Source: Limisphaerales bacterium (lineage in GTDB: Bacteria; Verrucomicrobiota; Verrucomicrobiia; Limisphaerales; UBA1100). Taken from it: a stretch of DNA of 64,000 bases. The DNA lies in contig JACNJL010000018.1 of NCBI GenBank assembly GCA_014382585.1, forward strand, positions 22,217 to 86,216, given 5' to 3'. Each line of letters starts with the position of its first letter. Positions within the stretch are counted from its first letter, which is position 1. Below, in pieces: positions 1 through 64,000 of the stretch. The notes beneath the pieces are model-generated. The model did no database searches and was not told the DNA's origin. It saw only the letters and a list, made by a program, of their open reading frames with translations. Both the position numbers and the translations under genes were made by a program.

Positions 1-347
1 GCAATGTCGATAAGATAGTAGTCGGCAGTATTTTGTGCGGGTTGATTTCCGAAGGAGTAGTAATAGGGGAAAAACTTTAAAGTCAGTTTATCTGTTTTTG
101 TTTCTAACATATGCGCCATTAAGAGAGATTCCATATCCCATGTAAAACCCCACTGAAAATCCACATTTACCAGGCCGTATAAATCCAATGGCAATCCTGT
201 TTCTGACTCAAGGAAAAGTCCAATTTCAGGTGGTTTGTTGGAGTCTTGTGGTGGCTGGTTATACTTTGTAATGTTCGGGAAACCTTGCGCATTCACATTC
301 CAAGTTAGGGCCACTAAGGCCACCAGTGTTAGTAGTATTTTTTTCAT
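1..347 (-). CDS. Partial hypothetical secreted protein; its C-terminal part lies beyond the window edge
   Basis: My own reverse-strand translation from the ATG at 347-345 reads MKKILLTLVALVALTWNVNAQGFPNITKYNQPPQDSNKPPEIGLFLESETGLPLDLYGLVNVDFQWGF... and stays open to nt 1 (115 codons). The N-terminus looks like a signal peptide. It is absent from the ORF track because no stop lies in the window. The segment is AT-rich compared with the rest. Confidence 0.5.
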   Translation of the reverse strand, partial: MKKILLTLVALVALTWNVNAQGFPNITKYNQPPQDSNKPPEIGLFLESETGLPLDLYGLVNVDFQWGFTWDMESLLMAHMLETKTDKLTLKFFPYYYSFGNQPAQNTADYYLIDI

Positions 348-664
348 AGTCTGTATCTTTCCGTATTCAGGTTAAGAGAGAACAACATAGCCCTCTACCT
401 ATATATTCGCATTTGAGGCCCAGATTTATACAAATTTTTACAATTATTTTCACGCTGAACACAAAACCCCACAAAAACGGTACTCAAACAACAAAAAAAC
501 TTTTGGACGTAGCCCCAAGTCTCACACCCCCAATCGCTCTAAAATCGCAAAATGTGTGAAAGCCATCAAAAGGCAGATGCAGCCTGTGCGAAGGGATCCT
601 TTAAATCGCTTTGCTCGAATGTCCTTTCCTTCCTGATGGTTTTGGGGGGATATTTTGCGCGGCG

Positions 665-2500
665 ATGAATTTGGAGCAGGGGATTGTGTTGGGCGTGATT
701 GCGATGACCTTTGGGTTGTTCGCGTGGGGGAAGTGGCGCTACGACGTGGTGGCGGTGATCGCGCTGTTCTCGTTGGTGGTGGGGGATGTGGTGCTGGAAA
801 AAATCCTGCGGCGTGAGGAATCCAATCTCATTGATCCCGATCACGCGCTGGACGGGTTTGGGCACGCGGCGGTGATTACGGTGGCGGCGGTTTTGGTGAT
901 TAGCCGGGCGTTGCGCAATTCGGGTGTGGTGGATCTCATCGCGCGTCGGCTGATGCCGCTGGCCAAAAATCAATTACTGCACATCACCAGCTTGTGCGTG
1001 GTGGCGGCGGTGCTCTCGGCGTTTATGAATAACGTGGGCGCGTTGGCGTTGCTGCTGCCGGTGGCCCTGAAAACGGCCAGTGAGCAAAACCGATCGCCCA
1101 CGCTGATTCTGATGCCGCTGGCGTTTGCCAGTATTCTGGGTGGGATGATCACGATGATCGGCACGCCGCCTAATATTATTATTTCCATTTTCCGTGAGGA
1201 ACACACGGCGGCGGGCGAGGCGTTTGGGATGTTCGCCTTTTCGCCGGTGGGCGGAATGGTGGCGTTGTTCGGCGTGGCGTTCGTGGCGTTGATTGGTTGG
1301 CGGTTGATTCCGAAGGACGCGCAGAAAAAATCCGGCACGGAGGAATTATTTGCGCTCAATGAATACATCACCGAAGTGCGCGTGCCGGAGGATTGCAAGT
1401 TTGTGGGCAAGACGCTGGGTGAGGTGGAAAAGGAAACGGGCGAGAAGATGATGGTGTTCGGGTTCATCCGCAAGGATGGCAAAGTGATTTCGCCGAACCG
1501 AAACAATCTCGTGCGGGCGGATGCGCGTTATTTGGTGAAAGTGGATCCGCTGGATTTACAGGTGATTATGGATGAATCCGGCCTGCGTTTGGCCAAAGAA
1601 CTGCGCGCGAGGATGGATAGCATCGAGGGGGACGACGTGACCTTTAGTGAGGTGTTGGTGACGCCCACTTCGCATTTGCTGGGCCGCACGCGGGCGGAAT
1701 TACGGCGGCGCACTTCGGGAAGTGTGGTGCTGATGGCGGTGGCGCGGCAAGGGCAGCCGATGCGCAAACGACTGGGCGACATCGAGTTTCGAGTGGGCGA
1801 CGTGCTGCTCCTGCAGGGCAACGGCGACGATCTCAAGGAGCACGTGATTAATCTGCACTTGTTGCCGCTGGCGGAGCGTGAATTGCAGGTGGGCATCTTC
1901 TCCAAAGTAAGCGTCGCGGTGGGCATCTTTGGCGCGGCGATCGCGTTGAGTATGTTTGATGTGTTGCCCACCACGCTGGCTTTTCTCGGCGCGATTATCG
2001 CTTATGTGTTTTTGGGCATTTTGCCGATGCGTGATTTGTATCGCCAAATCGATTGGCCAGTCATCGTTTTATTGGGGGCGATGATCCCCGTGAGCGGCGC
2101 GTTGCAGGATACGGGGCTCACTGATAAAATCGCCGACATTGTCAACGACCACAAAGGCAATGTGCCCGCGTGGGGGATCCTCGCGGTTTTGATGGTGCTG
2201 ACGATGACCCTCTCCGACGTGATCAACAATGCCGCGACCGCGCTCATTATGGCCCCCATCGGGGTGGGCATCGCGCTGCAAATGGGCGCGAGTCCCGATC
2301 CCTTCCTGATGGCCGTGGCGGTGGGCGCTTCGTGCGCGTTTCTCACACCCATCGGTCACCAGTGCAACGCGCTCATCCTCGGTCCGGGTGGGTATCGATT
2401 TGGCGATTATTGGCGGATGGGTTTGCCGCTGGAAGTGCTGATTGTGGCGGGGAGCGTGCCCTTGATTTTATATCGATTCCCGCTGTTCCCCGGCGGTTAA
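665..2500 (+). CDS. SLC13/DASS-type anion permease with central tandem TrkA-C (RCK_C) domains
   Basis: 629-aa track ORF. It has permease repeat motifs LSAFMNNVGALALLLPVA and TLSDVINNAATALIMAPIG, plus a soluble middle region (EYITEVRVPEDCKFVGKTLGE..., FSEVLVTPTSHLLGRT) typical of TrkA-C inserts. The start was moved to the in-frame ATG at 665 (MNLEQGIVLGV...), directly before the first TM helix. Confidence 0.8.
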   Translation: MNLEQGIVLGVIAMTFGLFAWGKWRYDVVAVIALFSLVVGDVVLEKILRREESNLIDPDHALDGFGHAAVITVAAVLVISRALRNSGVVDLIARRLMPLAKNQLLHITSLCVVAAVLSAFMNNVGALALLLPVALKTASEQNRSPTLILMPLAFASILGGMITMIGTPPNIIISIFREEHTAAGEAFGMFAFSPVGGMVALFGVAFVALIGWRLIPKDAQKKSGTEELFALNEYITEVRVPEDCKFVGKTLGEVEKETGEKMMVFGFIRKDGKVISPNRNNLVRADARYLVKVDPLDLQVIMDESGLRLAKELRARMDSIEGDDVTFSEVLVTPTSHLLGRTRAELRRRTSGSVVLMAVARQGQPMRKRLGDIEFRVGDVLLLQGNGDDLKEHVINLHLLPLAERELQVGIFSKVSVAVGIFGAAIALSMFDVLPTTLAFLGAIIAYVFLGILPMRDLYRQIDWPVIVLLGAMIPVSGALQDTGLTDKIADIVNDHKGNVPAWGILAVLMVLTMTLSDVINNAATALIMAPIGVGIALQMGASPDPFLMAVAVGASCAFLTPIGHQCNALILGPGGYRFGDYWRMGLPLEVLIVAGSVPLILYRFPLFPGG

Positions 2501-2578
2501 TCAACAGGCTTGCGCAAAGGGAGGCGATGGTGTTTGCTCAACCGCACACAACCCCTGCACTGCGGTGCAACGAAACCC

Positions 2579-3310
2579 ATGATGATTCACGTGATGCGCG
2601 ACGGGCAGCAATTCGGCCCGTACACCCTTGAAGATGTAAACGCTTATTTGGCGCAAGGGACTTTGTTGGCTACTGATCAGGCGTGGTACGAAGGCGCGCC
2701 CGATTGGATGCTCATCACCCAAGTGCCTGGCGTAGCCAGCCCCGGTGCGGCTCCCGCCCCGGAGATTGCTGCGCCCGTGGCAGCCGCCGTCGATCCTATG
2801 GCTGCGGCCAATCCCGCCGTTGCCGCAGCGGATGCCGCAACGGTGTCTGCCGCCAATCAAGGCGGCAAGAAAAAGAAAATCATGATCATCGCCGGTTCTG
2901 CCGTGGGCGTGTTGGCGATTGCGGGGGTGCTGTGTTTTGTGTATCCGGGATTTTTGAAGGACGATGCAGGGGAGGGTGGCGGTGATGAAGGCGGCGGCAA
3001 TGCGGGTGGCGGAGGTGGTGGAGGCGGCGAAACGTTTGCTGCTGTGGTAGAACCCATTTTGAAAAAAAGTACATGCTACAATTGCCACGATGGACAAGAT
3101 CCAGAAGACAAAGCCAATCGGGCGCTTAACCTGACAAAGAATGATTCTATTTTGGCGGATGTTACTCCAGGTAACCCGGGGGACAGTGAGTTGATTTCGC
3201 GTTTGAAGGACGCCGGTAATTCAATGCCGCCGGAGGGGAAAGGGGAGATGTTATCTGCCGATGACGTCGCCAAAATCGAAGCGTGGATCAAAGCCGGCGC
3301 TAAATTTTAG
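2579..3310 (+). CDS. Membrane-anchored protein: N-terminal GYF_2 (DUF4339)-like domain, one TM helix, Gly-rich linker, C-terminal CxxCH planctomycete-type cytochrome c domain
   Basis: The N-terminus MMIHVMRDGQQFGPYTLEDVNAYLAQGTLLATDQAWYEGAPDWMLITQVPGV has the GYF_2 pattern. A TM helix follows (IMIIAGSAVGVLAIAGVLCFVY), then GGGDEGGGNAGGGGGGGGE. The C-terminus has CYNCHDG ... MPPEGK ... AKIEAWIKAGA (PSCyt1-like heme c motif). The start was trimmed to the ATG at 2579. Confidence 0.6.
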   Translation: MMIHVMRDGQQFGPYTLEDVNAYLAQGTLLATDQAWYEGAPDWMLITQVPGVASPGAAPAPEIAAPVAAAVDPMAAANPAVAAADAATVSAANQGGKKKKIMIIAGSAVGVLAIAGVLCFVYPGFLKDDAGEGGGDEGGGNAGGGGGGGGETFAAVVEPILKKSTCYNCHDGQDPEDKANRALNLTKNDSILADVTPGNPGDSELISRLKDAGNSMPPEGKGEMLSADDVAKIEAWIKAGAKF

Positions 3311-3328
3311 CGTACGAGAGGGGCGGCG

Positions 3329-4003
3329 ATGTTGATTCACGTAAGCCGCGACGGAGAACAGTTTGGCCCTTATACGTTGGAGGACGCCAACGCGTATCTC
3401 GTTCAAGGCTCGCTGTTGCCTACGGATCAGGCGTGGTTTGAGGGCACGGCGGATTGGATTCCGATCACTGACGTGCCGGGGATTGAATGGAGGAGCACGC
3501 CGATGGTTGCATCGGCGGTAGCAGCAACGGGAGGCGAATCAAAGACCTTTTTGTACGCGGGCATCGCAGCGGGTGTGTTGGTGATTTTCGGCGTGGTGGG
3601 GTGGGGCTATCCGGGGGTGTTCAAGAAAAAAGAACCATCGACAGCTGCGGATGCTGACTCTGCTGATAAACCAAAGAATCCCTCCAAATCAATCTCAAGC
3701 GCATCCGACTCCACAAGTTTTGCAAAAACGGCCGAGCCGATTTTTCGCAAGTACGGTTGCTTCGATTGCCACAGCTCCAAGGAAAGCAATAAGGTGGAGG
3801 CAGATTTTGACTTGAGCGATCGCACTACGTGGAAAGCGTTTCTCTCGCCCAATCAAAAAGGCAATCCGGTCACCACGCCGCTCGTGCTTGCCATCACGGC
3901 CACCGACGCCAATGGTAAACCCATGCCCCCGCGCGGCAATCGCGTGAGCGATGCGGAGGTGGAGAGGATTAAAAAATGGATCGTCTCGGAATGGGGAATG
4001 TAG
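3329..4003 (+). CDS. Paralog of the preceding gene: GYF_2-like domain, TM helix, C-terminal CxxCH cytochrome c-like domain
   Basis: MLIHVSRDGEQFGPYTLEDANAYLVQGSLLPTDQAWFEGTADWIPITDVPGI is near-identical in pattern to the upstream gene. It has a TM helix (FLYAGIAAGVLVIFGVVGWGY) and a C-terminal CFDCHSS ... MPPRGN ... ERIKKWI. It lies 18 nt downstream of the previous stop. Confidence 0.6.
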   Translation: MLIHVSRDGEQFGPYTLEDANAYLVQGSLLPTDQAWFEGTADWIPITDVPGIEWRSTPMVASAVAATGGESKTFLYAGIAAGVLVIFGVVGWGYPGVFKKKEPSTAADADSADKPKNPSKSISSASDSTSFAKTAEPIFRKYGCFDCHSSKESNKVEADFDLSDRTTWKAFLSPNQKGNPVTTPLVLAITATDANGKPMPPRGNRVSDAEVERIKKWIVSEWGM

Positions 4004-4093
4004 CTCGAGCCGGTGGGCCGGGTGATTGATGGCTAAAAGATGATGGTTGATGGAAATCAATCGTCAATGTTCACTCGTCATTCGTAAATCAAG

Positions 4094-4618
4094 TCACTGC
4101 TTCGAAAGTTTTTCCAGCTGCGCTCGTAAGGGTTCCAAATCGGGATCCACTGAGGCGGCATTTTTCACGGCGTTGGAATCCACTTCAAGCGCGGAGGCGA
4201 GTTCCTCGGCAGCTTCGTGGATGCGGCCCATTTGCGCGAGGTAACAGGCCAGATTATACGGAATCACCCATTGATCAGGAAAACTATCGCGGACGTGGTA
4301 AAGCAAATCAAAGGCTTCCTCCGTGCGCTCGAGTTCGTGCAGCGCGAACGAGCGATGGATCCAGCCGCCGGGTCGGTCGGGAGCCTCTTGCACCAAGAGG
4401 TCGGCAGTCTTGACACAAGCGGGCCAGTTATGTTCCTGCGCGAAAAGTAGCCAGCTCACTTCGAGCACGTCCGGATGGCTCAACCGGTTCTCGGCGATGT
4501 GCTCCAACTCAGCCAGCGCTTCGGCGGGGTTGCCCAATTCCAGCCAGCCCTCCGCGGCGCGGAGGTGATGTCGTTCGGCTGGTTTGAGCGTTTTCATTGT
4601 TTGTAAAATCTGCGGCAA
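4094..4618 (-). CDS. Small TPR-repeat protein
   Basis: 174 aa made of helical repeats with TPR-like spacing (WLELGNPAEALAELEHI, IPYNLACYLAQMGRIHEAAEELASALEVD). Confidence 0.55.
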   Translation of the reverse strand: MPQILQTMKTLKPAERHHLRAAEGWLELGNPAEALAELEHIAENRLSHPDVLEVSWLLFAQEHNWPACVKTADLLVQEAPDRPGGWIHRSFALHELERTEEAFDLLYHVRDSFPDQWVIPYNLACYLAQMGRIHEAAEELASALEVDSNAVKNAASVDPDLEPLRAQLEKLSKQ

Positions 4619-4720
4619 ATTATAGTTGGTTTTGTAATCAATTCTATTGGACGGGCGCGGGACGATTCGCTAGAGTTCACAGACCTGCGCCTGACTCAAT
4701 ATACTCCAAAAACACAAAAT

Positions 4721-6136
4721 ATGCAAAACGGCAATGAACTGACTTTTCGGGAGAATGTTGATCGAATGTTCGATCGAGCCGCCGCCACACTCGATTTGCC
4801 AATGGGATTGGCCGATCAAATCCGCACCTGCAACGGCGTGTATCAGATGAAATTTGGAGTTGAGTTGCGCGGAGGTTATCAAGTCATCACCGGCTGGCGC
4901 GCGGTACACAGCGAACATCAACTGCCGGTGAAAGGCGGCATCCGGTACGCGTATTTTGCAAATCAGGAAGAAGTGGAAGCGCTCGCGGCGTTGATGAGTT
5001 ACAAGTGCGCGATCGTCGACGTGCCCTTCGGCGGTTCCAAAGGCGCGCTCCGCATTCGCCCCAAAGATTATAGCGAGGAAGAACTCGAACACATTACCCG
5101 TCGCTTTACCGTGGAATTGGCCAAGCGCGGGCTGATCAATCCCGGCCTCAACGTGCCTGCGCCGGATATGGGCACGGGAGAGCGCGAGATGGCGTGGATG
5201 GCGGATGAGTATCGCCAACTTTTCCCCAACGACATCAACGGCTTCGGCTGTGTGACTGGCAAACCGGTTTCGATGGGCGGCATTCTCGGGCGCACGGAAG
5301 CTACCGGCCGCGGCGTGCAGTTTGGATTACGCGAATTTTTCCGGCATCCGGAGGATGTGAAATCCGCCGGGCTCACCGGCGATCTCGGCGGCAAAACGAT
5401 GGTCGTCCAAGGCCTCGGCAACGTGGGCTATCACGCCTCAAAATTTTTCAGTGAAGAAGATGGAGTGAAAATCACCGCCGTCATTGAGCGTGACGGTGCG
5501 GTGATTAATGACGACGGCCTCGACATCGAGGCCCTCTATCAACACAAGCTGGAAACCGGCGGTGTGAATGGATTCCCCGGTGCGGAACACATCGAAGATG
5601 GCGCGCCGGTTTTGGAAAAGGAGTGCGACATTCTGCTGCCCGCCGCGATGGAAGGCCAAATCACTCAAAAAAACGCCGGCCGCATCCAAGCCAAAATCAT
5701 CGCTGAAGCCGCCAATGGCCCCGTGACGTTTAATGCCGATCAAACCCTCCGCGAACGCGGCGTGGTCATTATTCCTGATGCATTTTTAAATGCCGGCGGT
5801 GTGACGGTATCTTATTTTGAATGGATCAAAAACCTCTCACACATTCGTTTCGGCCGAATGGAGCGGCGTTACGAGGAAGCCAAAGGCCGCGCGCTCGTCG
5901 AAGCCATCGAGGAAGCCGTTGGCAAAAAAGTCAGCGACAGCATCACCCAACGCCTCATCCAAGGCGCAGACGAACTCACCCTCGTCCGCTCCGGCCTCGA
6001 TGACACCATGCGCGAAGCGTATAATACGATTGCCGAGATTCATCGTTCTCGCGATGCTGTGGAAGATTTGCGCACGGCTGCTTTTGTGCGCGCCATCGAA
6101 AAAATTGCACACTGCTACAGCAGCATGGAATTATGA
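4721..6136 (+). CDS. gdh: Glu/Leu/Phe/Val dehydrogenase family enzyme, most likely glutamate dehydrogenase
   Basis: 471 aa. It has the catalytic-region motifs PVKGGIRY and VPFGGSKGAL, and the Rossmann motif VVQGLGNVGYH. Confidence 0.85.
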   Translation: MQNGNELTFRENVDRMFDRAAATLDLPMGLADQIRTCNGVYQMKFGVELRGGYQVITGWRAVHSEHQLPVKGGIRYAYFANQEEVEALAALMSYKCAIVDVPFGGSKGALRIRPKDYSEEELEHITRRFTVELAKRGLINPGLNVPAPDMGTGEREMAWMADEYRQLFPNDINGFGCVTGKPVSMGGILGRTEATGRGVQFGLREFFRHPEDVKSAGLTGDLGGKTMVVQGLGNVGYHASKFFSEEDGVKITAVIERDGAVINDDGLDIEALYQHKLETGGVNGFPGAEHIEDGAPVLEKECDILLPAAMEGQITQKNAGRIQAKIIAEAANGPVTFNADQTLRERGVVIIPDAFLNAGGVTVSYFEWIKNLSHIRFGRMERRYEEAKGRALVEAIEEAVGKKVSDSITQRLIQGADELTLVRSGLDDTMREAYNTIAEIHRSRDAVEDLRTAAFVRAIEKIAHCYSSMEL

Positions 6137-6155
6137 TGAACTCTGCCTGTTGGGG

Positions 6156-7385
6156 TTAATGCTGAAATTTCCAAAGATGTTCGGCGGTGCGTATGAAGAG
6201 CGCCCCGTCAGCGACTGCGGGGGAAGCGAGCGCGCGTGCGCCTAGGTTGTTTTTTGCGAGGACCGTAAATTTTTTCCCGGCGGCAACGACCGTCACCACC
6301 CCGGCTTCGTTGGTGAAATATAATTTTCCATCCGCAAAAATAGGAGAAGCTGAATGGCCGCCGCCGAATCGTTCACTCCAAATCACTTTGCCGGTTATGG
6401 CATCAATACAACTGCCGATCCCGCCATCGGATACCATATAAAGTTCAGTGCCCACCAGCAACATACTCGGCGTGTGCGGAGCGCCTTTTGTCAGGGTCCA
6501 CGCCAAATGAGAATCAGTCACGTCACCTTTGCCGCCGAGCTTCACTGCGATTGCCTTGGCACGGTCGAAGCCCGTGCTAAAAAAAACCATTCCGTGCCCG
6601 ACCACCGGCCGGGGAACCACTGAATATCCGTCGAATGTGGCCCGCCAAATTTCATTACCGGTGTCCGGGTGGTACGCGCCGATCATGTCGCTGCCCGGGA
6701 GCAGGAGTTGAGTGCCGGCTCCCGTTCGCAGCACGAGTGGCGTGCTGAACGAAAACTTTCGTTTTGCGTTTACACTGCGGTTTACGCGCCAGGCAATTTT
6801 TCCGTTTTCCGCATCAAGTGCCACCACAAACGGGTTCTTTGATCCATCACAGCTGAATATTAATTTGCCATTCACCAATACGGGCGTGCCGCCATTGCCG
6901 TGGACTGATGAGTATTTTAAGGTTTCATTTTTCCAAACTGTTTTCCCCGTGAGATCAAGGCAGACAGTGCCCATGTCGCCGAAGTGTGCATAGATATGAT
7001 TCCCGCTGACAATGGGTGAGGGGCTTGCCTGAGTATTTTTTCGGTGGGTGCGTGAAGCTTTTGCCACATTGATGAGCGGTTGATTCCAGACGATCCGACC
7101 TGTCCGCGCATCAAGGCACAGGGCGTTGAGCGAAAAACCGTCGCCCACGGGGAGGGCAGAGGTAAGATAGATTTTCCCTTTCACAATTGCCGGCGTACTC
7201 CAGCCAGATCCAGGTACCGGGACTTTCCATTTGAGATTTTTATTGGCCCCAAACTCGATCGGCAGCTTTTGTGCATCCGCATGGCCTTGTGCGCCGGGGC
7301 CGCGAAACTCGGGCCAATCTTCAGCGCTAGCGACAAATGAATTCAGAGACAAAATTGTGACGAATAAAAAAACAGCGCGTTTCAT
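6156..7385 (-). CDS. Secreted PQQ-like beta-propeller repeat protein (BamB-like fold)
   Basis: The signal peptide MKRAVFLFVTILSLNSFVASA is followed by DWPEFRGPG and repeated G-hydrophobic-hydrophobic-Y/F propeller blades (IVKGKIYLTS, VSGNHIYAHF, VGHGMVFFST, ADGKLYFTN, ADGALFIRT). The start was trimmed from the track's 7694 to the ATG at 7385. Confidence 0.7.
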   Translation of the reverse strand: MKRAVFLFVTILSLNSFVASAEDWPEFRGPGAQGHADAQKLPIEFGANKNLKWKVPVPGSGWSTPAIVKGKIYLTSALPVGDGFSLNALCLDARTGRIVWNQPLINVAKASRTHRKNTQASPSPIVSGNHIYAHFGDMGTVCLDLTGKTVWKNETLKYSSVHGNGGTPVLVNGKLIFSCDGSKNPFVVALDAENGKIAWRVNRSVNAKRKFSFSTPLVLRTGAGTQLLLPGSDMIGAYHPDTGNEIWRATFDGYSVVPRPVVGHGMVFFSTGFDRAKAIAVKLGGKGDVTDSHLAWTLTKGAPHTPSMLLVGTELYMVSDGGIGSCIDAITGKVIWSERFGGGHSASPIFADGKLYFTNEAGVVTVVAAGKKFTVLAKNNLGARALASPAVADGALFIRTAEHLWKFQH

Positions 7386-7482
7386 TGGCGAGATTGTGGG
7401 CGCGTCGATGGGTCGCGTCAAGTAGTGCTGCCGGGTTAATCGTTGTTTTTTTTGTGAAAATTTTGCACGGTCTTTTTTTACG

Positions 7483-8583
7483 ATGTCTGTTCTTGAATTA
7501 AAACCCGCTGTCCAGTGCCGGCATGATCTCGTTGCGCTGGGTGAAATTATGCTGCGACTGGATCCCGGCGAAGGTCGCGTGCGCACGGCACGGCAGTTTG
7601 ATGCGTGGGAAGGCGGCGGCGAATATAACGTGGCTCGCGGTTTGCGGCGGTGCTTCGGGCTGCGCACGGCGGTGGTGTCGGCTTTTGCGGACAATGAGGT
7701 GGGGCGGTTGGTGGAGGACTTTATTCTGCAAGGCGGCGTGGGGGTGGATTACCTCCAGTGGCGCGACTACGACGGCATCGGTCGCAGGGTGCGCAACGGG
7801 CTCAATTTCACTGAACGCGGCTTTGGGATTCGTGGTGCGAAAGGTGTGCCCGATCGCGGCAACACTGCAGCGGCACAGCTCAAAAAAGGAGACATTAACT
7901 GGCAGAAAATTTTTGGTGAAGATGGCTCACGTTGGTTTCACACGGGCGGAATTTTCGCTGCGCTTAGCGACACCACACCCGAGGTTGTTATCGAGGCGGT
8001 GCAAGCGGCCAAACAACATGGCACGATTGTTTCGTACGATTTGAATTACCGGCCAAGTCTGTGGGAAGGCATTGGCGGCCACGCCAAGGCGCAGGAGGTG
8101 AACCGTGAAATTGCCAAGCACGTGGATGTGATGATTGGCAACGAAGAGGATTTCACAGCGTGCCTCGGCTTTGAGGTGGAAGGCGTGGATGAAAATATTT
8201 CGAGCATCGAAGTGGACGCTTTTAAAACAATGATCAGCACGGCCGTGGAGGTATTCCCGAATTTCAAAGCCACGGCCACTACACTGCGCGCTGTGCAAAG
8301 CGCCACGATTAATGATTGGGGCGCTATCTGTTGGGCGGATGGTGATTTTTATGAAGCCGCAAATCGCGAGGGGTTGGAAATTCTCGATCGCGTGGGCGGT
8401 GGTGACAGTTTTGCCAGCGGGTTAATTTATGGATTCCTTGCCACCGGCGATCCTCAACAAGCGGTTGAATACGGTGCCGCCCACGGTGCGCTAGCGATGA
8501 CCACGCCCGGCGACACCTCAATGGCCACTTTGGTAGAAGTCGAGCGATTGATGTCCGGTGGTGGCGCGCGAGTGCAGCGGTAG
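7483..8583 (+). CDS. PfkB-family sugar kinase (2-dehydro-3-deoxygluconokinase-like)
   Basis: 366 aa. The N-terminal LVALGEIMLRLDP and the C-terminal signature DRVGGGDSFASGLIYGFL are typical of PfkB/ribokinase-like kinases. Confidence 0.7.
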   Translation: MSVLELKPAVQCRHDLVALGEIMLRLDPGEGRVRTARQFDAWEGGGEYNVARGLRRCFGLRTAVVSAFADNEVGRLVEDFILQGGVGVDYLQWRDYDGIGRRVRNGLNFTERGFGIRGAKGVPDRGNTAAAQLKKGDINWQKIFGEDGSRWFHTGGIFAALSDTTPEVVIEAVQAAKQHGTIVSYDLNYRPSLWEGIGGHAKAQEVNREIAKHVDVMIGNEEDFTACLGFEVEGVDENISSIEVDAFKTMISTAVEVFPNFKATATTLRAVQSATINDWGAICWADGDFYEAANREGLEILDRVGGGDSFASGLIYGFLATGDPQQAVEYGAAHGALAMTTPGDTSMATLVEVERLMSGGGARVQR

Positions 8584-8604
8584 GGGGGCGCAGGGTTCCC
8601 CTAC
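8580..8604. terminator. Weak candidate bidirectional hairpin between convergent genes
   Basis: The stem gtagggg (8580-8586) pairs with cccctac (8598-8604) around an 11-nt loop. It overlaps both stop codons and has no clear T-run. Confidence 0.25.
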
Positions 8605-9638
8605 CGAAGCGAGACGATTCCATTCGACTGAATCGATCTCCCCGCAGCTTCGCATAATTCCACCGACCCCGCACCATCGACGGCGGTGACCACGCGGGGC
8701 GGTTTGCCATTGCGAATACATTCAGCAAAGTACGCGACTTGGCCGGCGTAGCCATCGGGCGCATCGAGCTTGAGCGTTTCGGGCTCTTTGCCTTGTTCAA
8801 AAATTTTCAGACAATCCTCCTCGCGTGTGTTGTCGAAATCTGCCGTCGCGCGTTCAAAGTTTACGGTGTATTCCATACTGAAGCCGAAGCCTTGGGTCAT
8901 CGCCCAGCTGCCTTCGGCGGAAACGGCGGCGCCGCAGTCCACTTCATATTGCGCTAGCACGTGATCGATCTCGCCGCTGACTTTGGTGTGGCCCTGGGCG
9001 TAAATGGATTTGGGTTTGCCAAAGCAAAAGCGCACAAAATCGGCATCGTGAATGTGCAAATCCAGCAACGCGCCGCCGGATTTTTTGCCATCGAGAAAGG
9101 TTGATTGTCCCCAAGCCGGGGCCGCGGCTACGCGGCGAAATCGCGCGCTTAAAACACGTCCGTAGCGTCGATCGTCAATGGCCTCTTTCACCCACGCCCA
9201 TTCCGGCCAAAAACGCAGGCACATAGCGGGCATAAAAAAACCTTTGGAGGCGGTGGCTGCCACGGTGATTTCGCGTGCTTCATCACTGGTGCGGGTCATT
9301 GGTTTTTCGCAGAGCACGTGCTTGCCCGAGGCCAGCGCGGCGAGGGCTTGTTCGTGATGGAGAAAAGTAGGCGTGGTAATGTCGATGAGATCGATGGAAT
9401 CATCGGCGAGCAATTCGTCGAGGCTGCGGTATGCGGCGATGTGGGTCATGTCCAGTTTTACCGGTTCATCGCTGCCCACGTTTCCGTGGACGTCAGAAAA
9501 ATCCCCATCAAGATGCCGGCCGCTCGGGTTGCACAAAGCCGCAATTTTGACGCCCTCCACTTGTTGGTACGCGCGAATATGCGTCACCGCCATAAATCCT
9601 GTGCCCACAACTCCAACTCGAATCTGATCCGACATCAT
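8601..9638 (-). CDS. Gfo/Idh/MocA family NAD(P)-dependent oxidoreductase
   Basis: N-terminal Rossmann motif IRVGVVGTGFMAVTHIRAY, plus the EKP motif (HVLCEKPM) typical of the family. Confidence 0.8.
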   Translation of the reverse strand: MMSDQIRVGVVGTGFMAVTHIRAYQQVEGVKIAALCNPSGRHLDGDFSDVHGNVGSDEPVKLDMTHIAAYRSLDELLADDSIDLIDITTPTFLHHEQALAALASGKHVLCEKPMTRTSDEAREITVAATASKGFFMPAMCLRFWPEWAWVKEAIDDRRYGRVLSARFRRVAAAPAWGQSTFLDGKKSGGALLDLHIHDADFVRFCFGKPKSIYAQGHTKVSGEIDHVLAQYEVDCGAAVSAEGSWAMTQGFGFSMEYTVNFERATADFDNTREEDCLKIFEQGKEPETLKLDAPDGYAGQVAYFAECIRNGKPPRVVTAVDGAGSVELCEAAGRSIQSNGIVSLR

Positions 9639-10379
9639 TTACCCTTGTTTCTTTTTCGGCCATCGGCGCAAGCCGTGTTGGAACCATAACCGCCAGACCA
9701 TCCAAACCGCTTCCCACGCGATGTGCCACGACATTTTTGAGGTGCCTTCGATGCGCTCGGTGAACACAATGTTTTGTTCCGCCACGCGCAGGCCTTGCCG
9801 CCAAATTTTGTGGGTCATTTCGATTTGAAAACTGTAGCCATTCGAACGTACGGTAGCGAGGTTTACACGTTCAAGTGCCCTGCGGCGGAAACATTTGTAG
9901 CCGCCGGTGGGATCGCTGAAAGGCATGCCGGTGATCCACTGTACATATTTGGCTGCGCCGAGGCTGAGCATCAATCGCCGTAACGGCCAGTTATTGACCC
10001 GGATGCCGCCGCGATAGCGCGTGCCTAAAACAAGGTCAGCATTTTTTGCTTCGGCCAAAAACGCGGGAATGTCGTTGGGGTCGTGAGAGAAATCGCCGTC
10101 CATTTCAAAAATTAACTCGTAGTCGCGCTCGAGTGCCCACTTAAAGCCCGCGCAGTATGCTCTTCCGAGGCCCTCTTTTTGTTTGCGATGCAGTACGTGA
10201 ACAAAACTTTTTTTAGAAGATAATTCATCAGCCAAGTCGCCTGTGCCATCCGGGGAATTGTCATCAACCACTAAAACGTCCACTGGCAATTTTTCGAGCG
10301 CCTCCACGATTGCAGGGAGGTTGTCGCGTTCATTGTAAGTCGGCACAATGACGAGCGTTTCGTGGTCGGCATTCGGCAT
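9639..10379 (-). CDS. GT2 polyprenol-phosphate mannosyltransferase (Dpm1/Ppm1-like)
   Basis: LVIVPTYNERDNLPAIVEAL ... VLVVDDNSPDGTGDLA ... FEMDGDFSHDP is a classic dolichyl/polyprenyl-phosphate mannose synthase pattern. Its stop abuts the start of the downstream oxidoreductase (9638/9639). Confidence 0.8.
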   Translation of the reverse strand: MPNADHETLVIVPTYNERDNLPAIVEALEKLPVDVLVVDDNSPDGTGDLADELSSKKSFVHVLHRKQKEGLGRAYCAGFKWALERDYELIFEMDGDFSHDPNDIPAFLAEAKNADLVLGTRYRGGIRVNNWPLRRLMLSLGAAKYVQWITGMPFSDPTGGYKCFRRRALERVNLATVRSNGYSFQIEMTHKIWRQGLRVAEQNIVFTERIEGTSKMSWHIAWEAVWMVWRLWFQHGLRRWPKKKQG

Positions 10380-10485
10380 GCCGCAGAATTGCGGGCGAAA
10401 GGGGCGGGGCGCAAGGTTTTTAACAGGGGGCGAAGGATGATTCGGATTTTGTTTTTGTCATGTTGAAAATCCTACTCATCCCTGT

Positions 10486-11160
10486 TTATTCCTTAGGCAA
10501 CAATGTTTTCAGAGGGCATGCATCGCAGTTCGGATCGCGCGGCTTGCAGTGGCGATTGCCGATGACGACCAATTGCGCGTGGTAATCGCGCCAATAATCC
10601 AGTTTTTCCGCGCCGCGTTTTTGGCTCAGGGAGTCGGCGCAGAGCGACTGCAAGTCATCGTAGCCAACCTCGGCGTCGCACCAACCGTGTCGTTCAAAAA
10701 TGCGTTTCGTGTAGGTATCAATCACGAAACTGCTGTGGTCGCCCGCGTAGAGCAACATACTGTCAGCCGTTTCGGGGCCCACGCCGTTGATGGCCAGCAG
10801 GCGTTCGCGGATAATGGCGGTGTTGCCGTTGAAAAGGTGTTTCAAACTAGCGCGATGTTGTTCGACGAGTACGTCCACAAAATTGCGGAGCCGTTTGGCT
10901 TTGATATTGAAATAACCCGCGGGCCGAATGAGCTGCGAAAGTTTGGCGTTTGAGAGGTTGTAGATTTTCTTGGGCGTCAGCACCCGTGCGGATTTGAGAT
11001 TGGCCAAGGCATGCTCCACATTTTTCCATGACGTATTTTGTGTGAGGATTGCGCCCACACAAATTTCGAACGGCGAATCCGCCGGCCACCATTTCAAATG
11101 CCCATGCGCCCGCCGCATCAGGCGATAGGCTTGGCGGAGCTCGGCTTGCATCCGCGGCAT
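10486..11160 (-). CDS. HhH-GPD superfamily endonuclease III-related DNA glycosylase-like protein
   Basis: ICVGAILTQNTSWKNV, the LLAINGVGPETADSMLLYA helix-hairpin-helix, and a C-terminal Cys cluster CKPRDPNCDACPL. The start is placed at the ATG at 11160. The track start at 11187 is a TTG. Confidence 0.65.
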   Translation of the reverse strand: MPRMQAELRQAYRLMRRAHGHLKWWPADSPFEICVGAILTQNTSWKNVEHALANLKSARVLTPKKIYNLSNAKLSQLIRPAGYFNIKAKRLRNFVDVLVEQHRASLKHLFNGNTAIIRERLLAINGVGPETADSMLLYAGDHSSFVIDTYTKRIFERHGWCDAEVGYDDLQSLCADSLSQKRGAEKLDYWRDYHAQLVVIGNRHCKPRDPNCDACPLKTLLPKE

Positions 11161-11227
11161 CGTGGTGACGAATCGGGAGGGTGTCAATTCAGGTTGAAAT
11201 TCGCACCCGAAATTTTACCATTGGCAA

Positions 11228-11716
11228 ATGGCGTACGTAAAAAAATCCTGGCGGGAAAAGTTGGCCGATGACAAGGATTTGCCAAAAATATTCGACACCC
11301 GAAACGGAAAAGTCTCCAAGAAATGGGGGGAAGGATTGTGCGCCATTCCCCGCCCGCGGGATGTGGCGGCCTTTATGCAAAAAGTGCGGAAAGGTAAGCT
11401 CACCACCATAAACGAATTGCGTGCCGCCGTGGCCGCACAACATGGGGCGGATTTCGGGTGCCCGATTACAACGGGCATTTTTGCTTGGATCGCCGCGCAG
11501 GCGGCCGAGGAGGCACTGTTGGATGGACGCAAGCGCGTGACACCCTATTGGCGAACGTTAAAAACCGGTGGCGAGGTGAATCCGAAATATCCCGGCGGAG
11601 TGGCTGCTCAGCGGAAATTGCTGGAAGCCGAAGGACATAAGGTGCTGAAGAAAGGGAAGCGATATTTGGTGGCTGATTTCGAATCACGGATTGAAACCCT
11701 CATTGCAAATCCGTGA
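11228..11716 (+). CDS. MGMT-family DNA-binding-domain protein (alkyltransferase-like)
   Basis: IPRPRDVAAFMQKVRKGKLTTINELR ... VTPYWRTLKTGGEVNPKYPGGVAAQRKLLEAEGHKV resembles the 6-O-methylguanine-DNA methyltransferase DNA-binding domain. No PCHR active-site Cys motif is present. Confidence 0.5.
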   Translation: MAYVKKSWREKLADDKDLPKIFDTRNGKVSKKWGEGLCAIPRPRDVAAFMQKVRKGKLTTINELRAAVAAQHGADFGCPITTGIFAWIAAQAAEEALLDGRKRVTPYWRTLKTGGEVNPKYPGGVAAQRKLLEAEGHKVLKKGKRYLVADFESRIETLIANP

Positions 11717-11731
11717 AAATCGAGTCTGATT

Positions 11732-13135
11732 TTAGGCCAACAATTGTTGGCAGGCAGTTTGGAGGCGTTTCATTTGGGCGGCAGTTTTGGTTTCGAGGTA
11801 GCAGCGGATAACCGGTTCAGTGCCGCTGGCGCGGAAGGCAACCCATTCACCATTTGGAAGAAGAAATTTGTAGCCGTCGGTGGTGATGAATTTTTCGACT
11901 GGTGTGCTGCCGATGGTGTCGAGGCCTTGGGCGAGGCGTTTTAGGATGGCGGCTTTTTTTTCGGGGTTGATGTGGATATTGATGCGGTCGGTGTAGAATT
12001 TTCCAATTTGATTCTCGAGCAGCTTTAGGAGTTGGCCAAGAGATTTGTTTTCGACGGCGACGAGTTCGGCCATTAAGAGACAGGCGAGGATGCCGTCTTT
12101 TTCGGGCACGTGGCCTTTGACGCTGAGGCCGCCACTTTCTTCGCCGCCGACGATGATGGGCTCGGATTCCATAAGCGCACCGATGTATTTGAAGCCGACG
12201 GGAGTTTCGTGGAGCGGCACGCCAAGATGGGCGGCAATGGCGTCAATCATGTGGCTGGTGGGTACGGTGCGCACGGCGGCACCGGTCCAGCGGCGATTTT
12301 TTTTGAGATGATAGAGCGTGAGAGCGAGAATTTGGTTTGGGGTGAGCCAGGAACCATCGCGATCGACAATGCCGAAGCGGTCGGCATCGCCATCGAGCCC
12401 GAGGGCGAGCTGGGCTTGGCCGGTTTTTACGCACGCGGCGGCCGCGGCCATGCCTTCGGCGCTGGGTTCGGGTGGTTGTCCGCCAAAAAGCGGGTTGGGA
12501 TGTTGATGGAAACGGGTGATTTTGACGCCGACTTCTTCCAGCAAAATATCAAGATAACCGCGGCCGGCGCCGTACATAAGTTCGACAGCGATTTTCATCT
12601 TCGCTTTTTTGATAGCGTCAAAGTCGACGAGCTGGCGGAGTCGGCGGAAATACGCGGGGCGTGGGTCGATTTCTTTGCATTCGAATGTGCCGATGACGGA
12701 GCCATCAAACTTCCACTGATCTTTTTGGCGGCGAGCGATATTGTATTCGACTGCGCGGGTGGCTTCCATCGTGGCGGGGGCGCCGTTGGCGAGGGAAAAT
12801 TTCAGGCCCTGCCATTCGGCGGGGTTGTGGCTGGCGGTGAGGTTGATGCCGGCGGCGGCTTTGCGGGCGCGGATGGCGTGGCTAATGACGGGCGTGGGCG
12901 TGTCGCGATCGCAGAGCAGGGGGGTGAGATTGTTTGCGGCAAGCACTTCGGCAGCGGCAATCGCGAAGTCGCGGCCGAGGAATCGGGCGTCATGACCGAG
13001 AATGACGGTTGAGCGTTCTGAGTTTTTTAAGTAATCGGCAATGCCTTGGGTGGCAAGTCGAACGCGGTCGAAGGTGAAATCGCGCGCGATGAGGCCGCGC
13101 CAGCCGGAGGTGCCAAACTGGATTGGGTCCGCCAT
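11732..13135 (-). CDS. Phosphoglucomutase/phosphomannomutase family enzyme
   Basis: FGTSGWRG at the N-terminus, the phosphoserine loop LTASHNPAEWQG, the metal loop GLDGDADR, and GGEESGG. Confidence 0.85.
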   Translation of the reverse strand: MADPIQFGTSGWRGLIARDFTFDRVRLATQGIADYLKNSERSTVILGHDARFLGRDFAIAAAEVLAANNLTPLLCDRDTPTPVISHAIRARKAAAGINLTASHNPAEWQGLKFSLANGAPATMEATRAVEYNIARRQKDQWKFDGSVIGTFECKEIDPRPAYFRRLRQLVDFDAIKKAKMKIAVELMYGAGRGYLDILLEEVGVKITRFHQHPNPLFGGQPPEPSAEGMAAAAACVKTGQAQLALGLDGDADRFGIVDRDGSWLTPNQILALTLYHLKKNRRWTGAAVRTVPTSHMIDAIAAHLGVPLHETPVGFKYIGALMESEPIIVGGEESGGLSVKGHVPEKDGILACLLMAELVAVENKSLGQLLKLLENQIGKFYTDRINIHINPEKKAAILKRLAQGLDTIGSTPVEKFITTDGYKFLLPNGEWVAFRASGTEPVIRCYLETKTAAQMKRLQTACQQLLA

Positions 13136-13139
13136 GTGG

Positions 13140-13523
13140 TTAGCGCTTCCAGTCGAAGGCCTTCTTCTTGACGGCGTATAAATAACCGACGAACAGGATG
13201 CCCAGGAAGGAAATCATGGAGCCAAAGATGAGCGCGGCGTTTGTCGCGAGCATATCTTTATATACGACGGCCCACGGGAAGAGAAAAATAACTTCGATGT
13301 CAAACAGGATAAAGAGCATCGCCACGAGATAAAACTTAACCGACAAACGTGGTGCGCCTTCGCCTTCGGCGGGCATACCGCATTCGTAGGGGGTATCTTT
13401 AGTGGGGTTGGTGTCGGCACGTTTGCCGATGAGTTTGGAGAGAATAAGATTGCCGGCGGCGAAGGCCACGGCCACGCCCAGCAAAATCAGCACCGGAAGG
13501 TATTGTTGTAATTGCCCGTCCAC
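13140..13523 (-). CDS. nuoA: NADH-quinone oxidoreductase subunit A
   Basis: 127 aa with 3 TM helices. PYECGMPAEG and FYLVAMLFILFDIEVIFLFPWAVV are hallmark NuoA/ND3 motifs. Confidence 0.85.
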   Translation of the reverse strand: MDGQLQQYLPVLILLGVAVAFAAGNLILSKLIGKRADTNPTKDTPYECGMPAEGEGAPRLSVKFYLVAMLFILFDIEVIFLFPWAVVYKDMLATNAALIFGSMISFLGILFVGYLYAVKKKAFDWKR

Positions 13524-13573
13524 GCGGGTTTTGTAGGCGCGGGGAAGGGTGACGTCCAGCGCAAACGCTATTT

Positions 13574-14275
13574 GTGGCTTGCGTTTTTAGCCAGGATTCT
13601 CAACATTCGCCGCCCGTGGAATCCACAGAAACACATCCGGACCGGCTCATTGATTTTTGGGAATGGCTGGTCGAGAACCGTATGCAGGTAATTTTGGCGA
13701 TCATCATTGCCATCGGTGCTGTGCTGATTGTGTATACCCAGCGGGTCAATGCGAAATTAGCCGAGGAAGAGTCGGGTGAGGATGTGTTGGCGGCCATGGA
13801 TCTACGATTTTCCACGGATGAGGTGAACCCGTTTGTTACGGCTTCGGAACGGTTTGGCAACGTGGCGGTTAATCATCCGGGTACTGCGGGTGCGAGCAAC
13901 GCAAAATTTTTGCAGGCGAGTGCTTTGTTTGATGAGGGGAAATTTAAAGAAGCCGATGCTGCTTTTGCCGGGTATGTTTCGGAAAACCCGCGGAGTCCGT
14001 TGTTGCCTGCCGCGGCGTTGGGACAGGCAGCGTGCAAAGCTTCGCTGGTTGATTCGGGTGCGGTGGCCGCTTACGAAAATGTCCGCAACCAATATCCCGG
14101 CACATCAGAAGCCGTGCAGGCGACGCTTGCGTTGGGCCGAATGGCGCTCGAAGCGAAGGATGCACCCAAGGCGCGCGAATTACTCACATCCGTTTCCACC
14201 AATCGCGTGTCCCTATTTTGGGGTACGATCGCGGATGACTTATTAAAGCAACTTCCGCCGGTTGAAGATAAATAA
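13574..14275 (+). CDS. Membrane-anchored TPR-like protein (YfgM-like architecture)
   Basis: A single N-terminal TM helix (VILAIIIAIGAVLIVY) is followed by an Ala-rich helical repeat region (KFLQASALFDEGKFKEADAAF, AVQATLALGRMALEAKDAPKA). The start is a GTG at 13574 and is uncertain. Confidence 0.4.
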   Translation: MACVFSQDSQHSPPVESTETHPDRLIDFWEWLVENRMQVILAIIIAIGAVLIVYTQRVNAKLAEEESGEDVLAAMDLRFSTDEVNPFVTASERFGNVAVNHPGTAGASNAKFLQASALFDEGKFKEADAAFAGYVSENPRSPLLPAAALGQAACKASLVDSGAVAAYENVRNQYPGTSEAVQATLALGRMALEAKDAPKARELLTSVSTNRVSLFWGTIADDLLKQLPPVEDK

Positions 14276-14445
14276 GCCTGCTTTTTCGACGTTTGTTGAA
14301 AATCCCTGACGTTGAATAACTCGGCCTTGACTCAAGGCACGACAATCCCTTTTCTAATCCCACGCCAAGATTGTGGCGGTTTGCCAAAAGGAGGCAACGA
14401 GGTTACTCAACGAGTGACTCAGGGAAACATTCAAGGAGAAAAGCT

Positions 14446-15423
14446 ATGGCTGACGTGACTGGTAATCCATCGAACCCACCCATCGAATATCGTGCTGCGC
14501 CCGTGGAGGCTGCGCCGCAACAGGCCGTTTGGCCTGCTACTCAAACTGCCGCTGCCGCGGAGGACATTGCGACTGCGCCAATGGTGAAACAGATTTTATC
14601 AGAATTCATCGGCACGTTTGCGCTCGTGTTCGTGGCGGTCACCACGCTGTACTGGTTTGCGGTGGATTTCATCGCTATCGCATTGGCCAGTGCGCTGGTG
14701 GTGGCATTGATGGTGGGGGTGTTTGCGCGCTTTGGCAGTGGCCAATTTAACCCTGCCATCACACTGGGGCTTGTGCTCGGAGGGCGATTGAAATTCTCGC
14801 GCGCGGCCATAATCATACCGGTACAGTTGGTGGCCGCAGTTTTGGCGTCGTTGATGCTCGTCAATTTCCTGGGCCAAACAGAAAATCTTCAGTGGCGCTA
14901 CCCCAAGGTTGCTGCTGCTGAGCCGGGTGTGGCAGCAGGTGCGTTGGCACCGCAGGGCGGCCAACCGGAGTTTGGCCTGCTCGCGCCTGTCGAAGCAGGA
15001 ACACCGCGCATCCCCGAGCGGGTTGAAATTCCCGAGCCCATTGGCCGCGCCCAGCCGCGTCCGATCCCCGGTTCGCAACGGGTTACTATTTTACAGGCCA
15101 TTGTGCTTGAGGCCGTGCTCACTTTTTTCTGGGGCATGGCGGCTTTCGCGGGATTGCGCCGGGGCGCACATCCGTTGCTTGGCCCGGTGCTCATCGGTGC
15201 GGCGGTGGCGGTTGGAATTTTGACTGCGGGGATTCTTACCGGCGGCGCAATGAATCCGGCGCGTGCTTTCGGGCCTGCGCTGGCGTCGGGTGCCTGGGCG
15301 AATCAAATGGTTTACTGGATCGGTCCCATGATAGGCGGCGCGCTGGCGGGCGTGATCTGCGGTCACTTCCTGTTTAACGATGAGGAGGAATCATCGGATG
15401 CACCGGCGTACCCGGCCACTTAA
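14446..15423 (+). CDS. MIP/aquaporin family channel with N-terminal extension and a long inserted loop
   Basis: Both NPA boxes are present (GQFNPAITLG and GGAMNPARAFGPAL). The start is trimmed to the ATG at 14446, which is preceded by caaggagaaaagct (SD-like). Confidence 0.8.
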   Translation: MADVTGNPSNPPIEYRAAPVEAAPQQAVWPATQTAAAAEDIATAPMVKQILSEFIGTFALVFVAVTTLYWFAVDFIAIALASALVVALMVGVFARFGSGQFNPAITLGLVLGGRLKFSRAAIIIPVQLVAAVLASLMLVNFLGQTENLQWRYPKVAAAEPGVAAGALAPQGGQPEFGLLAPVEAGTPRIPERVEIPEPIGRAQPRPIPGSQRVTILQAIVLEAVLTFFWGMAAFAGLRRGAHPLLGPVLIGAAVAVGILTAGILTGGAMNPARAFGPALASGAWANQMVYWIGPMIGGALAGVICGHFLFNDEEESSDAPAYPAT

Positions 15424-15452
15424 TCAACTTACAAACAACTTGAGCAACGGAA

Positions 15453-15490
15453 GCCCCGGTGCCCTCCCATGAGGCCGGGGTTTTCTTTTT
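15453..15490 (+). terminator. Rho-independent terminator downstream of the aquaporin gene
   Basis: The stem ccccgg (15454-15459) pairs with ccgggg (15475-15480). An inner helix cctc (15463-15466) pairs with gagg (15471-15474). A T-run ttttcttttt follows (15481-15490). Confidence 0.6.
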
Positions 15491-15494
15491 GAAA

Positions 15495-15899
15495 ATGAAC
15501 GAGCCCATTGAGGTCGCAGCAGGATTAGTTTTTCACAAAGGTCGCCTGCTCATTCACCAGCGTCCGGCGGGTGTGCATTTAGCGGGATTGTGGGAATTTC
15601 CGGGCGGCAAACGCGAAACCGGCGAAACCATGCCGCAATGTCTCCAGCGCGAAATGATGGAGGAACTTGGCGTTACTGTGGCCGTCGGTCAGTGCATCGA
15701 AACACTTACCCATGCATACCCCGAAAAAGTGGTGCGATTGGAGTTTTATTTGTGTGAGCTGATCAAAGGCGAACCGGCCGGGCTCGACGGTCAACGGTTT
15801 GTTTGGGTAACGGCGGATGAATTGGATGAGTATGAGTTTCCTGCTGCCGATGCTTGTTTGCTTGCCCGGTTGAAAACGGAAACGGATTGGTGGGAATAA
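15495..15899 (+). CDS. NUDIX hydrolase (MutT-like)
   Basis: NUDIX box GLWEFPGGKRETGETMPQCLQREMMEELGV. The start was moved to the ATG at 15495 because the track's upstream extension would run through the terminator hairpin. Confidence 0.8.
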   Translation: MNEPIEVAAGLVFHKGRLLIHQRPAGVHLAGLWEFPGGKRETGETMPQCLQREMMEELGVTVAVGQCIETLTHAYPEKVVRLEFYLCELIKGEPAGLDGQRFVWVTADELDEYEFPAADACLLARLKTETDWWE

Positions 15900-15902
15900 A
15901 AA

Positions 15903-15979
15903 TGGTCGGGGTGGTGAGGTTCGAACTCACGACCTCGTCGTCCCGAACGACGCGCGCTACCAGGCTGCGCTACACCCCG
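15903..15979 (-). tRNA. tRNA-Pro: tRNA-Pro, anticodon CGG
   Basis: The reverse complement folds by hand as a 77-nt cloverleaf: CGGGGTG-TA-GCGC-AGCCTGGTA-GCGC-G-CGTCG-TTCGGGA-CGACG-AGGTC-GTGAG-TTCGAAC-CTCAC-CACCCCG-A-CCA. The anticodon loop TTCGGGA gives CGG, and CCA is encoded. Confidence 0.92.
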
Positions 15980-16164
15980 ACTCAAAAATTTCGGAGCCAT
16001 TTGGAATCCGAAAGGGCGGGCATTAAAGCGTATCGAGTCTTAAATGCAACGCGTTTTTTTGGTGAACTGAAAGTAACAACAAAATCCGGTAACAACCGGA
16101 CTAACAATTGACCGCGGCCGAAAGTGGGATACATTGGGTGGGTCGCTTTGAGGCGGCTGGAATA

Positions 16165-17100
16165 ATGCAACGCAATTTGCTCATTTTAATTTTAGGAATG
16201 CTGCTCTTTGACGGCTGGCAGGAAGCAGCTGCTTCACAGGCACCGTGGCGCATGGGATTGCGCTTAAACAATCAACAAGCGCGGCGCGGTTTTGCCTTGC
16301 TGCCCTTTGCGCGGGGTGCGCCGATCATTCCCGTGCGAACTTGGGCGCCGACGAATAACCCTGCGCTCCTTTCCACGAACCGTGCTGTTTTGCCCGACAC
16401 GCTTCGTGTGCTGTTTCTGGGCAACTCCCTCACGGGTGGTTACAATATGCCCGAAGTACTCACTCGCATGAGCCGCACGGGTAAACTGAAAATCAAGGCA
16501 ACCGCGCGCGCGCCATTTGGCTACACGCTCGATAATCACATGGCCGATATTTCCAGCCGTACAAATATTTCCACGACCGTTCAGGATCCGCTCTCCTTCA
16601 CCAACCGGCTTGCGTGGCATGCAGTCATTTTGCAGGAGCACAGTCTGGTTCCGGTTTACAACTGGCAGCGATTAGTGGACTCCGTACAGCGGCTTGATGG
16701 GGCAGTGCGTACGGCACGCACTCAGTCGGCGTTGTTTATGCCGCAATCGCGGCCGGATTCGATTTTTTCGGAAGCAGAGTTTTTGGATCGATCCGAGGGT
16801 GCGTACCGATTGGCCGCTCAGCGCAACGGGAATCTCCCGGTGATCCCCGGCGGTCGCGCATGGCAGATGGTAGAAATGCGCGGCGAAAATAATATCCAGC
16901 TACGGGAACGCGATGGTCAGTTGCCTACGGCTCATGGCGCTTATTTGAATGCCTGTGTCATGTATGCCTTTTTGACGTGGCAAACTCCACTCGGTCTTTC
17001 TAATGGTGGGCTGCAACAGGTTAGTGAACGTGATGCGGAATATCTCCAGCGGATTGCGTGGGAGTTGTTTGTGTCGCGCCGGAGTGGCGTGCCGTTCTAG
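16165..17100 (+). CDS. Secreted SGNH/GDSL-like hydrolase family protein (tentative)
   Basis: The signal-like N-terminus MQRNLLILILGMLLFDGWQEAAA is followed by LRVLFLGNSLTGGYNMPE (block-I-like GNS motif) and a late D..H-like segment (RDGQLPTAHGAYL). The start was trimmed to the ATG at 16165. Confidence 0.4.
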   Translation: MQRNLLILILGMLLFDGWQEAAASQAPWRMGLRLNNQQARRGFALLPFARGAPIIPVRTWAPTNNPALLSTNRAVLPDTLRVLFLGNSLTGGYNMPEVLTRMSRTGKLKIKATARAPFGYTLDNHMADISSRTNISTTVQDPLSFTNRLAWHAVILQEHSLVPVYNWQRLVDSVQRLDGAVRTARTQSALFMPQSRPDSIFSEAEFLDRSEGAYRLAAQRNGNLPVIPGGRAWQMVEMRGENNIQLRERDGQLPTAHGAYLNACVMYAFLTWQTPLGLSNGGLQQVSERDAEYLQRIAWELFVSRRSGVPF

Positions 17101-18248
17101 GCGAGCCGGAGGTCAGCCACGCATTCCACGTGTTGGGTTTGGGGGAACATGTCCAGCGCAGTGACGCTTTTCAATTCATAACCCTGTTCGCAAAGCCATT
17201 TGAGATCGCGCGCGAGTGTGGCCGGATGGCAGCTCACATAAATCACTTGGCGCGGCTTGATGTTGACCAGCATTTCCAACCCTTCTTTGTGAACCCCTTT
17301 GCGCGGGGGGTCGAGAATGAGGGTGGTGTCTTCCGCGGGGAAACGGTTGAGTAAGGCGTCCATTTGTTCCTCAGTTTTGCCTTGGATGAATTCGCCGTTT
17401 TCAATGCCGCGCGCGGCAAGATTTTTGCGCGCGGGGAGGATGCATTGCTTGTCGATATCGATGCCCACAAATCCCTCCACCAAATCGGACATCGAAAGGC
17501 TGAAAAATCCAATGCCGCAATACGCGTCCACGAGAAACTTCGTGCCCCCATTGGCGAGGCGGTCGCGTACCGTATCCACGAGCTTGGGAAGCAGGGTGAA
17601 ATTATTTTGGAAAAATGAATCGCGGTGCATTTCCCAATCATCAGGCATCATGCGCAGTACAACTTTTTGCATGTTGCGGGGCGGTGGATCTTCGCGCACG
17701 GCTTGGAGTTGATCGTTGAGCGCTTCCTCGGCGATTTCACAGCGTTTGAGGTCTACGACTAATCGACTTTCCGAACGCAGGAACCCATAGATGGCTTTTT
17801 GTTGAAACTTGTCCCATTGGCGGCGAATCATAATGCGGTTGCGATAGCCATAGGGAGAAGGGCAGGGGATGAGTTCATCAACAATTTCCGGCGAAAAACC
17901 GCCCACGCGAACGAAGAGATTGCGTACCTGCTCAAGTTTGATGCGCCCCTGTGCCTCGTAGTCAATATGCTGATATTGGCATCCGCCGCATTCGCCGAAG
18001 TATTGGCATTTGGGATCCACCCGGTCGGGCGATGGAGTGATAATTTGCAGTAGCCGCGCGCGGGCGAAATCACTTTTGCGTTCGATGATTTCCACCAAAG
18101 CCACTTCGCCGAGGATCACAAAAGGGACGAATACCACAAAGCCATCAACCTTGGCGACTCCATCGCCGCCAAAGGCCATATCGGAAATTTCTATTTCAAG
18201 CCGATCCCCAACGTTTAGTGAAGCTGGGGGAGATTCAGTTTCTTCCAT
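17097..18248 (-). CDS. TRAM-domain RNA (uracil-5-)-methyltransferase, RlmD/RumA family
   Basis: An N-terminal TRAM-like segment (LEIEISDMAFGGDGVAKVDGFVVFVP), the Fe-S Cys cluster CQYFGECGGCQYQH, a SAM-binding motif (LVDAYCGIGFFSL), and the C-terminal YVSCHPATLARDL. Confidence 0.85.
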   Translation of the reverse strand: MEETESPPASLNVGDRLEIEISDMAFGGDGVAKVDGFVVFVPFVILGEVALVEIIERKSDFARARLLQIITPSPDRVDPKCQYFGECGGCQYQHIDYEAQGRIKLEQVRNLFVRVGGFSPEIVDELIPCPSPYGYRNRIMIRRQWDKFQQKAIYGFLRSESRLVVDLKRCEIAEEALNDQLQAVREDPPPRNMQKVVLRMMPDDWEMHRDSFFQNNFTLLPKLVDTVRDRLANGGTKFLVDAYCGIGFFSLSMSDLVEGFVGIDIDKQCILPARKNLAARGIENGEFIQGKTEEQMDALLNRFPAEDTTLILDPPRKGVHKEGLEMLVNIKPRQVIYVSCHPATLARDLKWLCEQGYELKSVTALDMFPQTQHVECVADLRLA

Positions 18249-19279
18249 TAATGATCTTTCCGCACATGTTCGCGAAGCAGGTCGCGGCCGAAATCGCCAT
18301 TGAAATCGCGCCAGGTTGCATGCACGTGATTGGCGCCATTTTGTGTGTTCGCGTATTCCAATAAAAAGCTCGGGCCTTGTACGCGATAATAATGTGGCTC
18401 AAATTGTTTGGTGCTGCCTGCCCATGAAAACCGGATTTTTTCAAGGCCGCCTTTTTCAATTTTGGCCCAGTCTTCTTTGGCAACGATGGCCCGATGGCGA
18501 TTGATATATTCCTTGATTAATTCGACCAACATCTGTTGCCCTGCCTTGTCTAATTGACCGTATGCGACCCCCGTTTGTTCGAGTGCCTTGGCGGATGGAA
18601 GTGCTGCGGTCAGAATATCTTTGGGAGCTTTGTTTGCAATCACCGCGGATTTTTTTTGAGATTCCCCTAAAGACAGCCGCAGTTTGCGGGCCAGGTTTTC
18701 TTCCGCCTCCAAAGCCACCAGCCGCCGGCCCGGGCCAAAATCACAGATTGCCGGATTGCTGCCCCAGAAGGAAGGCACCCCTGCCAATTGACCGTTCACG
18801 ATGGTGTAGTTGAGCGAAAGATGGTGGCCTTCAAAACGCCAACCCCATGTCCCTTTGGAGCCGGGTTTGCCAAAAATCAAAATGTGATACGCCTCTGAGT
18901 CCCGGACAAACCGTCGATTCTTTCCTTCGAGAACAAAAAGAATATCTTCAAGAAACATGATATTGCGGATCTTGGTATGCCCTGTTTCACTGAGCACGGT
19001 TTTGAGAAGTGTGTGGGCCAATTTACGTTGAGCGGGGGTCATTTCTTTGATTTGAAGTCCTTTTCGGTATCCATCCTTGAGCATTTCTGCAGGGAGGAAA
19101 TTCCAATCAGTCCGGGCTTCTGATTTGAATGCGTACGCCGCTTTTTTAGTTTGATTTGCGTTGAGGCTTGCGAGCAAACCATTGGCGGCTTGGGCCATGT
19201 TAGCAGGGAAATCGGCGGTGCGTCCGTTTTGGGCAAGCAGCAGTCCGAAAACAAGAATGATCATTTTAGAGAATTTCAT
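18248..19279 (-). CDS. Secreted DUF3500-family protein
   Basis: The signal peptide MKFSKMIILVFGLLLAQNGRTA, plus RTDWNFLP and WGWRFEGHHLSLNYT, which I recognise as the DUF3500 pattern. Its TAA stop overlaps the downstream methyltransferase ATG by 1 nt. Confidence 0.7.
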   Translation of the reverse strand: MKFSKMIILVFGLLLAQNGRTADFPANMAQAANGLLASLNANQTKKAAYAFKSEARTDWNFLPAEMLKDGYRKGLQIKEMTPAQRKLAHTLLKTVLSETGHTKIRNIMFLEDILFVLEGKNRRFVRDSEAYHILIFGKPGSKGTWGWRFEGHHLSLNYTIVNGQLAGVPSFWGSNPAICDFGPGRRLVALEAEENLARKLRLSLGESQKKSAVIANKAPKDILTAALPSAKALEQTGVAYGQLDKAGQQMLVELIKEYINRHRAIVAKEDWAKIEKGGLEKIRFSWAGSTKQFEPHYYRVQGPSFLLEYANTQNGANHVHATWRDFNGDFGRDLLREHVRKDH

Positions 19280-19356
19280 CGGCCGCGATTGTCACTATGA
19301 GGAGCGGAATGACAAGCAGATTGCGCCGATTGTGTTTAGCCATTAAGGTTCGCCCC

Positions 19357-20139
19357 GTGAAACTTTTGTTCATTGGAGACATTGTCGGAAAGCCGGGCCG
19401 GCACGCGGTGCGTGATTTAGTGCCTTTATTGCGGGACCGCCATCAATTGGATTTGGTGATCGCCAATGGCGAAAACGCCGTCGGCGGCAGCGGCATTAAC
19501 CGTGAGAAAGCGAACGAAATTTTTGATGCCGGAGTGGATGTTATGACCTGTGGCGATCATCTTTGGGATCAGCGTGAGGTCCTGGAGTTGCTGGACAGCG
19601 AGCCTCGTTTTGTGCGACCGACTAATTATCCGCCCGGCACGCCCGGGCAGGGCAGCACTTTATTCGAACGTGCGGGATTGCCCACCGTCGGCATAATCAA
19701 CGCGCAAGGCCGCACCTTTATGCGCGGGGAAATGGAAAACCCATTTCGTACGGTAGCCGAGGAAGTCAAGAAGCTTGCTCCGATCGCGCCGGTGATATTT
19801 GTGGATTTTCATGCGGAAGCCACCAGCGAAAAAATTGCCATGGGACGAATGCTGGATGGGGATGTGAGCGCGGTGGTGGGCACGCACACGCACGTGCAAA
19901 CGGCGGATGAAACCATTTTTCCCGGCGGCACGGCTTTCCTTTGCGACGCTGGTTTTACGGGCCCGCACGATGGAGTGATCGGTCGTGAATGGAAGCCGGT
20001 GGTTCATCGATTCCTCACCAGCCAACCCCAGAGGTTTCCCGTTGCCAAAGGCCGTGTGCTGTTGCAGGGGGTGATCATCGAGGTCGATGGCGCTACCGGC
20101 AAAGCTACTTCGATCGAGCGAGTGAATGAGGCGCTTTAG
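19357..20139 (+). CDS. YmdB-like metallophosphoesterase (TIGR00282 family)
   Basis: KLLFIGDIVGKPGR, ANGENAVGGSGI, DFHAEATSEK and GTHTHVQTAD match the YmdB family. The family N-terminus suggests the GTG at 19357. The track ATG at 19297 is an alternative start. Confidence 0.8.
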   Translation: MKLLFIGDIVGKPGRHAVRDLVPLLRDRHQLDLVIANGENAVGGSGINREKANEIFDAGVDVMTCGDHLWDQREVLELLDSEPRFVRPTNYPPGTPGQGSTLFERAGLPTVGIINAQGRTFMRGEMENPFRTVAEEVKKLAPIAPVIFVDFHAEATSEKIAMGRMLDGDVSAVVGTHTHVQTADETIFPGGTAFLCDAGFTGPHDGVIGREWKPVVHRFLTSQPQRFPVAKGRVLLQGVIIEVDGATGKATSIERVNEAL

Positions 20140-20199
20140 AACGAGTCCGTGCGTTCGGTGCTTTCAAATAAATCGTTTATCTGTCAATTTCTCCGACCC

Positions 20200-21078
20200 A
20201 TGAATTCGATGACCGGCTATGGACGCGGCGAATCGTCGCGCGATGGCGCAAAGCTCACAGTAGAAATCAGCACGGTAAACCGCAAGCAGGCGGAATTATC
20301 GTTATACCTGCCTCGGGAACTGGATGCCTTAGAAAACCGGGCACGCGATGAAATTAACTCGCGCATTTCCCGCGGACGCATCGTGGCGCGGGTGGGCTTG
20401 TCGACCACGGACGGGAATGGGACGGAGGTGAAACTCGATGCCAACCTCGCAAAACGTTTCGCCCGCGAATATCGAAAACTTGCCAAGGAGCTGAAGTTGA
20501 AAGACGACCTTGGCATCGACACGATTTTACGCGCCCCCGGTGTGTTGAAACAATGTGATGAGGCGCTGGACGTTGAGAAAGTGTGGCCCACGTTACGAAA
20601 GGCACTGCGCGATGCATTGGCGGATTTGCTTTCGATGCGCACCCGCGAGGGAGCAAATCTTAAAAAAGATTTACAGCAACGTATTGGCACCATGCAAAAG
20701 GCGGTGAAGAAAATTGCAAAGCAGGCACCGTCTACCGTGAAACGGCATCGCGAGCAATTACACGAGCGCCTGATTTCCGCCGGGCTGGAATTGGGCAAGG
20801 GCGATGACGAGCGGTTGCTCAAAGAAGTGGCGATGTTTGCGGACAGGATAGATATCACGGAGGAACTCACGCGGCTGGAAAGTCACTTTGGGCAGTTCAA
20901 CGATTGCGCAAAAACAAAAGGGCCGGTGGGTCGCACCCTTGATTTTCTTTCACAGGAAATGAATCGGGAAATTAACACAATCGGTTCGAAGGGGAATGAT
21001 GCGGCCATTTCAAAGATGGTAGTGACGCTGAAAAGTGAGTTGGAAAAATTTCGTGAGCAGGTGCAAAACGTGGAGTGA
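20200..21078 (+). CDS. yicC: YicC family stress-induced protein
   Basis: MNSMTGYGRGE at the N-terminus, C-terminal TLDFLSQEMNREINTIGSK, and a typical length. The start was trimmed to the ATG at 20200. Confidence 0.8.
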   Translation: MNSMTGYGRGESSRDGAKLTVEISTVNRKQAELSLYLPRELDALENRARDEINSRISRGRIVARVGLSTTDGNGTEVKLDANLAKRFAREYRKLAKELKLKDDLGIDTILRAPGVLKQCDEALDVEKVWPTLRKALRDALADLLSMRTREGANLKKDLQQRIGTMQKAVKKIAKQAPSTVKRHREQLHERLISAGLELGKGDDERLLKEVAMFADRIDITEELTRLESHFGQFNDCAKTKGPVGRTLDFLSQEMNREINTIGSKGNDAAISKMVVTLKSELEKFREQVQNVE

Positions 21079-21671
21079 TGAGGGGTGACAGTCAATCCCA
21101 GCCGATTTTGTGGGTGCTCTCCGGTCCATCGGGAGTAGGGAAAACAACCGTCGCACTGCGGTTGCTGGCGGAGAACCCTTCGCTCGTCCGCGTGGTAACC
21201 TGTACCACTCGCGCCCCCCGCAAAGGCGAAGTGGACGGTGAGGCATATCATTTTTTGAGTGAGACGGAATTCACTCAAGGGGTGGATGCGGGCGAATTTT
21301 TGGAACACGCCGAAGTGTATGGCCAAAGATATGGCACGATGAAATCTGCGGTGACCGAAGCACTCGCCGCAGGGAAGGATGTGCTGGTGGTAAATGATGT
21401 GCAAGGCGCGCTGACGTTTACTGAAATGGCGCGACGGGATGAAGGTTTGGCAAAGGCCTTGAGCACCATTTTTATTGTAGCCGAAAATACGGCAGCGTTG
21501 AGGGCGCGTTTGGAAATGCGCGGTGAGGATGCGCCTGCAGTGATTGCCGGACGACTGGCCGTTGCAGATGCGGAGATGGCGCAGCAGGATCAATTTGACC
21601 ACGTCGTGGTGAGCGGCACACGCGAGGAGGATGCTGCGGCGGTGCAGGAAATTTTTGCAAACGCAAAATAA
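21078..21671 (+). CDS. gmk: Guanylate kinase
   Basis: P-loop LSGPSGVGKTTV, plus TTRAPRKGEVDGEAYHF and EHAEVYGQRYGT. The TGATG junction overlaps the yicC stop. Confidence 0.9.
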   Translation: MRGDSQSQPILWVLSGPSGVGKTTVALRLLAENPSLVRVVTCTTRAPRKGEVDGEAYHFLSETEFTQGVDAGEFLEHAEVYGQRYGTMKSAVTEALAAGKDVLVVNDVQGALTFTEMARRDEGLAKALSTIFIVAENTAALRARLEMRGEDAPAVIAGRLAVADAEMAQQDQFDHVVVSGTREEDAAAVQEIFANAK

Positions 21672-22228
21672 TGGCAAAACGTAAAATAATCGCACTTGGG
21701 GTAACGGGCTCCATTGCTGCCCACAAAGCGGTGGATGTGTGCAGTTCGCTGGCAAAAGGCGGGGCGGATGTGCACGTGGTGATGACCCGGGATGCGCAGG
21801 AATTTGTGACGCCGTTGCCATTCAAAACGCTTTCGCGCAATCCGGTGATCACCAGCCTTTATGATGAGGAAGAGGGCTGGCAGCCGGCGCACATTCGTCT
21901 GGCGGATGAGGCGGATTTGCTGATCATCGCCCCGGCCACGGCTAATTGCCTTGCCAAGCTTGCTCATGGGCAGGCGGATGACGCACTGGGCTGCATCGCG
22001 TTGGCATTGAACCCTGATGCAAAATTGATGATCGCGCCGGCGATGAACGGAAAAATGTGGAGCCATCCGGCCACGCAGGCAAATGTGGCGTTATTGCGGG
22101 ATCGAGGTGCGCAATTCATCGGCCCGGCCGAGGGCGAACTGGCGTGTGGCTACGAGGGACTTGGCCGGTTGGAATCTGCCGAATTAATTGTCGGAGCGGC
22201 CTTGCAGTGGGTGGGGCTTTCATCTTAG
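21671..22228 (+). CDS. coaC: Phosphopantothenoylcysteine decarboxylase flavoprotein (stand-alone CoaC half)
   Basis: GVTGSIAAHKAVDVCSSLAKGGADVHVVMT ... IAPATANCLAKLAHGQADD ... PAMNGKMW. At 185 aa it covers only the flavoprotein domain, and no CoaB ligase half follows. Confidence 0.75.
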   Translation: MAKRKIIALGVTGSIAAHKAVDVCSSLAKGGADVHVVMTRDAQEFVTPLPFKTLSRNPVITSLYDEEEGWQPAHIRLADEADLLIIAPATANCLAKLAHGQADDALGCIALALNPDAKLMIAPAMNGKMWSHPATQANVALLRDRGAQFIGPAEGELACGYEGLGRLESAELIVGAALQWVGLSS

Positions 22229-22243
22229 AAACTTCATTTCCCG

Positions 22244-23656
22244 ATGCCAGCCATTAAAAAAATCCGTCACTTTTTCAAGCTCGTGAGCACCTCGTCTATT
22301 GATCAGGACGAGCAATACTCGCGGTTGAAATTGATGGAACGCGACCTCGGCGTGCCGATTAAAATTTTTGTGTTAGCCATCACAGCGTATTTCCTGTTTT
22401 TCACTGACGAGTTCAAAGGGACGCAGTGGCTGGATGTGGCGCTGGAACCGGTTCAGGAATTTTTCATGGGGTATGTGCTTGTCAATGTTGGGGCGATTGC
22501 TTTCCTGTTGTTTTTCAACCGCTGGCCGTTGCGTGTGGTGCATTGGGTGACGTTGGTGATGAATTTTGTGGATGCCCTGGTGGTGTCAGCATTGGTGGTC
22601 ATCACCGGCGGGCTTGATAGTATGGTCTATTATGTTTTCGTGGTGCTCATTATTCGGAACGCAGTTAGCGTTCCGATTCCGGCAACCCAGATTTCGATCA
22701 ATCTGCTGACGACGGCAGGATATGCGGCAGCCATTTTTATCTGGAAAGGTTGGTTCTCACAGGTCACGGGATTGGATGATGATTTGAGCGGAGCATTTCC
22801 TGGCCCGGCGACCGTAGAGCAGGTTGCTCAGGCAAATACGTTGGAGCAGGATCAATATGAAAGCGCCTTGTTTGTAATCCGGGTTTTCTTTTTGGTGTTG
22901 ATGACGGCGCTGTGTTATGGGGTGCAGGTGTTGTTTGATCGTGACCAAATTTCGCAGCGGGAGTCGCGGGAGTACACGCTGCGCCGTGAGCAATTACGAT
23001 CCACCGGGCGCTTGGCGGCGGAGATTGCGCACCGACTCAAGAATCCTCTTTCGATTATCAATAACGCGGCGTTCTCCATGCAGCGTCATTCGGCGGGACA
23101 GGATGAAAATGCAGCCAAGCAATTGGGCATGATTCGGAGCGAGGTTGATCGATCGGACCGGATCCTGACGGAGTTGATGGGGTATGCGCGACTTTCGGAA
23201 GGGCGCGTGGAGCGGCTCAAGGTGAAGGATGAAATAAGGGTGTCGATTGAGGACGTCTTCCCGAAGGTTTCCAATTTTGAAATCACGGTCAACCAACGGA
23301 TATCAGATGCGCTTCCACCACTGATGATGCAGCGCGCTCATTTGCGGGAAATTCTGGTGAATGTCTTGGTGAATGCCAGAGAATCTACATCCAAGGGCGG
23401 TAGCGTTGATGTTTCGTGCCAACCTTTGGCGAATTATGAAATTGAAATTCGGGTCAAGGACAGCGGGCCGGGAGTACCGGAAGATCAGATCGAACGGATT
23501 TTTGAGGCATATTTCACCACCAAAGAAAAGGGAACAGGCCTCGGACTTTCGATTGTGAAACAAAACACCGAGCTATATGGGGGCAAAATTCACGTTGAAT
23601 CGGTGCTTGGAACCGGAACGGAATTCATTCTAACCTTTCCCACCCGAGCCCTTTAA
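22244..23656 (+). CDS. Multi-pass membrane sensor histidine kinase
   Basis: The N-terminal ~230 aa contains several TM helices. The H-box is AAEIAHRLKNPLSIINN, and the ATPase N/G boxes are NVLVNARES, DSGPGVP and GTGLGLSIVK. Confidence 0.85.
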   Translation: MPAIKKIRHFFKLVSTSSIDQDEQYSRLKLMERDLGVPIKIFVLAITAYFLFFTDEFKGTQWLDVALEPVQEFFMGYVLVNVGAIAFLLFFNRWPLRVVHWVTLVMNFVDALVVSALVVITGGLDSMVYYVFVVLIIRNAVSVPIPATQISINLLTTAGYAAAIFIWKGWFSQVTGLDDDLSGAFPGPATVEQVAQANTLEQDQYESALFVIRVFFLVLMTALCYGVQVLFDRDQISQRESREYTLRREQLRSTGRLAAEIAHRLKNPLSIINNAAFSMQRHSAGQDENAAKQLGMIRSEVDRSDRILTELMGYARLSEGRVERLKVKDEIRVSIEDVFPKVSNFEITVNQRISDALPPLMMQRAHLREILVNVLVNARESTSKGGSVDVSCQPLANYEIEIRVKDSGPGVPEDQIERIFEAYFTTKEKGTGLGLSIVKQNTELYGGKIHVESVLGTGTEFILTFPTRAL

Positions 23657-23668
23657 AGCCACTGAGTT

Positions 23669-25099
23669 ATGAAACCCGACCTCCCCCCAGTCCTAGTGGT
23701 TGATGATGAGCCGAACATGCGCGAAACCGTGCGTGAAATGCTCAACGACGATGGCTTTGCCGTGGAGCTGGCCGAATCCGCCGAACAAGCGCTCGAGATG
23801 ATGGCCGCCCCCGGCGCGGAATTTTTCATGGTGATTACCGATGGACGGCTCGGCGGCATGAGTGGCTACGATCTCATCCGGAAAATGGCTCAGGATTTCC
23901 CCAAACTCCAGGTCATCCTGATCACCGCTTTTGCCACCCCAAAACTTGCAGTGGAGGCCATTCAGGCCGGTGCGGCGGATTATCTTTCGAAACCGTTTGC
24001 TCCCGAAGAATTACTGCACGCGGTCGATCGTTGCCGCGATCATTTTGAGCTGACTGCTGAAAATAAAACCCTGCGCGCGCGTTCCCGGGGCAGTGAGGTT
24101 TACGAAGTACAACAAATTATCGGCGAATCGCCCCAAATGATCGAGCTGCGTCAGTTTATCCAAACCGTGGGCCCCACCGATTCCACAGTACTTATTCTTG
24201 GCGAAAGCGGCACTGGAAAAGAACTGGTGGCCGGATCCATTCACAACCTCAGCCGCCGCACAGATAAACATTACATCCGCCTCAATTGCGCCGCCATTCC
24301 TGAAACGCTTTTGGAGAGCGAATTGTTTGGTCACGAAAAAGGCGCATTCACCGGCGCCCTGCGCACCAAGCCCGGCCGGGTAGAAGAGGCGAATGGTGGG
24401 ACGATTTTTCTCGATGAAATCGGCGACATGAGCCGCCCCCTGCAGGCGAAGTTGCTTCGGTTTCTCGAGGATGGTTCGTTCACGCGCGTGGGGGGCAATG
24501 AGGAAAAGCGCGTTGATGTGCGGATCATTTCTGCGACCAATCGCGACATTGTGACAGCCATCAAAGACAATGAATTTCGCGAAGATTTATATCATCGTCT
24601 CAACGTGATGAAATTCCGTCCGCCCCCCTTACGCGATCGCGGCGATGATGTCGTGCAATTGGCGGAATTTTTCCTCAATCAACATTGTCAAAACTTGGGT
24701 CGGAGCAAGTTGGGACTTTCTAAAGAGGCATCACAAAAACTGATGAGGCACAATTGGCCCGGCAATGTGCGCGAATTACGCAACGTCATGGAACGCGCCG
24801 CCATTCTGGAGCAAACAGACGAGGTGCTGAATTCCAGCCTGCCGGATTTCGAAATGGAAATGCGCCTGCGACAATCTGATGATAGCGGGGCGGAGATCAA
24901 TCTTGAAGCAGGCTTTGCCGAAGCGGTGGCTGAATTTGAGCGCCGAATGATCACCGCCGCTCTTGAGCGGAATCAATACAACATGAATCGCAGCGCTGAG
25001 ATGTTGAAAATGACCCGTCATTCTCTCCGCTATCGGATGCAGCAACTCGGTCTCTCCATGTCCGGCGGTACTAGCGGTGACGACGGCGACAGCGAATAA
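23669..25099 (+). CDS. Sigma-54-dependent response regulator (NtrC family)
   Basis: Receiver domain (VLVVDDEPNMRE ... ITDGRLGGMSG). AAA+ domain with GESGTGKELVA, the GAFTGA loop (ESELFGHEKGAFTGA) and RVGGNEEKRVDVRIISATN. A C-terminal HTH (NMNRSAEMLKMTRHSLRYRM). Confidence 0.9.
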   Translation: MKPDLPPVLVVDDEPNMRETVREMLNDDGFAVELAESAEQALEMMAAPGAEFFMVITDGRLGGMSGYDLIRKMAQDFPKLQVILITAFATPKLAVEAIQAGAADYLSKPFAPEELLHAVDRCRDHFELTAENKTLRARSRGSEVYEVQQIIGESPQMIELRQFIQTVGPTDSTVLILGESGTGKELVAGSIHNLSRRTDKHYIRLNCAAIPETLLESELFGHEKGAFTGALRTKPGRVEEANGGTIFLDEIGDMSRPLQAKLLRFLEDGSFTRVGGNEEKRVDVRIISATNRDIVTAIKDNEFREDLYHRLNVMKFRPPPLRDRGDDVVQLAEFFLNQHCQNLGRSKLGLSKEASQKLMRHNWPGNVRELRNVMERAAILEQTDEVLNSSLPDFEMEMRLRQSDDSGAEINLEAGFAEAVAEFERRMITAALERNQYNMNRSAEMLKMTRHSLRYRMQQLGLSMSGGTSGDDGDSE

Positions 25100-25979
25100 T
25101 CCTGCCGCCTTGGAAGCCAGCCGCGCCATCACGCGCCGCAGTGCTTCGAATTTGGCGCTTTCCTTTGTGGCACTCGACAAGCGTCGCCGCAACGCGATGA
25201 GTGCCCTATACGCATTCTGTCGGCAGGTTGATGATGTTGCTGATGATGAAACCCAACCCCGCGAACAGCGCGCTGCCACCTTGCAGGATTGGCGCGAAGA
25301 TATCCGCCGCGCTTGCGAAGGCGGTCAGCCGCGTACCCAAGTCAATCAGGCGCTGCAGCCGGTTATCGAACAATACGCCCTCAAGTTTGAATATTTTGAC
25401 GAGCTCATTCGCGGCATGGAAATGGATCTTGCGCAGGATCGTTTTGAGACTCGCGAAGAATTGGATTGCTATTGTTATCGCGCCGCTTCCGTGGTCGGCC
25501 TGTTGAGCATCGAAATTTTTGGCTATCGCAACGACGCCTGCCAGCAATATGCCGTGCACCTTGGCAAAGCCCTGCAGCTGACCAACATTCTCCGCGACGT
25601 CGGCAATGATGCCGCGCGTGGTCGCATTTACCTTCCTGTTTCTGATATGGAGAAATACGGCGTGGATCCACAATCTTTGCTGGACTTAAAATACTCCGCC
25701 GCCTTTCACAACCTCGCCGCGGCCACCGCCGTGCGGGCGCGCAGCCATTACCAAATGGCGTCTGAATTATTACCCGCAGCCGATCGGCGCGCCATGGTGG
25801 CTGCCGAGGCGATGGGGGCGGTGTACTGGCGATTGCTGCGGCGGATGGAAAACAATAAATTCCGTGTCTTCGGGCCGCGCCCCACGCGGCTTGGCCGGGT
25901 TCACAAGCTGGCGCTCGTCTTCGGTACGTGGTGGCGCATCAAGACCGGCTCCAACCGTCCCAATTATGGCTGCGGTTGA
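25077..25979 (+). CDS. Squalene/phytoene synthase family enzyme (HpnD-like presqualene diphosphate synthase)
   Basis: Asp-rich motifs YAFCRQVDDVADDE and LTNILRDVGNDAARGRIYLP, plus YCYRAASVVG. A GTG start at 25077 overlaps the regulator gene. A TTG at 25110 is an alternative start. Confidence 0.7.
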   Translation: MTTATANNPAALEASRAITRRSASNLALSFVALDKRRRNAMSALYAFCRQVDDVADDETQPREQRAATLQDWREDIRRACEGGQPRTQVNQALQPVIEQYALKFEYFDELIRGMEMDLAQDRFETREELDCYCYRAASVVGLLSIEIFGYRNDACQQYAVHLGKALQLTNILRDVGNDAARGRIYLPVSDMEKYGVDPQSLLDLKYSAAFHNLAAATAVRARSHYQMASELLPAADRRAMVAAEAMGAVYWRLLRRMENNKFRVFGPRPTRLGRVHKLALVFGTWWRIKTGSNRPNYGCG

Positions 25980-26010
25980 TTTGGGAACAGTTTTCCACTA
26001 ACCTCATCCC

Positions 26011-26814
26011 GTGCACATTCAGTTCACCAAAATGAATGGGGCGGGAAATGACTTCGTGCTGATCGATAATCGCGATGGCGCGATTTCGCTTGGGCGTGAA
26101 CAAATCGCCAAACTCTGCCATCGCCAGCGCGGCGTGGGAGCCGATGGATTAATCCTCCTCAAAAATGCCGAGGGCGAGGGCGATTGGGCTTGGGATTTTT
26201 ATAATGCCGACGGCAGCGACGCTGAGATGTGCGGCAATGGTGCGCGTTGTTTTGCCAGTTACATTCAACACTCGATAGGCGGCGATGGCGAGTTGAGTTT
26301 TGAAACCGCATGCGGCCTTGTGCGCGCCACTGTTGACGATACCACCGTAACGGTGACTCTGACCGACCCCACCCACCTCGCACTGAACGAAACGATTAGG
26401 ACCCAAGCCGGCGAACAAACCATCCATTCTCTCAACACCGGTGTCCCGCACGCGGTGCTGTTTGTGGACAATGCTGATGCCGCGATGGTGGATCGCATGG
26501 GAGAAGAGATTCGTTTCCACGATCATTTCGCGCCCGCAGGCACGAATGTGAATTTTGTGCAAATCTTGTCGCCCGGTCAAATCCGTGTGCGCACCTACGA
26601 GCGCGGTGTGGGTGAAACCCTCGCCTGCGGTACCGGCGTAAGCGCTGGAGCCATCATCACCGCTTATCTCAACGATTGGGCGCCGACCGTGCAAGTGACA
26701 GTCCTCGGCGGCGACACCCTAACCGTAGATTTCCACGGCGATGGTGAAACATTCTCAAACGTTAAACTCACCGGCCCTGCGCAATTTGTGTTTGAAGGAA
26801 CAGCGGCAGTTTAG
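26011..26814 (+). CDS. dapF: Diaminopimelate epimerase
   Basis: FTKMNGAGNDFVLIDN, catalytic Cys motifs MCGNGARC and ACGTG. The start is a GTG. Confidence 0.9.
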   Translation: MHIQFTKMNGAGNDFVLIDNRDGAISLGREQIAKLCHRQRGVGADGLILLKNAEGEGDWAWDFYNADGSDAEMCGNGARCFASYIQHSIGGDGELSFETACGLVRATVDDTTVTVTLTDPTHLALNETIRTQAGEQTIHSLNTGVPHAVLFVDNADAAMVDRMGEEIRFHDHFAPAGTNVNFVQILSPGQIRVRTYERGVGETLACGTGVSAGAIITAYLNDWAPTVQVTVLGGDTLTVDFHGDGETFSNVKLTGPAQFVFEGTAAV

Positions 26815-26888
26815 GAAGGGAAGGGTTGGGTTTACCTTACCAATTCCCTTGAATCTACCCCGTTCCGCCTGCTAGCTTACACCACGCA

Positions 26889-27767
26889 ATGTTTACCGGA
26901 GTTTATACCGCACTCGTCACGCCCTTCAAGAAAGGGTGCCTAGATGAGACTGCATTGAAAAAACTTGTTGAGCTGCAGGTGAAATGTGGAGTGGATGGTA
27001 TTGTGCCCGTGGGGACCACCGGCGAATCGCCCACAGTCGATTTTGAAGAGCATGTGCGGATCATTGAATTGGCAGTTTATTACGCGAAGGGCCGGTGCAA
27101 AATCATCGCCGGCAGTGGCGCAAATTCCACCGAGGAAGCCGTGTATCTCACCAAATCTGCCGAGTATGCCGGTGCGGATGGCTCACTGCAAGTGTGCCCC
27201 TATTACAACAAGCCTTCGCAGGACGGCCTTTACGCGCACTTCAGCGAGATTGCCAAATCCACCAATTTACCCATCATACTTTACAGCATTCCCGGGCGCT
27301 GCAACGTGGAAATTGCCGTGCCCACCGTGGTACGTCTCGCGTCAGATTGTCCAAATATTGTGTGCATTAAAGAAGCTGGCGGCGACGTGGATCGCGTCAG
27401 CCAATTGCGCGCTGCCTTGCCCCGGCAATTTACCATCCTCAGTGGCGACGATGCCCTCACGCTGCCTTTCATGGCTGTCGGCGCAAAGGGGGTTATTAGT
27501 GTTTCGAGCAACTTGATTCCGAGGCAGCTCGCCAAAATGGTTCATGCTTTTCTGGAGGGAGATGCCAAAGGCGCGCTGAAGTTGCACGAAAAATATTATC
27601 CGCTCTTCAAGGATCTGTTTATCGAAACCAACCCGGTCCCCGTTAAGGCTGCGTTGGCCATGAAAGGGTTGGTCGCCGAGGAGTACCGGCTTCCATTGGT
27701 TAAAATGAATCCTGAACACCGCCGCAAATTGCGTGCCACGCTTAAGGCAACGGGTGTGCTCAAGTAA
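26889..27767 (+). CDS. dapA: 4-hydroxy-tetrahydrodipicolinate synthase
   Basis: ALVTPF, GIVPVGTTGESPT, PYYNKPSQ and VCIKEAGGD (the Schiff-base Lys context). Confidence 0.9.
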   Translation: MFTGVYTALVTPFKKGCLDETALKKLVELQVKCGVDGIVPVGTTGESPTVDFEEHVRIIELAVYYAKGRCKIIAGSGANSTEEAVYLTKSAEYAGADGSLQVCPYYNKPSQDGLYAHFSEIAKSTNLPIILYSIPGRCNVEIAVPTVVRLASDCPNIVCIKEAGGDVDRVSQLRAALPRQFTILSGDDALTLPFMAVGAKGVISVSSNLIPRQLAKMVHAFLEGDAKGALKLHEKYYPLFKDLFIETNPVPVKAALAMKGLVAEEYRLPLVKMNPEHRRKLRATLKATGVLK

Positions 27768-27768
27768 C

Positions 27769-28500
27769 ATGGTCAAAATCATAATTCACGGTTCCAAAGG
27801 GCGAATGGGCCAAATGCTAATCGCGTGCGGGGAATCGATGGACGGCATCGAGATCGTCGCAGGCGTGGACGAAGGCGATGACTTATCCGCCCTCATCGCC
27901 GACTGCGATGCGGTGATCGATTTTAGTCTCCACAGCGCCAGCGCTGGATGCGCAATGCTCTGCGCCAAGCATGACAAAGCGTTTGTCATCGGCACCACCG
28001 GTCACTCTGATGCGGAGAAATCTGAAATCCTTAATCACCAATCAGAAATCCCGATTGTCTGGGCCAGTAATTATTCAACCGGGGTGAACACGCTTTTCTG
28101 GCTCACAAAAAAGGCCACTGAAATCCTCGGGCCGAATTTTGATTTGGAAGTGGTGGAGATGCATCACCGCCACAAAGTCGATGCCCCCAGTGGCACGGCC
28201 ACGACACTCGGCGAAATTCTGCTCGAAGTTCGTAATCAACAAAACGACGCACTGCGTCACGGTCGCGAAGGAATCGTGGGTGCGCGGACGAACGAGGAAA
28301 TTGGGATTCACAGCCTGCGCGGTGGCGACGTGGTGGGAGATCACACGGTTATTTATGCCGGTGCCGGTGAACGCCTCGAGCTCACTCATAAAGCGGCCAG
28401 CCGCGAAACCTTTGCCAACGGAGCCCTTCGCGCCGCACAATGGGCCGTCCAGCAATCGCCCGGCCTTTATGATATGCAGAATGTGTTAGGCTTGGAATGA
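27769..28500 (+). CDS. dapB: 4-hydroxy-tetrahydrodipicolinate reductase
   Basis: MVKIIIHGSKGRMGQ, plus EMHHRHKVDAPSGTA (the E-x-HH-x-x-K-x-DAPSGTA signature). The start was trimmed to the ATG at 27769. Confidence 0.9.
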   Translation: MVKIIIHGSKGRMGQMLIACGESMDGIEIVAGVDEGDDLSALIADCDAVIDFSLHSASAGCAMLCAKHDKAFVIGTTGHSDAEKSEILNHQSEIPIVWASNYSTGVNTLFWLTKKATEILGPNFDLEVVEMHHRHKVDAPSGTATTLGEILLEVRNQQNDALRHGREGIVGARTNEEIGIHSLRGGDVVGDHTVIYAGAGERLELTHKAASRETFANGALRAAQWAVQQSPGLYDMQNVLGLE

Positions 28501-29009
28501 ATCCCGATCCGATTTGTCTCATCGCCATCGGTTCCAATCTGGGTGACTCGGTTGCCAATATTCAGCGCGCTTTCGAAGAACTCCAAAACATTTCCGCCTT
28601 CCAAATTCAAAAATCCTCACTATGGCGCAGCACGCCAGTCGATTGCCCGCCCGACTCACCTGATTTTATCAACGCCGCCGCCGCCTTTGAGCCATTGGAA
28701 AACGAGACGGCGGAATCGCTCCTTACCAAACTTCAACAACTCGAATCCAAGTTTGGCCGCCGACCTAAAGCGATCTTGAATGAAGCGCGTTCTCTCGACC
28801 TTGATCTCATCGCCTTCAAAAATGAAACTCGCAACACACAATTCCTGGCTCTTCCACACCCACGCTTCCATCAACGACGATTCGTGCTTGCGCCCCTGAA
28901 TGAACTTGCGCCTCAGATGGTTCTACCCGGCCAAACTCAAACCGTAGGTCAACTCCTCGAAGCGCTCGACACGGACGAATCCGTTACGCTAATCTCGACC
29001 GATGGCTAA
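28497..29009 (+). CDS. folK: 2-amino-4-hydroxy-6-hydroxymethyldihydropteridine diphosphokinase
   Basis: IAIGSNLGD, LDLDLIAF and LPHPRFHQRRFVLAPL. An ATGA junction overlaps dapB. Confidence 0.85.
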   Translation: MNPDPICLIAIGSNLGDSVANIQRAFEELQNISAFQIQKSSLWRSTPVDCPPDSPDFINAAAAFEPLENETAESLLTKLQQLESKFGRRPKAILNEARSLDLDLIAFKNETRNTQFLALPHPRFHQRRFVLAPLNELAPQMVLPGQTQTVGQLLEALDTDESVTLISTDG

Positions 29010-30240
29010 TGACCCAACGTCCGTCCCGCGCCGTTGGTATCAATCCTTGGGGCCGGGGCTCATCACCGCCTGCGTGGTTATCGGTCCGGGCAGCATTCTC
29101 ACCAGTTCCAAAGCAGGTGCCGCAAACGGGTACACGCTGAGCTGGGTCATCGCCGCTGCGGCTCTCTTCATGCTGGCCTTTACCACCATGGCCGTGCGAC
29201 TGGGGGTCGTGGCTGCCGATTCACCGGGAACCCTGCTCGCACGCAGTGTCGGCCGATGGTTGGCAGTGTTGATCGGCGTTTCAGTGTTTTTTATCGCTTC
29301 AGCATTTCAATTCGGAAACAACCTCGGCGCTCACACCGCAATCAACACTTATCTTGAATCTGATTATTTGATCATCGTCTTCAATGCTGCTGCGATTGCA
29401 TTTTTGTTTTGTTTCAAAAACCTTTATCGGGCTCTAGAAAAATTAATGATGGTGTTTGTGGGCGTGATGTTGATCGCATTCACAGCCAATTTATTTTTTG
29501 CCAAACCCGCTGCATCGGAGTGGGCGCGAGGATTTGTTCCACGCGCTGTCGGTGAACTGGATTGGGTGGTACTTGGTTTGGTGGGGACGACTTTTGCAAT
29601 CGCCGCGGCGTATTTTCAAATTTATCTCGTACGCCAAAAGGGCGTAAGCCGGGATGGCTTGGCGGGAAGTTTGCTCGATTCGCGCGTGGGTGTGGTGATT
29701 ATCGGATTAGTTACATTGATGATCATGGGCACGGCTGCCTCGGTCTTGCGCGGCAAAGAACTTCAGGACGCCGGTGATGTGGCCCGCCAATTGCAGCCGC
29801 TCTTTGGCGACTGGGGGAAGGGCCTGTTTTGTCTCGGATTATTTTCCGGCGCGTATTCTTCGTTTCTGATTAACTCAATGGTCGGTGGCTTTGTGCTTTC
29901 CGACGGCCTCGGCCTGGGCAGTGCGCCCGGAGATAAATGGCCGCGCTACCTCACGGCTGTGGTTTTGCTCGTTGGGATGGGGATGGCATTGTTTGTGGTT
30001 CGCACCGGCGCCCGACCCGTGGCTGCGATCGTGATGGCTCAGGCAGTCACTGTAATCGTCGCACCGCTGTTGGCCGGAGTTCTGTTGTGGTTTTGCAATC
30101 AGGAAAAATTTATGGGCAATCAACGCAACGGCTGGCTCTTGAATCTGCTCGGCGGGCTTGGATTTATCATCCTGCTCGCAATGGCCTGGAACACAGCGTT
30201 CAACAAAGTTTGGCCCAAGATCAGCGCCTTAACCAATTGA
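29002..30240 (+). CDS. NRAMP-family divalent metal transporter
   Basis: GPGLITACVVIGPGSILTSSKAGAANGY (an NRAMP N-terminal motif) and about 11 TM helices. It overlaps folK by 8 nt. Confidence 0.75.
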   Translation: MANDPTSVPRRWYQSLGPGLITACVVIGPGSILTSSKAGAANGYTLSWVIAAAALFMLAFTTMAVRLGVVAADSPGTLLARSVGRWLAVLIGVSVFFIASAFQFGNNLGAHTAINTYLESDYLIIVFNAAAIAFLFCFKNLYRALEKLMMVFVGVMLIAFTANLFFAKPAASEWARGFVPRAVGELDWVVLGLVGTTFAIAAAYFQIYLVRQKGVSRDGLAGSLLDSRVGVVIIGLVTLMIMGTAASVLRGKELQDAGDVARQLQPLFGDWGKGLFCLGLFSGAYSSFLINSMVGGFVLSDGLGLGSAPGDKWPRYLTAVVLLVGMGMALFVVRTGARPVAAIVMAQAVTVIVAPLLAGVLLWFCNQEKFMGNQRNGWLLNLLGGLGFIILLAMAWNTAFNKVWPKISALTN

Positions 30241-30300
30241 ACCCAGCAATTTCCGCTTGTCGTCGCTTTGCCTTTGCGTGAATGGTGGCGCGTGCCTGTC

Positions 30301-31050
30301 GTGAAAATAACCCCCGACATCATCCGTCAAATGAAAAGCCGCGAGCCCATCGCGGCGCTGACGGCCTATGATTATTCCATGGCCAAACTGCTCGACCGAT
30401 GCGGCGTGCCGTTACTGTTGGTGGGTGATTCGCTCGGCATGATTGCCCTGGGATTGCCTGATACCACCGGCGTGACCATGGAAGATATGCTCCATCACAC
30501 CCGCGCGGCAGCCCGCGCACAGCCTCGAGCGTTGTTGGCGGCTGACTTGCCCGCAGGCAGTTATGCCACGCCCGAAGCAGCTCTGGCCAATGCCCGCCGA
30601 TTGATGGAGAGCGGCGCAGAGGCAGTGAAAGCAGAGGGTGGTTTGAGCATCGACGCCCAAGTGCGTGCCATTGTGGCTGATGGCATTCCCTTTCTCGGTC
30701 ACTTAGGAATGCTGCCACAAAACGTGCAAGCCGAAGGCGGCTACAAAATCAAAGGCCGCAGTGCGGAGGAACAATCGGCGTTGCGGGCCGATGCAGCAGC
30801 ATTGGTCGATGCAGGCGCGTTTGGCATTGTATTGGAATTGGTGGAGGCGGAGCTTGCTGCAGAATTGACTTCCACGCTAACCATCCCGACCATTGGAATC
30901 GCCTCCGGCACCGGATGCGACGGGCAAATTTTGGTGACCACCGATCTATGGGCCACATCGCCGGACTTCATCCCGCGCCACGCCCAGCCCAACAAACAGG
31001 TGAAATTGGAAATGGAAAAGACGATTGAAAATTGGATGAACCAATTATAA
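30301..31050 (+). CDS. panB: 3-methyl-2-oxobutanoate hydroxymethyltransferase
   Basis: IAALTAYDYSMAKLLD, LLVGDSLGM, VKAEGG and GHLGMLPQ. The GTG at 30301 fits the family N-terminus, but the start is uncertain. Confidence 0.85.
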   Translation: MKITPDIIRQMKSREPIAALTAYDYSMAKLLDRCGVPLLLVGDSLGMIALGLPDTTGVTMEDMLHHTRAAARAQPRALLAADLPAGSYATPEAALANARRLMESGAEAVKAEGGLSIDAQVRAIVADGIPFLGHLGMLPQNVQAEGGYKIKGRSAEEQSALRADAAALVDAGAFGIVLELVEAELAAELTSTLTIPTIGIASGTGCDGQILVTTDLWATSPDFIPRHAQPNKQVKLEMEKTIENWMNQL

Positions 31051-31088
31051 TCACAGAACGATCAGAAGGAAATCTTCGTGCACCTGTG

Positions 31089-31547
31089 ATGAAAATGAAA
31101 AAACTAACTCACATTGACGCAAAAGGCGAAGCCAGAATGGTGGACGTTTCCGCCAAGCCGGCGCAGCATCGCAGCGCTACTGCGCGCGGCGAGATTCGGA
31201 TGGCGAAAGAAACGCTTGCTCTAATTCGTCGGGACAAGATTGCCAAAGGCAACGTGCTGGCCACCGCGCGCATCGCAGGCATCCAAGCCGCCAAACGTAC
31301 GGGTGATTTGATTCCGATGTGTCATCCATTGCCAATCAATCATTGCGAAGTGGAATTCACATTTCCGAAAACGGGCAACGCAATCCTTATCAGCGCCACG
31401 GCAAAGGTGACGGCACAAACGGGCGTTGAAATGGAGGCCCTCACGGCGGTAAACCTCGCCGCATTAACCATTTATGATATGTGCAAGGCGGTTGATAAAA
31501 AAATGCGTATCACCAATGTAAAACTGGTTTCAAAAACAAAACGATGA
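31089..31547 (+). CDS. moaC: Cyclic pyranopterin monophosphate synthase
   Basis: LTHIDAKGEARMVDVSAK, KGNVLATARIAGIQAAK, IPMCHPL and TGVEMEALTA. The start was trimmed to the ATG at 31089. Confidence 0.9.
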   Translation: MKMKKLTHIDAKGEARMVDVSAKPAQHRSATARGEIRMAKETLALIRRDKIAKGNVLATARIAGIQAAKRTGDLIPMCHPLPINHCEVEFTFPKTGNAILISATAKVTAQTGVEMEALTAVNLAALTIYDMCKAVDKKMRITNVKLVSKTKR

Positions 31548-32026
31548 ATATACAGGTGGGAATTATCACCGTGTCCGACCGTGCCGCGGCGGGCGAATAC
31601 AAAAACCTCGGCGGCCCGCTTCTGGCCAAGGCCGCCGATGGTTACGGCTGGGCGGTGCTTGCCGAGGCGGTAGTGCGCGATGAGGTGGAACAAATCCAAC
31701 GCGCCATCCGCGAACAAATCGCAAAGGGCTGCCATCTCGTGCTTACCACCGGCGGTACCGGTGTGGCGCCGCGTGATGTCACCCCCGAGGCCGTGCGGGA
31801 AATTGCCGATCGCGAATTGCCCGGCTTTGGCGAAGTGATGCGGATGGAATCAATGAAAATCACCGAGAACGCAATCCTCTCCCGTAGCCTCGCGGTTGCG
31901 GTGGGTAATGCGTTAGTAATTTGTTTGCCCGGAAAACCAAAGGGCGCGGTCGAATGCCTCGGTTTTGTCGTTGGGGCGATCCCGCATTGCGTGGAAGTCG
32001 TAGCGGGTGTTCCAACAAGTTGCTGA
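31544..32026 (+). CDS. mog: Molybdopterin adenylyltransferase (Mog/MoaB family)
   Basis: VGIITVSDRAAAGEYKNLGGP, CHLVLTTGGTGVAPRDVTPEA and LPGFGEVMR ... AILSR closely follow the Mog pattern. An ATGA junction overlaps moaC. Confidence 0.75.
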   Translation: MNIQVGIITVSDRAAAGEYKNLGGPLLAKAADGYGWAVLAEAVVRDEVEQIQRAIREQIAKGCHLVLTTGGTGVAPRDVTPEAVREIADRELPGFGEVMRMESMKITENAILSRSLAVAVGNALVICLPGKPKGAVECLGFVVGAIPHCVEVVAGVPTSC

Positions 32027-32928
32027 TGGTTGATTCCGGCATCCAATTTTATAATCGTTACACCGACACGGTGGAGAACGAAGTTGTCTACGGCGAGCGA
32101 TGGCTGCGTTGGATCCTATTTAATCCGTTCGGCCAAATCGCATTGCACGCGGTGGCAAAGCGCGCGTGGTTTTCGCGATGGTATGGCTGGCGAATGAGCT
32201 GCGCGGGCAGCGCCTCGCGCGTGAAACCATTCATCGAGCAATACGGAATCGCTGAAGGCGAGCACGTCAAGGCGGCGGATGAGTTTACCTCGTTTAACGA
32301 TTTCTTTTATCGCAAACTTAAGCCCGGGGCGCGACCAGTGGATGCGGCGGGTGACTCCGTGGTGTTTCCCGCAGACGGGCGTCATCTTGGGTTCGCAAAG
32401 GCCTCGGAGGTGGAAGGTGTGTTTGTGAAAGGGCAACAATTTGATTTGCCGCGCCTTTTGGGAGATGCCTCGCTGGTCAAGCGATTTGCTGATGGCGCGG
32501 CGGTGTTTTCGCGGTTGTGTCCGGTGGATTATCATCGTTTTCATTTCCCTGTGGCGGGCGTCCCGCAAGAGGCGCGCTTGATCAATGGCCCTTTATATTC
32601 TGTGAATCCGCTGGCCCTGCGTGATCGTCTGGCGATCCTCTGGGAAAACAAACGATTCATTACTGAAATCAAAACGGAAAAAAATGGAAGCGTGCTGACG
32701 ATCGAAATCGGTGCGACAAACGTGGGCAGCGTCAATCACACATTCGTGCCCTTGCGCGCGGTATCAAAAGGTGAAGAGAAAGGGTGTTTCGCCTTTGGTG
32801 GTTCGGCGACGTTTACAATTTTTGAGCCGGGCCGCGTGGAGCTGGCGGCCGATTTGCTGGAGCATTCGGCCCAAAGACGTGAGGTTTACGCCAAAGTAGG
32901 TGATCGAATGGGGTCGTTCCGGTCTTGA
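32026..32928 (+). CDS. psd: Phosphatidylserine decarboxylase proenzyme
   Basis: LCPVDYHRFHFP and the C-terminal self-cleavage-site context FAFGGSATF. The start is the ATG at 32026, in a TGATG overlap with the mog stop. Confidence 0.8.
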   Translation: MVDSGIQFYNRYTDTVENEVVYGERWLRWILFNPFGQIALHAVAKRAWFSRWYGWRMSCAGSASRVKPFIEQYGIAEGEHVKAADEFTSFNDFFYRKLKPGARPVDAAGDSVVFPADGRHLGFAKASEVEGVFVKGQQFDLPRLLGDASLVKRFADGAAVFSRLCPVDYHRFHFPVAGVPQEARLINGPLYSVNPLALRDRLAILWENKRFITEIKTEKNGSVLTIEIGATNVGSVNHTFVPLRAVSKGEEKGCFAFGGSATFTIFEPGRVELAADLLEHSAQRREVYAKVGDRMGSFRS

Positions 32929-32967
32929 TTAACCGGGGGTGCAGCAGATAATCGCGCCAGAGAATTT

Positions 32968-34671
32968 ATGAGAACCTTTGTTTATTTAATGTCCACGTGC
33001 AGCTTGATGTGCGCTGCAGATTATCGGCCCGGACCGAACGCACAACGTCAGGAGGGCGTGCCGAGCGGTAAAGTAATCCAAGGCGAATGGAATCATTGCA
33101 AGGCATTCCCGGGCACAACACGTTCGTATTGGGTGTACATTCCGGCACAGTACAATCCAAAGCAGCCAGCAAACCTGATGGTGTTTCAGGATGGCGGCGG
33201 GTTTGTCCGTGAGAATGGCCACACGCGTGTGCCGATTGTGTTCGACAATCTCATTCACAAAAAAGAATTACCGGTGACGATCGGACTCTTTGTCAATCCG
33301 GGCACCGTGCCGCCCAGCGAGGCGGGAAATCAACCGCGGCGCAATCGGGCGTTTGAATACGACACGGTGAGTGTCGACTACGCCAATTTTATCATCGATG
33401 AACTCTGGCCGGTGGTTGCGAAAATGCATAGCCTAAAGATTGCGAAAAATCCACGTTCGCGGGCAATTTGCGGAAACAGCTCCGGCGGCATCGCAGCATT
33501 CACCGCGGCGTGGTTTCGGCCGGATTTCTTTGGCGGCGTGATCAGTCATGTCGGGAGTTTTACAAATATCCGCGGGGGTTATGTCTACCCCGCGCTAATT
33601 CGTAAGACCGAGCGGAAAAACATCCGCGTATTGCTGGCGGAAGGTCGAAATGATTTGGATAATTTGCATGGGCATTGGCCGCTCTCGAATGCACAAATGT
33701 CAGCGGCGCTCCGGTTCAAAGGCTACGAGCATAAGATGGTTTGGGGAGAGGATGGCCATAGCGGTCGGCACGGCGGCTCAATTTTCCCGCAATCAGTGAA
33801 GTGGATTTTCAGCGATGCAAAAAATGAAGCAATTGAAAAACCACAGCCAAAAATACCTGAATACAAGTACACAAAGGATTCGGAACGTCAAAGAGATGTG
33901 CCGCGCGGCAAGGTGACAGAGCATCTTCTTGAGAGTAAAATTTTCAAAGATACTCGACGCGAGTATTTCGTGTACGTGCCCGCGCAGTACCGGGCCGAGC
34001 AACCCGCGTGTGTGATGGTGTTTCAGGATGGCCATGCGTATGTGAACGAAAAGGGTGATGTGCGTGCGTCGATTGTATTCGACAATCTCATTCATAAAAA
34101 AGAAATGCCGGTAACGATTGGTGTCTTTGTGAATCCAGGGCATCGCGGGAAGGAGTTTCCAGAAAATCGATGGCGTGCAAATAATCGGAGCTTTGAATAC
34201 GATTCACTTGGCGATCAGTATGCGCGTTTCGTGCTGGAGGAGTTGTTACCGGCGGTTGGCGCGAACTATAATCTTTCGGACAAGGCGGCAGACCGCGCAA
34301 TCTGCGGCGCGAGCAGTGGCGGCATCTGCGCTTTCACTGTGGCGTGGGAAAGGCCGGATGCATTCAGTAAAGTGTATAGTATGATCGGCAGCTTCACGAA
34401 TATTCGCGGTGGCCATGTGTATCCTAGTTGGATCCGTAAAACCGCACGCAAACCGGTAAAAGTTTTTCTGCAGGAGGGACGAAATGACATCAACAACATA
34501 CATGGCCATTGGCCGCTGGCCAACGAACAGATGGCGGCTGCACTGAAGTTTATGAACTGGGACTACAAATTCGTGTACGGCGAAGACAAGCACAACCTGA
34601 AACACGGCGGTACAATTTTGCCTGACGCTTTGCGCTGGCTTTGGGCGGATCATTTGAAAGGAAAGGAATAA
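32968..34671 (+). CDS. Secreted tandem-duplicated esterase (two enterochelin/xylan-esterase-like alpha/beta-hydrolase modules)
   Basis: There are two ~270-aa repeats. Each carries [34 protein letters not shown](L/M)PVTIG(L/V)FVNPG, a nucleophile elbow [12 protein letters not shown] / [12 protein letters not shown], and GHWPL. Confidence 0.7.
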
Positions 34672-34674
34672 TCA

Positions 34675-35622
34675 ATGAGACAGTTTTTTCTGATAATCTT
34701 AATGGTCGCTGCGGTCCCACTTTTCGCACAGGACATGCCGTTGTCGCAGGTGCTGATTCCTGGTGAAAAATGGCAATTGGTAGTGGATAGATTGGGTTTT
34801 TCCGATGCGCCGACGGCGGATGATCAGGGTAATTTTTATTTCTCAGATATGCGCAGCGAGCAAGGACTTTTTCGGGTTGACGCGGCTGGAAAAGTTTCGC
34901 CTTTTCTCGAAGGCGCAACGGGAATCAGCGGAATGAAGTTTGGCCCGGACGGAAAATTATATGCCTGCCGCGGCCGCACGCGGGAGTTGATTTCTATTGA
35001 TGTAATGACCCGAAAAATCACGGTGATCGCCAACGATGTGCGCCCAAATGATCTGGTGGTGACGCACAAAGGCTATTTGTATTTTACTGAGACACCCAAA
35101 AAACAAGTGACCTTCGTGAACACAAAAACCGGCGCATTGATGGCGGCTGATGTGGGGATTACCGGCCCGAATGGCATTTGTCTGTCGCCGGATCAAGGCA
35201 CGCTGGCGGTTTCAGATTTCCGCGGGCAACATTGCTGGGCATTTCGCATTGAGAGTAATGGTGCATTGAATCACAAACAGCCGTACATGACGATGCGCCT
35301 TAAGCCGAACCCGAATGCGGAGCGGGGAATTTTGCCCAAGTTTAATCCATCTTGTCGCGGTGACGGAATGATCACGGATGCCTTTGGGCGCTATTACGTG
35401 ACGACCGAATTGGGCGTGCAATATTTCGACCCAACCGGCCGCATCAGTGGAGTGATTCCAGGCCCGTCGGAAATCAAAGGGATGACGAGCGTGACTTTCG
35501 CCGGCCCGAAATTAAATTTCATGTACATCACTTGTTTCGATAAGATTTATCGAATGAAGACTAAGACACAAGGGGTGTTGTATCAAAACGGGCCTCAGAG
35601 TTATCCGCCAAAGAAAAAGTAG
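34675..35622 (+). CDS. SMP-30/gluconolactonase/LRE-like beta-propeller protein
   Basis: A signal-like N-terminus, then PNDLVVTHKGYLYFTE, GPNGICLSPDQGTLAVSD and DGMITDAFGRYYVT, which are typical of the family. Confidence 0.7.
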   Translation: MRQFFLIILMVAAVPLFAQDMPLSQVLIPGEKWQLVVDRLGFSDAPTADDQGNFYFSDMRSEQGLFRVDAAGKVSPFLEGATGISGMKFGPDGKLYACRGRTRELISIDVMTRKITVIANDVRPNDLVVTHKGYLYFTETPKKQVTFVNTKTGALMAADVGITGPNGICLSPDQGTLAVSDFRGQHCWAFRIESNGALNHKQPYMTMRLKPNPNAERGILPKFNPSCRGDGMITDAFGRYYVTTELGVQYFDPTGRISGVIPGPSEIKGMTSVTFAGPKLNFMYITCFDKIYRMKTKTQGVLYQNGPQSYPPKKK

Positions 35623-36495
35623 TTAGAGGTATTTCCCCAAGATTGGTTTCAATGCCCTAACTGTCTTTGCAGGCCACGCTTTCCGATCGGTCATAATCGC
35701 ATTTTCCAGCGCGCTGTGGCAAGGCCAGTCGGCGGGAGTTTCGGGGATAAGGGGAATTGCATCAGCCAACACAGCCTTGGCCGTTGCGGCGTTGCGGGTG
35801 AGATTTTCGATAACCATTTCCACCGTTACGTGTGCTTCATTGGTTTTCCAGCAATCGTAATCGGTGATCATCGCCATTGTCGCGTAGGCGATTTCTGCCT
35901 CGCGCGCACACTTGGCCTCGCCGAGATTGGTCATGCCGATGACATCGTACTTGAGTTTGTGATTGGTGAGCGACTCGGCGCGCGTGCTAAAAGCGGGGCC
36001 TTCCATGTTCACATAGGTTCCGCCGTTGTGGACGCGTGCTTTGTTTCGTTTGGAAGTTTTCAGAAGCAGCTGGCGCAGCTCTTCACAAATGGGATCGGCG
36101 AAAGCTACATGGCCGGCAATGCCGTCGCCAAAGAAAGTGTGGGTGGCGGATTGTTTGGTGCGATCAAGAAATTGATCGATCAATACAATGTCGCAGGGGC
36201 GATATTTTTTCTGTAACGACCCTACCGCGCTGACGCTGATGACCCATTGCACGCCCAGCTTTTTCATGGCCCAAAGATTGGCGCGGTGATTCAGCTCGCT
36301 GGGTAGAATACGGTGTCCGCGGCCGTGGCGGGGGAGAAAAGCAATCTCGCGGCCGACGAGTTTGCCGGTGAGAAATTGGTCCGACGGTGCGCCGAACGGG
36401 GTTTTAACGCTTACCCATTTTTTATTGCAAAAGCCTTCAATGTCGTAAAGCCCGCTGCCGCCGATGATCCCGATGCGATGTTTTTGAGTTGGCAT
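35623..36495 (-). CDS. mtnP: S-methyl-5'-thioadenosine phosphorylase
   Basis: IGIIGGSGLYD, FLPRHGRGH, GTYVNMEGPAFSTRAES and IGMTNLGEAKCAREAEI. The start was trimmed to the ATG at 36495. Confidence 0.85.
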   Translation of the reverse strand: MPTQKHRIGIIGGSGLYDIEGFCNKKWVSVKTPFGAPSDQFLTGKLVGREIAFLPRHGRGHRILPSELNHRANLWAMKKLGVQWVISVSAVGSLQKKYRPCDIVLIDQFLDRTKQSATHTFFGDGIAGHVAFADPICEELRQLLLKTSKRNKARVHNGGTYVNMEGPAFSTRAESLTNHKLKYDVIGMTNLGEAKCAREAEIAYATMAMITDYDCWKTNEAHVTVEMVIENLTRNAATAKAVLADAIPLIPETPADWPCHSALENAIMTDRKAWPAKTVRALKPILGKYL

Positions 36496-36613
36496 AGTCT
36501 TTTTTATCGCGTTGCGCTTTTGAATGTTGCAGGGTGAGCGCACCCTAACGAATCGAGGCGGTTCGCCGTGCCCAATGTGGTCGGTGGATGGCCTGCGAGC
36601 AAGCAGTGTTTTC

Positions 36614-37921
36614 ATGGCTGAACATCAACATAAATCATTTGATCCAGATCACGTTTTGTCGGTAGTGATGGGGGGAGGGCGCGGCACGCGTCTGTTTCCG
36701 CTCACCCGCCAACGAGCCAAACCGGCTGTGCCGCTTGCGGGCAAGTATCGGCTTGTTGATATCCCCATATCTAACTGCATTAATTCGGGCCTTAAACGGG
36801 TCTATTTGCTCACACAATTTAATTCAGCTTCACTGCATCGGCATATTTCGCAATCATACAAGTTTGATCATTTTACCCATGGTTTTGTGGAGATTCTTGC
36901 AGCGGAACAAACGCTTTCAGATTCATCCTGGTTTCAAGGTACAGCGGATGCCGTGCGGAAGCACATGTCCCATTTTTTGAATCATCGTTTTGAATACATT
37001 CTAATTTTGAGCGGGGATCAGTTGTACAATATGGATTTCAGGAAGGTTTTCAAAGAACACATTGAGAACGACGCAGAGCTTACGGTAGCGACCATCCCTG
37101 TGAACCGTGAGGCGGTGAGCGGATTTGGGATAATGCAGATCGATGAGGCGCAACGCATTCGTGAATTTGTGGAAAAGCCCAAAGATGAGGCGCTCATTGA
37201 TTCCTTGAAATTACCGGATTCCACCTGTTCGGATCTGAAAATCAAGGCCGGTGATGATCAGTTTTTGGCATCAATGGGAATCTATATTTTCAATCGTGAT
37301 GTGTTGCTAGATTTGTTAGACAGTGATCAAGCAGATTTCGGAAAACATATCATCCCTGAGGCGATCAAAACCCGGCGGTCCTTTTCCTATGTGTATCAGG
37401 GATATTGGGAAGATGTTGGCACTATTAAAACATTTTTTGATGCTAATCTTGATGCGGCCAGTGAACTGCCCAAATTTAATTTCTTTGATATGTCCGCGCC
37501 AATTTTCACCCGTCCGCGTTTTCTGCCCGCGAGTAAAATAAATAGTGCCGCCATTGATCATGCCGTGTTGAGTGACGGGTGTATCATTAATCGTGCGCAA
37601 ATCAGCCATAGCATCGTGGGGGTTCGCAGTGTGGTGGGGATGGGCACAAAGCTTCATCGAGTTGTGATGATGGGGGCGGATTACTATGAATCTGATTTTT
37701 CAATCAGGGATCATCACGCACAAAATATCCCCGCCATTGGGATTGGTAGCAACACTCGGATTGAGAATGCCATCATAGATAAGAACGCGCGTATCGGTGA
37801 TAACTGCGTAATCAGCCCGGAGGGCCATGAAGAAAACGAAGATGGCGAAGGTTATGTTGTGCGGGACGGCATTATCATCATTCAAAAAAATGCCGTGGTA
37901 CCGCACAACGCAGTTCTTTAA
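36614..37921 (+). CDS. glgC: Glucose-1-phosphate adenylyltransferase
   Basis: GGGRGTRLFPLTRQRAKPAVPLAGKYRLVDIPISNCINSG, WFQGTADAV and YWEDVGTI. The start was trimmed to the ATG at 36614. Confidence 0.9.
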   Translation: MAEHQHKSFDPDHVLSVVMGGGRGTRLFPLTRQRAKPAVPLAGKYRLVDIPISNCINSGLKRVYLLTQFNSASLHRHISQSYKFDHFTHGFVEILAAEQTLSDSSWFQGTADAVRKHMSHFLNHRFEYILILSGDQLYNMDFRKVFKEHIENDAELTVATIPVNREAVSGFGIMQIDEAQRIREFVEKPKDEALIDSLKLPDSTCSDLKIKAGDDQFLASMGIYIFNRDVLLDLLDSDQADFGKHIIPEAIKTRRSFSYVYQGYWEDVGTIKTFFDANLDAASELPKFNFFDMSAPIFTRPRFLPASKINSAAIDHAVLSDGCIINRAQISHSIVGVRSVVGMGTKLHRVVMMGADYYESDFSIRDHHAQNIPAIGIGSNTRIENAIIDKNARIGDNCVISPEGHEENEDGEGYVVRDGIIIIQKNAVVPHNAVL

Positions 37922-37945
37922 TTTGCTGGGGTGAGGGCGAAGAGG

Positions 37946-38545
37946 CTATTTGCCTGCACTGTGGTACTGATGATGCTCCTCAGCCCGGCGTTTGCCTTCG
38001 GCCACCATTTCGGCAGGCAAGAGCAGGGCTAATTCATCACGCGCTTCGATATATTTTTTATTTCCCTCGGCAGCGAGCTGTAACCACTTGAATGCCTCAA
38101 TGCGATCGCGCGGCACGCCGCTGCCTTCCTTAAGCGCAAGGCCTAACAAATATTGCCCGTCAGGGTGATTTCCCATTGCGGATTTTTGATACCACTTGAC
38201 CGCTTCCATGTAATTTTGTGGAACGCCCTGACCGTTTTGAAACATGGCGCCTAAGGAAAATTGAGCAACCGCGTGGCCCTCCTCGGCCAGTTGACGGAAG
38301 AGCAGGGCGGCCCGTTCGTAATCAATAGGAGTGCCGTTGCCGGAGTAATGATCGTAGGCCTGCCCCAGTTTGTCTTCTGGATCGGCCCGCATCGCTTCGG
38401 CTTCCGCGGCAAGCGCCTTGGCTTTGGCGTTTGCTTCTGCCTGCGCTTGAGCTTTGGATTTGCCGCAACCTGATCCGGCTAAAAGCAAAATAAACGCCAA
38501 AGCAACCATGGCATAAATAAACCGCTCTGTTTGTTTTTCTCGCAT
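37946..38545 (-). CDS. Sel1-repeat lipoprotein
   Basis: A lipobox-like LLLAGSGCGKS, an Ala/Glu/Lys-rich linker, then Sel1 repeats (AALLFRQLAEEGHAVAQFSLGAMFQNGQGVPQNYMEAVKWYQKSA). A strong SD (aaggaggg) lies upstream. Confidence 0.75.
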   Translation of the reverse strand: MREKQTERFIYAMVALAFILLLAGSGCGKSKAQAQAEANAKAKALAAEAEAMRADPEDKLGQAYDHYSGNGTPIDYERAALLFRQLAEEGHAVAQFSLGAMFQNGQGVPQNYMEAVKWYQKSAMGNHPDGQYLLGLALKEGSGVPRDRIEAFKWLQLAAEGNKKYIEARDELALLLPAEMVAEGKRRAEEHHQYHSAGK

Positions 38546-38629
38546 GTCACCCTCCTTGGAAAGGGTTCAAAGAACATACTGGGAAATTAGTGTTTGTCAA
38601 GTTTGAGTTATTTAACTTATCCGCACGAA

Positions 38630-40105
38630 TTATTGTACAAGTATCTGTGTTGTTGCTAATTCGCCGTTGGCCAGCGCTGAGTTGGTTTCCGTCAGGGGGC
38701 GGGGCATGCGGCGGCGAATATCGGGGAATTCGTTTAAAAAGGTATGGATAGGTTTTGCTTTTAGCACGGTGTTTAAATTGTGAGGTAGGCTGCCGGTTGC
38801 CTGATAGGCTTTCAATTCGTTCAGGTGAAACATCAACATACCAATGGCTTGGCCGGTTGAGTCGAGCAATGGCGCGCCCGAATAGCTGGGTTGTACATTT
38901 AAGTTTGCCTGTACTTGTCTTGGGTCGAGTGTTTGTCCTGTTAATTTTCGAACGAATCCATGCGAATATTTTGGGCCGGAATTTTTTTCGAATTGCGCGG
39001 GGAGGCCGATAGTGAACACCGGAAGCCCGAGGTGAATCTGCCGCCCAGTCATCAAGGTGAGGGCGGGGGTGATTGCTTCAATTTTAAGCAAGGCAAGATT
39101 GTTGACGGAATCAGTCTTAAGAACACGCGCTAAATACCGATGCCCCTTGAGCAACACCTCGATGCTTTCGGCTTGGGCGACAAGGTGATGGGTGGTGAGC
39201 AGGTGGCCCTGTTTGGTAATAAAAAACCCGGATCCGATCGCGCCGTTCTTTGATCGCGTTGCGCTGGCCAGAAAAGTGGAGACCTGTTTGTTGACCGTCT
39301 TTTGTTGATCGTCGGACAATTTTCCGTTCACAGCGGCGAGGTGAGCGCGGGCCGCGACGTGGCCTTGATGCGCGGCGAGTTGAAACCACTTCGCTGCTTC
39401 TACGCGGTCGGGGTCAGCCAGTGTGCCAAAGTGGAGTGCGGCGCCCAGCAGGAATTGCGCGCGCACATCGCCTTGGCCGGCCGCATCGCGATAGAATTTT
39501 AATGCGCGATTAGGGTCTCGTGCCACCCCGCGGCCAGTGGCGTGCATAAGTGCCAGATTGCATTGGGCGGCGGCAAGGTTCATTCGGGCGGCGTTGCCAT
39601 ACCATTCGGCGGCCTTGGCGGCATCGGCGGGTACTCCGTGGCCGTGTTCATATGAGGTGCCCAGATTGTTCATCGCGGCGGCATGACCCTGGGCTGCGGC
39701 TTGCAGATAAAATTTATTCGCCTTCACATAATCTTTGGCTTGCGCGTGAAAGTTGCCCAGCGTGTAGAGTGCGATGGCGTCCTTGTGATCTGCCGCGCGT
39801 GTGAGCCAGCTTAAGGCGAGCTCATGATTTTTGGGTACGCCCCGTCCTTTCAGTAGGCAAATGCCAAGCTGCCCTTGAGCGCGCGCGTGGCCTGCGGCCG
39901 CTGCTAGTTGGAATTGCTGTGCGGCCAGAGTGTGATTGGGTTTGCCGCCCAAGCCGGTGTAATGGTTCATGCCCAGGTGGAAATGATATTCGCCATCGCC
40001 CCCTTCGGCTAAGGGGGGCTTAGCCTTGACAGGCGCCGCGCTGTGCAGCGTTTGCAGTGTAAAGGCAAGGCATAGCAGTGATTGGAAAACGATTTGTAGG
40101 CGCAT
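38630..40105 (-). CDS. Secreted fusion of a Sel1-repeat array and a C-terminal trypsin-like serine protease (Trypsin_2-like)
   Basis: About 7 Sel1 repeats (e.g. AQGQLGICLLKGRGVPKNHELALSWLTRAA) precede GSGFFITKQGHLLTTHHLV (His), DSVNNLALLKI (Asp) and PSYSGAPLLDSTGQAIGM (Ser). The start at 40105 is preceded by aaggagg. Confidence 0.7.
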   Translation of the reverse strand: MRLQIVFQSLLCLAFTLQTLHSAAPVKAKPPLAEGGDGEYHFHLGMNHYTGLGGKPNHTLAAQQFQLAAAAGHARAQGQLGICLLKGRGVPKNHELALSWLTRAADHKDAIALYTLGNFHAQAKDYVKANKFYLQAAAQGHAAAMNNLGTSYEHGHGVPADAAKAAEWYGNAARMNLAAAQCNLALMHATGRGVARDPNRALKFYRDAAGQGDVRAQFLLGAALHFGTLADPDRVEAAKWFQLAAHQGHVAARAHLAAVNGKLSDDQQKTVNKQVSTFLASATRSKNGAIGSGFFITKQGHLLTTHHLVAQAESIEVLLKGHRYLARVLKTDSVNNLALLKIEAITPALTLMTGRQIHLGLPVFTIGLPAQFEKNSGPKYSHGFVRKLTGQTLDPRQVQANLNVQPSYSGAPLLDSTGQAIGMLMFHLNELKAYQATGSLPHNLNTVLKAKPIHTFLNEFPDIRRRMPRPLTETNSALANGELATTQILVQ

Positions 40106-40206
40106 CTTTCCTCCTTGAGACGGCGCAGCCATCAAGGCCAGATGATGGTTTCTGCAATGCAGCCGGACAAGCGGCAGTTATGCACAATCAAGCGAATGGG
40201 TGCGGG

Positions 40207-40554
40207 TTAGCTTGCGCTCTCAATTCTCTTAACCGTGAGCGGCCCATCAAAAATCGTGAGGCTCACCACTTCTGTGCGCGCCACGTGAGGGCCGTGGACT
40301 TCGCCTTTGGGAGCGTGAAATAATGTACCCGCCGTGTACACTGTGCCGCTCTCTTCCCATTCGCCGCTGAGCACGTAGGCTGTTTCGTTGGCGGCGGGAT
40401 GGATGTGGGCAGGGACGGTGGTGCCGGCGTGGAATTTCCGTAGCACCGTGACGCCGGCGGTGGCTTCATCCTTGCGCAGGATTTTCAGTTCCACGCCTTC
40501 GTACGGGCCGGTTTGCCAGTCGGTTTGCGATTCGTTGAGGGTGAATGGAAACAT
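40207..40554 (-). CDS. Cupin-domain protein (ChrR-like cupin)
   Basis: 115 aa. VLRKFHAGTTVPAHIHPAANETAYVLSGEWEE ... GTLFHAPKGEVHGP is a cupin metal-site-like pattern. Confidence 0.6.
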   Translation of the reverse strand: MFPFTLNESQTDWQTGPYEGVELKILRKDEATAGVTVLRKFHAGTTVPAHIHPAANETAYVLSGEWEESGTVYTAGTLFHAPKGEVHGPHVARTEVVSLTIFDGPLTVKRIESAS

Positions 40555-40556
40555 TG

Positions 40557-40635
40557 TGGATTTACGATTTCAGATTGACGTTTGACGAATGGCTCTGCCT
40601 CAATCGTAGGTCGTCAATCTGAAATCGTAAATCCA
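40557..40635. repeat. Perfect 24-bp inverted repeat filling the cupin-miaE divergent intergenic region
   Basis: The left arm tggatttacgatttcagattgacg (40557-40580) is the exact reverse complement of the right arm cgtcaatctgaaatcgtaaatcca (40612-40635), with a 31-nt spacer. I verified this base by base. Confidence 0.95.
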
Positions 40636-40639
40636 ATAA

Positions 40640-41212
40640 ATGCATCTCTGGCGCGAACCCATCCCCGAAACTTGGCTGCCCAAAGTGCTGGGCAATCTGG
40701 ACGCGGTGTTGCTCGATCACTGCCACCTTGAGCGCAAAGCGGCGGCCAGCGCGTTGAGCTTGATGAAATATCCCGAGCTGGCCGGACGCGCTCGCGAGCT
40801 CAACGCCATCGCGCAGGAAGAATTGGAGCATTTCAATTTGCTGCTCGATTTGCTCGAGCAACGCGGCGTGCCCTTTGGAGTGCCGCATTCGAGCCCGTGG
40901 ATTAGCGGCCTGATGCGCTTCATCCGCAAAGGTCGGCGCGAGCAAGTCATTGATCATCTCATCGCCGCTTCATTGGTCGAAGGGCGGAGTTGCGAGAAAT
41001 TCCAGATCCTTGCCCAAACCCTGCGCGACACGGAGCCCGCGCTTGCTGATTTTTATGCGAATCTTGTGGCCAGCGAAGGCAACCATTATGCGGAATTCTG
41101 GCTCATGGCCTGCAAAATCAACAATGCGGAGGCGCATGAACGCCTGGATGCATTTTTAGATTTGGATGCGGAATTGATCACGCAGTCACACGAATTGCCG
41201 TTGCTCCATTAA
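40640..41212 (+). CDS. miaE: tRNA-(ms2io6A37)-hydroxylase, diiron MiaE family
   Basis: LLDHCHLERKAA, QEELEHF, LVEGRSCEKF and ASEGNHY match the ferritin-like diiron ligand pattern of MiaE. Confidence 0.8.
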   Translation: MHLWREPIPETWLPKVLGNLDAVLLDHCHLERKAAASALSLMKYPELAGRARELNAIAQEELEHFNLLLDLLEQRGVPFGVPHSSPWISGLMRFIRKGRREQVIDHLIAASLVEGRSCEKFQILAQTLRDTEPALADFYANLVASEGNHYAEFWLMACKINNAEAHERLDAFLDLDAELITQSHELPLLH

Positions 41213-41221
41213 AGAAATTAA

Positions 41222-41306
41222 TGGTGCGCGAGAGAGGACTCGAACCTCCACCCCCGAAAGGACTACCACCTCAAGGTAGCGCGTCTACCAATTCCGCCAC
41301 TCGCGC
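41222..41306 (-). tRNA. tRNA-Leu: tRNA-Leu, anticodon GAG
   Basis: The reverse complement is GCGCGAGTGGCGGAATTGGTAGACGCGCTACCTTGAGGTGGTAGTCCTTTCGGGGGTGGAGGTTCGAGTCCTCTCTCGCGCACCA. This is a class II tRNA with a long variable arm. The anticodon loop TTGAGGT gives GAG, and CCA is encoded. Confidence 0.9.
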
Positions 41307-41432
41307 ACGGGGGCGGATATATTGCCTTTCGGCGAGGTGTTGGCAAGGCGAATCTGTGGGTCAGTGCGGGGTTGATTTGTGGTGAAGATTGCCATATCGT
41401 GCCGGTAGGGAAGGAAGAGTTATTTATAATCT

Positions 41433-42785
41433 ATGTCGGAAAGGGATCATACAGCCGTAGGCGGGGAGGTGCGTCAGCTCTGGGAAAAGGGTTATGACTG
41501 TGTCGAGAAGAAGAATTTTGACTACGCGATGGAATTGCTGTGCATGGCGCTGGTGCAGGATCCGTCGTTTTTCGAGTGCCGGATGGCACTGCGCGCTGCG
41601 CAGATGAAAAAGCACGCGAATGCGGGGCGGATGGCCAAGATGGCGGCGGTCGCGACAACGGCGCATCACTTGGCGCAGGCAAAGTTGGCGTTGAGTAAAA
41701 AAAATAATTTTGGCGCGCTGGCGCACGCAGAGAAAATCTTATGCGCGGATCCTGAAAACGCTTCGGGGCATCGGGTGATTGTGGATGCCTCAAAAGCGTT
41801 AAATTATCCGCAGACGTTGATCTCCTCCTTGCAACTGCTCAAACGGGTAAATCCCAAGGACAATAAGTTGACACAGGAATTGGCCGACGCATTAGAAATG
41901 CTTGGAGATTATGATCAGGCGGAGCAGGTGATGGCGCAATTGTCACGGTTGAATCCGGATGATATTTATCTTCAACAGGCGTACCGAGACACTGCGGCAA
42001 AGGCGACGATTTATCGTGGTGGTTACGAAAAGATGATGGAGGATGACGAAGAGGAGAGTGAGTCGGCTCCCAGCGATTACACTTCCGAGGATGTGTTGGA
42101 GGAAAAGATTTATTACATGGAGGAAACGCTGCAGGACGAGCCGGAAAACTATAAACTCGCGGTGGATATCGCGCGGCTGTACGTGGAGCGGCATGATTTT
42201 GACCGAGCATTTGAATATTATGACTGGGTGTTGGAAAAAAATCCGGTTGGAGATTCGGCCATCGACAAAGCCATTGCGGAAGCCCATGAGGCGCGTTTTG
42301 AATTTGAGTTGCGACAGCTCAATCCTGATGACCCGCACGAGGCCGCTGAGCACGCGCGGCTCATCGAGGAGCGCGATGCCTTTATGCTGGAGAATTGCCG
42401 GAAGCGCGCCGAGCGTTACCCCACCATGCTGGAGTTTCGATTTGAGCTGGGCGAATGGCTCTTTCGAGCAGGCGATGTGAACGAGGCCATCCAGGCTTTT
42501 CAACGCGCGCAAAACAGCCCGGGCCATCGGCTGCGCTCGCTGAGTTACCTGGGCCAATGTTTTCTGCAACGCGGCATGCACGACATGGCGGTGAGTATGT
42601 TCGAGAAAGGCCTGCAGGAAAAATCCGCAATGGATGATCAGAAGAAGGAAATGGTTTACCACCTCGGCTGCGTGTACGAAGAGATCGGTAAAATATCCGA
42701 GGCAATGGAGCAGTTCAAAAGCATTTACGAAGTGGATATTGGCTACCGTGATGTGGCCGCCAAGGTCGAGAGTGGGTATATGTAA
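41433..42785 (+). CDS. TPR-repeat protein
   Basis: 450 aa of TPR-like helical repeats (FDYAMELLCMALVQDP, YDQAEQVMAQLSRLNPDD, FDRAFEYYDWVLEKNP, ISEAMEQFKSIYEVD). Confidence 0.7.
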   Translation: MSERDHTAVGGEVRQLWEKGYDCVEKKNFDYAMELLCMALVQDPSFFECRMALRAAQMKKHANAGRMAKMAAVATTAHHLAQAKLALSKKNNFGALAHAEKILCADPENASGHRVIVDASKALNYPQTLISSLQLLKRVNPKDNKLTQELADALEMLGDYDQAEQVMAQLSRLNPDDIYLQQAYRDTAAKATIYRGGYEKMMEDDEEESESAPSDYTSEDVLEEKIYYMEETLQDEPENYKLAVDIARLYVERHDFDRAFEYYDWVLEKNPVGDSAIDKAIAEAHEARFEFELRQLNPDDPHEAAEHARLIEERDAFMLENCRKRAERYPTMLEFRFELGEWLFRAGDVNEAIQAFQRAQNSPGHRLRSLSYLGQCFLQRGMHDMAVSMFEKGLQEKSAMDDQKKEMVYHLGCVYEEIGKISEAMEQFKSIYEVDIGYRDVAAKVESGYM

Positions 42786-42837
42786 AGTAGCCCGAGCCGT
42801 TGACGCACGGGGCATTTTCAGTTAGGGAAGGGGCGAT

Positions 42838-43383
42838 ATGAAATTCCTAATTCGAATGATTCTGGCCGCGCCGTTGTGGGCGGGCTTTAATGGCTTCGCC
42901 GATGATACTGCCAAACCGGTGGTCTTTAAAGTGAGCGTGCAATCCTTTACCGCGCCCGCGAAATGGAAGAGCACACCGACCGCCAGCCGAATGCGTGCGG
43001 CGCAATTCACCGTGCCGGGAAAGGCGAAAACTGATGCGGCGGAGTGCGTGTTCTTTTATTTTGGGCCCGGTCAGGCGGGTGGCGCACAGGCGAATTTGCG
43101 GCGTTGGGTGGGCCAATTTGCACCCGATCCCAAACCGGTCATCAAGACTGAAGAAGCCAAACACGGCGAAACGCCGGTGGTGTATTTGTTTGCTGAAGGC
43201 ACCTTCATGAGCGGGCCGCCCTTCGGCGGAGCCAAAGTGCCCAAGAAAGATTACGGGATGACCGCCGCCGTTTTGGGCACAAAGCCGGGCTATATTTTTG
43301 TCAAATTAACCGGCCCCAAAGCCACCGTGGAAACCGCCCGGGCGGATTTCAAAAAAATGATTGAGAGCGGATTGAAGAAGTAA
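42838..43383 (+). CDS. Small secreted hypothetical protein
   Basis: A signal peptide MKFLIRMILAAPLWAGFNGFA, with no family recognised. It lies 15 nt upstream of the PA14 gene. Confidence 0.5.
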   Translation: MKFLIRMILAAPLWAGFNGFADDTAKPVVFKVSVQSFTAPAKWKSTPTASRMRAAQFTVPGKAKTDAAECVFFYFGPGQAGGAQANLRRWVGQFAPDPKPVIKTEEAKHGETPVVYLFAEGTFMSGPPFGGAKVPKKDYGMTAAVLGTKPGYIFVKLTGPKATVETARADFKKMIESGLKK

Positions 43384-43398
43384 GCGTCTCATCCCCGC

Positions 43399-45075
43399 AT
43401 GAAATTATTTTCCAAACGACTTGGAGGCGCGCTTCTGGCCTTCGCGGCTTGTTGTGCGATGGCCGGCACGGTGACCACCAAGGATGGCCAGGGCTTTACG
43501 GGTCTCGTGCAGTTTGCGAATGCGGATCATTTAAGCGTGGGGCCGGCGAAGGGCAATCGGAAGCTCATCGCGCTGGCGGATGTATTGACGGCCACGTTCG
43601 ATCCTCCGTTGAATTCGGATCAAATCGCACAAGGCGCGCCGATGGCCGGCAAGGGGCGAGGATTGTTGGCGGCGTATCACGACCGGCCGAATTTCAAAGG
43701 GCGCGTGATTTATCGGCTGGACGAAACCATCGACCACCAATGGCGTTCCAATAATCCGGTATTCGATTTGCCGCGCGATTATTTTTCAGTGCGTTGGAGT
43801 GGCGAATTGGAAGCACCGGTGACGGGCGAATACACGTTCACGTTGCTGGCCAATGATGGTGGGAAATTAAAAGTGGGCACACTGGAGGTGGGGCGGATGG
43901 AGGCGCTGGCGGGGTTCCGCGAACGGGGAAAGGTGACGCTGCAAGGCGGCAAGCGGGTTCCTTTTTCATTTGAGTTTTTTGATAACTACGGCGAAGCCAG
44001 CGCGCGGATTCATTGGCAGGGGCCGGGGTTTCAGGCAGGGCCGATTCCGTTGCGGCAATTGTATCCCGCTGTGCCCGCCGAGCGCGCACCGAAGGGCCTT
44101 GTGGGGCAGCACGGGTTTCTGGGATCGTATTATCAAAACCGGTTTTTTTATGGCGATGCCGTGCTGGCGATTGATTCGAAGCTTGATTTCGCTGCAGTGA
44201 AGCCGCCCAAGGAGTTTGCGGATAAAAATTACAGCGTGCGATGGACGGGACAATTGAAGGCCACGCACACAGAGGAGTACACGTTCAAAGTGGAAACTGA
44301 TGAAGGTGTGCGGCTATGGGTGGACGGGCGTTTGGTGGTGAATCAGCTTTCCAATCGCACATTGCAATCATTTACGGGTACCGCGCCGCTGGAACGCGGC
44401 AGGCGCTATAATTTGCGGATCGAATCGGTGCATCGTACGGGCGGCGGTCGCCTGAAGGCTTCGTGGGTCAGTAAATCGATGCAAGAGTCGGTGCTGGGCG
44501 GCGACGCGACATTTCCTTTTTTTCAACCACCGATTCCAGCGCAGTTGGAAGGCGGCGAGATGGAGGAATCGCAAATGCTTGGCGTGTTTTCCTGGGGGGG
44601 GTCTCGCGTGGCCGCCGCCGTGGCTATGGCGGATGATTCGGCGGTGCGGTTTGGAGAGGGTAGTTTTCCGGCGCAGATGTCCACCGTGAACGTGGCGCGT
44701 ATTGTGCTCAAGCCTGTGCCGGAGCGTCACCTCGCGCGCTTGGAGGCGCAGCGAAAAGGGGTGTTGCTGGCGAATGGTGATTTTATTGAAGGTGAATTGC
44801 AGGAGCTCAATGCTAATTGGATGACGCTTAACTCGGTGTTGTTTGGCATCAAAGTGTACGGGCGAGGCGAGGTCATCGCATTGGTGCTGGGCAAAATTGC
44901 CACCAAGCCACCGCGTAGTGCGAAGTTTGAAATACGTCTGGAAGATGGGTCGCTGCTTTTCGCACGCCGTTTCAAATTGGAAAAAGGGAGTGTGGAGGTC
45001 GATGATCCGACGGTGGGCAAAGTGAGCGTTCCGTTCGCTGAACTGGAAGAGCTGCGGGCGGTTAAGGGCAAATAA
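43399..45075 (+). CDS. Secreted double-PA14-domain protein with flanking ~42-aa beta-repeat modules
   Basis: There are two PA14-like segments (GLLAAYHDRPNFKG ... YFSVRWSGELEAPVTGEYTFTLLANDGGKLKV and GFLGSYYQNRFFYG ... YSVRWTGQLKATHTEEYTFKVETDEGVRLWVDG). A signal peptide is present. Confidence 0.75.
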   Translation: MKLFSKRLGGALLAFAACCAMAGTVTTKDGQGFTGLVQFANADHLSVGPAKGNRKLIALADVLTATFDPPLNSDQIAQGAPMAGKGRGLLAAYHDRPNFKGRVIYRLDETIDHQWRSNNPVFDLPRDYFSVRWSGELEAPVTGEYTFTLLANDGGKLKVGTLEVGRMEALAGFRERGKVTLQGGKRVPFSFEFFDNYGEASARIHWQGPGFQAGPIPLRQLYPAVPAERAPKGLVGQHGFLGSYYQNRFFYGDAVLAIDSKLDFAAVKPPKEFADKNYSVRWTGQLKATHTEEYTFKVETDEGVRLWVDGRLVVNQLSNRTLQSFTGTAPLERGRRYNLRIESVHRTGGGRLKASWVSKSMQESVLGGDATFPFFQPPIPAQLEGGEMEESQMLGVFSWGGSRVAAAVAMADDSAVRFGEGSFPAQMSTVNVARIVLKPVPERHLARLEAQRKGVLLANGDFIEGELQELNANWMTLNSVLFGIKVYGRGEVIALVLGKIATKPPRSAKFEIRLEDGSLLFARRFKLEKGSVEVDDPTVGKVSVPFAELEELRAVKGK

Positions 45076-45104
45076 AAAAAGGCCGGGATTGCTCCCGGCC
45101 TTTG
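45074..45104. terminator. Bidirectional rho-independent terminator between convergent PA14 and A2M genes
   Basis: aaaaaaa, then ggccggga (45081-45088), ttgc, tcccggcc (45093-45100), then ttt. This is a perfect 8-bp GC-rich stem with a 4-nt loop, an A-run on one side and a T-run on the other. Confidence 0.75.
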
Positions 45105-45125
45105 GGTTGATTGTTTTTCTTTTTT

Positions 45126-48100
45126 CTAATTCTTCACCGATAGCTTGTGGCTGGCGGAGTGGCTGTTGAATTCAGGCGCGTAGAGGCATTGAATGTTGGC
45201 GATGCCGCTTTGATATTGGCCTTTGTGCTGCACACGGATGTTGTACTCGAAGACGTAAACGCCTTTGGGTAGGTAGTCGATGTAGAAGTGCGAGGCGGTG
45301 TCGCGGGTCATGTGGTAGTACCCGAGGCCGTCTTGATACTTGTAGTTGCTGAGCACGTTGGTGGGCTCGGTGCCGCTGCCGCGTTGGTCTTTCATGTGGA
45401 CATATTCCATATCGCGATCGGTGCGGAGTACGAGGCGCACGACCAGTTCATCACCACTTTTGAGGCCGCCGCTGATGGGTTTGAGCTGCGGGCCTTTCGG
45501 GGTGTTGACCTTGGTGAAGAGCTGCTTGGTGAGCTTCAGCGGGGTGTCTTCGTGCGGGGTGACTTTGGAAATGTCTTCCATGTATTGCCAGTGCACGCTG
45601 CCCCACGCGACGCCTTCGTCATGTTTGGTGAGCTTGATGTTTCCGTAGCTGGGCTTCACGTCGCTTCCGAGGAACCGATGCTCGTAAAAGCCGGTGCCGG
45701 CTTCGACGTTCTTGGGCTCGATCTTGTGGTCGCCCACGGTGACTTCTACGAGCGCATCGCTGATGAGCGGGTTGGCGCCTTGCAGCAGCAGCGCGTAGCA
45801 CGCGTCGGCGGTGGCTTTGGTGGTCTTCCAATCCTGCGTTTGCTTTTGCTTGAGCAGCCAAACTTTGGCGTCCTCGAGCGCATCGAAATCCTGCGTCACT
45901 TCGTGGAAGGCTTCGATCATCATCGCCTGCGTTTCGATGGGTGCGCGGTACCACCAATGGCTGTGCTCGAGATCGCGCCAGAAGAGCCCCATTTCCTCAT
46001 TGGACACGGAGCGTTCCTTGATGGATTTAATGATGAGCTTGGCGAGTCCGTTGTAGTTTGCTTTTTTCTGGAATTTGCCGATGCGATCCATCGCGATGGC
46101 CACTTGCGCCTGATTCATTCGCGGCAAGCGCAGGAAGTATTGCGTGCCGTCTTTCTCAGTTTTTACCGCTTGATTGATGAAGTATTCGATGGCCACACGA
46201 TGTTGTGCGGCGATGGGGCGGTCTTTCAGGAAGAAGGAGCGGCAATAGAGATACTGCGCGATTATTGAGGACAGGTTGTTGCGTTCGAGGTTGCCGTGTT
46301 TTTTGATCTCGAGGTAGGTGCGATGGATCCAATTGTCGAGGCGGTTGACGGCTTTGATGGCCATGTTCGCATCGATATCCACATTCATCGCGCGCATCCG
46401 GCCGAAGCCGGTGGTGATGTAGAGCGTGATGTAATCGCTGGGACGCCCGCCGGGCATCCACGGCCACGCGCCGTCGGCAAACTGGGTTTCGCGCAGCTTA
46501 CGGATGGACATTTGCGTTTCGGCGGTGAGGCGTTTGTCCTCGAAGAGAATGCCCACATTGCGGCGCGCCTGACTTTCACTTTTGGCTTGGCGCAGCCACG
46601 GGGTTTCTTCGAGCATCACGGATTTGAGGTCCTGATTTTTCTCCAACGGGCTATCGAGCGCCGGTGTATTGCGCCATTGATCAAACACGCCGCGGATGCG
46701 CGGATCGCTGTTGGCGATGTGGCGCGCGAGGCCGTTGGCGTACAAGCGCGTAAAGGTGCTCATGGTGCTGGGGTGGGGGCTCTCCATTAGGTACGGCAGC
46801 GCCATCACCGCGTACCAGTTGGGGTTGGAAACCATTTGCACGGTGTAACGCTCGTGCTTGATGGTATCGCTCGCGCCGGAGCCGATGAGTTTGCCGAACT
46901 TGAATTCCTTGGTCTTCGCGCCGCGAATGGGGAGCGGCAGGCTTTCGGTCACAAAGATGCGGCGGCTGAGTACGGGCAGGAAGCCTTGCTCGCCATCGGT
47001 GACGGTGTCCGTGCCGCCCACGGCTTTGTAAGTGAGGAAGCCGAGGTCATCCGGCACGGTGATGCGCCAGCTGTACGTTTTACTTTGCTTGGCGGGCACG
47101 ATGAATTTCTGATCGAGATCGGCATTGCCGAGTTGATCATCGACCGGATCATTCGTGAGCGCGTCGGCGAAGGTAAGGCGCACTTTGCCGGTGGCCTCTT
47201 TGTCGGTCATATTGCTGACCTTCACGGTGAACTCCAGTTGATCGCCCTCGCGCAGGAAACGCGGTGGGTTAGGCTGCACCATAATATCCTTGGCGGTCAC
47301 CGTGCTGCCGCTGAGGAAACCGCTGCGTAATTCGTTGTCGTGCGTGAAGCCCATAAACTTCCATTTAGTGAGTGCCTCGGGCATGGAGAATTCCAAACGT
47401 ACCTCGCCTTTTTTATTGGCCACAATGTGCGGCATAAAAAAGGCGGTTTCGTTGAGGTTTTTACGGGCGGTCACTTGGTCGAGGTTCGGCCCAGTGGAGG
47501 CTGCGCCTCCGCCTTCGTCCTTGGCTTCTTTGTCACGCTTTTTATCTGCAAAGCCGCCGCCGGCGCCTTCCATCGCGGCGCCATCAGCTTCGGCCATTCC
47601 GCCAGCGGCTTTGCGCATTGCCATTTGGGGGGCGGCTACGCCGGGTGCGCCCATTGCGGCATTCATCGCCATTTCCGGGCGCCCACCACGGAAGGCCGAC
47701 GCTCTCTTGGCGCCGTAGTAACCATAACCATAAAGATTTGCGGTGATTTCGCGGGGGAAGCTACGGTAGTTGTGGCTCACGTTGTGATGGCTGGGGCGGG
47801 TCCATTGGCCGTGCAGATGGTTGAGGCCTTTGGCGCTGTTTTCAAAACGTTGGCTCAACTGGGCGTAATCCTGCCGGAACACGTTGAGGTCCTGCTGCCA
47901 TTGGTGCGGTTTGAATTGGTCGAGGCTTTCGTCGTATAGCACGGCGGCCATTTCGGCGACGGCTTTTTCGGCGTTGGAACCGGTGATGACGGCGGTCCAT
48001 TTTTCCTTTTGGCCGGGCTGCAGTTTATCCGTGAAATGCTCCCACTTGACGGTGAGATTTTTATTGGTCCAGGGCACATTGATCTTGCGGCTGCTGAGGT

Positions 48101-51100
48101 ACGCGCGATTTTCACGCACCATCGTGACGTGTAGCGTGAAGCCGCCGCGCATCGCTTCGTTCACCGCTTGTTTGATGGCGAACTGTGTGAGGCCGCGTTC
48201 GGTCCAGAAGCTTTGGAGAATTTTGCGGCGATGTTCGATCTCGATGTACGCGCGGGCCTGGCCGTAGCCGCTGCCCCACAAGGCCATAAACTCGTTGCCC
48301 GGCTCGACGTTCCACGTGGGCGACTTGAGCACGTGCGGCACACGGATGCCGAGCTTTGCCGCTTGCGGGTTGAGTACTTGGATGGGGGAACGCGCGGTGA
48401 CTTTTTTGCCAAAGCGATCCTGTGTTTCGAGGATCACGCGGTACGCGCCTTCGTTGAGTTTGAAGTTAAAACTCGCTTGTCCGCTCGCGTCGGTGGTGAA
48501 GCCTTTTTCGGCGACGACCTTGCCGAGTTCCCACGAATTGACATTCGAAGAATCCGGCGCGGGCACAAACTCCGGCGCAAACCGGCCGTGACGATGAGGC
48601 ATCACGTGGCGCGGGTTGACGAGCTTGGCGCGCTCGACGTTGGCGGGTTGTTTCAGCGCGTACAATTTCAGGGTGCCTTCGGCGCGTTGGCCGATGCCGT
48701 CGAGTGACGTGGTGCTAATGCTAATCGCGGTGTCCTTGCCTTGCACCTGCCAATCGGCGGCGGACACGCTGGCTTTCAGCGCGGTGTAGCCGAGGTTGAT
48801 GGAGTGGCTGTCACTGCGGGTTTCGCCGGTGGTATCGGTGACGTCCGCGTGGATGGTGTAACGGAAGGTCGGCTCGTCCTTGGCCGCAACGCTGAGGTCC
48901 GGCTTGGCGATGAACTTCACATCAAACGCGCCATTGGCTTTGGTGGTGGCGGTGCCGTGAGCGATTTCCTGCGTCTTGCCCTGGGGCATGGGGCGCCACC
49001 AATAGTGCCAGCCCCACCACACGGGATAACGCACCTCGCGGACCACGCGCCATTTCACTTTCGCATCGTTGATGGCCGCGCCGGTGTAGCCGGTGGCCTT
49101 GCCGATGAGGGCGACTTCGCCGCTGAGTTTGCCAGCGGTTTGGGGGGCGTCGAGTTCCACTTGGAATTTGGGCCGCTTGTATTCCTCCACATTGATGGAA
49201 GCATTGCCGCGCGGGCCGGTGGTGACTTGCAAACTCATGTGACCCAGCACGCGATCGCGTGGGGCGGTGAACTTGCCGCTGAACGAGCCGTAATCATTGG
49301 CGCGATGTTGCTGGCGGGAAACCTCTTTGCCATTGCGATCGCGGAAGATGACCGTCACGAATGAATTCGGGATGGTGCGGTAGTTGTCGTTGTGTTGATC
49401 GACGTGAATGCAGAGGCCTTTGTATTCCACCGTTTGGCCGGGGCGATAGAGCGAGCGGTCGGTGAAAAAGATTGTGCGATCGTACGGGTTCGGATTGTGG
49501 ATGCGACCGTGGTTGTAATAATCATTCGCAGTGCTCAGCTGTTGGGCTCCTTTGCTGGCGAGTAGCAAGTAGCCACGCTGCACGGCGCGGAATTTGAAAT
49601 GGCCGTTGGCATCGGAAGTCGTCGGAGCCACTTCGGTGCGAACGTTATTGCGCTCGCGGAACCACGCGCGGATCTTGGCGTTGGCCACGGGCTCGCCGCT
49701 GTTGGCATCAAGCACAAATCCTTCCACAAGGCCATTGCCGCTGCGCTGGCGCATGACGATGCTGAGGTCGCTCGCCCAAAAGCTGGTGTAATAGCAGACG
49801 TTATTGGCGGCAGTGAAATTTTTGGTGTGGCTGCTGATGAGATAATAAAATCCTTCCGGCATTCCTTTGGGCGGTTTGATGGTCTTCACCGCTTCGTGAT
49901 AGTCGGTGGTGGGCGGCAGTTTGACGCTCCATTCTTTGATGACTTCCTTGCGGAGCAGAGCGGCGCGTTCGTTGTTGTCGAGCCAATTGGGGTTGCCGCG
50001 TTTGCGTTTCATGGCTGCTTCCCAATTCTCGGCCACGACACGGAAATGGATTTGGTCCACGTTGCGGTATTTAATCGTGATCTCGGATTGCGGATCATTC
50101 CAAACACGCTCGATGTTGACGTTGCTGCTCTTGGCCTCGATTTGGATAACGAGATTGTGGCACTGCGCGCCGCCGGGAGTTTTGGGAAATGCATTCGCGC
50201 CTTGGAGAGCGATCTTGCGGGCCTGCACTTTGTCGCCTTCCTGATCGAGCGATTGGGCGAGATGATAGCGGCCGCGGGCGGAGATGCGGTGGTCGGCCCA
50301 TTCGGCGATGAACCGTTTGAGCGCGGCGCGGTAGCGATCGTTTTTGGTTTCGCCGAAGGCTTTGTTTTTGCCGAAGTTAATGCGCGAAAGATCGGCATCA
50401 ATGTATGCGCTTTTGTCTTTGTCGTTTTTGTGGAACACAAGCAAGTCGCGGTAAAGATTCAATGCCTTGACCGTGCGGCTTTCGGTGTCGGTGGTCTTGA
50501 TTTGCCACGCCATGAATTTCGCAGCGGAGTCGAAGACCGGATCGGTGGCGCTCAGTTCAAATGCATCCTGCGCCTTGGCGCCGGCTTGTTCGCCGCTGCT
50601 GTAAAACTGCAGCGCGTTGTACACGAGAAAATCGTACATCGTGGGGCGGAAGCTATCGGGCGCCGTGCCTTTTTGCAGGAGCTCATTGTAATCGGCCACG
50701 GCGGTTTTTTGCAGAACCGTTTTGTGCGCGAGCGCTTTGGTGAATTGCTTGTCGATCTCCGTGAAAATGCGCGGGAGATCCCACGTCTCAAAATCTTTAC
50801 CATTCGCGCTGCCCGATTGGGTGCGTTGCACGAAGCGCCAGCGGTTTTGCTGGAAATAATGCCAGTACCAATTGGCGAGAATCGCCTCCATCACCGGCTT
50901 CATCGCGGCGGGCGCTTGGGTGATCTCGGCCTCCATCCGTCGAATTTTCTCCTGCGCTTTGTTGCCTTGGATGTTGCTCTCGAGCGCCATCTTTTTGCCA
51001 ATCGCCTTGATGGCCTCGGCGTAATCCTTGTCGCGCAAGGTCTGCGCGATGATCGGTTCCAGATGCGTGATGGCCGTTTTGGGCAGCCCCTTCTTGAGTG

Positions 51101-51215
51101 CGGCATCGTAGGCCTTCCAGTTTTGGGCTTTGGAGAGATTGGCGGGCGGATCCGCAGCATTGATGAGTGTGATAGCGACGACCACGAGGGCCAGAGAAGC
51201 AATGAGTTTTTTCAT
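45126..51215 (-). CDS. Giant secreted alpha-2-macroglobulin family protein (2029 aa) lacking the CxEQ thioester motif
   Basis: The signal peptide MKKLIASLALVVVAITLINA (start trimmed to the ATG at 51215). An MG-domain pattern RSLYRPGQTVEYKG. A2M-domain hallmark ETAFFMPHIVANKKGEVRLEFSMPEALTKWKFMGF. A TED-like region (QFADGAWPWMPGG). C-terminal GDELVVRLVLRTDRDMEYVHMKDQRGSGTEP. Confidence 0.85.
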   Translation of the reverse strand: MKKLIASLALVVVAITLINAADPPANLSKAQNWKAYDAALKKGLPKTAITHLEPIIAQTLRDKDYAEAIKAIGKKMALESNIQGNKAQEKIRRMEAEITQAPAAMKPVMEAILANWYWHYFQQNRWRFVQRTQSGSANGKDFETWDLPRIFTEIDKQFTKALAHKTVLQKTAVADYNELLQKGTAPDSFRPTMYDFLVYNALQFYSSGEQAGAKAQDAFELSATDPVFDSAAKFMAWQIKTTDTESRTVKALNLYRDLLVFHKNDKDKSAYIDADLSRINFGKNKAFGETKNDRYRAALKRFIAEWADHRISARGRYHLAQSLDQEGDKVQARKIALQGANAFPKTPGGAQCHNLVIQIEAKSSNVNIERVWNDPQSEITIKYRNVDQIHFRVVAENWEAAMKRKRGNPNWLDNNERAALLRKEVIKEWSVKLPPTTDYHEAVKTIKPPKGMPEGFYYLISSHTKNFTAANNVCYYTSFWASDLSIVMRQRSGNGLVEGFVLDANSGEPVANAKIRAWFRERNNVRTEVAPTTSDANGHFKFRAVQRGYLLLASKGAQQLSTANDYYNHGRIHNPNPYDRTIFFTDRSLYRPGQTVEYKGLCIHVDQHNDNYRTIPNSFVTVIFRDRNGKEVSRQQHRANDYGSFSGKFTAPRDRVLGHMSLQVTTGPRGNASINVEEYKRPKFQVELDAPQTAGKLSGEVALIGKATGYTGAAINDAKVKWRVVREVRYPVWWGWHYWWRPMPQGKTQEIAHGTATTKANGAFDVKFIAKPDLSVAAKDEPTFRYTIHADVTDTTGETRSDSHSINLGYTALKASVSAADWQVQGKDTAISISTTSLDGIGQRAEGTLKLYALKQPANVERAKLVNPRHVMPHRHGRFAPEFVPAPDSSNVNSWELGKVVAEKGFTTDASGQASFNFKLNEGAYRVILETQDRFGKKVTARSPIQVLNPQAAKLGIRVPHVLKSPTWNVEPGNEFMALWGSGYGQARAYIEIEHRRKILQSFWTERGLTQFAIKQAVNEAMRGGFTLHVTMVRENRAYLSSRKINVPWTNKNLTVKWEHFTDKLQPGQKEKWTAVITGSNAEKAVAEMAAVLYDESLDQFKPHQWQQDLNVFRQDYAQLSQRFENSAKGLNHLHGQWTRPSHHNVSHNYRSFPREITANLYGYGYYGAKRASAFRGGRPEMAMNAAMGAPGVAAPQMAMRKAAGGMAEADGAAMEGAGGGFADKKRDKEAKDEGGGAASTGPNLDQVTARKNLNETAFFMPHIVANKKGEVRLEFSMPEALTKWKFMGFTHDNELRSGFLSGSTVTAKDIMVQPNPPRFLREGDQLEFTVKVSNMTDKEATGKVRLTFADALTNDPVDDQLGNADLDQKFIVPAKQSKTYSWRITVPDDLGFLTYKAVGGTDTVTDGEQGFLPVLSRRIFVTESLPLPIRGAKTKEFKFGKLIGSGASDTIKHERYTVQMVSNPNWYAVMALPYLMESPHPSTMSTFTRLYANGLARHIANSDPRIRGVFDQWRNTPALDSPLEKNQDLKSVMLEETPWLRQAKSESQARRNVGILFEDKRLTAETQMSIRKLRETQFADGAWPWMPGGRPSDYITLYITTGFGRMRAMNVDIDANMAIKAVNRLDNWIHRTYLEIKKHGNLERNNLSSIIAQYLYCRSFFLKDRPIAAQHRVAIEYFINQAVKTEKDGTQYFLRLPRMNQAQVAIAMDRIGKFQKKANYNGLAKLIIKSIKERSVSNEEMGLFWRDLEHSHWWYRAPIETQAMMIEAFHEVTQDFDALEDAKVWLLKQKQTQDWKTTKATADACYALLLQGANPLISDALVEVTVGDHKIEPKNVEAGTGFYEHRFLGSDVKPSYGNIKLTKHDEGVAWGSVHWQYMEDISKVTPHEDTPLKLTKQLFTKVNTPKGPQLKPISGGLKSGDELVVRLVLRTDRDMEYVHMKDQRGSGTEPTNVLSNYKYQDGLGYYHMTRDTASHFYIDYLPKGVYVFEYNIRVQHKGQYQSGIANIQCLYAPEFNSHSASHKLSVKN

Positions 51216-51382
51216 AAGAACAGTTGATCCAGTTTTGCAACTAATGGGGGGTTGGACGGCACAAGGCTCAAGCTTACTCCGCCAAACGACTATATAGAAA
51301 GGGTAAGCAAAGTGAAGGCGATGGCAACTCCAAATGTAGCCCGGGCGGGTGGGTAGGGAGATTGAACCGTCAAGGCGCCAAG

Positions 51383-51545
51383 TGGGAATTCCCAATGACC
51401 AAAACCCAAAACCAAAGGAATGATCAATCACCAAGCCCCAGATTGGTTTTTGTGATTTGAGACTTCCTTGGGATTTGGTCATTGGGCCTTGGTGATTAAT
51501 CAATGATCATTGAAAATCCTATCTCTTGTGGGATTTGAGGTTCCT
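51383..51545. promoter_or_regulatory. Repeat-dense core of the A2M / MoxR divergent control region
   Basis: Palindromes tgggaattccca (51383-51394) and caatgatcattg (51501-51512). A 12-bp inverted repeat ccaatgaccaaa (51392-51403) / tttggtcattgg (51474-51485). A 17/19 inverted repeat tgatcaatcaccaagcccc (51421-51439) / gggccttggtgattaatca (51484-51502). Direct repeats of gatttgag..ttcct (51454-51468 and 51533-51545). Confidence 0.5.
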
Positions 51546-51616
51546 GATGATTTTGCGTTGCCTTGGGGGAGGTTTCCGCTAGGGTCGCCGTCCAACAACA
51601 GCACAGGTATATTTTT

Positions 51617-52687
51617 ATGCACAAACAAACCCTTCTTGACGCGGATGTCCCGAATTCTGGCGGTGGCATGAATCAGGTTTCTGACGAGGACAAAAAAGCG
51701 GTCGATCAACTGCGTGAGCAGTATGGCGGCATGCGGGCTGAGATGGCGAAGATCATTATTGGTCAGGATAAAGTGGTGGAGCAAATGCTCATCTGTATCC
51801 TCTCGCGCGGGCACAGCTTGTTGATGGGCGTGCCGGGCTTGGCGAAGACGTTGATGGTCAACTCGCTGTCCAAAATCATGAGCCTGCAGTTTAGCCGGAT
51901 TCAGTTCACGCCGGATTTAATGCCGAGTGATATTACGGGCACAGAGATTTTGCAGGAAGGCGAAGCGGGGCGTCGCGAGTTTGAATTCGTGAAGGGCCCG
52001 ATCTTTGCGAACATCGTGTTGGCGGATGAAATTAACCGGACGCCGCCGAAGACGCAGAGCGCGCTTTTGGAGGCGATGCAGGAGCATCGTGTGACCACCG
52101 GCGGCGAGCACCGTGCTTTGCCGCAGCCGTTCTTCGTGTTGGCCACGCAAAACCCAATCGAACAGGAGGGCACGTATCCATTGCCCGAGGCGCAGTTGGA
52201 CCGCTTTATGTTTCTCATCCAAGTGGATTATCCGAGCGTGGAAGAGGAGCGCCGCATTGCCCGCGAAACCACCGGCACACACACGGCAGATTTGACCGAG
52301 GTGATCGATGGCCCCACGCTGCAAACTTACCAAAGTCTTGTGGAGCGTGTGCCGGTACCGGATCACGTTTATGATGATGTGGTGGATATGGTGCGCCTGA
52401 CGCGGCCGAAGGCGGAAGACGCGCCCGAGTGGATTCAGAAATGGGTCACCTGGGGTTCCGGCCCGCGCGCGGTGCAGTATCTCGTCCGCGGTGCCAAAGC
52501 GCACGCGGTGTTGCAGGGACGTTATGTGGTCGGTTGGGAAGACGTGGAAGCGGTGGCGCACTCGGTGCTTTCCCATCGGATCCTCACCAACTTCCAGGCG
52601 CAAAGCGAAGGCGTGGACAGCGCGTTTGTCATCGATAAACTGCTCGAGAACATTGCCGACAAGGAAGCGGCAATGGCCACCCAGTAA
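51617..52687 (+). CDS. MoxR-family AAA+ ATPase
   Basis: IIGQDKVVEQMLICILSRGHSLLMGVPGLAKT (Walker A), ANIVLADEINRTPPKTQSALLEAMQE (Walker B / sensor) and FFVLATQNPIEQEGTYPLPEAQLDRF. An alternative start is the ATG at 51668. Confidence 0.9.
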   Translation: MHKQTLLDADVPNSGGGMNQVSDEDKKAVDQLREQYGGMRAEMAKIIIGQDKVVEQMLICILSRGHSLLMGVPGLAKTLMVNSLSKIMSLQFSRIQFTPDLMPSDITGTEILQEGEAGRREFEFVKGPIFANIVLADEINRTPPKTQSALLEAMQEHRVTTGGEHRALPQPFFVLATQNPIEQEGTYPLPEAQLDRFMFLIQVDYPSVEEERRIARETTGTHTADLTEVIDGPTLQTYQSLVERVPVPDHVYDDVVDMVRLTRPKAEDAPEWIQKWVTWGSGPRAVQYLVRGAKAHAVLQGRYVVGWEDVEAVAHSVLSHRILTNFQAQSEGVDSAFVIDKLLENIADKEAAMATQ

Positions 52688-52713
52688 ACCGGTTCCAAAC
52701 CGGCCCCACCATT

Positions 52714-53625
52714 TTGGAACAGGACGCTTACAGCGAAATTCTTGACGGTGATGTGCTTGGTCGCCTGAGCGGGCAATTTTTGCATGCGCGCCAGCCGATG
52801 GTGGGCAACATCGTCGGTCATCACAAAAGCCCGTACCGCGGCTCCAGCGTGGAGTTCGCCGAGTATCGCAAATATGTGCCGGGCGATGACCCGCGCCTGT
52901 TGGATTGGCGGGTGCTCGCGCGCACGGATCGCTACTTCATTCGCGAATTCGAGGCGGACACCAATTTGCGTTGCTATATCGTAGTGGACTGCAGCGCCAG
53001 TATGGCCTTCGGCGAAAAGGGGATGCGGAAATTCGACTACGCGCGCAAGATCGCCGCCACGCTGAGTTATATGCTTTCGCATCAAGGCGATGCGGTGGGC
53101 TTGCAGCTCTTCGATAACGGCGTGGCCTCGGACATCCCGCCGCGCCGGAACCCGCTGCACCTCAAGCACATCTTCGACACCTTGGCCAAAGCCAAGACAC
53201 AAAACGAAACCGGCCTCGTGCAGGAACTGCATCAATTCGCCGAACGCATTCGCCAACGCGCGTTGGTGATTATTATTTCTGATTGCTTCTGCGATGTGGA
53301 TGAGCTGCTCAACTGCTTTGAGCATTTGCATTTTCAGAAACACGACTTCGCGCTGTTCCATTTGCTGGATCCGTTGGAGCTGGATTTGGATCTCGACCGG
53401 CCTATTCGTTTTCAGGATATGGAAGGCAGCGACGTGTTGCTGGCTGAGCCGGAGATTATCCGTGAGCCGTACCTTGAGGCCGTGCAGGAATACCTCACCA
53501 AAATTCACGAAGGCTGCAACAAACACAACGCCGACTACCGGCGCGTGAGCACCGATCAACCCTATGACACCATCCTTGCCGACTTCCTGGTCGACCGCGA
53601 GATGCTCGCCAAAGGCCGCGCATGA
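52714..53625 (+). CDS. DUF58-domain protein (MoxR-associated, VWA-like fold)
   Basis: GHHKSPYRGSSVEFAEYRKYVPGDDPRLLDWRVLARTDRYFIREFE ... YIVVDCSASMAF is the canonical DUF58 pattern. The start is a TTG at 52714. A GTG at 52753 is an alternative. Confidence 0.85.
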   Translation: MEQDAYSEILDGDVLGRLSGQFLHARQPMVGNIVGHHKSPYRGSSVEFAEYRKYVPGDDPRLLDWRVLARTDRYFIREFEADTNLRCYIVVDCSASMAFGEKGMRKFDYARKIAATLSYMLSHQGDAVGLQLFDNGVASDIPPRRNPLHLKHIFDTLAKAKTQNETGLVQELHQFAERIRQRALVIIISDCFCDVDELLNCFEHLHFQKHDFALFHLLDPLELDLDLDRPIRFQDMEGSDVLLAEPEIIREPYLEAVQEYLTKIHEGCNKHNADYRRVSTDQPYDTILADFLVDREMLAKGRA

Positions 53626-55733
53626 CGTTTCTAAATCCACTTATTTTATGGGGCCTGCCGCTGGTGTTTTTGCCGGTGCTTATTCACTTATTCAACCGGC
53701 TGCGCCATCGCAAACTGCCGTGGGCGGCGATGATGTTTTTACGCGTGGCCAACCGCAAATCCACCCGCTACGCGAAGCTGCGCCAATGGCTGGTGCTGCT
53801 CTTTCGGATGCTGGCGGTGTTTATGCTGCTCTTCGCGCTCAGCCGTCCGCTGGGTGGGAGCTGGATGGGAGGAATGATGTCGGGCAAACCGGATGTGGTG
53901 GTGGTGTTGCTGGATCGTTCGCCGAGTATGGACGGGCGCGTGGATGGTGAATCGCGCCTCGAAAAATCCCGTGAGTTGATCCTCAAAGGAATAGAGAAGT
54001 TTGACGATGGCACGCGAATCGCATTTATGGACGGCACCTCCACCTATGTACAGGAGGTGGAAAGTTTGGAGGCCTTAAAAAATATGATGAAAGGTGGAGT
54101 GAATGATACCGCTTCGGATTTAGCTTCGCAACTGGAGACAGCGCAGAAATGGTTTGAAACCGAAACCCCCGGCACCGGTGAGATTTGGATTGCCTCCGAC
54201 TTGCAGGAAAGCAACTGGGATCCGGCCTCAAAGGAACGCTGGAAACAATTGGCCAGCAACTTCGAGGGGTTACCGCAAAAAGTTAGGGTAAGGTTGTTGG
54301 CCATGGATGAGCCACTGGCAAGCAACAATTCAGTGCGAGTTCAGGAGGTGCAACTGCATGACGAAGGCGAGCAAGCGGAATTGCAACTGGAAGTGGAAGT
54401 ACTGCGCGACCAATCTGAGGGCGCGGAATTGATTGTGCCGGTGACGATTCATCTTGGCACCGAATCGCGCACGGTGGATTTAGATTTTAAGCTGGAAGGC
54501 ACCCGCCACACGCAATACGTGAAACTGCCGATTGACAATCCCGCCCAAGGGGGTTGGGGTTGGGTGGAAATTCCGGATGACGATAACTCACGCGATAACC
54601 GCAGCTATTTCGTTTACGGTAGCCACGGGCGCGCAAGCACAGCGGTGACCGCGGAGGATTCCTACGTCAGTCGCTTCCTGCAAATGGCGGCTGCGCCCAA
54701 CCCGGCCAACATTAACCAAGTCAGCCAGGCGATTCCTGTGGTGGGTCGTGCAGAGGCCGAATGGTCGGGTCATGCGATGGTATTGTGGCAGGGCGCGTTG
54801 CCCGAGGGCGACGTCGCCAAGGCATTGCTGGCCTATGCGGATTCCGGCGGCATGGTGGTTTGCTTTCCGGGACAGGTCGAAAGTGACACGGAATTTGCCG
54901 GCATCCGGTGGGGGGGCTTGCATGCGACTCAAACTGAGCAGGGCCGGGATTATCCGAGTTGGCGGGAAATGGTGGCCGCCCAGGGCGAAGCCGACCATTT
55001 GGGGCCCCGCGTTGTTTCCTGGGAAGAAGGCGAAGGCCCCCTCGCGCGCACCGAAGAGGGCTACAGTCTGCCGATTGACAGCCTGTATTTTTCACAACGG
55101 CGTTCGATTGAGGGTGACGGGATTGTTTTGGCAAGCATCGCGCGCGACAGCAATCCGGAACGGAAAGCCGAGCCGTTTATGGTTCGCAAAGTGCGCGGCA
55201 AAGGGCAGATCATTTTTATTGGAACCACGCCAAGCGATCAATGGAGCAGCCTGAATTTTTCGATCGTGATGCCGATTATGCTTCAACGAATGGTGACGGC
55301 GGGGGCCGCCGCCGGATCCGGCCGATTTAGCAGCGATCGGATGTTATCGGCGGGAGACGATCCCTCGCGCACCGGTGAGCGCTGGGTTTCGGTAGGTGGC
55401 GAGGAAGGCGAGAGTCGTGATTATAACACCGAGGCAGGCGTGTATCGTCTCGGTATACGGGTAGTGGCCGTGAATCGGCCCGAGCGTGAGGATTTGGCCC
55501 CCTCGCTGGGTGGCGATAAGGCGGTAGCCTTATTTGGAGAAATGCCGGTGGCACTCTTTTCGGAAAAACGGGAAGGCACTGCCGGTGATCCCAAGGAAAT
55601 TTGGAAATGGTTCCTCGCCCTGATGGCGGTGGCACTATTAGTGGAAGGATTTCTCATTCTGCCCAAGAGCACGGATGAACGTGTGGTCATCAGCCGACCC
55701 ACTACGGGCAAAGTGACTGCAGAGGCAAAATAA
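53622..55733 (+). CDS. Large membrane protein: BatA_N-type N-terminal double-TM domain, MIDAS-like motif, C-terminal TM anchor
   Basis: MTFLNPLILWGLPLVFLPVLIHLFNRLRHRKLPWAAMMFL followed by a second TM helix matches the aerotolerance-regulator N-terminal / TIGR02226 pattern. A DxSxS motif is present in VVLLDRSPSMDG. The C-terminal TM helix is WKWFLALMAVALLVEGFLIL. An ATGA junction overlaps the DUF58 gene. Confidence 0.75.
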   Translation: MTFLNPLILWGLPLVFLPVLIHLFNRLRHRKLPWAAMMFLRVANRKSTRYAKLRQWLVLLFRMLAVFMLLFALSRPLGGSWMGGMMSGKPDVVVVLLDRSPSMDGRVDGESRLEKSRELILKGIEKFDDGTRIAFMDGTSTYVQEVESLEALKNMMKGGVNDTASDLASQLETAQKWFETETPGTGEIWIASDLQESNWDPASKERWKQLASNFEGLPQKVRVRLLAMDEPLASNNSVRVQEVQLHDEGEQAELQLEVEVLRDQSEGAELIVPVTIHLGTESRTVDLDFKLEGTRHTQYVKLPIDNPAQGGWGWVEIPDDDNSRDNRSYFVYGSHGRASTAVTAEDSYVSRFLQMAAAPNPANINQVSQAIPVVGRAEAEWSGHAMVLWQGALPEGDVAKALLAYADSGGMVVCFPGQVESDTEFAGIRWGGLHATQTEQGRDYPSWREMVAAQGEADHLGPRVVSWEEGEGPLARTEEGYSLPIDSLYFSQRRSIEGDGIVLASIARDSNPERKAEPFMVRKVRGKGQIIFIGTTPSDQWSSLNFSIVMPIMLQRMVTAGAAAGSGRFSSDRMLSAGDDPSRTGERWVSVGGEEGESRDYNTEAGVYRLGIRVVAVNRPEREDLAPSLGGDKAVALFGEMPVALFSEKREGTAGDPKEIWKWFLALMAVALLVEGFLILPKSTDERVVISRPTTGKVTAEAK

Positions 55734-57967
55734 TGGACAACGTGAATTTAAGTGATTGGACGTTTCAAACGCTGGACACCTCCGGCTGGGTGTTGCCGTT
55801 TTGTTTATTGGTGATGGCAGTCACGGTTTGGGTGAGTTGGAGCAACTGGCGTCGCCGTGGCGGTAAAAGTGTGGCGGCGTTGGAATCATTGCGCGTGGTG
55901 ATCATGGCGATGATTCTATTCACGCTCTGCCGTCCGGAATTTATCAGCGTTACCCAAAGCGAAGATCAACCGGAAGTGGTCATCCTCAAAGACGTTTCCT
56001 CCAGTATGACCACCCGCGATGTGAAGCTCGGGCAACACGATGTCATCACCCGTGAGGAATGGTTGGCCGAGCAAATCAAAACTAATTTTTGGAAAGCGCT
56101 TGAGGGCAAAGCAATCGTGCACGTACAGGATTTTGGGATGAGTGCGACCAATGCCGGAACGGGAATTGCGGATGGCACCGACATGTCAAACGCGCTGAAC
56201 CTGACACGCACCCGAAAGAACATCAAGAACCTCAAAGCGGTGTTCATGCTCGGCGATGGCGATTGGAATTTTGGCGACCCACCACAACAGGCCGCGATGC
56301 GTCTGGGCGCGAAAAAAGTGCCAGTGTACACCCTCTCGGTGGGCAGCGATCGGGCGCAGAAAGATTTGGTGCTCGAATCGGTGAATCCGCCCACCTTCGG
56401 GCTGCTGGGCGAGCAAATTTCTATCCCCTTCCGCGTGCGAAGCCATTTGCCGGTGGCGGTAAAAACACAGGTGCGGCTCACCAGCTCGCGCGGCGCAGCG
56501 GTGAGTATCGCGAAGCAAATCACCATCCCCGCATTCGGGCAGGTGCATGATTCGCTGGTATGGGCTCCGCATGATTTGGGGGACTACACGTTGACGCTGA
56601 CGTTACCGGTTTGGCAGAGCGGTTTGGAAAAGGAATTGCTCGAAGACAACAATCGCCAAACGTTCCATCTTTCAGTGCGCACGGAAAAACTCAACGTGTT
56701 GGTCGTGGAAAGTTACCCACGCTGGGAGTACCGATTCCTGCGCAACGCGCTGATGCGGGATCCGGGTGTGGAGCTAAGCGTGCTGCTGCTGCATCCGGAG
56801 TTGGGACCGGGAACGGGTCCAAATTACATTGGGCGTTTCCCGGATACACGCGAACAGTTGAGCCGTTTTGATGTGGTGTTTCTTGGGGATGTCGGTTTGG
56901 GCGACAAGGAACTTACCAAGGAACAGTGCGAATTGCTGCGCGGTTTAGTGGAGCATCAGGGAAGCGGGCTCGTATTTTTGCCCGGTCAACGCGGGCGCCA
57001 TCATTCGATGGTCGATCATCCCATTGGCGAGCTTATGCCCGTGTCGTTGAGTCCGACGAACACCGAAGGTCATTACATTCCCAGTGAGTCACATTTCAAA
57101 TTGACCTCCACCGGGCGCGGGCATTTCTTAACGATGCTCAAGGCGGATGAAGGGATGAATGAGGCAATTTGGAAAACGTTGCCCGGCTTCTTTTGGTGTG
57201 CACCGGTGGAGCGCGCGCGACCGAGATCCAGCGTCTTGGCCACCCATTCTACCAAGCGCAACCAATATGGCTATTTGCCGGTGCTGGTCACCCAGCCCTT
57301 TGGCGCCGGCGAAGTGCTCTTTATGGGCACCGATGCCGCCTGGCGTTGGCGACGCGGAGTAGAAGATTTGTATCACTATCGGTTCTGGGGTCAGGTAGTG
57401 CGTTGGATGGCGCACAAGCGCAAAATGGCGCAAGGGCAGGGGATGCGCCTGACCTTCAGCCCGGAGAATCCCAAGGTGGGTGATGAAGTGTTTTTGCAGG
57501 CCACCATGCTGGATCTATCCGGCGGGACCACGGCTCCGGACGTGCGCGCGCGCATTACGGCGCCCGATGGCAGCACAAGCGACTTGGAGTTCACCGCGAT
57601 TGAGGGGGGCTGGGGGGTGTTCAAAACCAAAATGGCCGTGCCTCAGGGTGGGGCATATTCATTGAATTTATACAGCCCAAGCGGCAGTCAAAAATTAGAT
57701 GCGGAAATCGTGGTCGACAAACCCACGCTTGAAAAAATCGGCCAACCCGCCAACACGAAAGTGTTGAGCGAAATTTCTCAACGTACCGGTGGCCAAAGCG
57801 GCGGCATCGCGGATTTGCAGAAATTAATCAGCGAAATTTCCGTGGTAGCTGAAAATGAGGAAAAGACCCGCCGTTTCCGTCTATGGAGTAACCCTTGGTG
57901 GGGTGGGGGCGTGTTATTACTGCTTGCAGTTTACTGGGTGTCACGTAAGATTTTAGGACTGATTTAG
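55733..57967 (+). CDS. Large membrane protein: N-terminal TM pair, VWA/MIDAS-like region, suspected GATase1-like domain, C-terminal TM anchor
   Basis: TM helices VLPFCLLVMAVTVWVSW and VVIMAMILFTL. A DxSxS motif in VVILKDVSSSMTTRD. VFMLGDGDWN ... VPVYTLSVGSD. LNVLVVESYPRWEYRFLRNAL ... FDVVFLGDV resembles the putative glutamine-amidotransferase-like domain seen in Bat-like proteins. The C-terminal TM helix is GVLLLLAVYWV. The TAATG junction overlaps the previous gene by 1 nt. Confidence 0.6.
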   Translation: MDNVNLSDWTFQTLDTSGWVLPFCLLVMAVTVWVSWSNWRRRGGKSVAALESLRVVIMAMILFTLCRPEFISVTQSEDQPEVVILKDVSSSMTTRDVKLGQHDVITREEWLAEQIKTNFWKALEGKAIVHVQDFGMSATNAGTGIADGTDMSNALNLTRTRKNIKNLKAVFMLGDGDWNFGDPPQQAAMRLGAKKVPVYTLSVGSDRAQKDLVLESVNPPTFGLLGEQISIPFRVRSHLPVAVKTQVRLTSSRGAAVSIAKQITIPAFGQVHDSLVWAPHDLGDYTLTLTLPVWQSGLEKELLEDNNRQTFHLSVRTEKLNVLVVESYPRWEYRFLRNALMRDPGVELSVLLLHPELGPGTGPNYIGRFPDTREQLSRFDVVFLGDVGLGDKELTKEQCELLRGLVEHQGSGLVFLPGQRGRHHSMVDHPIGELMPVSLSPTNTEGHYIPSESHFKLTSTGRGHFLTMLKADEGMNEAIWKTLPGFFWCAPVERARPRSSVLATHSTKRNQYGYLPVLVTQPFGAGEVLFMGTDAAWRWRRGVEDLYHYRFWGQVVRWMAHKRKMAQGQGMRLTFSPENPKVGDEVFLQATMLDLSGGTTAPDVRARITAPDGSTSDLEFTAIEGGWGVFKTKMAVPQGGAYSLNLYSPSGSQKLDAEIVVDKPTLEKIGQPANTKVLSEISQRTGGQSGGIADLQKLISEISVVAENEEKTRRFRLWSNPWWGGGVLLLLAVYWVSRKILGLI

Positions 57968-57970
57968 GGG

Positions 57971-60900
57971 ATGTATGATGCACCCCCGAACTGGGAGGAC
58001 AACATGAGCGAGAAGAGCCGATTCAATGTAGAACTGCCCGAGAGACTAAGGGGCAAGTTTAATTCACTCGAACGCAAACTTTGGTTTGTTGATACCCTCA
58101 TCGCCGTGTGCGGCATCGCCTGCGGATTGGTCGTGGCATACCTTCTATTGTTTATGTCCGACCGATTCTGGGACACCCCCGCCGCATGGCGCCTCACCTT
58201 CACACTCGCGGGCGGAGCCGTTGCCCTTCACTACGCGTGGTTCTGGGCCAAGCATTGGATTCTCAATCGTCGCGACAACCGCGTGCTCGCCGCAATCGTC
58301 CAGCGTAAGCACCGTCGCATGGGTGATCGCCTTATGAGCGCGGTGGAGCTCACCAGTATCGATCAGCGCCCCGAAGATGTTTCCGAAGAACTCTGTCGCG
58401 CGGCGATCGAACAGATCGATCGTGAGTCAGAAAACATTTCCTTCAATAAAGCCGTTTCCACCCGTAAGTCGCGGATCGCCTTTGTGCTCACCGTGCTGGT
58501 GTTGGGCGTGCTCAGCCTCCCTATGCGTTTCACCGGTGACGCCAGCCAAAACGCGCTCCAGCGCGCCGTGCCCGGCAGCGGGGCAGAGCGCTACACGTTC
58601 GTGCAAAACGGCGACCTGCAAGTCAACGGCCGCGATCCTGAAAAGGGAACGAAAGGAACGTTTTATGTGCCTCGTGGTGAAATGCTTCAGTTCACTTCAC
58701 AATTCGCATTTGCAGATCAACAAAACGGAACGCCATTCTGGGAAACACTCGGCGGCTGGTGGCAGCAAACCCATAACGCAGCTGAACGAATGGACCTCTA
58801 CTTGGGGGAAAATAAAATTGGCACCGATTTTGCCAACACTTTTTCTAGTGTATTGCCTGACCCCTCCGAAGCCGTGCTGACCCACGGAAAGAAAACTCAA
58901 CAGGCCCAAATGATCGATGGTCATGTGAATTATACGCTTCAAGCCGGCACCAAGCCCATGAAGCTCGCCCTGCGCGTGGGTGATGTGCGCCGATACGCCC
59001 GCATCGAGCCGGTGGCCCGGCCCGCGCTCAAGTCACTTAACGTTTCTTTGAGCTATCCCGAATATTTGCACTATCCCAAAGCGGAATCTTTGGAGGTTCG
59101 CGGCGGCGTATTTTCCTTCCTCGAAGGCAGCACCGCAGTGTTTAGGGCGGAGGCCTCCCGGAACTTGAACAGTGCCAACATCAAAGTGACCCACGCGGTG
59201 ACCGATGAAATTACCGAGCAACCCGGGAGCGTGAGCGGTGCCAATCTCTCGACCGCCAATCTTATACTCGATGACATCAGCGCAATTGAAGTTAGCTGGG
59301 TGGATCAATATCACATTGCTGGGGCCAATACATGGAAGCTCGGGTTCGATCCGATCAAAGATCAACCGCCTCACGCCGATTCGCCGGATCAAGCTCCGGT
59401 TGTTGCGATTTTGCGATCAGAAAGCCTCAGCATTCCTGCCTTCGGCGAGGACGATTACGGCATGGAGGAACTTAAAATTTATTGGGAATGCTTCAATCGC
59501 GGGATCGACGAAAAAGATGGAACTCCCAAACCGTTTAAAACCGGCGAGTCCATTCTTGTTCAGAAGGCATCCCCTGGCACGCATTCACTCACCCAAACCT
59601 GGCACTTCGATCCCAGCGACAAGGCGCTCAATATTCCTGATGACACAATGGTAAACGTTTACGTGGTGGCCAAGGATTATTATCGGACCGATCGTTACGT
59701 GCGCTCGCTGCCGGTGAAAATTTACATACTCACCCCCGAAGAACACGCCCAACTCATACAGGAGAATTTCGATACCAAAATGGCTGAACTGGATGACATC
59801 GTCCGGCGTCAGGAAAATCTCCTCGAAGAAACCAAGCAATTGCAGGAAATGAGCCCTGAAGATCAGGCAAAGAAATCCACCGAAAAAGAACTCGCCCGCC
59901 AGGAGCAGGAGCAAAAAGATATCGCCGAAAAACTCAAAGAATTGGCCGAGGAAATTGGCGAACTTGGAAAAGAAGCGAGCAAGAATAAAGAGATCGACCC
60001 CAAAACCCTCGCCGAAATGGCCAAGTCCATGCAGAAAATGAAGGATTTGGCAGCGGGTGAAATGTCTGAGGCTGAACAATCGCTTGGTGAAGCCCAGCAG
60101 TCTGCTCAACCATCACAACCGTCACAGCCCTCAAAACCTAAAGATAAAAAAGAGAAGATCGATAAAGCAGCCAAGAAGGAACAAGAGGCGCTTGATAAAC
60201 TCAAAGAAATGCAAAAAGAATCCGCGGATACCACACAGGATATGTACGAGAACACACTTGTCCTGCGGCTCCGTAAACTCGGTGAATATGAAGAGAAACT
60301 GGATAAAGAATTGGGCACTAAATTAGAATCCGAAGCCGGCGGCAGTTTCAGCGATCTCCCCGAGCACTTGCAAACATTCCTCAACAACCGCGCCAACGAC
60401 CAGCACCGGAATGCCACCAAGGCAAACGATTTGCAGGGCGAAATTAAGCGGTTTGCTGAAAGCACGCTCAAAGAAAACTTCGGTGACGTTGCCAAGGAAA
60501 TGGACGCCGCGCGTCCTCCGGAAAAACTCGACGAAAATGCCCAGAAACTTCGGCTCAACCAATCGCTCACCGCGCGAATGGGAGCCAAAAAACTAGGCGA
60601 AGATTTCATGCGCTGGGCCGACAAGCTCGATCCACCCAAGGACGGCGATGGTGGCGGCGAAGGCGAAGGCGGAAAAAGTGATGACCCCAATGAGGAAATG
60701 CTTGAGCGGATGAAAGAGCTTCTGCGCTTGCGTCAGGCCGAAATGGATTTGCGCGAACAAACCGGTGAGCTTGAAGGTGATCGCGAAAAACGTGCGGCAA
60801 AACAGTTTGAAGAAGGGGCCCGAAACCTTGCCTTCCGTCAGTTTGAACTTCTGCGTGATTTGCAACTCGAAATGGATGCCCGCACAAATCTAGGTAAAGG

Positions 60901-61348
60901 CGAGTTTTTGGACATAGCCCGCGAAGATATGGGCAGGGCCGGCGATCAATTGGATAAACCTGAAACGGGTAAAAAAGCTACGGATGCCGAAACCGATGCG
61001 ATTAACAAACTTGAGCAGGAAATTGCAGGGCTTATGAAGAAAAGCCAAAGCAGTGCCGCCCAAGGCGAAATGACGCCCGAGCAAATGGAAATGATGATGA
61101 TGATGATGCAAATGATGGGCATGCAACCCGGCCAAAAACCCGGCCCCGGCCAGGGTGATTCTCCCGGCATGAGCACTGCGGGTGGCAATACCAACAAGCT
61201 CAATCAAAACACACCTGGAAATGTTAATGGCGGGAATGGCCCCGATCGCACTGTTCGTAAAGTAGCCGGTCGAGCGGATGCGATGCCCAAGGAATTCCAA
61301 GGTGTACTACAGGGATATTCAAAGGGCGTTGAAAGACTCAACAAATAA
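57971..61348 (+). CDS. 1125-aa membrane-anchored coiled-coil / low-complexity protein (DUF4175/TIGR02302-like partner of MoxR-DUF58 clusters, tentative)
   Basis: N-terminal TM helices (LIAVCGIACGLVVAYLLLF, LTFTLAGGAVALHYAWF, IAFVLTVLVLGVLSL) and a beta-rich middle. A ~450-aa E/K/Q-rich helical region follows (EEHAQLIQENFDTKMAELDDIVRRQENLLEETKQLQEM...). There is a QPSQPSQPSKP repeat and a Met-run MEMMMMMMQMMGMQPGQKPGPGQG. Confidence 0.55.
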   Translation: MYDAPPNWEDNMSEKSRFNVELPERLRGKFNSLERKLWFVDTLIAVCGIACGLVVAYLLLFMSDRFWDTPAAWRLTFTLAGGAVALHYAWFWAKHWILNRRDNRVLAAIVQRKHRRMGDRLMSAVELTSIDQRPEDVSEELCRAAIEQIDRESENISFNKAVSTRKSRIAFVLTVLVLGVLSLPMRFTGDASQNALQRAVPGSGAERYTFVQNGDLQVNGRDPEKGTKGTFYVPRGEMLQFTSQFAFADQQNGTPFWETLGGWWQQTHNAAERMDLYLGENKIGTDFANTFSSVLPDPSEAVLTHGKKTQQAQMIDGHVNYTLQAGTKPMKLALRVGDVRRYARIEPVARPALKSLNVSLSYPEYLHYPKAESLEVRGGVFSFLEGSTAVFRAEASRNLNSANIKVTHAVTDEITEQPGSVSGANLSTANLILDDISAIEVSWVDQYHIAGANTWKLGFDPIKDQPPHADSPDQAPVVAILRSESLSIPAFGEDDYGMEELKIYWECFNRGIDEKDGTPKPFKTGESILVQKASPGTHSLTQTWHFDPSDKALNIPDDTMVNVYVVAKDYYRTDRYVRSLPVKIYILTPEEHAQLIQENFDTKMAELDDIVRRQENLLEETKQLQEMSPEDQAKKSTEKELARQEQEQKDIAEKLKELAEEIGELGKEASKNKEIDPKTLAEMAKSMQKMKDLAAGEMSEAEQSLGEAQQSAQPSQPSQPSKPKDKKEKIDKAAKKEQEALDKLKEMQKESADTTQDMYENTLVLRLRKLGEYEEKLDKELGTKLESEAGGSFSDLPEHLQTFLNNRANDQHRNATKANDLQGEIKRFAESTLKENFGDVAKEMDAARPPEKLDENAQKLRLNQSLTARMGAKKLGEDFMRWADKLDPPKDGDGGGEGEGGKSDDPNEEMLERMKELLRLRQAEMDLREQTGELEGDREKRAAKQFEEGARNLAFRQFELLRDLQLEMDARTNLGKGEFLDIAREDMGRAGDQLDKPETGKKATDAETDAINKLEQEIAGLMKKSQSSAAQGEMTPEQMEMMMMMMQMMGMQPGQKPGPGQGDSPGMSTAGGNTNKLNQNTPGNVNGGNGPDRTVRKVAGRADAMPKEFQGVLQGYSKGVERLNK

Positions 61349-61350
61349 AT

Positions 61351-62364
61351 ATGATTAAACGAATTCTGATTTTAGTCTCCGCATTGTCTTTATTAACACC
61401 CGGCGCGCGAGCTCAAAAATTATTTGAGGGCCCCACGCGATTCATTCCTGTGGAAGTGGATCGGATGTATGTCAACGGACTGAAGTTTCTTGTCAGTGTT
61501 CAGCAAGATGACGGGTCATTTCGCGCTACGGGGACGAGTGATCATTATGGCTCACAACCCGGTGTGGTCGGGCTTGCAGTGGTGGCGATGCTTGCGCATG
61601 GTGATGATCCCAACCGAGGACCGTACGCGCTAGCCATCAAGCGGGGCATCAATTTGATTCTGAAAAATCAAAACCCTCAAACCGGCTATATCGGCAGCTC
61701 GATGTACAACCACGGATTCGGCGCCTTGGCCTTGGCCGAGGCTTACGGTCAGGTTCGTGATCCGCGGCTTGGGCCCGCGTTGCAAAAATCAACGGATTTA
61801 ATCCTGAATGCTCAAAAACGCTCCCGTGCCGGTGCTTGGCGATATTCACCCGAGAGCACTGATGGAGACACCACAGTGAGCGGAGCGAATCTTGTGGCTC
61901 TTTTTGCTGCCCGTAATGCTGGGTTAGGCGTGCCGCAGGAATCCATTGATAAGGCGCTGCAGTTTTATGTGAATTGCCGCAGCAGCGATGGGGGCTTTGG
62001 TTATACCAGCGCCGGTGGCTCCAATAATCCACGCACTGCGATTGGTGCCCTGATGTTCGCGCTTGCGAAGAAAAAAGAAGGGGATGTGTTCAAGGGTGCG
62101 ATGAATTATTTGATTACCAACCAAGTTAACGCGGGTTACGATCACTATTACCACTATTTCCTATACTACGCAGCCCAAACTTATTTTCACGCGTCACCAA
62201 AACTTTGGGATGAGTGGAACACGAAAAACATCGCACAACTCAAAAGCCAACAGGCAAAAAACGGCTCGTGGGCTGGAAGCAATTTTGGTCCTACATTTGC
62301 CACGACTGCCTCGCTCCTGAGCCTTGCGCTCAACTACCGGTACCTCCCAATTTATGAACGTTAA
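61351..62364 (+). CDS. Secreted prenyltransferase / squalene-hopene-cyclase-repeat (alpha/alpha-toroid) protein
   Basis: The signal peptide MIKRILILVSALSLLTPGARA. Repeats of the terpenoid-cyclase type follow: QQDDGSF, NPQTGYIG, RAGAWRY, SSDGGFGY and AKNGSWAG. Aromatic/small interhelix motifs are also present (GLAVVAMLAHG, GFGALALAEAYG, VSGANLVALFAA). Confidence 0.65.
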   Translation: MIKRILILVSALSLLTPGARAQKLFEGPTRFIPVEVDRMYVNGLKFLVSVQQDDGSFRATGTSDHYGSQPGVVGLAVVAMLAHGDDPNRGPYALAIKRGINLILKNQNPQTGYIGSSMYNHGFGALALAEAYGQVRDPRLGPALQKSTDLILNAQKRSRAGAWRYSPESTDGDTTVSGANLVALFAARNAGLGVPQESIDKALQFYVNCRSSDGGFGYTSAGGSNNPRTAIGALMFALAKKKEGDVFKGAMNYLITNQVNAGYDHYYHYFLYYAAQTYFHASPKLWDEWNTKNIAQLKSQQAKNGSWAGSNFGPTFATTASLLSLALNYRYLPIYER

Positions 62365-63937
62365 ATTCTGTCAATACACGCTGGCATTGATGCTGGGGGC
62401 TTTGTCCTCCACGGCGGCGCAGCCCAAGGCTCCGGTTGAGGACGAAAAACCGACCCGTGATCTCACTCCGGCGCGTTCGAGTGTTCCGTCGGTGCAAAAA
62501 CTTGCGGTGCGAATGGAGCGGGTTGAAAAATTAAATCTGCTGAATGGAGATACATTCAGCGGGAAGTTTTTGGGCATGGAAAATGGAACGGTTCGCTGGC
62601 AGCATCCCTCGGCAAGCTTGGTGATTCCTTTCAAAGCGACAGATGTTGCCGGTTTAACTATTACCCAAAAGAAACAACCGCAAGGGATGGCGCAGCATAA
62701 TAGTGCGGTTAATCTGGTCAACGGCGATCGATTGCTGGGCGATTTGGTCGAGCTCACTCCTGAGGTTTTGGTGTTGGATACATGGTACGCCGGCAAATTG
62801 AAATTGCCGCGCTCATCCGTCCTGGAGTTGAATCCGGTGTTACTGGGTTCACGGGTTGTATTCGAAAGTCGCGAAGGCGACGACTCCGGTTGGTTACACG
62901 GCAATTACAACCAGGGAATTCCACCAAAAGCCAAGGGACCCGTGGGTGCGGGACCACAGAAAGCACAACAGGTGGCAGAAAAAATACTTGCTCGAAAAAT
63001 TGTCCCGCAAATTGTTGTGAATGGCAGAGCTCAGCCTCAACAGAAAAACCTTTTTTGGAAATTTGACGGTTCAGGTTTTACCAGTAGCGCCAGCGGCGCG
63101 GTGGTCGCCAGAGCTGACATCGCTTATCCGGATAAATTCGAACTCGCATTTGACCTCCAATGGGCAGGGGGTACTAGTTGTTATTTCAACACGGCCATTC
63201 TAGCCTCCAACATCAAAGAAAATTATTCAGGTGATCATTATCGGCTGCAGGTAAGTTCAGGTTATTTTTATTTTTATCGACGCACCAAAAATGGGAATCA
63301 GGTGCAAATGGGGCGCGCGGAATTACGCCAACAATTGAGCGGCAAATCTCGGGTGCGCGTGGCACTGCTTGTCGATCGATTGACGCGCGAAATCACTCTG
63401 ATGATTGACGGTAAAGTGATTAACACCTATCGCGATGGCAACAACGACCCCGTGCCGGCTTCCGGTGGATTATCATTTCAATCTAACAACACGTATCCAT
63501 TGCGAATTAGCAAAATCAGAGTGGCTGAATGGAACGGGAAGTTGCCCGGGAATGAAGCCAAATCGGATGGTGTGGAGGATTTTATTTTCTTTAAAAACAA
63601 AGATCACATTAAAGGGAAAGTGAAATTCATCAAAGACGGTAAAATAATGGTTAACAGCACCTCTTTCGGTGAAGTGCCTGTCCCTTTAACAAAAGTAGCC
63701 CGTATGCAGTTGGCCAACCCCAAAAAAGAGGGAGAGCCCAAAGCCGGTGAAACAAAAGCTTCCTTAATTCAGGGCGGACAGGTTTCCGGGCAGTTTGAAA
63801 AATGGACGGATGATAAAGTGCGCCTGATGCATCCTTATTTGGGCGCAGTAGAATTTCATCCTGCTATATTTGAGTCGCTGGAAATGAATCGTGATCAACC
63901 GCGACCACAAAAACATCAGGGTTTCTTTTCAAAATGA
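62354..63937 (+). CDS. Secreted protein: four ~42-aa beta-repeat modules flanking a LamG/DUF1080-like domain (tentative)
   Basis: The signal peptide MNVKFCQYTLALMLGALSSTAAQ (ATG at 62354, overlapping the previous gene by 11 nt). The repeats are LLNGDTFSGKFLGMENGTVRW, LVNGDRLLGDLVELTPEVLVL, FKNKDHIKGKVKFIKDGKIMV and LIQGGQVSGQFEKWTDDKVRL. The central FELAFDLQWAGG ... GGLSFQSNNTYPLRISKIRVAEW resembles concanavalin-like DUF1080 proteins. Confidence 0.45.
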   Translation: MNVKFCQYTLALMLGALSSTAAQPKAPVEDEKPTRDLTPARSSVPSVQKLAVRMERVEKLNLLNGDTFSGKFLGMENGTVRWQHPSASLVIPFKATDVAGLTITQKKQPQGMAQHNSAVNLVNGDRLLGDLVELTPEVLVLDTWYAGKLKLPRSSVLELNPVLLGSRVVFESREGDDSGWLHGNYNQGIPPKAKGPVGAGPQKAQQVAEKILARKIVPQIVVNGRAQPQQKNLFWKFDGSGFTSSASGAVVARADIAYPDKFELAFDLQWAGGTSCYFNTAILASNIKENYSGDHYRLQVSSGYFYFYRRTKNGNQVQMGRAELRQQLSGKSRVRVALLVDRLTREITLMIDGKVINTYRDGNNDPVPASGGLSFQSNNTYPLRISKIRVAEWNGKLPGNEAKSDGVEDFIFFKNKDHIKGKVKFIKDGKIMVNSTSFGEVPVPLTKVARMQLANPKKEGEPKAGETKASLIQGGQVSGQFEKWTDDKVRLMHPYLGAVEFHPAIFESLEMNRDQPRPQKHQGFFSK

Positions 63938-64000
63938 AAATGCGAATGCTTATCATCACGGCGACGATGGTTCTGCTTGCAGAATCGATTTTTGCCGAAA
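63934..64000 (+). CDS. Partial secreted hypothetical protein; the operon continues beyond the window
   Basis: The ATG at 63934 sits in an ATGA overlap with the preceding stop. My own translation reads MKMRMLIITATMVLLAESIFAE..., which looks like a signal peptide, and runs off the window. Confidence 0.4.
   Translation, partial: MKMRMLIITATMVLLAESIFAE

Follow-up and report, generated by a model that had tools for sequence, protein, structure and literature searches.

A cupin gene and a miaE gene are read away from each other in the window, the 64,000-nt stretch of DNA that was analyzed, and the 85-nt spacer between them is the sole non-coding DNA upstream of either gene. Most of this spacer is taken up by a perfect inverted repeat. 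Such a layout raises the question of whether the repeat is a symmetric control element shared by the two genes, as an earlier note on this DNA had proposed, or a copy of a sequence that is also found elsewhere, and what it contributes to the expression of both genes. The gene calls of that note are right, as confirmed by Pfam (Cupin_7 and MiaE), and so is the extent of the gap, which runs from the cupin start (CAT at 40552–40554, minus strand) to the ATG of miaE (40640, plus strand). The features of the region are the following, in the order of their position:

40207–40554, minus strand: gene for a Cupin_7 (ChrR-type cupin) protein of 115 aa (Pfam Cupin_7, E = 2.5e-17)
40557–40580, minus strand: left arm, reading CGTCAAT-CTGAAAT-CGTAAAT-CCA towards the cupin gene; terminal module of an AATC-core heptad array
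40557–40591, minus strand: entire left heptad array, about 5 units long, of which the inner ones are degenerate (CCATTCG TCAAACG)
40592–40600, no strand: central 9-nt loop between the arrays, that is, between the 35-nt arms
40601–40635, plus strand: entire right heptad array, likewise about 5 units long (TCAATCG TAGGTCG TCAATCT GAAATCG TAAATCC)
40612–40635, plus strand: right arm, the same module as the left arm, read towards miaE; 0 changes relative to the orthologous locus L008
40640–41212, plus strand: miaE (tRNA ms2io6A hydroxylase family), 190 aa (Pfam MiaE, E = 1.5e-41)

The left arm, TGGATTTACGATTTCAGATTGACG (40557–40580), and the right arm, CGTCAATCTGAAATCGTAAATCCA (40612–40635), are exact reverse complements that match at 24 of 24 positions. 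They are separated by 31 nt and end 2 nt (cupin side) and 4 nt (miaE side) from the start codons, as had been described. The match is far above chance: the 24-mer was absent from every shuffle of the window, and this is the longest inverted repeat in the whole 64-kb window. Ungapped extension of the repeat gives 35-nt arms with 86% complementarity around a 9-nt loop. The fold of the repeat amounts to −29.7 kcal/mol (z = −11.1) as DNA and to −46 kcal/mol (z = −8) as an RNA hairpin. With a length of 79 nt and 24/24 terminal inverted repeats, the element has the size and the ends of a MITE or a Correia-like element. Two TTGACG hexamers had been placed in the stretch between the arms. Both are present, but only one of them lies in that stretch (40582–40587); the other is the inner end of the left arm (40575–40580, plus strand), and a third is found on the minus strand within the right arm (40612–40617).

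The organism is a Verrucomicrobiia MAG. Six further assemblies of it (L001–L004, L006, and L007) carry the identical sequence, and L008, which belongs to another species, carries the same arms with one change. Consequently, the repeat is not an assembly artefact. Contigs of the same species are identical over kilobases and are therefore uninformative on repeat-number polymorphism. The odd left flank of locus L005 consists of the first 33 nt of a contig with 2.7x coverage and is probably chimeric.

The spacer is built from units of seven nucleotides. Its autocorrelation is 0.50 at a lag of 7 and 0.54 at a lag of 14, and its layout is that of about 5 units leftward, 9 nt, and about 5 units rightward. 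Read towards its gene, each arm consists of the units AATCGTC-AATCTGA-AATCGTA-AATC, and the extended arm keeps a constant AATC core every 7 nt (AATCGTA-AATCGTC-AATCTGA-AATCGTA-AATC). Besides the cupin–miaE pair, the sole other copy within the 64-kb window is a decayed array at 4047–4092; a near-match at 28019 lies in coding sequence and was discarded as a chance match. No known RNA family was found at the spacer when the whole window was searched with Rfam at the gathering threshold, which returned two tRNAs only, and a search of 40400–40800 by E-value gave only sub-threshold matches to miRNA-hairpin models, that is, to generic hairpins. A consensus scan of the spacer found no terminator-like site.

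The cupin–miaE spacer in relatives

Orthologous loci were collected by protein, as MiaE homologues from 80 GTDB species together with four relatives, which gives a series unbiased by the repeat. The divergent cupin–miaE order occurs in at least 11 Verrucomicrobial loci (L008–L013, L017, L023, L025, L032, and L033). A comparison of the arms across orthologous loci, suggested in the earlier note, gave a divided answer. The heptad pair is carried by the window, by L008, where it is kept, and by L012, where it has decayed; it is absent from eight equally close relatives (L009–L011, L013, and L150–L153), in which the spacer is a different one.

This older spacer is 85 nt long in seven of the eight relatives and 103 nt long in L009. 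Six of the 85-nt versions were compared and share 79–96% identity with one another and 15–26% with the spacer of the window, which is the chance level. The older spacer is also mirror-symmetric. Its arms measure 32 nt (78%) in L010 and 43 nt (93%) in L009; in the latter, the right half has overwritten the left half with an inverted copy of itself. The sequence on either side of the older spacer is TTGACW-N17-TACTTT/TACATT/TACCTT/TAATTT-N6/7-start, and the hexamers are conserved, whereas the stretch between them is variable. The older spacers have the layout of a sigma70-type bidirectional promoter, with −35 and −10 hexamers 16–18 nt apart on each strand. More broadly, the first T of a TANNNT hexamer lies at −13 to −11 in 12 of 78 Verrucomicrobial miaE loci, compared with about 0.3 per position elsewhere, and TAAATG or a similar hexamer stands 5–7 nt before the ATG in many more miaE loci. 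Zheng et al. (PMC3160421) regard such a TANNNT signal, some 12 nt ahead of the start codon, as the mark of leaderless genes. Because TTGACW-N17-TAnnnT boxes are found on both sides, and because TANNNT accumulates at the position described for leaderless genes, the ancestral state is taken from the sequences to be a pair of back-to-back sigma70-type promoters for two leaderless mRNAs.

In a neighbour-joining tree of both genes, the older spacer type is basal, and the window and L008 group together as two derived loci with 99.5% support. The comparison indicates that the heptad pair replaced the older mirrored promoter spacer in the window lineage. It also indicates that the arms have been strongly constrained since this replacement. 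Between the window and L008, 33% of four-fold sites differ (dS 0.41–0.55), compared with 1 of 48 arm positions (P = 9e-8 against four-fold sites) and 6 of the 85 positions of the whole spacer (P = 9e-9); within the 31-nt stretch between the perfect arms (40581–40611), 3 of 31 positions differ. Because L008 was found via protein similarity, the comparison is unbiased by the repeat. Within the lineages carrying the heptad pair, dN/dS is 0.08–0.11 for the cupin gene and 0.08–0.10 for miaE, and purifying selection persists on both. Values in this range mean that the two genes are functional and must therefore be expressed.

The dispersed heptad family

JGI metagenome contigs were scanned for the 22-mer of the arm, GATTTACGATTTCAGAWTGACG. 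Exact matches occur on 62 contigs, which reduce to 44 independent sites, and the G+C content of the contigs carrying the 22-mer ranges from 0.38 to 0.65. The left arm of the window is identical to the 22-mer of these 44 sites, and only one of the sites is the cupin–miaE orthologue (L115/L121). It had been stated in the earlier note that occurrence at many unrelated loci would make the 24-mer a generic dispersed repeat, and this is what the scan found. Taxa were assigned from the MAG labels of neighbouring proteins, with some risk of mis-binning:

Anaerolineales: L088, L095, L124, L134, L136, L138, and L142 (neighbour MAG labels)
Verrucomicrobiota: L128 and the window (neighbour MAG labels)
Terriglobales: L132 (neighbour MAG labels)
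Mucilaginibacter: L101/L130 (MreB identical to a RefSeq Mucilaginibacter protein)
Mucilaginibacter: L089 group (S41 peptidase cluster)

The module forms a dispersed family whose loci are numerous, unrelated to one another, and spread over at least four phyla. The marks of a heptad array are all found, namely tandem 7-nt units, dispersed unrelated loci, heterogeneous units with a conserved core, and inverted pairs. Arrays in other contigs consist of 3 to 16 units, and several contigs hold several arrays. The unit variants are CGTAAAT, CGTCAAT, and CTGAAAT, with AATCGTM as the overall unit; the module has a fixed end, ...CGTCAAT-CTGAAAT-CGTAAAT-C, and a 22- to 32-mer recurs across at least four phyla. 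Viral contigs, phages, and plasmids gave no matches to the module, a result behind which the BLAST low-complexity filter may hide some. A literature search for the module sequence itself returned nothing relevant.

The contexts of the arrays are diverse. Neighbours of the module elsewhere include pstB, an ECF sigma factor gene, parA, nuoJ, mreC, and tRNAs. Arrays stand before start codons, directly after the 3' ends of tRNAs or genes, and upstream of tRNA genes at 5–7 nt from their 5' ends; they are also found in frame inside ORFs, where the orthologues L096 and L148 differ by 21 nt. Some spacers are filled from end to end, both between two tRNAs and between co-transcribed genes; copies between co-transcribed genes include mreB–mreC (Mucilaginibacter) and rpmG–tRNA. 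Between the orthologous tRNA-Ser spacers of L113 and L135, the element is flipped as a whole. A gene start within 60 nt is faced by only half of the 44 sites. Before downstream starts, the A-rich strand is mostly the sense strand (21 vs 6).

Inverted pairs with an AATC core have a strict polarity. Among the fetched loci and the window, 21 of 21 pairs are outward, the arm on the GATT strand preceding the one on the AATC strand, and 0 are inward; the 21 pairs come from about 16 independent sites, which mostly belong to the family of the window. An explanation of this polarity by avoidance of start codons upstream of genes was dropped as not general, because the AACACC and CCAA types reverse the strand composition. 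The longest perfect run among the pairs is that of the window (24 nt, compared with 6–20 nt elsewhere). When real pairs were compared with chimeras made of arms from different loci, the mean stabilities were −0.354 and −0.387 kcal/mol per nt, respectively (Mann–Whitney P = 0.75). Real pairs are no more stable than chimeras; consequently, their complementarity comes from family membership and not from selection for a hairpin, and the arms of the window match perfectly because both are consensus copies of the family. A hairpin under selection was rejected on this comparison. The occlusion of translation initiation by a read-through hairpin, which had been proposed for this locus, is likewise unsupported, as complementarity within real pairs does not exceed that between arms drawn from different loci. 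The window pair is flanked by TG and AT, and no consistent target-site duplication was found in 16 other pairs; no empty orthologous site was found among the relatives, whose comparison with the window shows one 85-nt spacer exchanged for another of the same length. With neither a target duplication nor an empty site, a classic MITE was rejected.

A family-agnostic scan of all the sequence gathered gave 45 heptad-periodic inverted repeats of many families. Some heptad families have the AATC core (AATCGTA, AATCGGG, AATCCGA, and AATCACG), and others lack it (GAGATGT, GTGAGTG, and AACACC). The mreB–mreC spacer of Mucilaginibacter (79–92 nt) contains an inverted heptad pair, which mostly fills it, in 10 of 10 loci with an identical MreB. 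The unit family differs by lineage and is the AATCGTM family, (GAGATGT)n/(ATCTCAY)n, or (GTGAGTR)n/(YACTCAC)n. This exchange of heptad families is comparable to the change at cupin–miaE, but nothing in it points to a takeover of regulation. Those mreB loci that have an inserted 23S_rRNA_IVP gene carry (GAGATTA)n after the mreB stop, and the heptads of the purH–mreB spacer behave like those of the mreB–mreC spacer. The inverted heptad pair is a general, fast-changing intergenic architecture. Consequently, promoter activity is at most the reason why this particular copy was retained.

Possible roles of the arms

In the reading preferred here, held tentatively and at somewhat less than an even chance, the arms would be outward promoters of an extended −10-like kind (TG-A-AATCGT), each with a start 3–5 nt before the ATG. 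The heptad pair consists of two back-to-back copies of the dispersed module, each aimed outward at its own gene. Because the older promoters were replaced, the arms are constrained, and both genes are under purifying selection, the pair would have to supply the expression signals for both. The extended −10 consensus is TGnTATAAT. In the last two units of the arm, C-TG-A-AATCGT-AAATC, the TG would occupy −15/−14, the A −11, and the T −7 of such an element, and a start about 7 nt past the −7 T would fall 3 nt ahead of the cupin ATG and 5 nt ahead of that of miaE. The predicted elements are as follows:

TG at 40620–40621, then A, then AATCGT at 40623–40628, plus strand: putative extended −10-like element of miaE, placed by geometry; predicted start at about 40635 (40634–40640)
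40564–40572, minus strand: putative mirror-image extended −10-like element of the cupin gene, placed by arm symmetry; predicted start at about 40557

The leaders predicted in this way are AAUAA before the AUG of miaE and ACA before the AUG of the cupin gene. The promoters of both genes would be identical, near-leaderless, and probably constitutive; the arms would be promoter DNA outside the mRNAs, and their hairpin potential would be a by-product. An alternative hexamer is TAAATC (40628–40633), 12 nt upstream of the ATG of miaE, the position that TAAATG takes in Chthoniobacterales orthologues.

Several observations bear on this promoter reading. At 5 of the 44 sites, the module ends 1–3 nt before the ATG of genuine SD-less genes (11%, compared with 3.4% in controls); the five genes are pstB, moeA, and those for an ECF sigma factor, a transglutaminase-like protein, and a membrane protein. 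The gap of 5–7 nt before tRNA genes suits the same geometry. Some other sites have a short leader after the module, with a Shine–Dalgarno-like sequence in it (e.g., L124, L136, and L111); gaps of 13–17 nt sometimes hold such a sequence (e.g., L124 and L136). Against the promoter reading, AATCGT agrees with TATAAT at only 3 of 6 positions. A consensus scan of the window spacer found no −35/−10 pair 16–18 nt apart, the best spacings from TTGACG to a hexamer being 19 nt, and a promoter across the arms, with its −35 box in the far arm and its −10 box in the near arm, was dropped with spacings of 19 nt or worse. The sole promoter-like site of the scan (40295–40324) lies inside the cupin gene and is at chance level. 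Bacteroidota have a different promoter consensus, and the fact that they carry the same module nevertheless also speaks against the promoter reading. Because half of the sites face no gene start and copies are found at 3' ends and in ORFs, promoter activity is not the general reason for the family.

The symmetric bidirectional promoter of the earlier note is therefore plausible, given the mirrored −35/−10 boxes of the relatives and the constrained replacement, in the modified form of two outward arm promoters. The identical 24-nt 5' leaders that it derived from the symmetry are unlikely. In the orthologues, the −10 box lies 5–7 nt before the start codon, and their transcripts are therefore leaderless, whereas in the window the best promoter reading would start transcription at the outer edges of the arms.

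Alternatively, the pair may be a repeat of the STRR, REP, or MITE type, selfish or neutral, that grew by slippage or by insertion of a small element and merely fills the spacer, the genes being transcribed from elsewhere, for example from a neighbouring gene. This is unlikely, though the chance is a real one. The many contexts of the module would suit it, including the in-frame copies whose length differs between orthologues, the tRNA–tRNA spacers filled end to end, the flipped tRNA-Ser element, the change of heptad family by lineage at mreB–mreC next to an identical MreB, and the decayed copy in the window. It is opposed by the conservation of the arms (1 of 48 positions against 33% of four-fold sites), as neutral DNA would have diverged, and conversion from arm to arm cannot keep two species at the same sequence. 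The ancestral promoters are gone, yet both genes are under purifying selection. The equal-length swap, without a visible target-site duplication or an empty site, and the lack of matches in phage and plasmid collections, some of which the BLAST low-complexity filter may hide, also count against a mobile or neutral filler.

A second alternative, regarded as rather unlikely, is that the heptads are sites for an abundant DNA-binding protein, such as a nucleoid-associated protein or a global regulator, that reads GATT/AATC once per 7 bp, so that the pair would be a regulatory or architectural site common to both genes. To our knowledge, there is no candidate for such a protein. The AATC core is constant while the other three positions vary (AATCGTA, AATCGGG, AATCCGA, and AATCACG), three units (21 bp) correspond to two helical turns, and the strong constraint and the recurrence of the same sequence across several phyla are as expected of a protein site. 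Similar cores are known in the GGGAATC of Xanthomonas and the GGGGAYT of Nostoc (PMC4692102). However, the GAGATGT, GTGAGTG, and AACACC families lack the AATC core, a period of 7 bp is out of phase with the DNA helix, and a regulatory role would not easily account for the copies found in tRNA spacers and within ORFs.

The arms could also act as RNA, the other option of the earlier note, for which the chance is small. Transcription would start in the far arm or the stretch between the arms, and the near arm (AAUCGUC AAUCUGA AAUCGUA AAUC) would serve as an SD-less, A-rich leader, a shared element of translation initiation or control, with a hairpin formed on read-through. The T-rich strand of each arm does carry an inward-facing TACGAT, a TANNNT hexamer, which could start transcripts with the far arm as leader, but this hexamer has neither a −35 box nor a TG. 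The prevalence of the A-rich strand as the sense strand before downstream starts (21 vs 6), the abutment of the module on SD-less starts, including those between co-transcribed genes (L090, L096, L128, L148, and mreB–mreC), and the very stable RNA hairpin all agree with such a role. Against it, the module also stands 5–7 nt before tRNA genes, which are untranslated, the orthologous miaE and cupin genes are laid out as leaderless, the complementarity of the pairs is not selected, and Rfam gave no family beyond the sub-threshold generic hairpin models.

A palindromic operator at which a dedicated dimeric factor co-regulates cupin and MiaE by oxygen is very improbable and was rejected on distribution: the region is symmetric between divergent genes and the gene pair is kept in at least 11 Verrucomicrobial loci, but the 22-nt core adjoins unrelated genes at 44 sites in at least four phyla, half-sites of 24 nt spaced 31 nt apart are unlike known operators, and the sequence is altogether absent from close relatives in which this gene pair is present. 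Complementarity to 16S rRNA and the consensus sequences of IHF, DnaA, H-NS, CtsR, and ECF sigma factors were also considered, and none fits.

To return to the promoter reading, the most likely arrangement for cupin and MiaE, as judged from the sequence, is co-expression from a pair of identical promoters that are probably constitutive, and there is no sign of an oxygen-sensing operator or of a shared RNA switch at this locus. A more general possibility, to be entertained at a low but not negligible probability, is that the AATCGTM module, and perhaps AATC-core arrays generally, are a portable cis-element across phyla. It would be either a tiny mobile or templated repeat without target duplication, or a repeatedly selected sequence read by a universal machine, such as RNA polymerase via the extended −10 or a conserved GATT-binding protein. 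If this is true, such an element could overwrite a native regulatory region end to end and take over expression, as at cupin–miaE. In practical terms, when a palindrome is found between divergent genes, the arm should be searched for elsewhere before it is called an operator. The natural replacement of a promoter pair under selection makes the function of a heptad array testable by a simple experiment, and some of the module sites are apparently in Mucilaginibacter, a genus with cultured species, which may ease such experiments.

Comparison with known systems

A sigma70-type leaderless promoter pair is matched exactly by the older spacer of the relatives, whereas the arms of the window have no −35 box and only a weak hexamer after the TG. 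The best functional analogue for an arm that acts as an outward promoter is found in the Correia elements (CREE/NEMIS) of Neisseria. Known only from Neisseria, these elements are about 100–150 bp long and bind IHF; their 26-bp terminal repeats are non-periodic, and a TA target is duplicated. Both kinds of element are small and bounded by inverted repeats. In contrast to Correia elements, the window has arms built as heptad arrays and shows no target duplication, and its family extends over several phyla and often occurs as single arms. Correia elements are able to generate a promoter at one end or at both and thereby control the genes next to them, and they are also hairpin substrates once transcribed (PMC2649163).

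The module resembles REP, BIME, and REPIN elements in being a dispersed intergenic palindrome that often occurs as inverted pairs, between co-transcribed genes and after stops (mreB–mreC, purH–mreB, and rpmG–tRNA). REPs are genome-specific, GC-rich, not built from heptads, and tied to RAYT transposases. Unlike these elements, the module has an AT-rich sequence and is shared between phyla.

The closest described kind is that of the heptameric repeat arrays of Xanthomonas and Nostoc. The STRR heptanucleotides of cyanobacteria are the classic case, reportedly known for decades. Arrays of GGGAATC in Xanthomonas and of GGGGAYT in Nostoc have been described, with a function that is unknown (Rehm et al. 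2015, PMC4692102). Heptamers are over-represented among the simple repeats of many bacteria, and there is almost no literature on them (PMC4692102). As in those arrays, the module consists of tandem 7-nt units, few to many in number, with a conserved core and variable positions; the arrays are dispersed, mostly intergenic, located near ORF ends, and often paired in inverted, stem-loop-capable form, and their length and sequence vary between relatives. The AATC core is common to the module of the window and the Xanthomonas GGGAATC.

The differences are equally clear. The unit of the window is AT-rich and has no G-tract, and therefore no quadruplex is possible. The units are ordered, the terminal module is fixed, and the same 22- to 32-mer is found in at least four phyla, in contrast to the Xanthomonas and Nostoc arrays. 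The pairs are strictly outward, and the copy of the window is under strong purifying selection. This copy also lies between divergent starts, a context that is under-represented in Xanthomonas (7–8%). What is new with respect to the described arrays is the AT-rich ordered module, its recurrence across phyla, its strict outward polarity, and the documented replacement of a promoter pair followed by purifying selection.

Arrays of the AATCGTM family in the window and in coding sequence

The AATCGTM family consists of dispersed arrays of 7-nt units built around an AATC core. Apart from the inverted pair between the divergent cupin and miaE genes, two further stretches of the window were considered for this family:

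Window 4047-4092, decayed AATCGTM-family array (AATCGTC AATGTTC ACTCGTC ATTCGTA AATCAAG)
Window 28019-28050, AATC-periodic stretch inside a coding region (AATCTGA AATCCTT AATCACC AATCAGA AATC)

The decayed array, described by TRF with a period of 7, 4.9 copies and 70% matches, is located between two convergent ORFs and adjoins the stop codon of the minus-strand ORF at 4094. This genome has therefore harbored the family at more than one site. The AATC-periodic stretch sits within a coding region and was rejected as a family array, being judged a chance or coding feature.

Family arrays are also found in frame in an orthologous membrane-protein gene of two fetched contigs:

L096 719-757, in-frame array
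L148 1469-1507 and 1859-1883, in-frame arrays

These arrays encode peptides of the type ...SEIVNRKSEI..., and the two orthologues differ at the same position by 21 nt, which corresponds to three units and seven residues.

The cupin-miaE locus in relatives and at a contig end

In relatives with the older, mirror-symmetric spacer type, which reads as back-to-back promoters and is unrelated to the heptad pair, one locus (L009, 1823-1926) was observed in which the miaE-side promoter, copied in inverted orientation, has overwritten the cupin-side half. The resulting arms are 43 nt long and match at 93%, and the spacer length has increased to 103 nt. This is a second, independent case at cupin-miaE of both genes gaining near-identical promoters.

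L005, an ENA contig with low coverage from the same organism, has an unrelated stretch of 33 nt (positions 1-33, equivalent to window 40537-40569) where the window has the start of the cupin gene and the outer portion of the left arm; the junction to the window sequence is at 40570. The left end of this contig is probably a chimeric end caused by the repeat.

The downstream neighbor of miaE, itself a tRNA-modification gene, is as follows:

Window 41222-41306, minus strand, tRNA-Leu(gag) gene, convergent with miaE

It begins 10 nt past the miaE stop codon (41212).

Heptad arrays at tRNA and mreB loci

Arrays are also present among tRNA genes of other fetched loci:

L113 5840-5906 and L135 2500-2566 (also L097), element in the tRNA-Ser(tga)/tRNA-Ser(gct) spacer
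L144 1677-4198, block of 21 tRNA genes within 2.5 kb

Two organisms carry the same palindromic heptad element in the tRNA-Ser spacer, but the opposite way round: the arm directed at the downstream tRNA of one is directed at the upstream tRNA of the other. Either the whole element was flipped, or there were two separate acquisitions. In the tRNA block, an inverted heptad pair (2108-2190) occupies the single larger gap, from tRNA-Val to tRNA-Leu.

Ten Mucilaginibacter-like loci (L154-L163) encode identical MreB proteins, and their mreB-mreC and purH-mreB spacers (approximately 3524-3620 and 2240-2500) always contain inverted heptad-array pairs. The unit family varies by lineage (AATCGTA, GAGATGT, GTGAGTG, GAGATTA, AATCAAC, and CACGAAT). 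In three of the ten, mreB and mreC are separated by an inserted 23S_rRNA_IVP gene.

Heptad pairs of other families and described repeats

Window 51391-51502, second inverted heptad-array pair, of a family other than AATCGTM
L094 5223-5303, 9394-9472, 10509-10577 and 10801-10882, examples of G-rich heptad pairs

The window pair (CCAATGA CCAAAAC CCAAAAC ... TTGGGAT TTGGTCA TTGGGCC TTGGTGA) lies within a region of approximately 300 nt 5' of the gene starting at 51618 and appears as two overlapping inverted repeats, one of 19 nt (95%), the other of 20 nt (90%). In contrast to the AATCGTM pairs, its A/C-rich arm comes first, so that the strand composition is opposite. Its unit TTGGTCA is among the classic units of the cyanobacterial heptanucleotide repeats (STRR). 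On the contig L094 (G+C 0.65), AATCGTM arrays, one of which (5460-5491) appears to lie inside a very long NRPS-like ORF, occur alongside several inverted G-rich heptad pairs (CAGGGAT / CAGGGGT ... CCCTGAT), which resemble the GGGAATC repeats of Xanthomonas.
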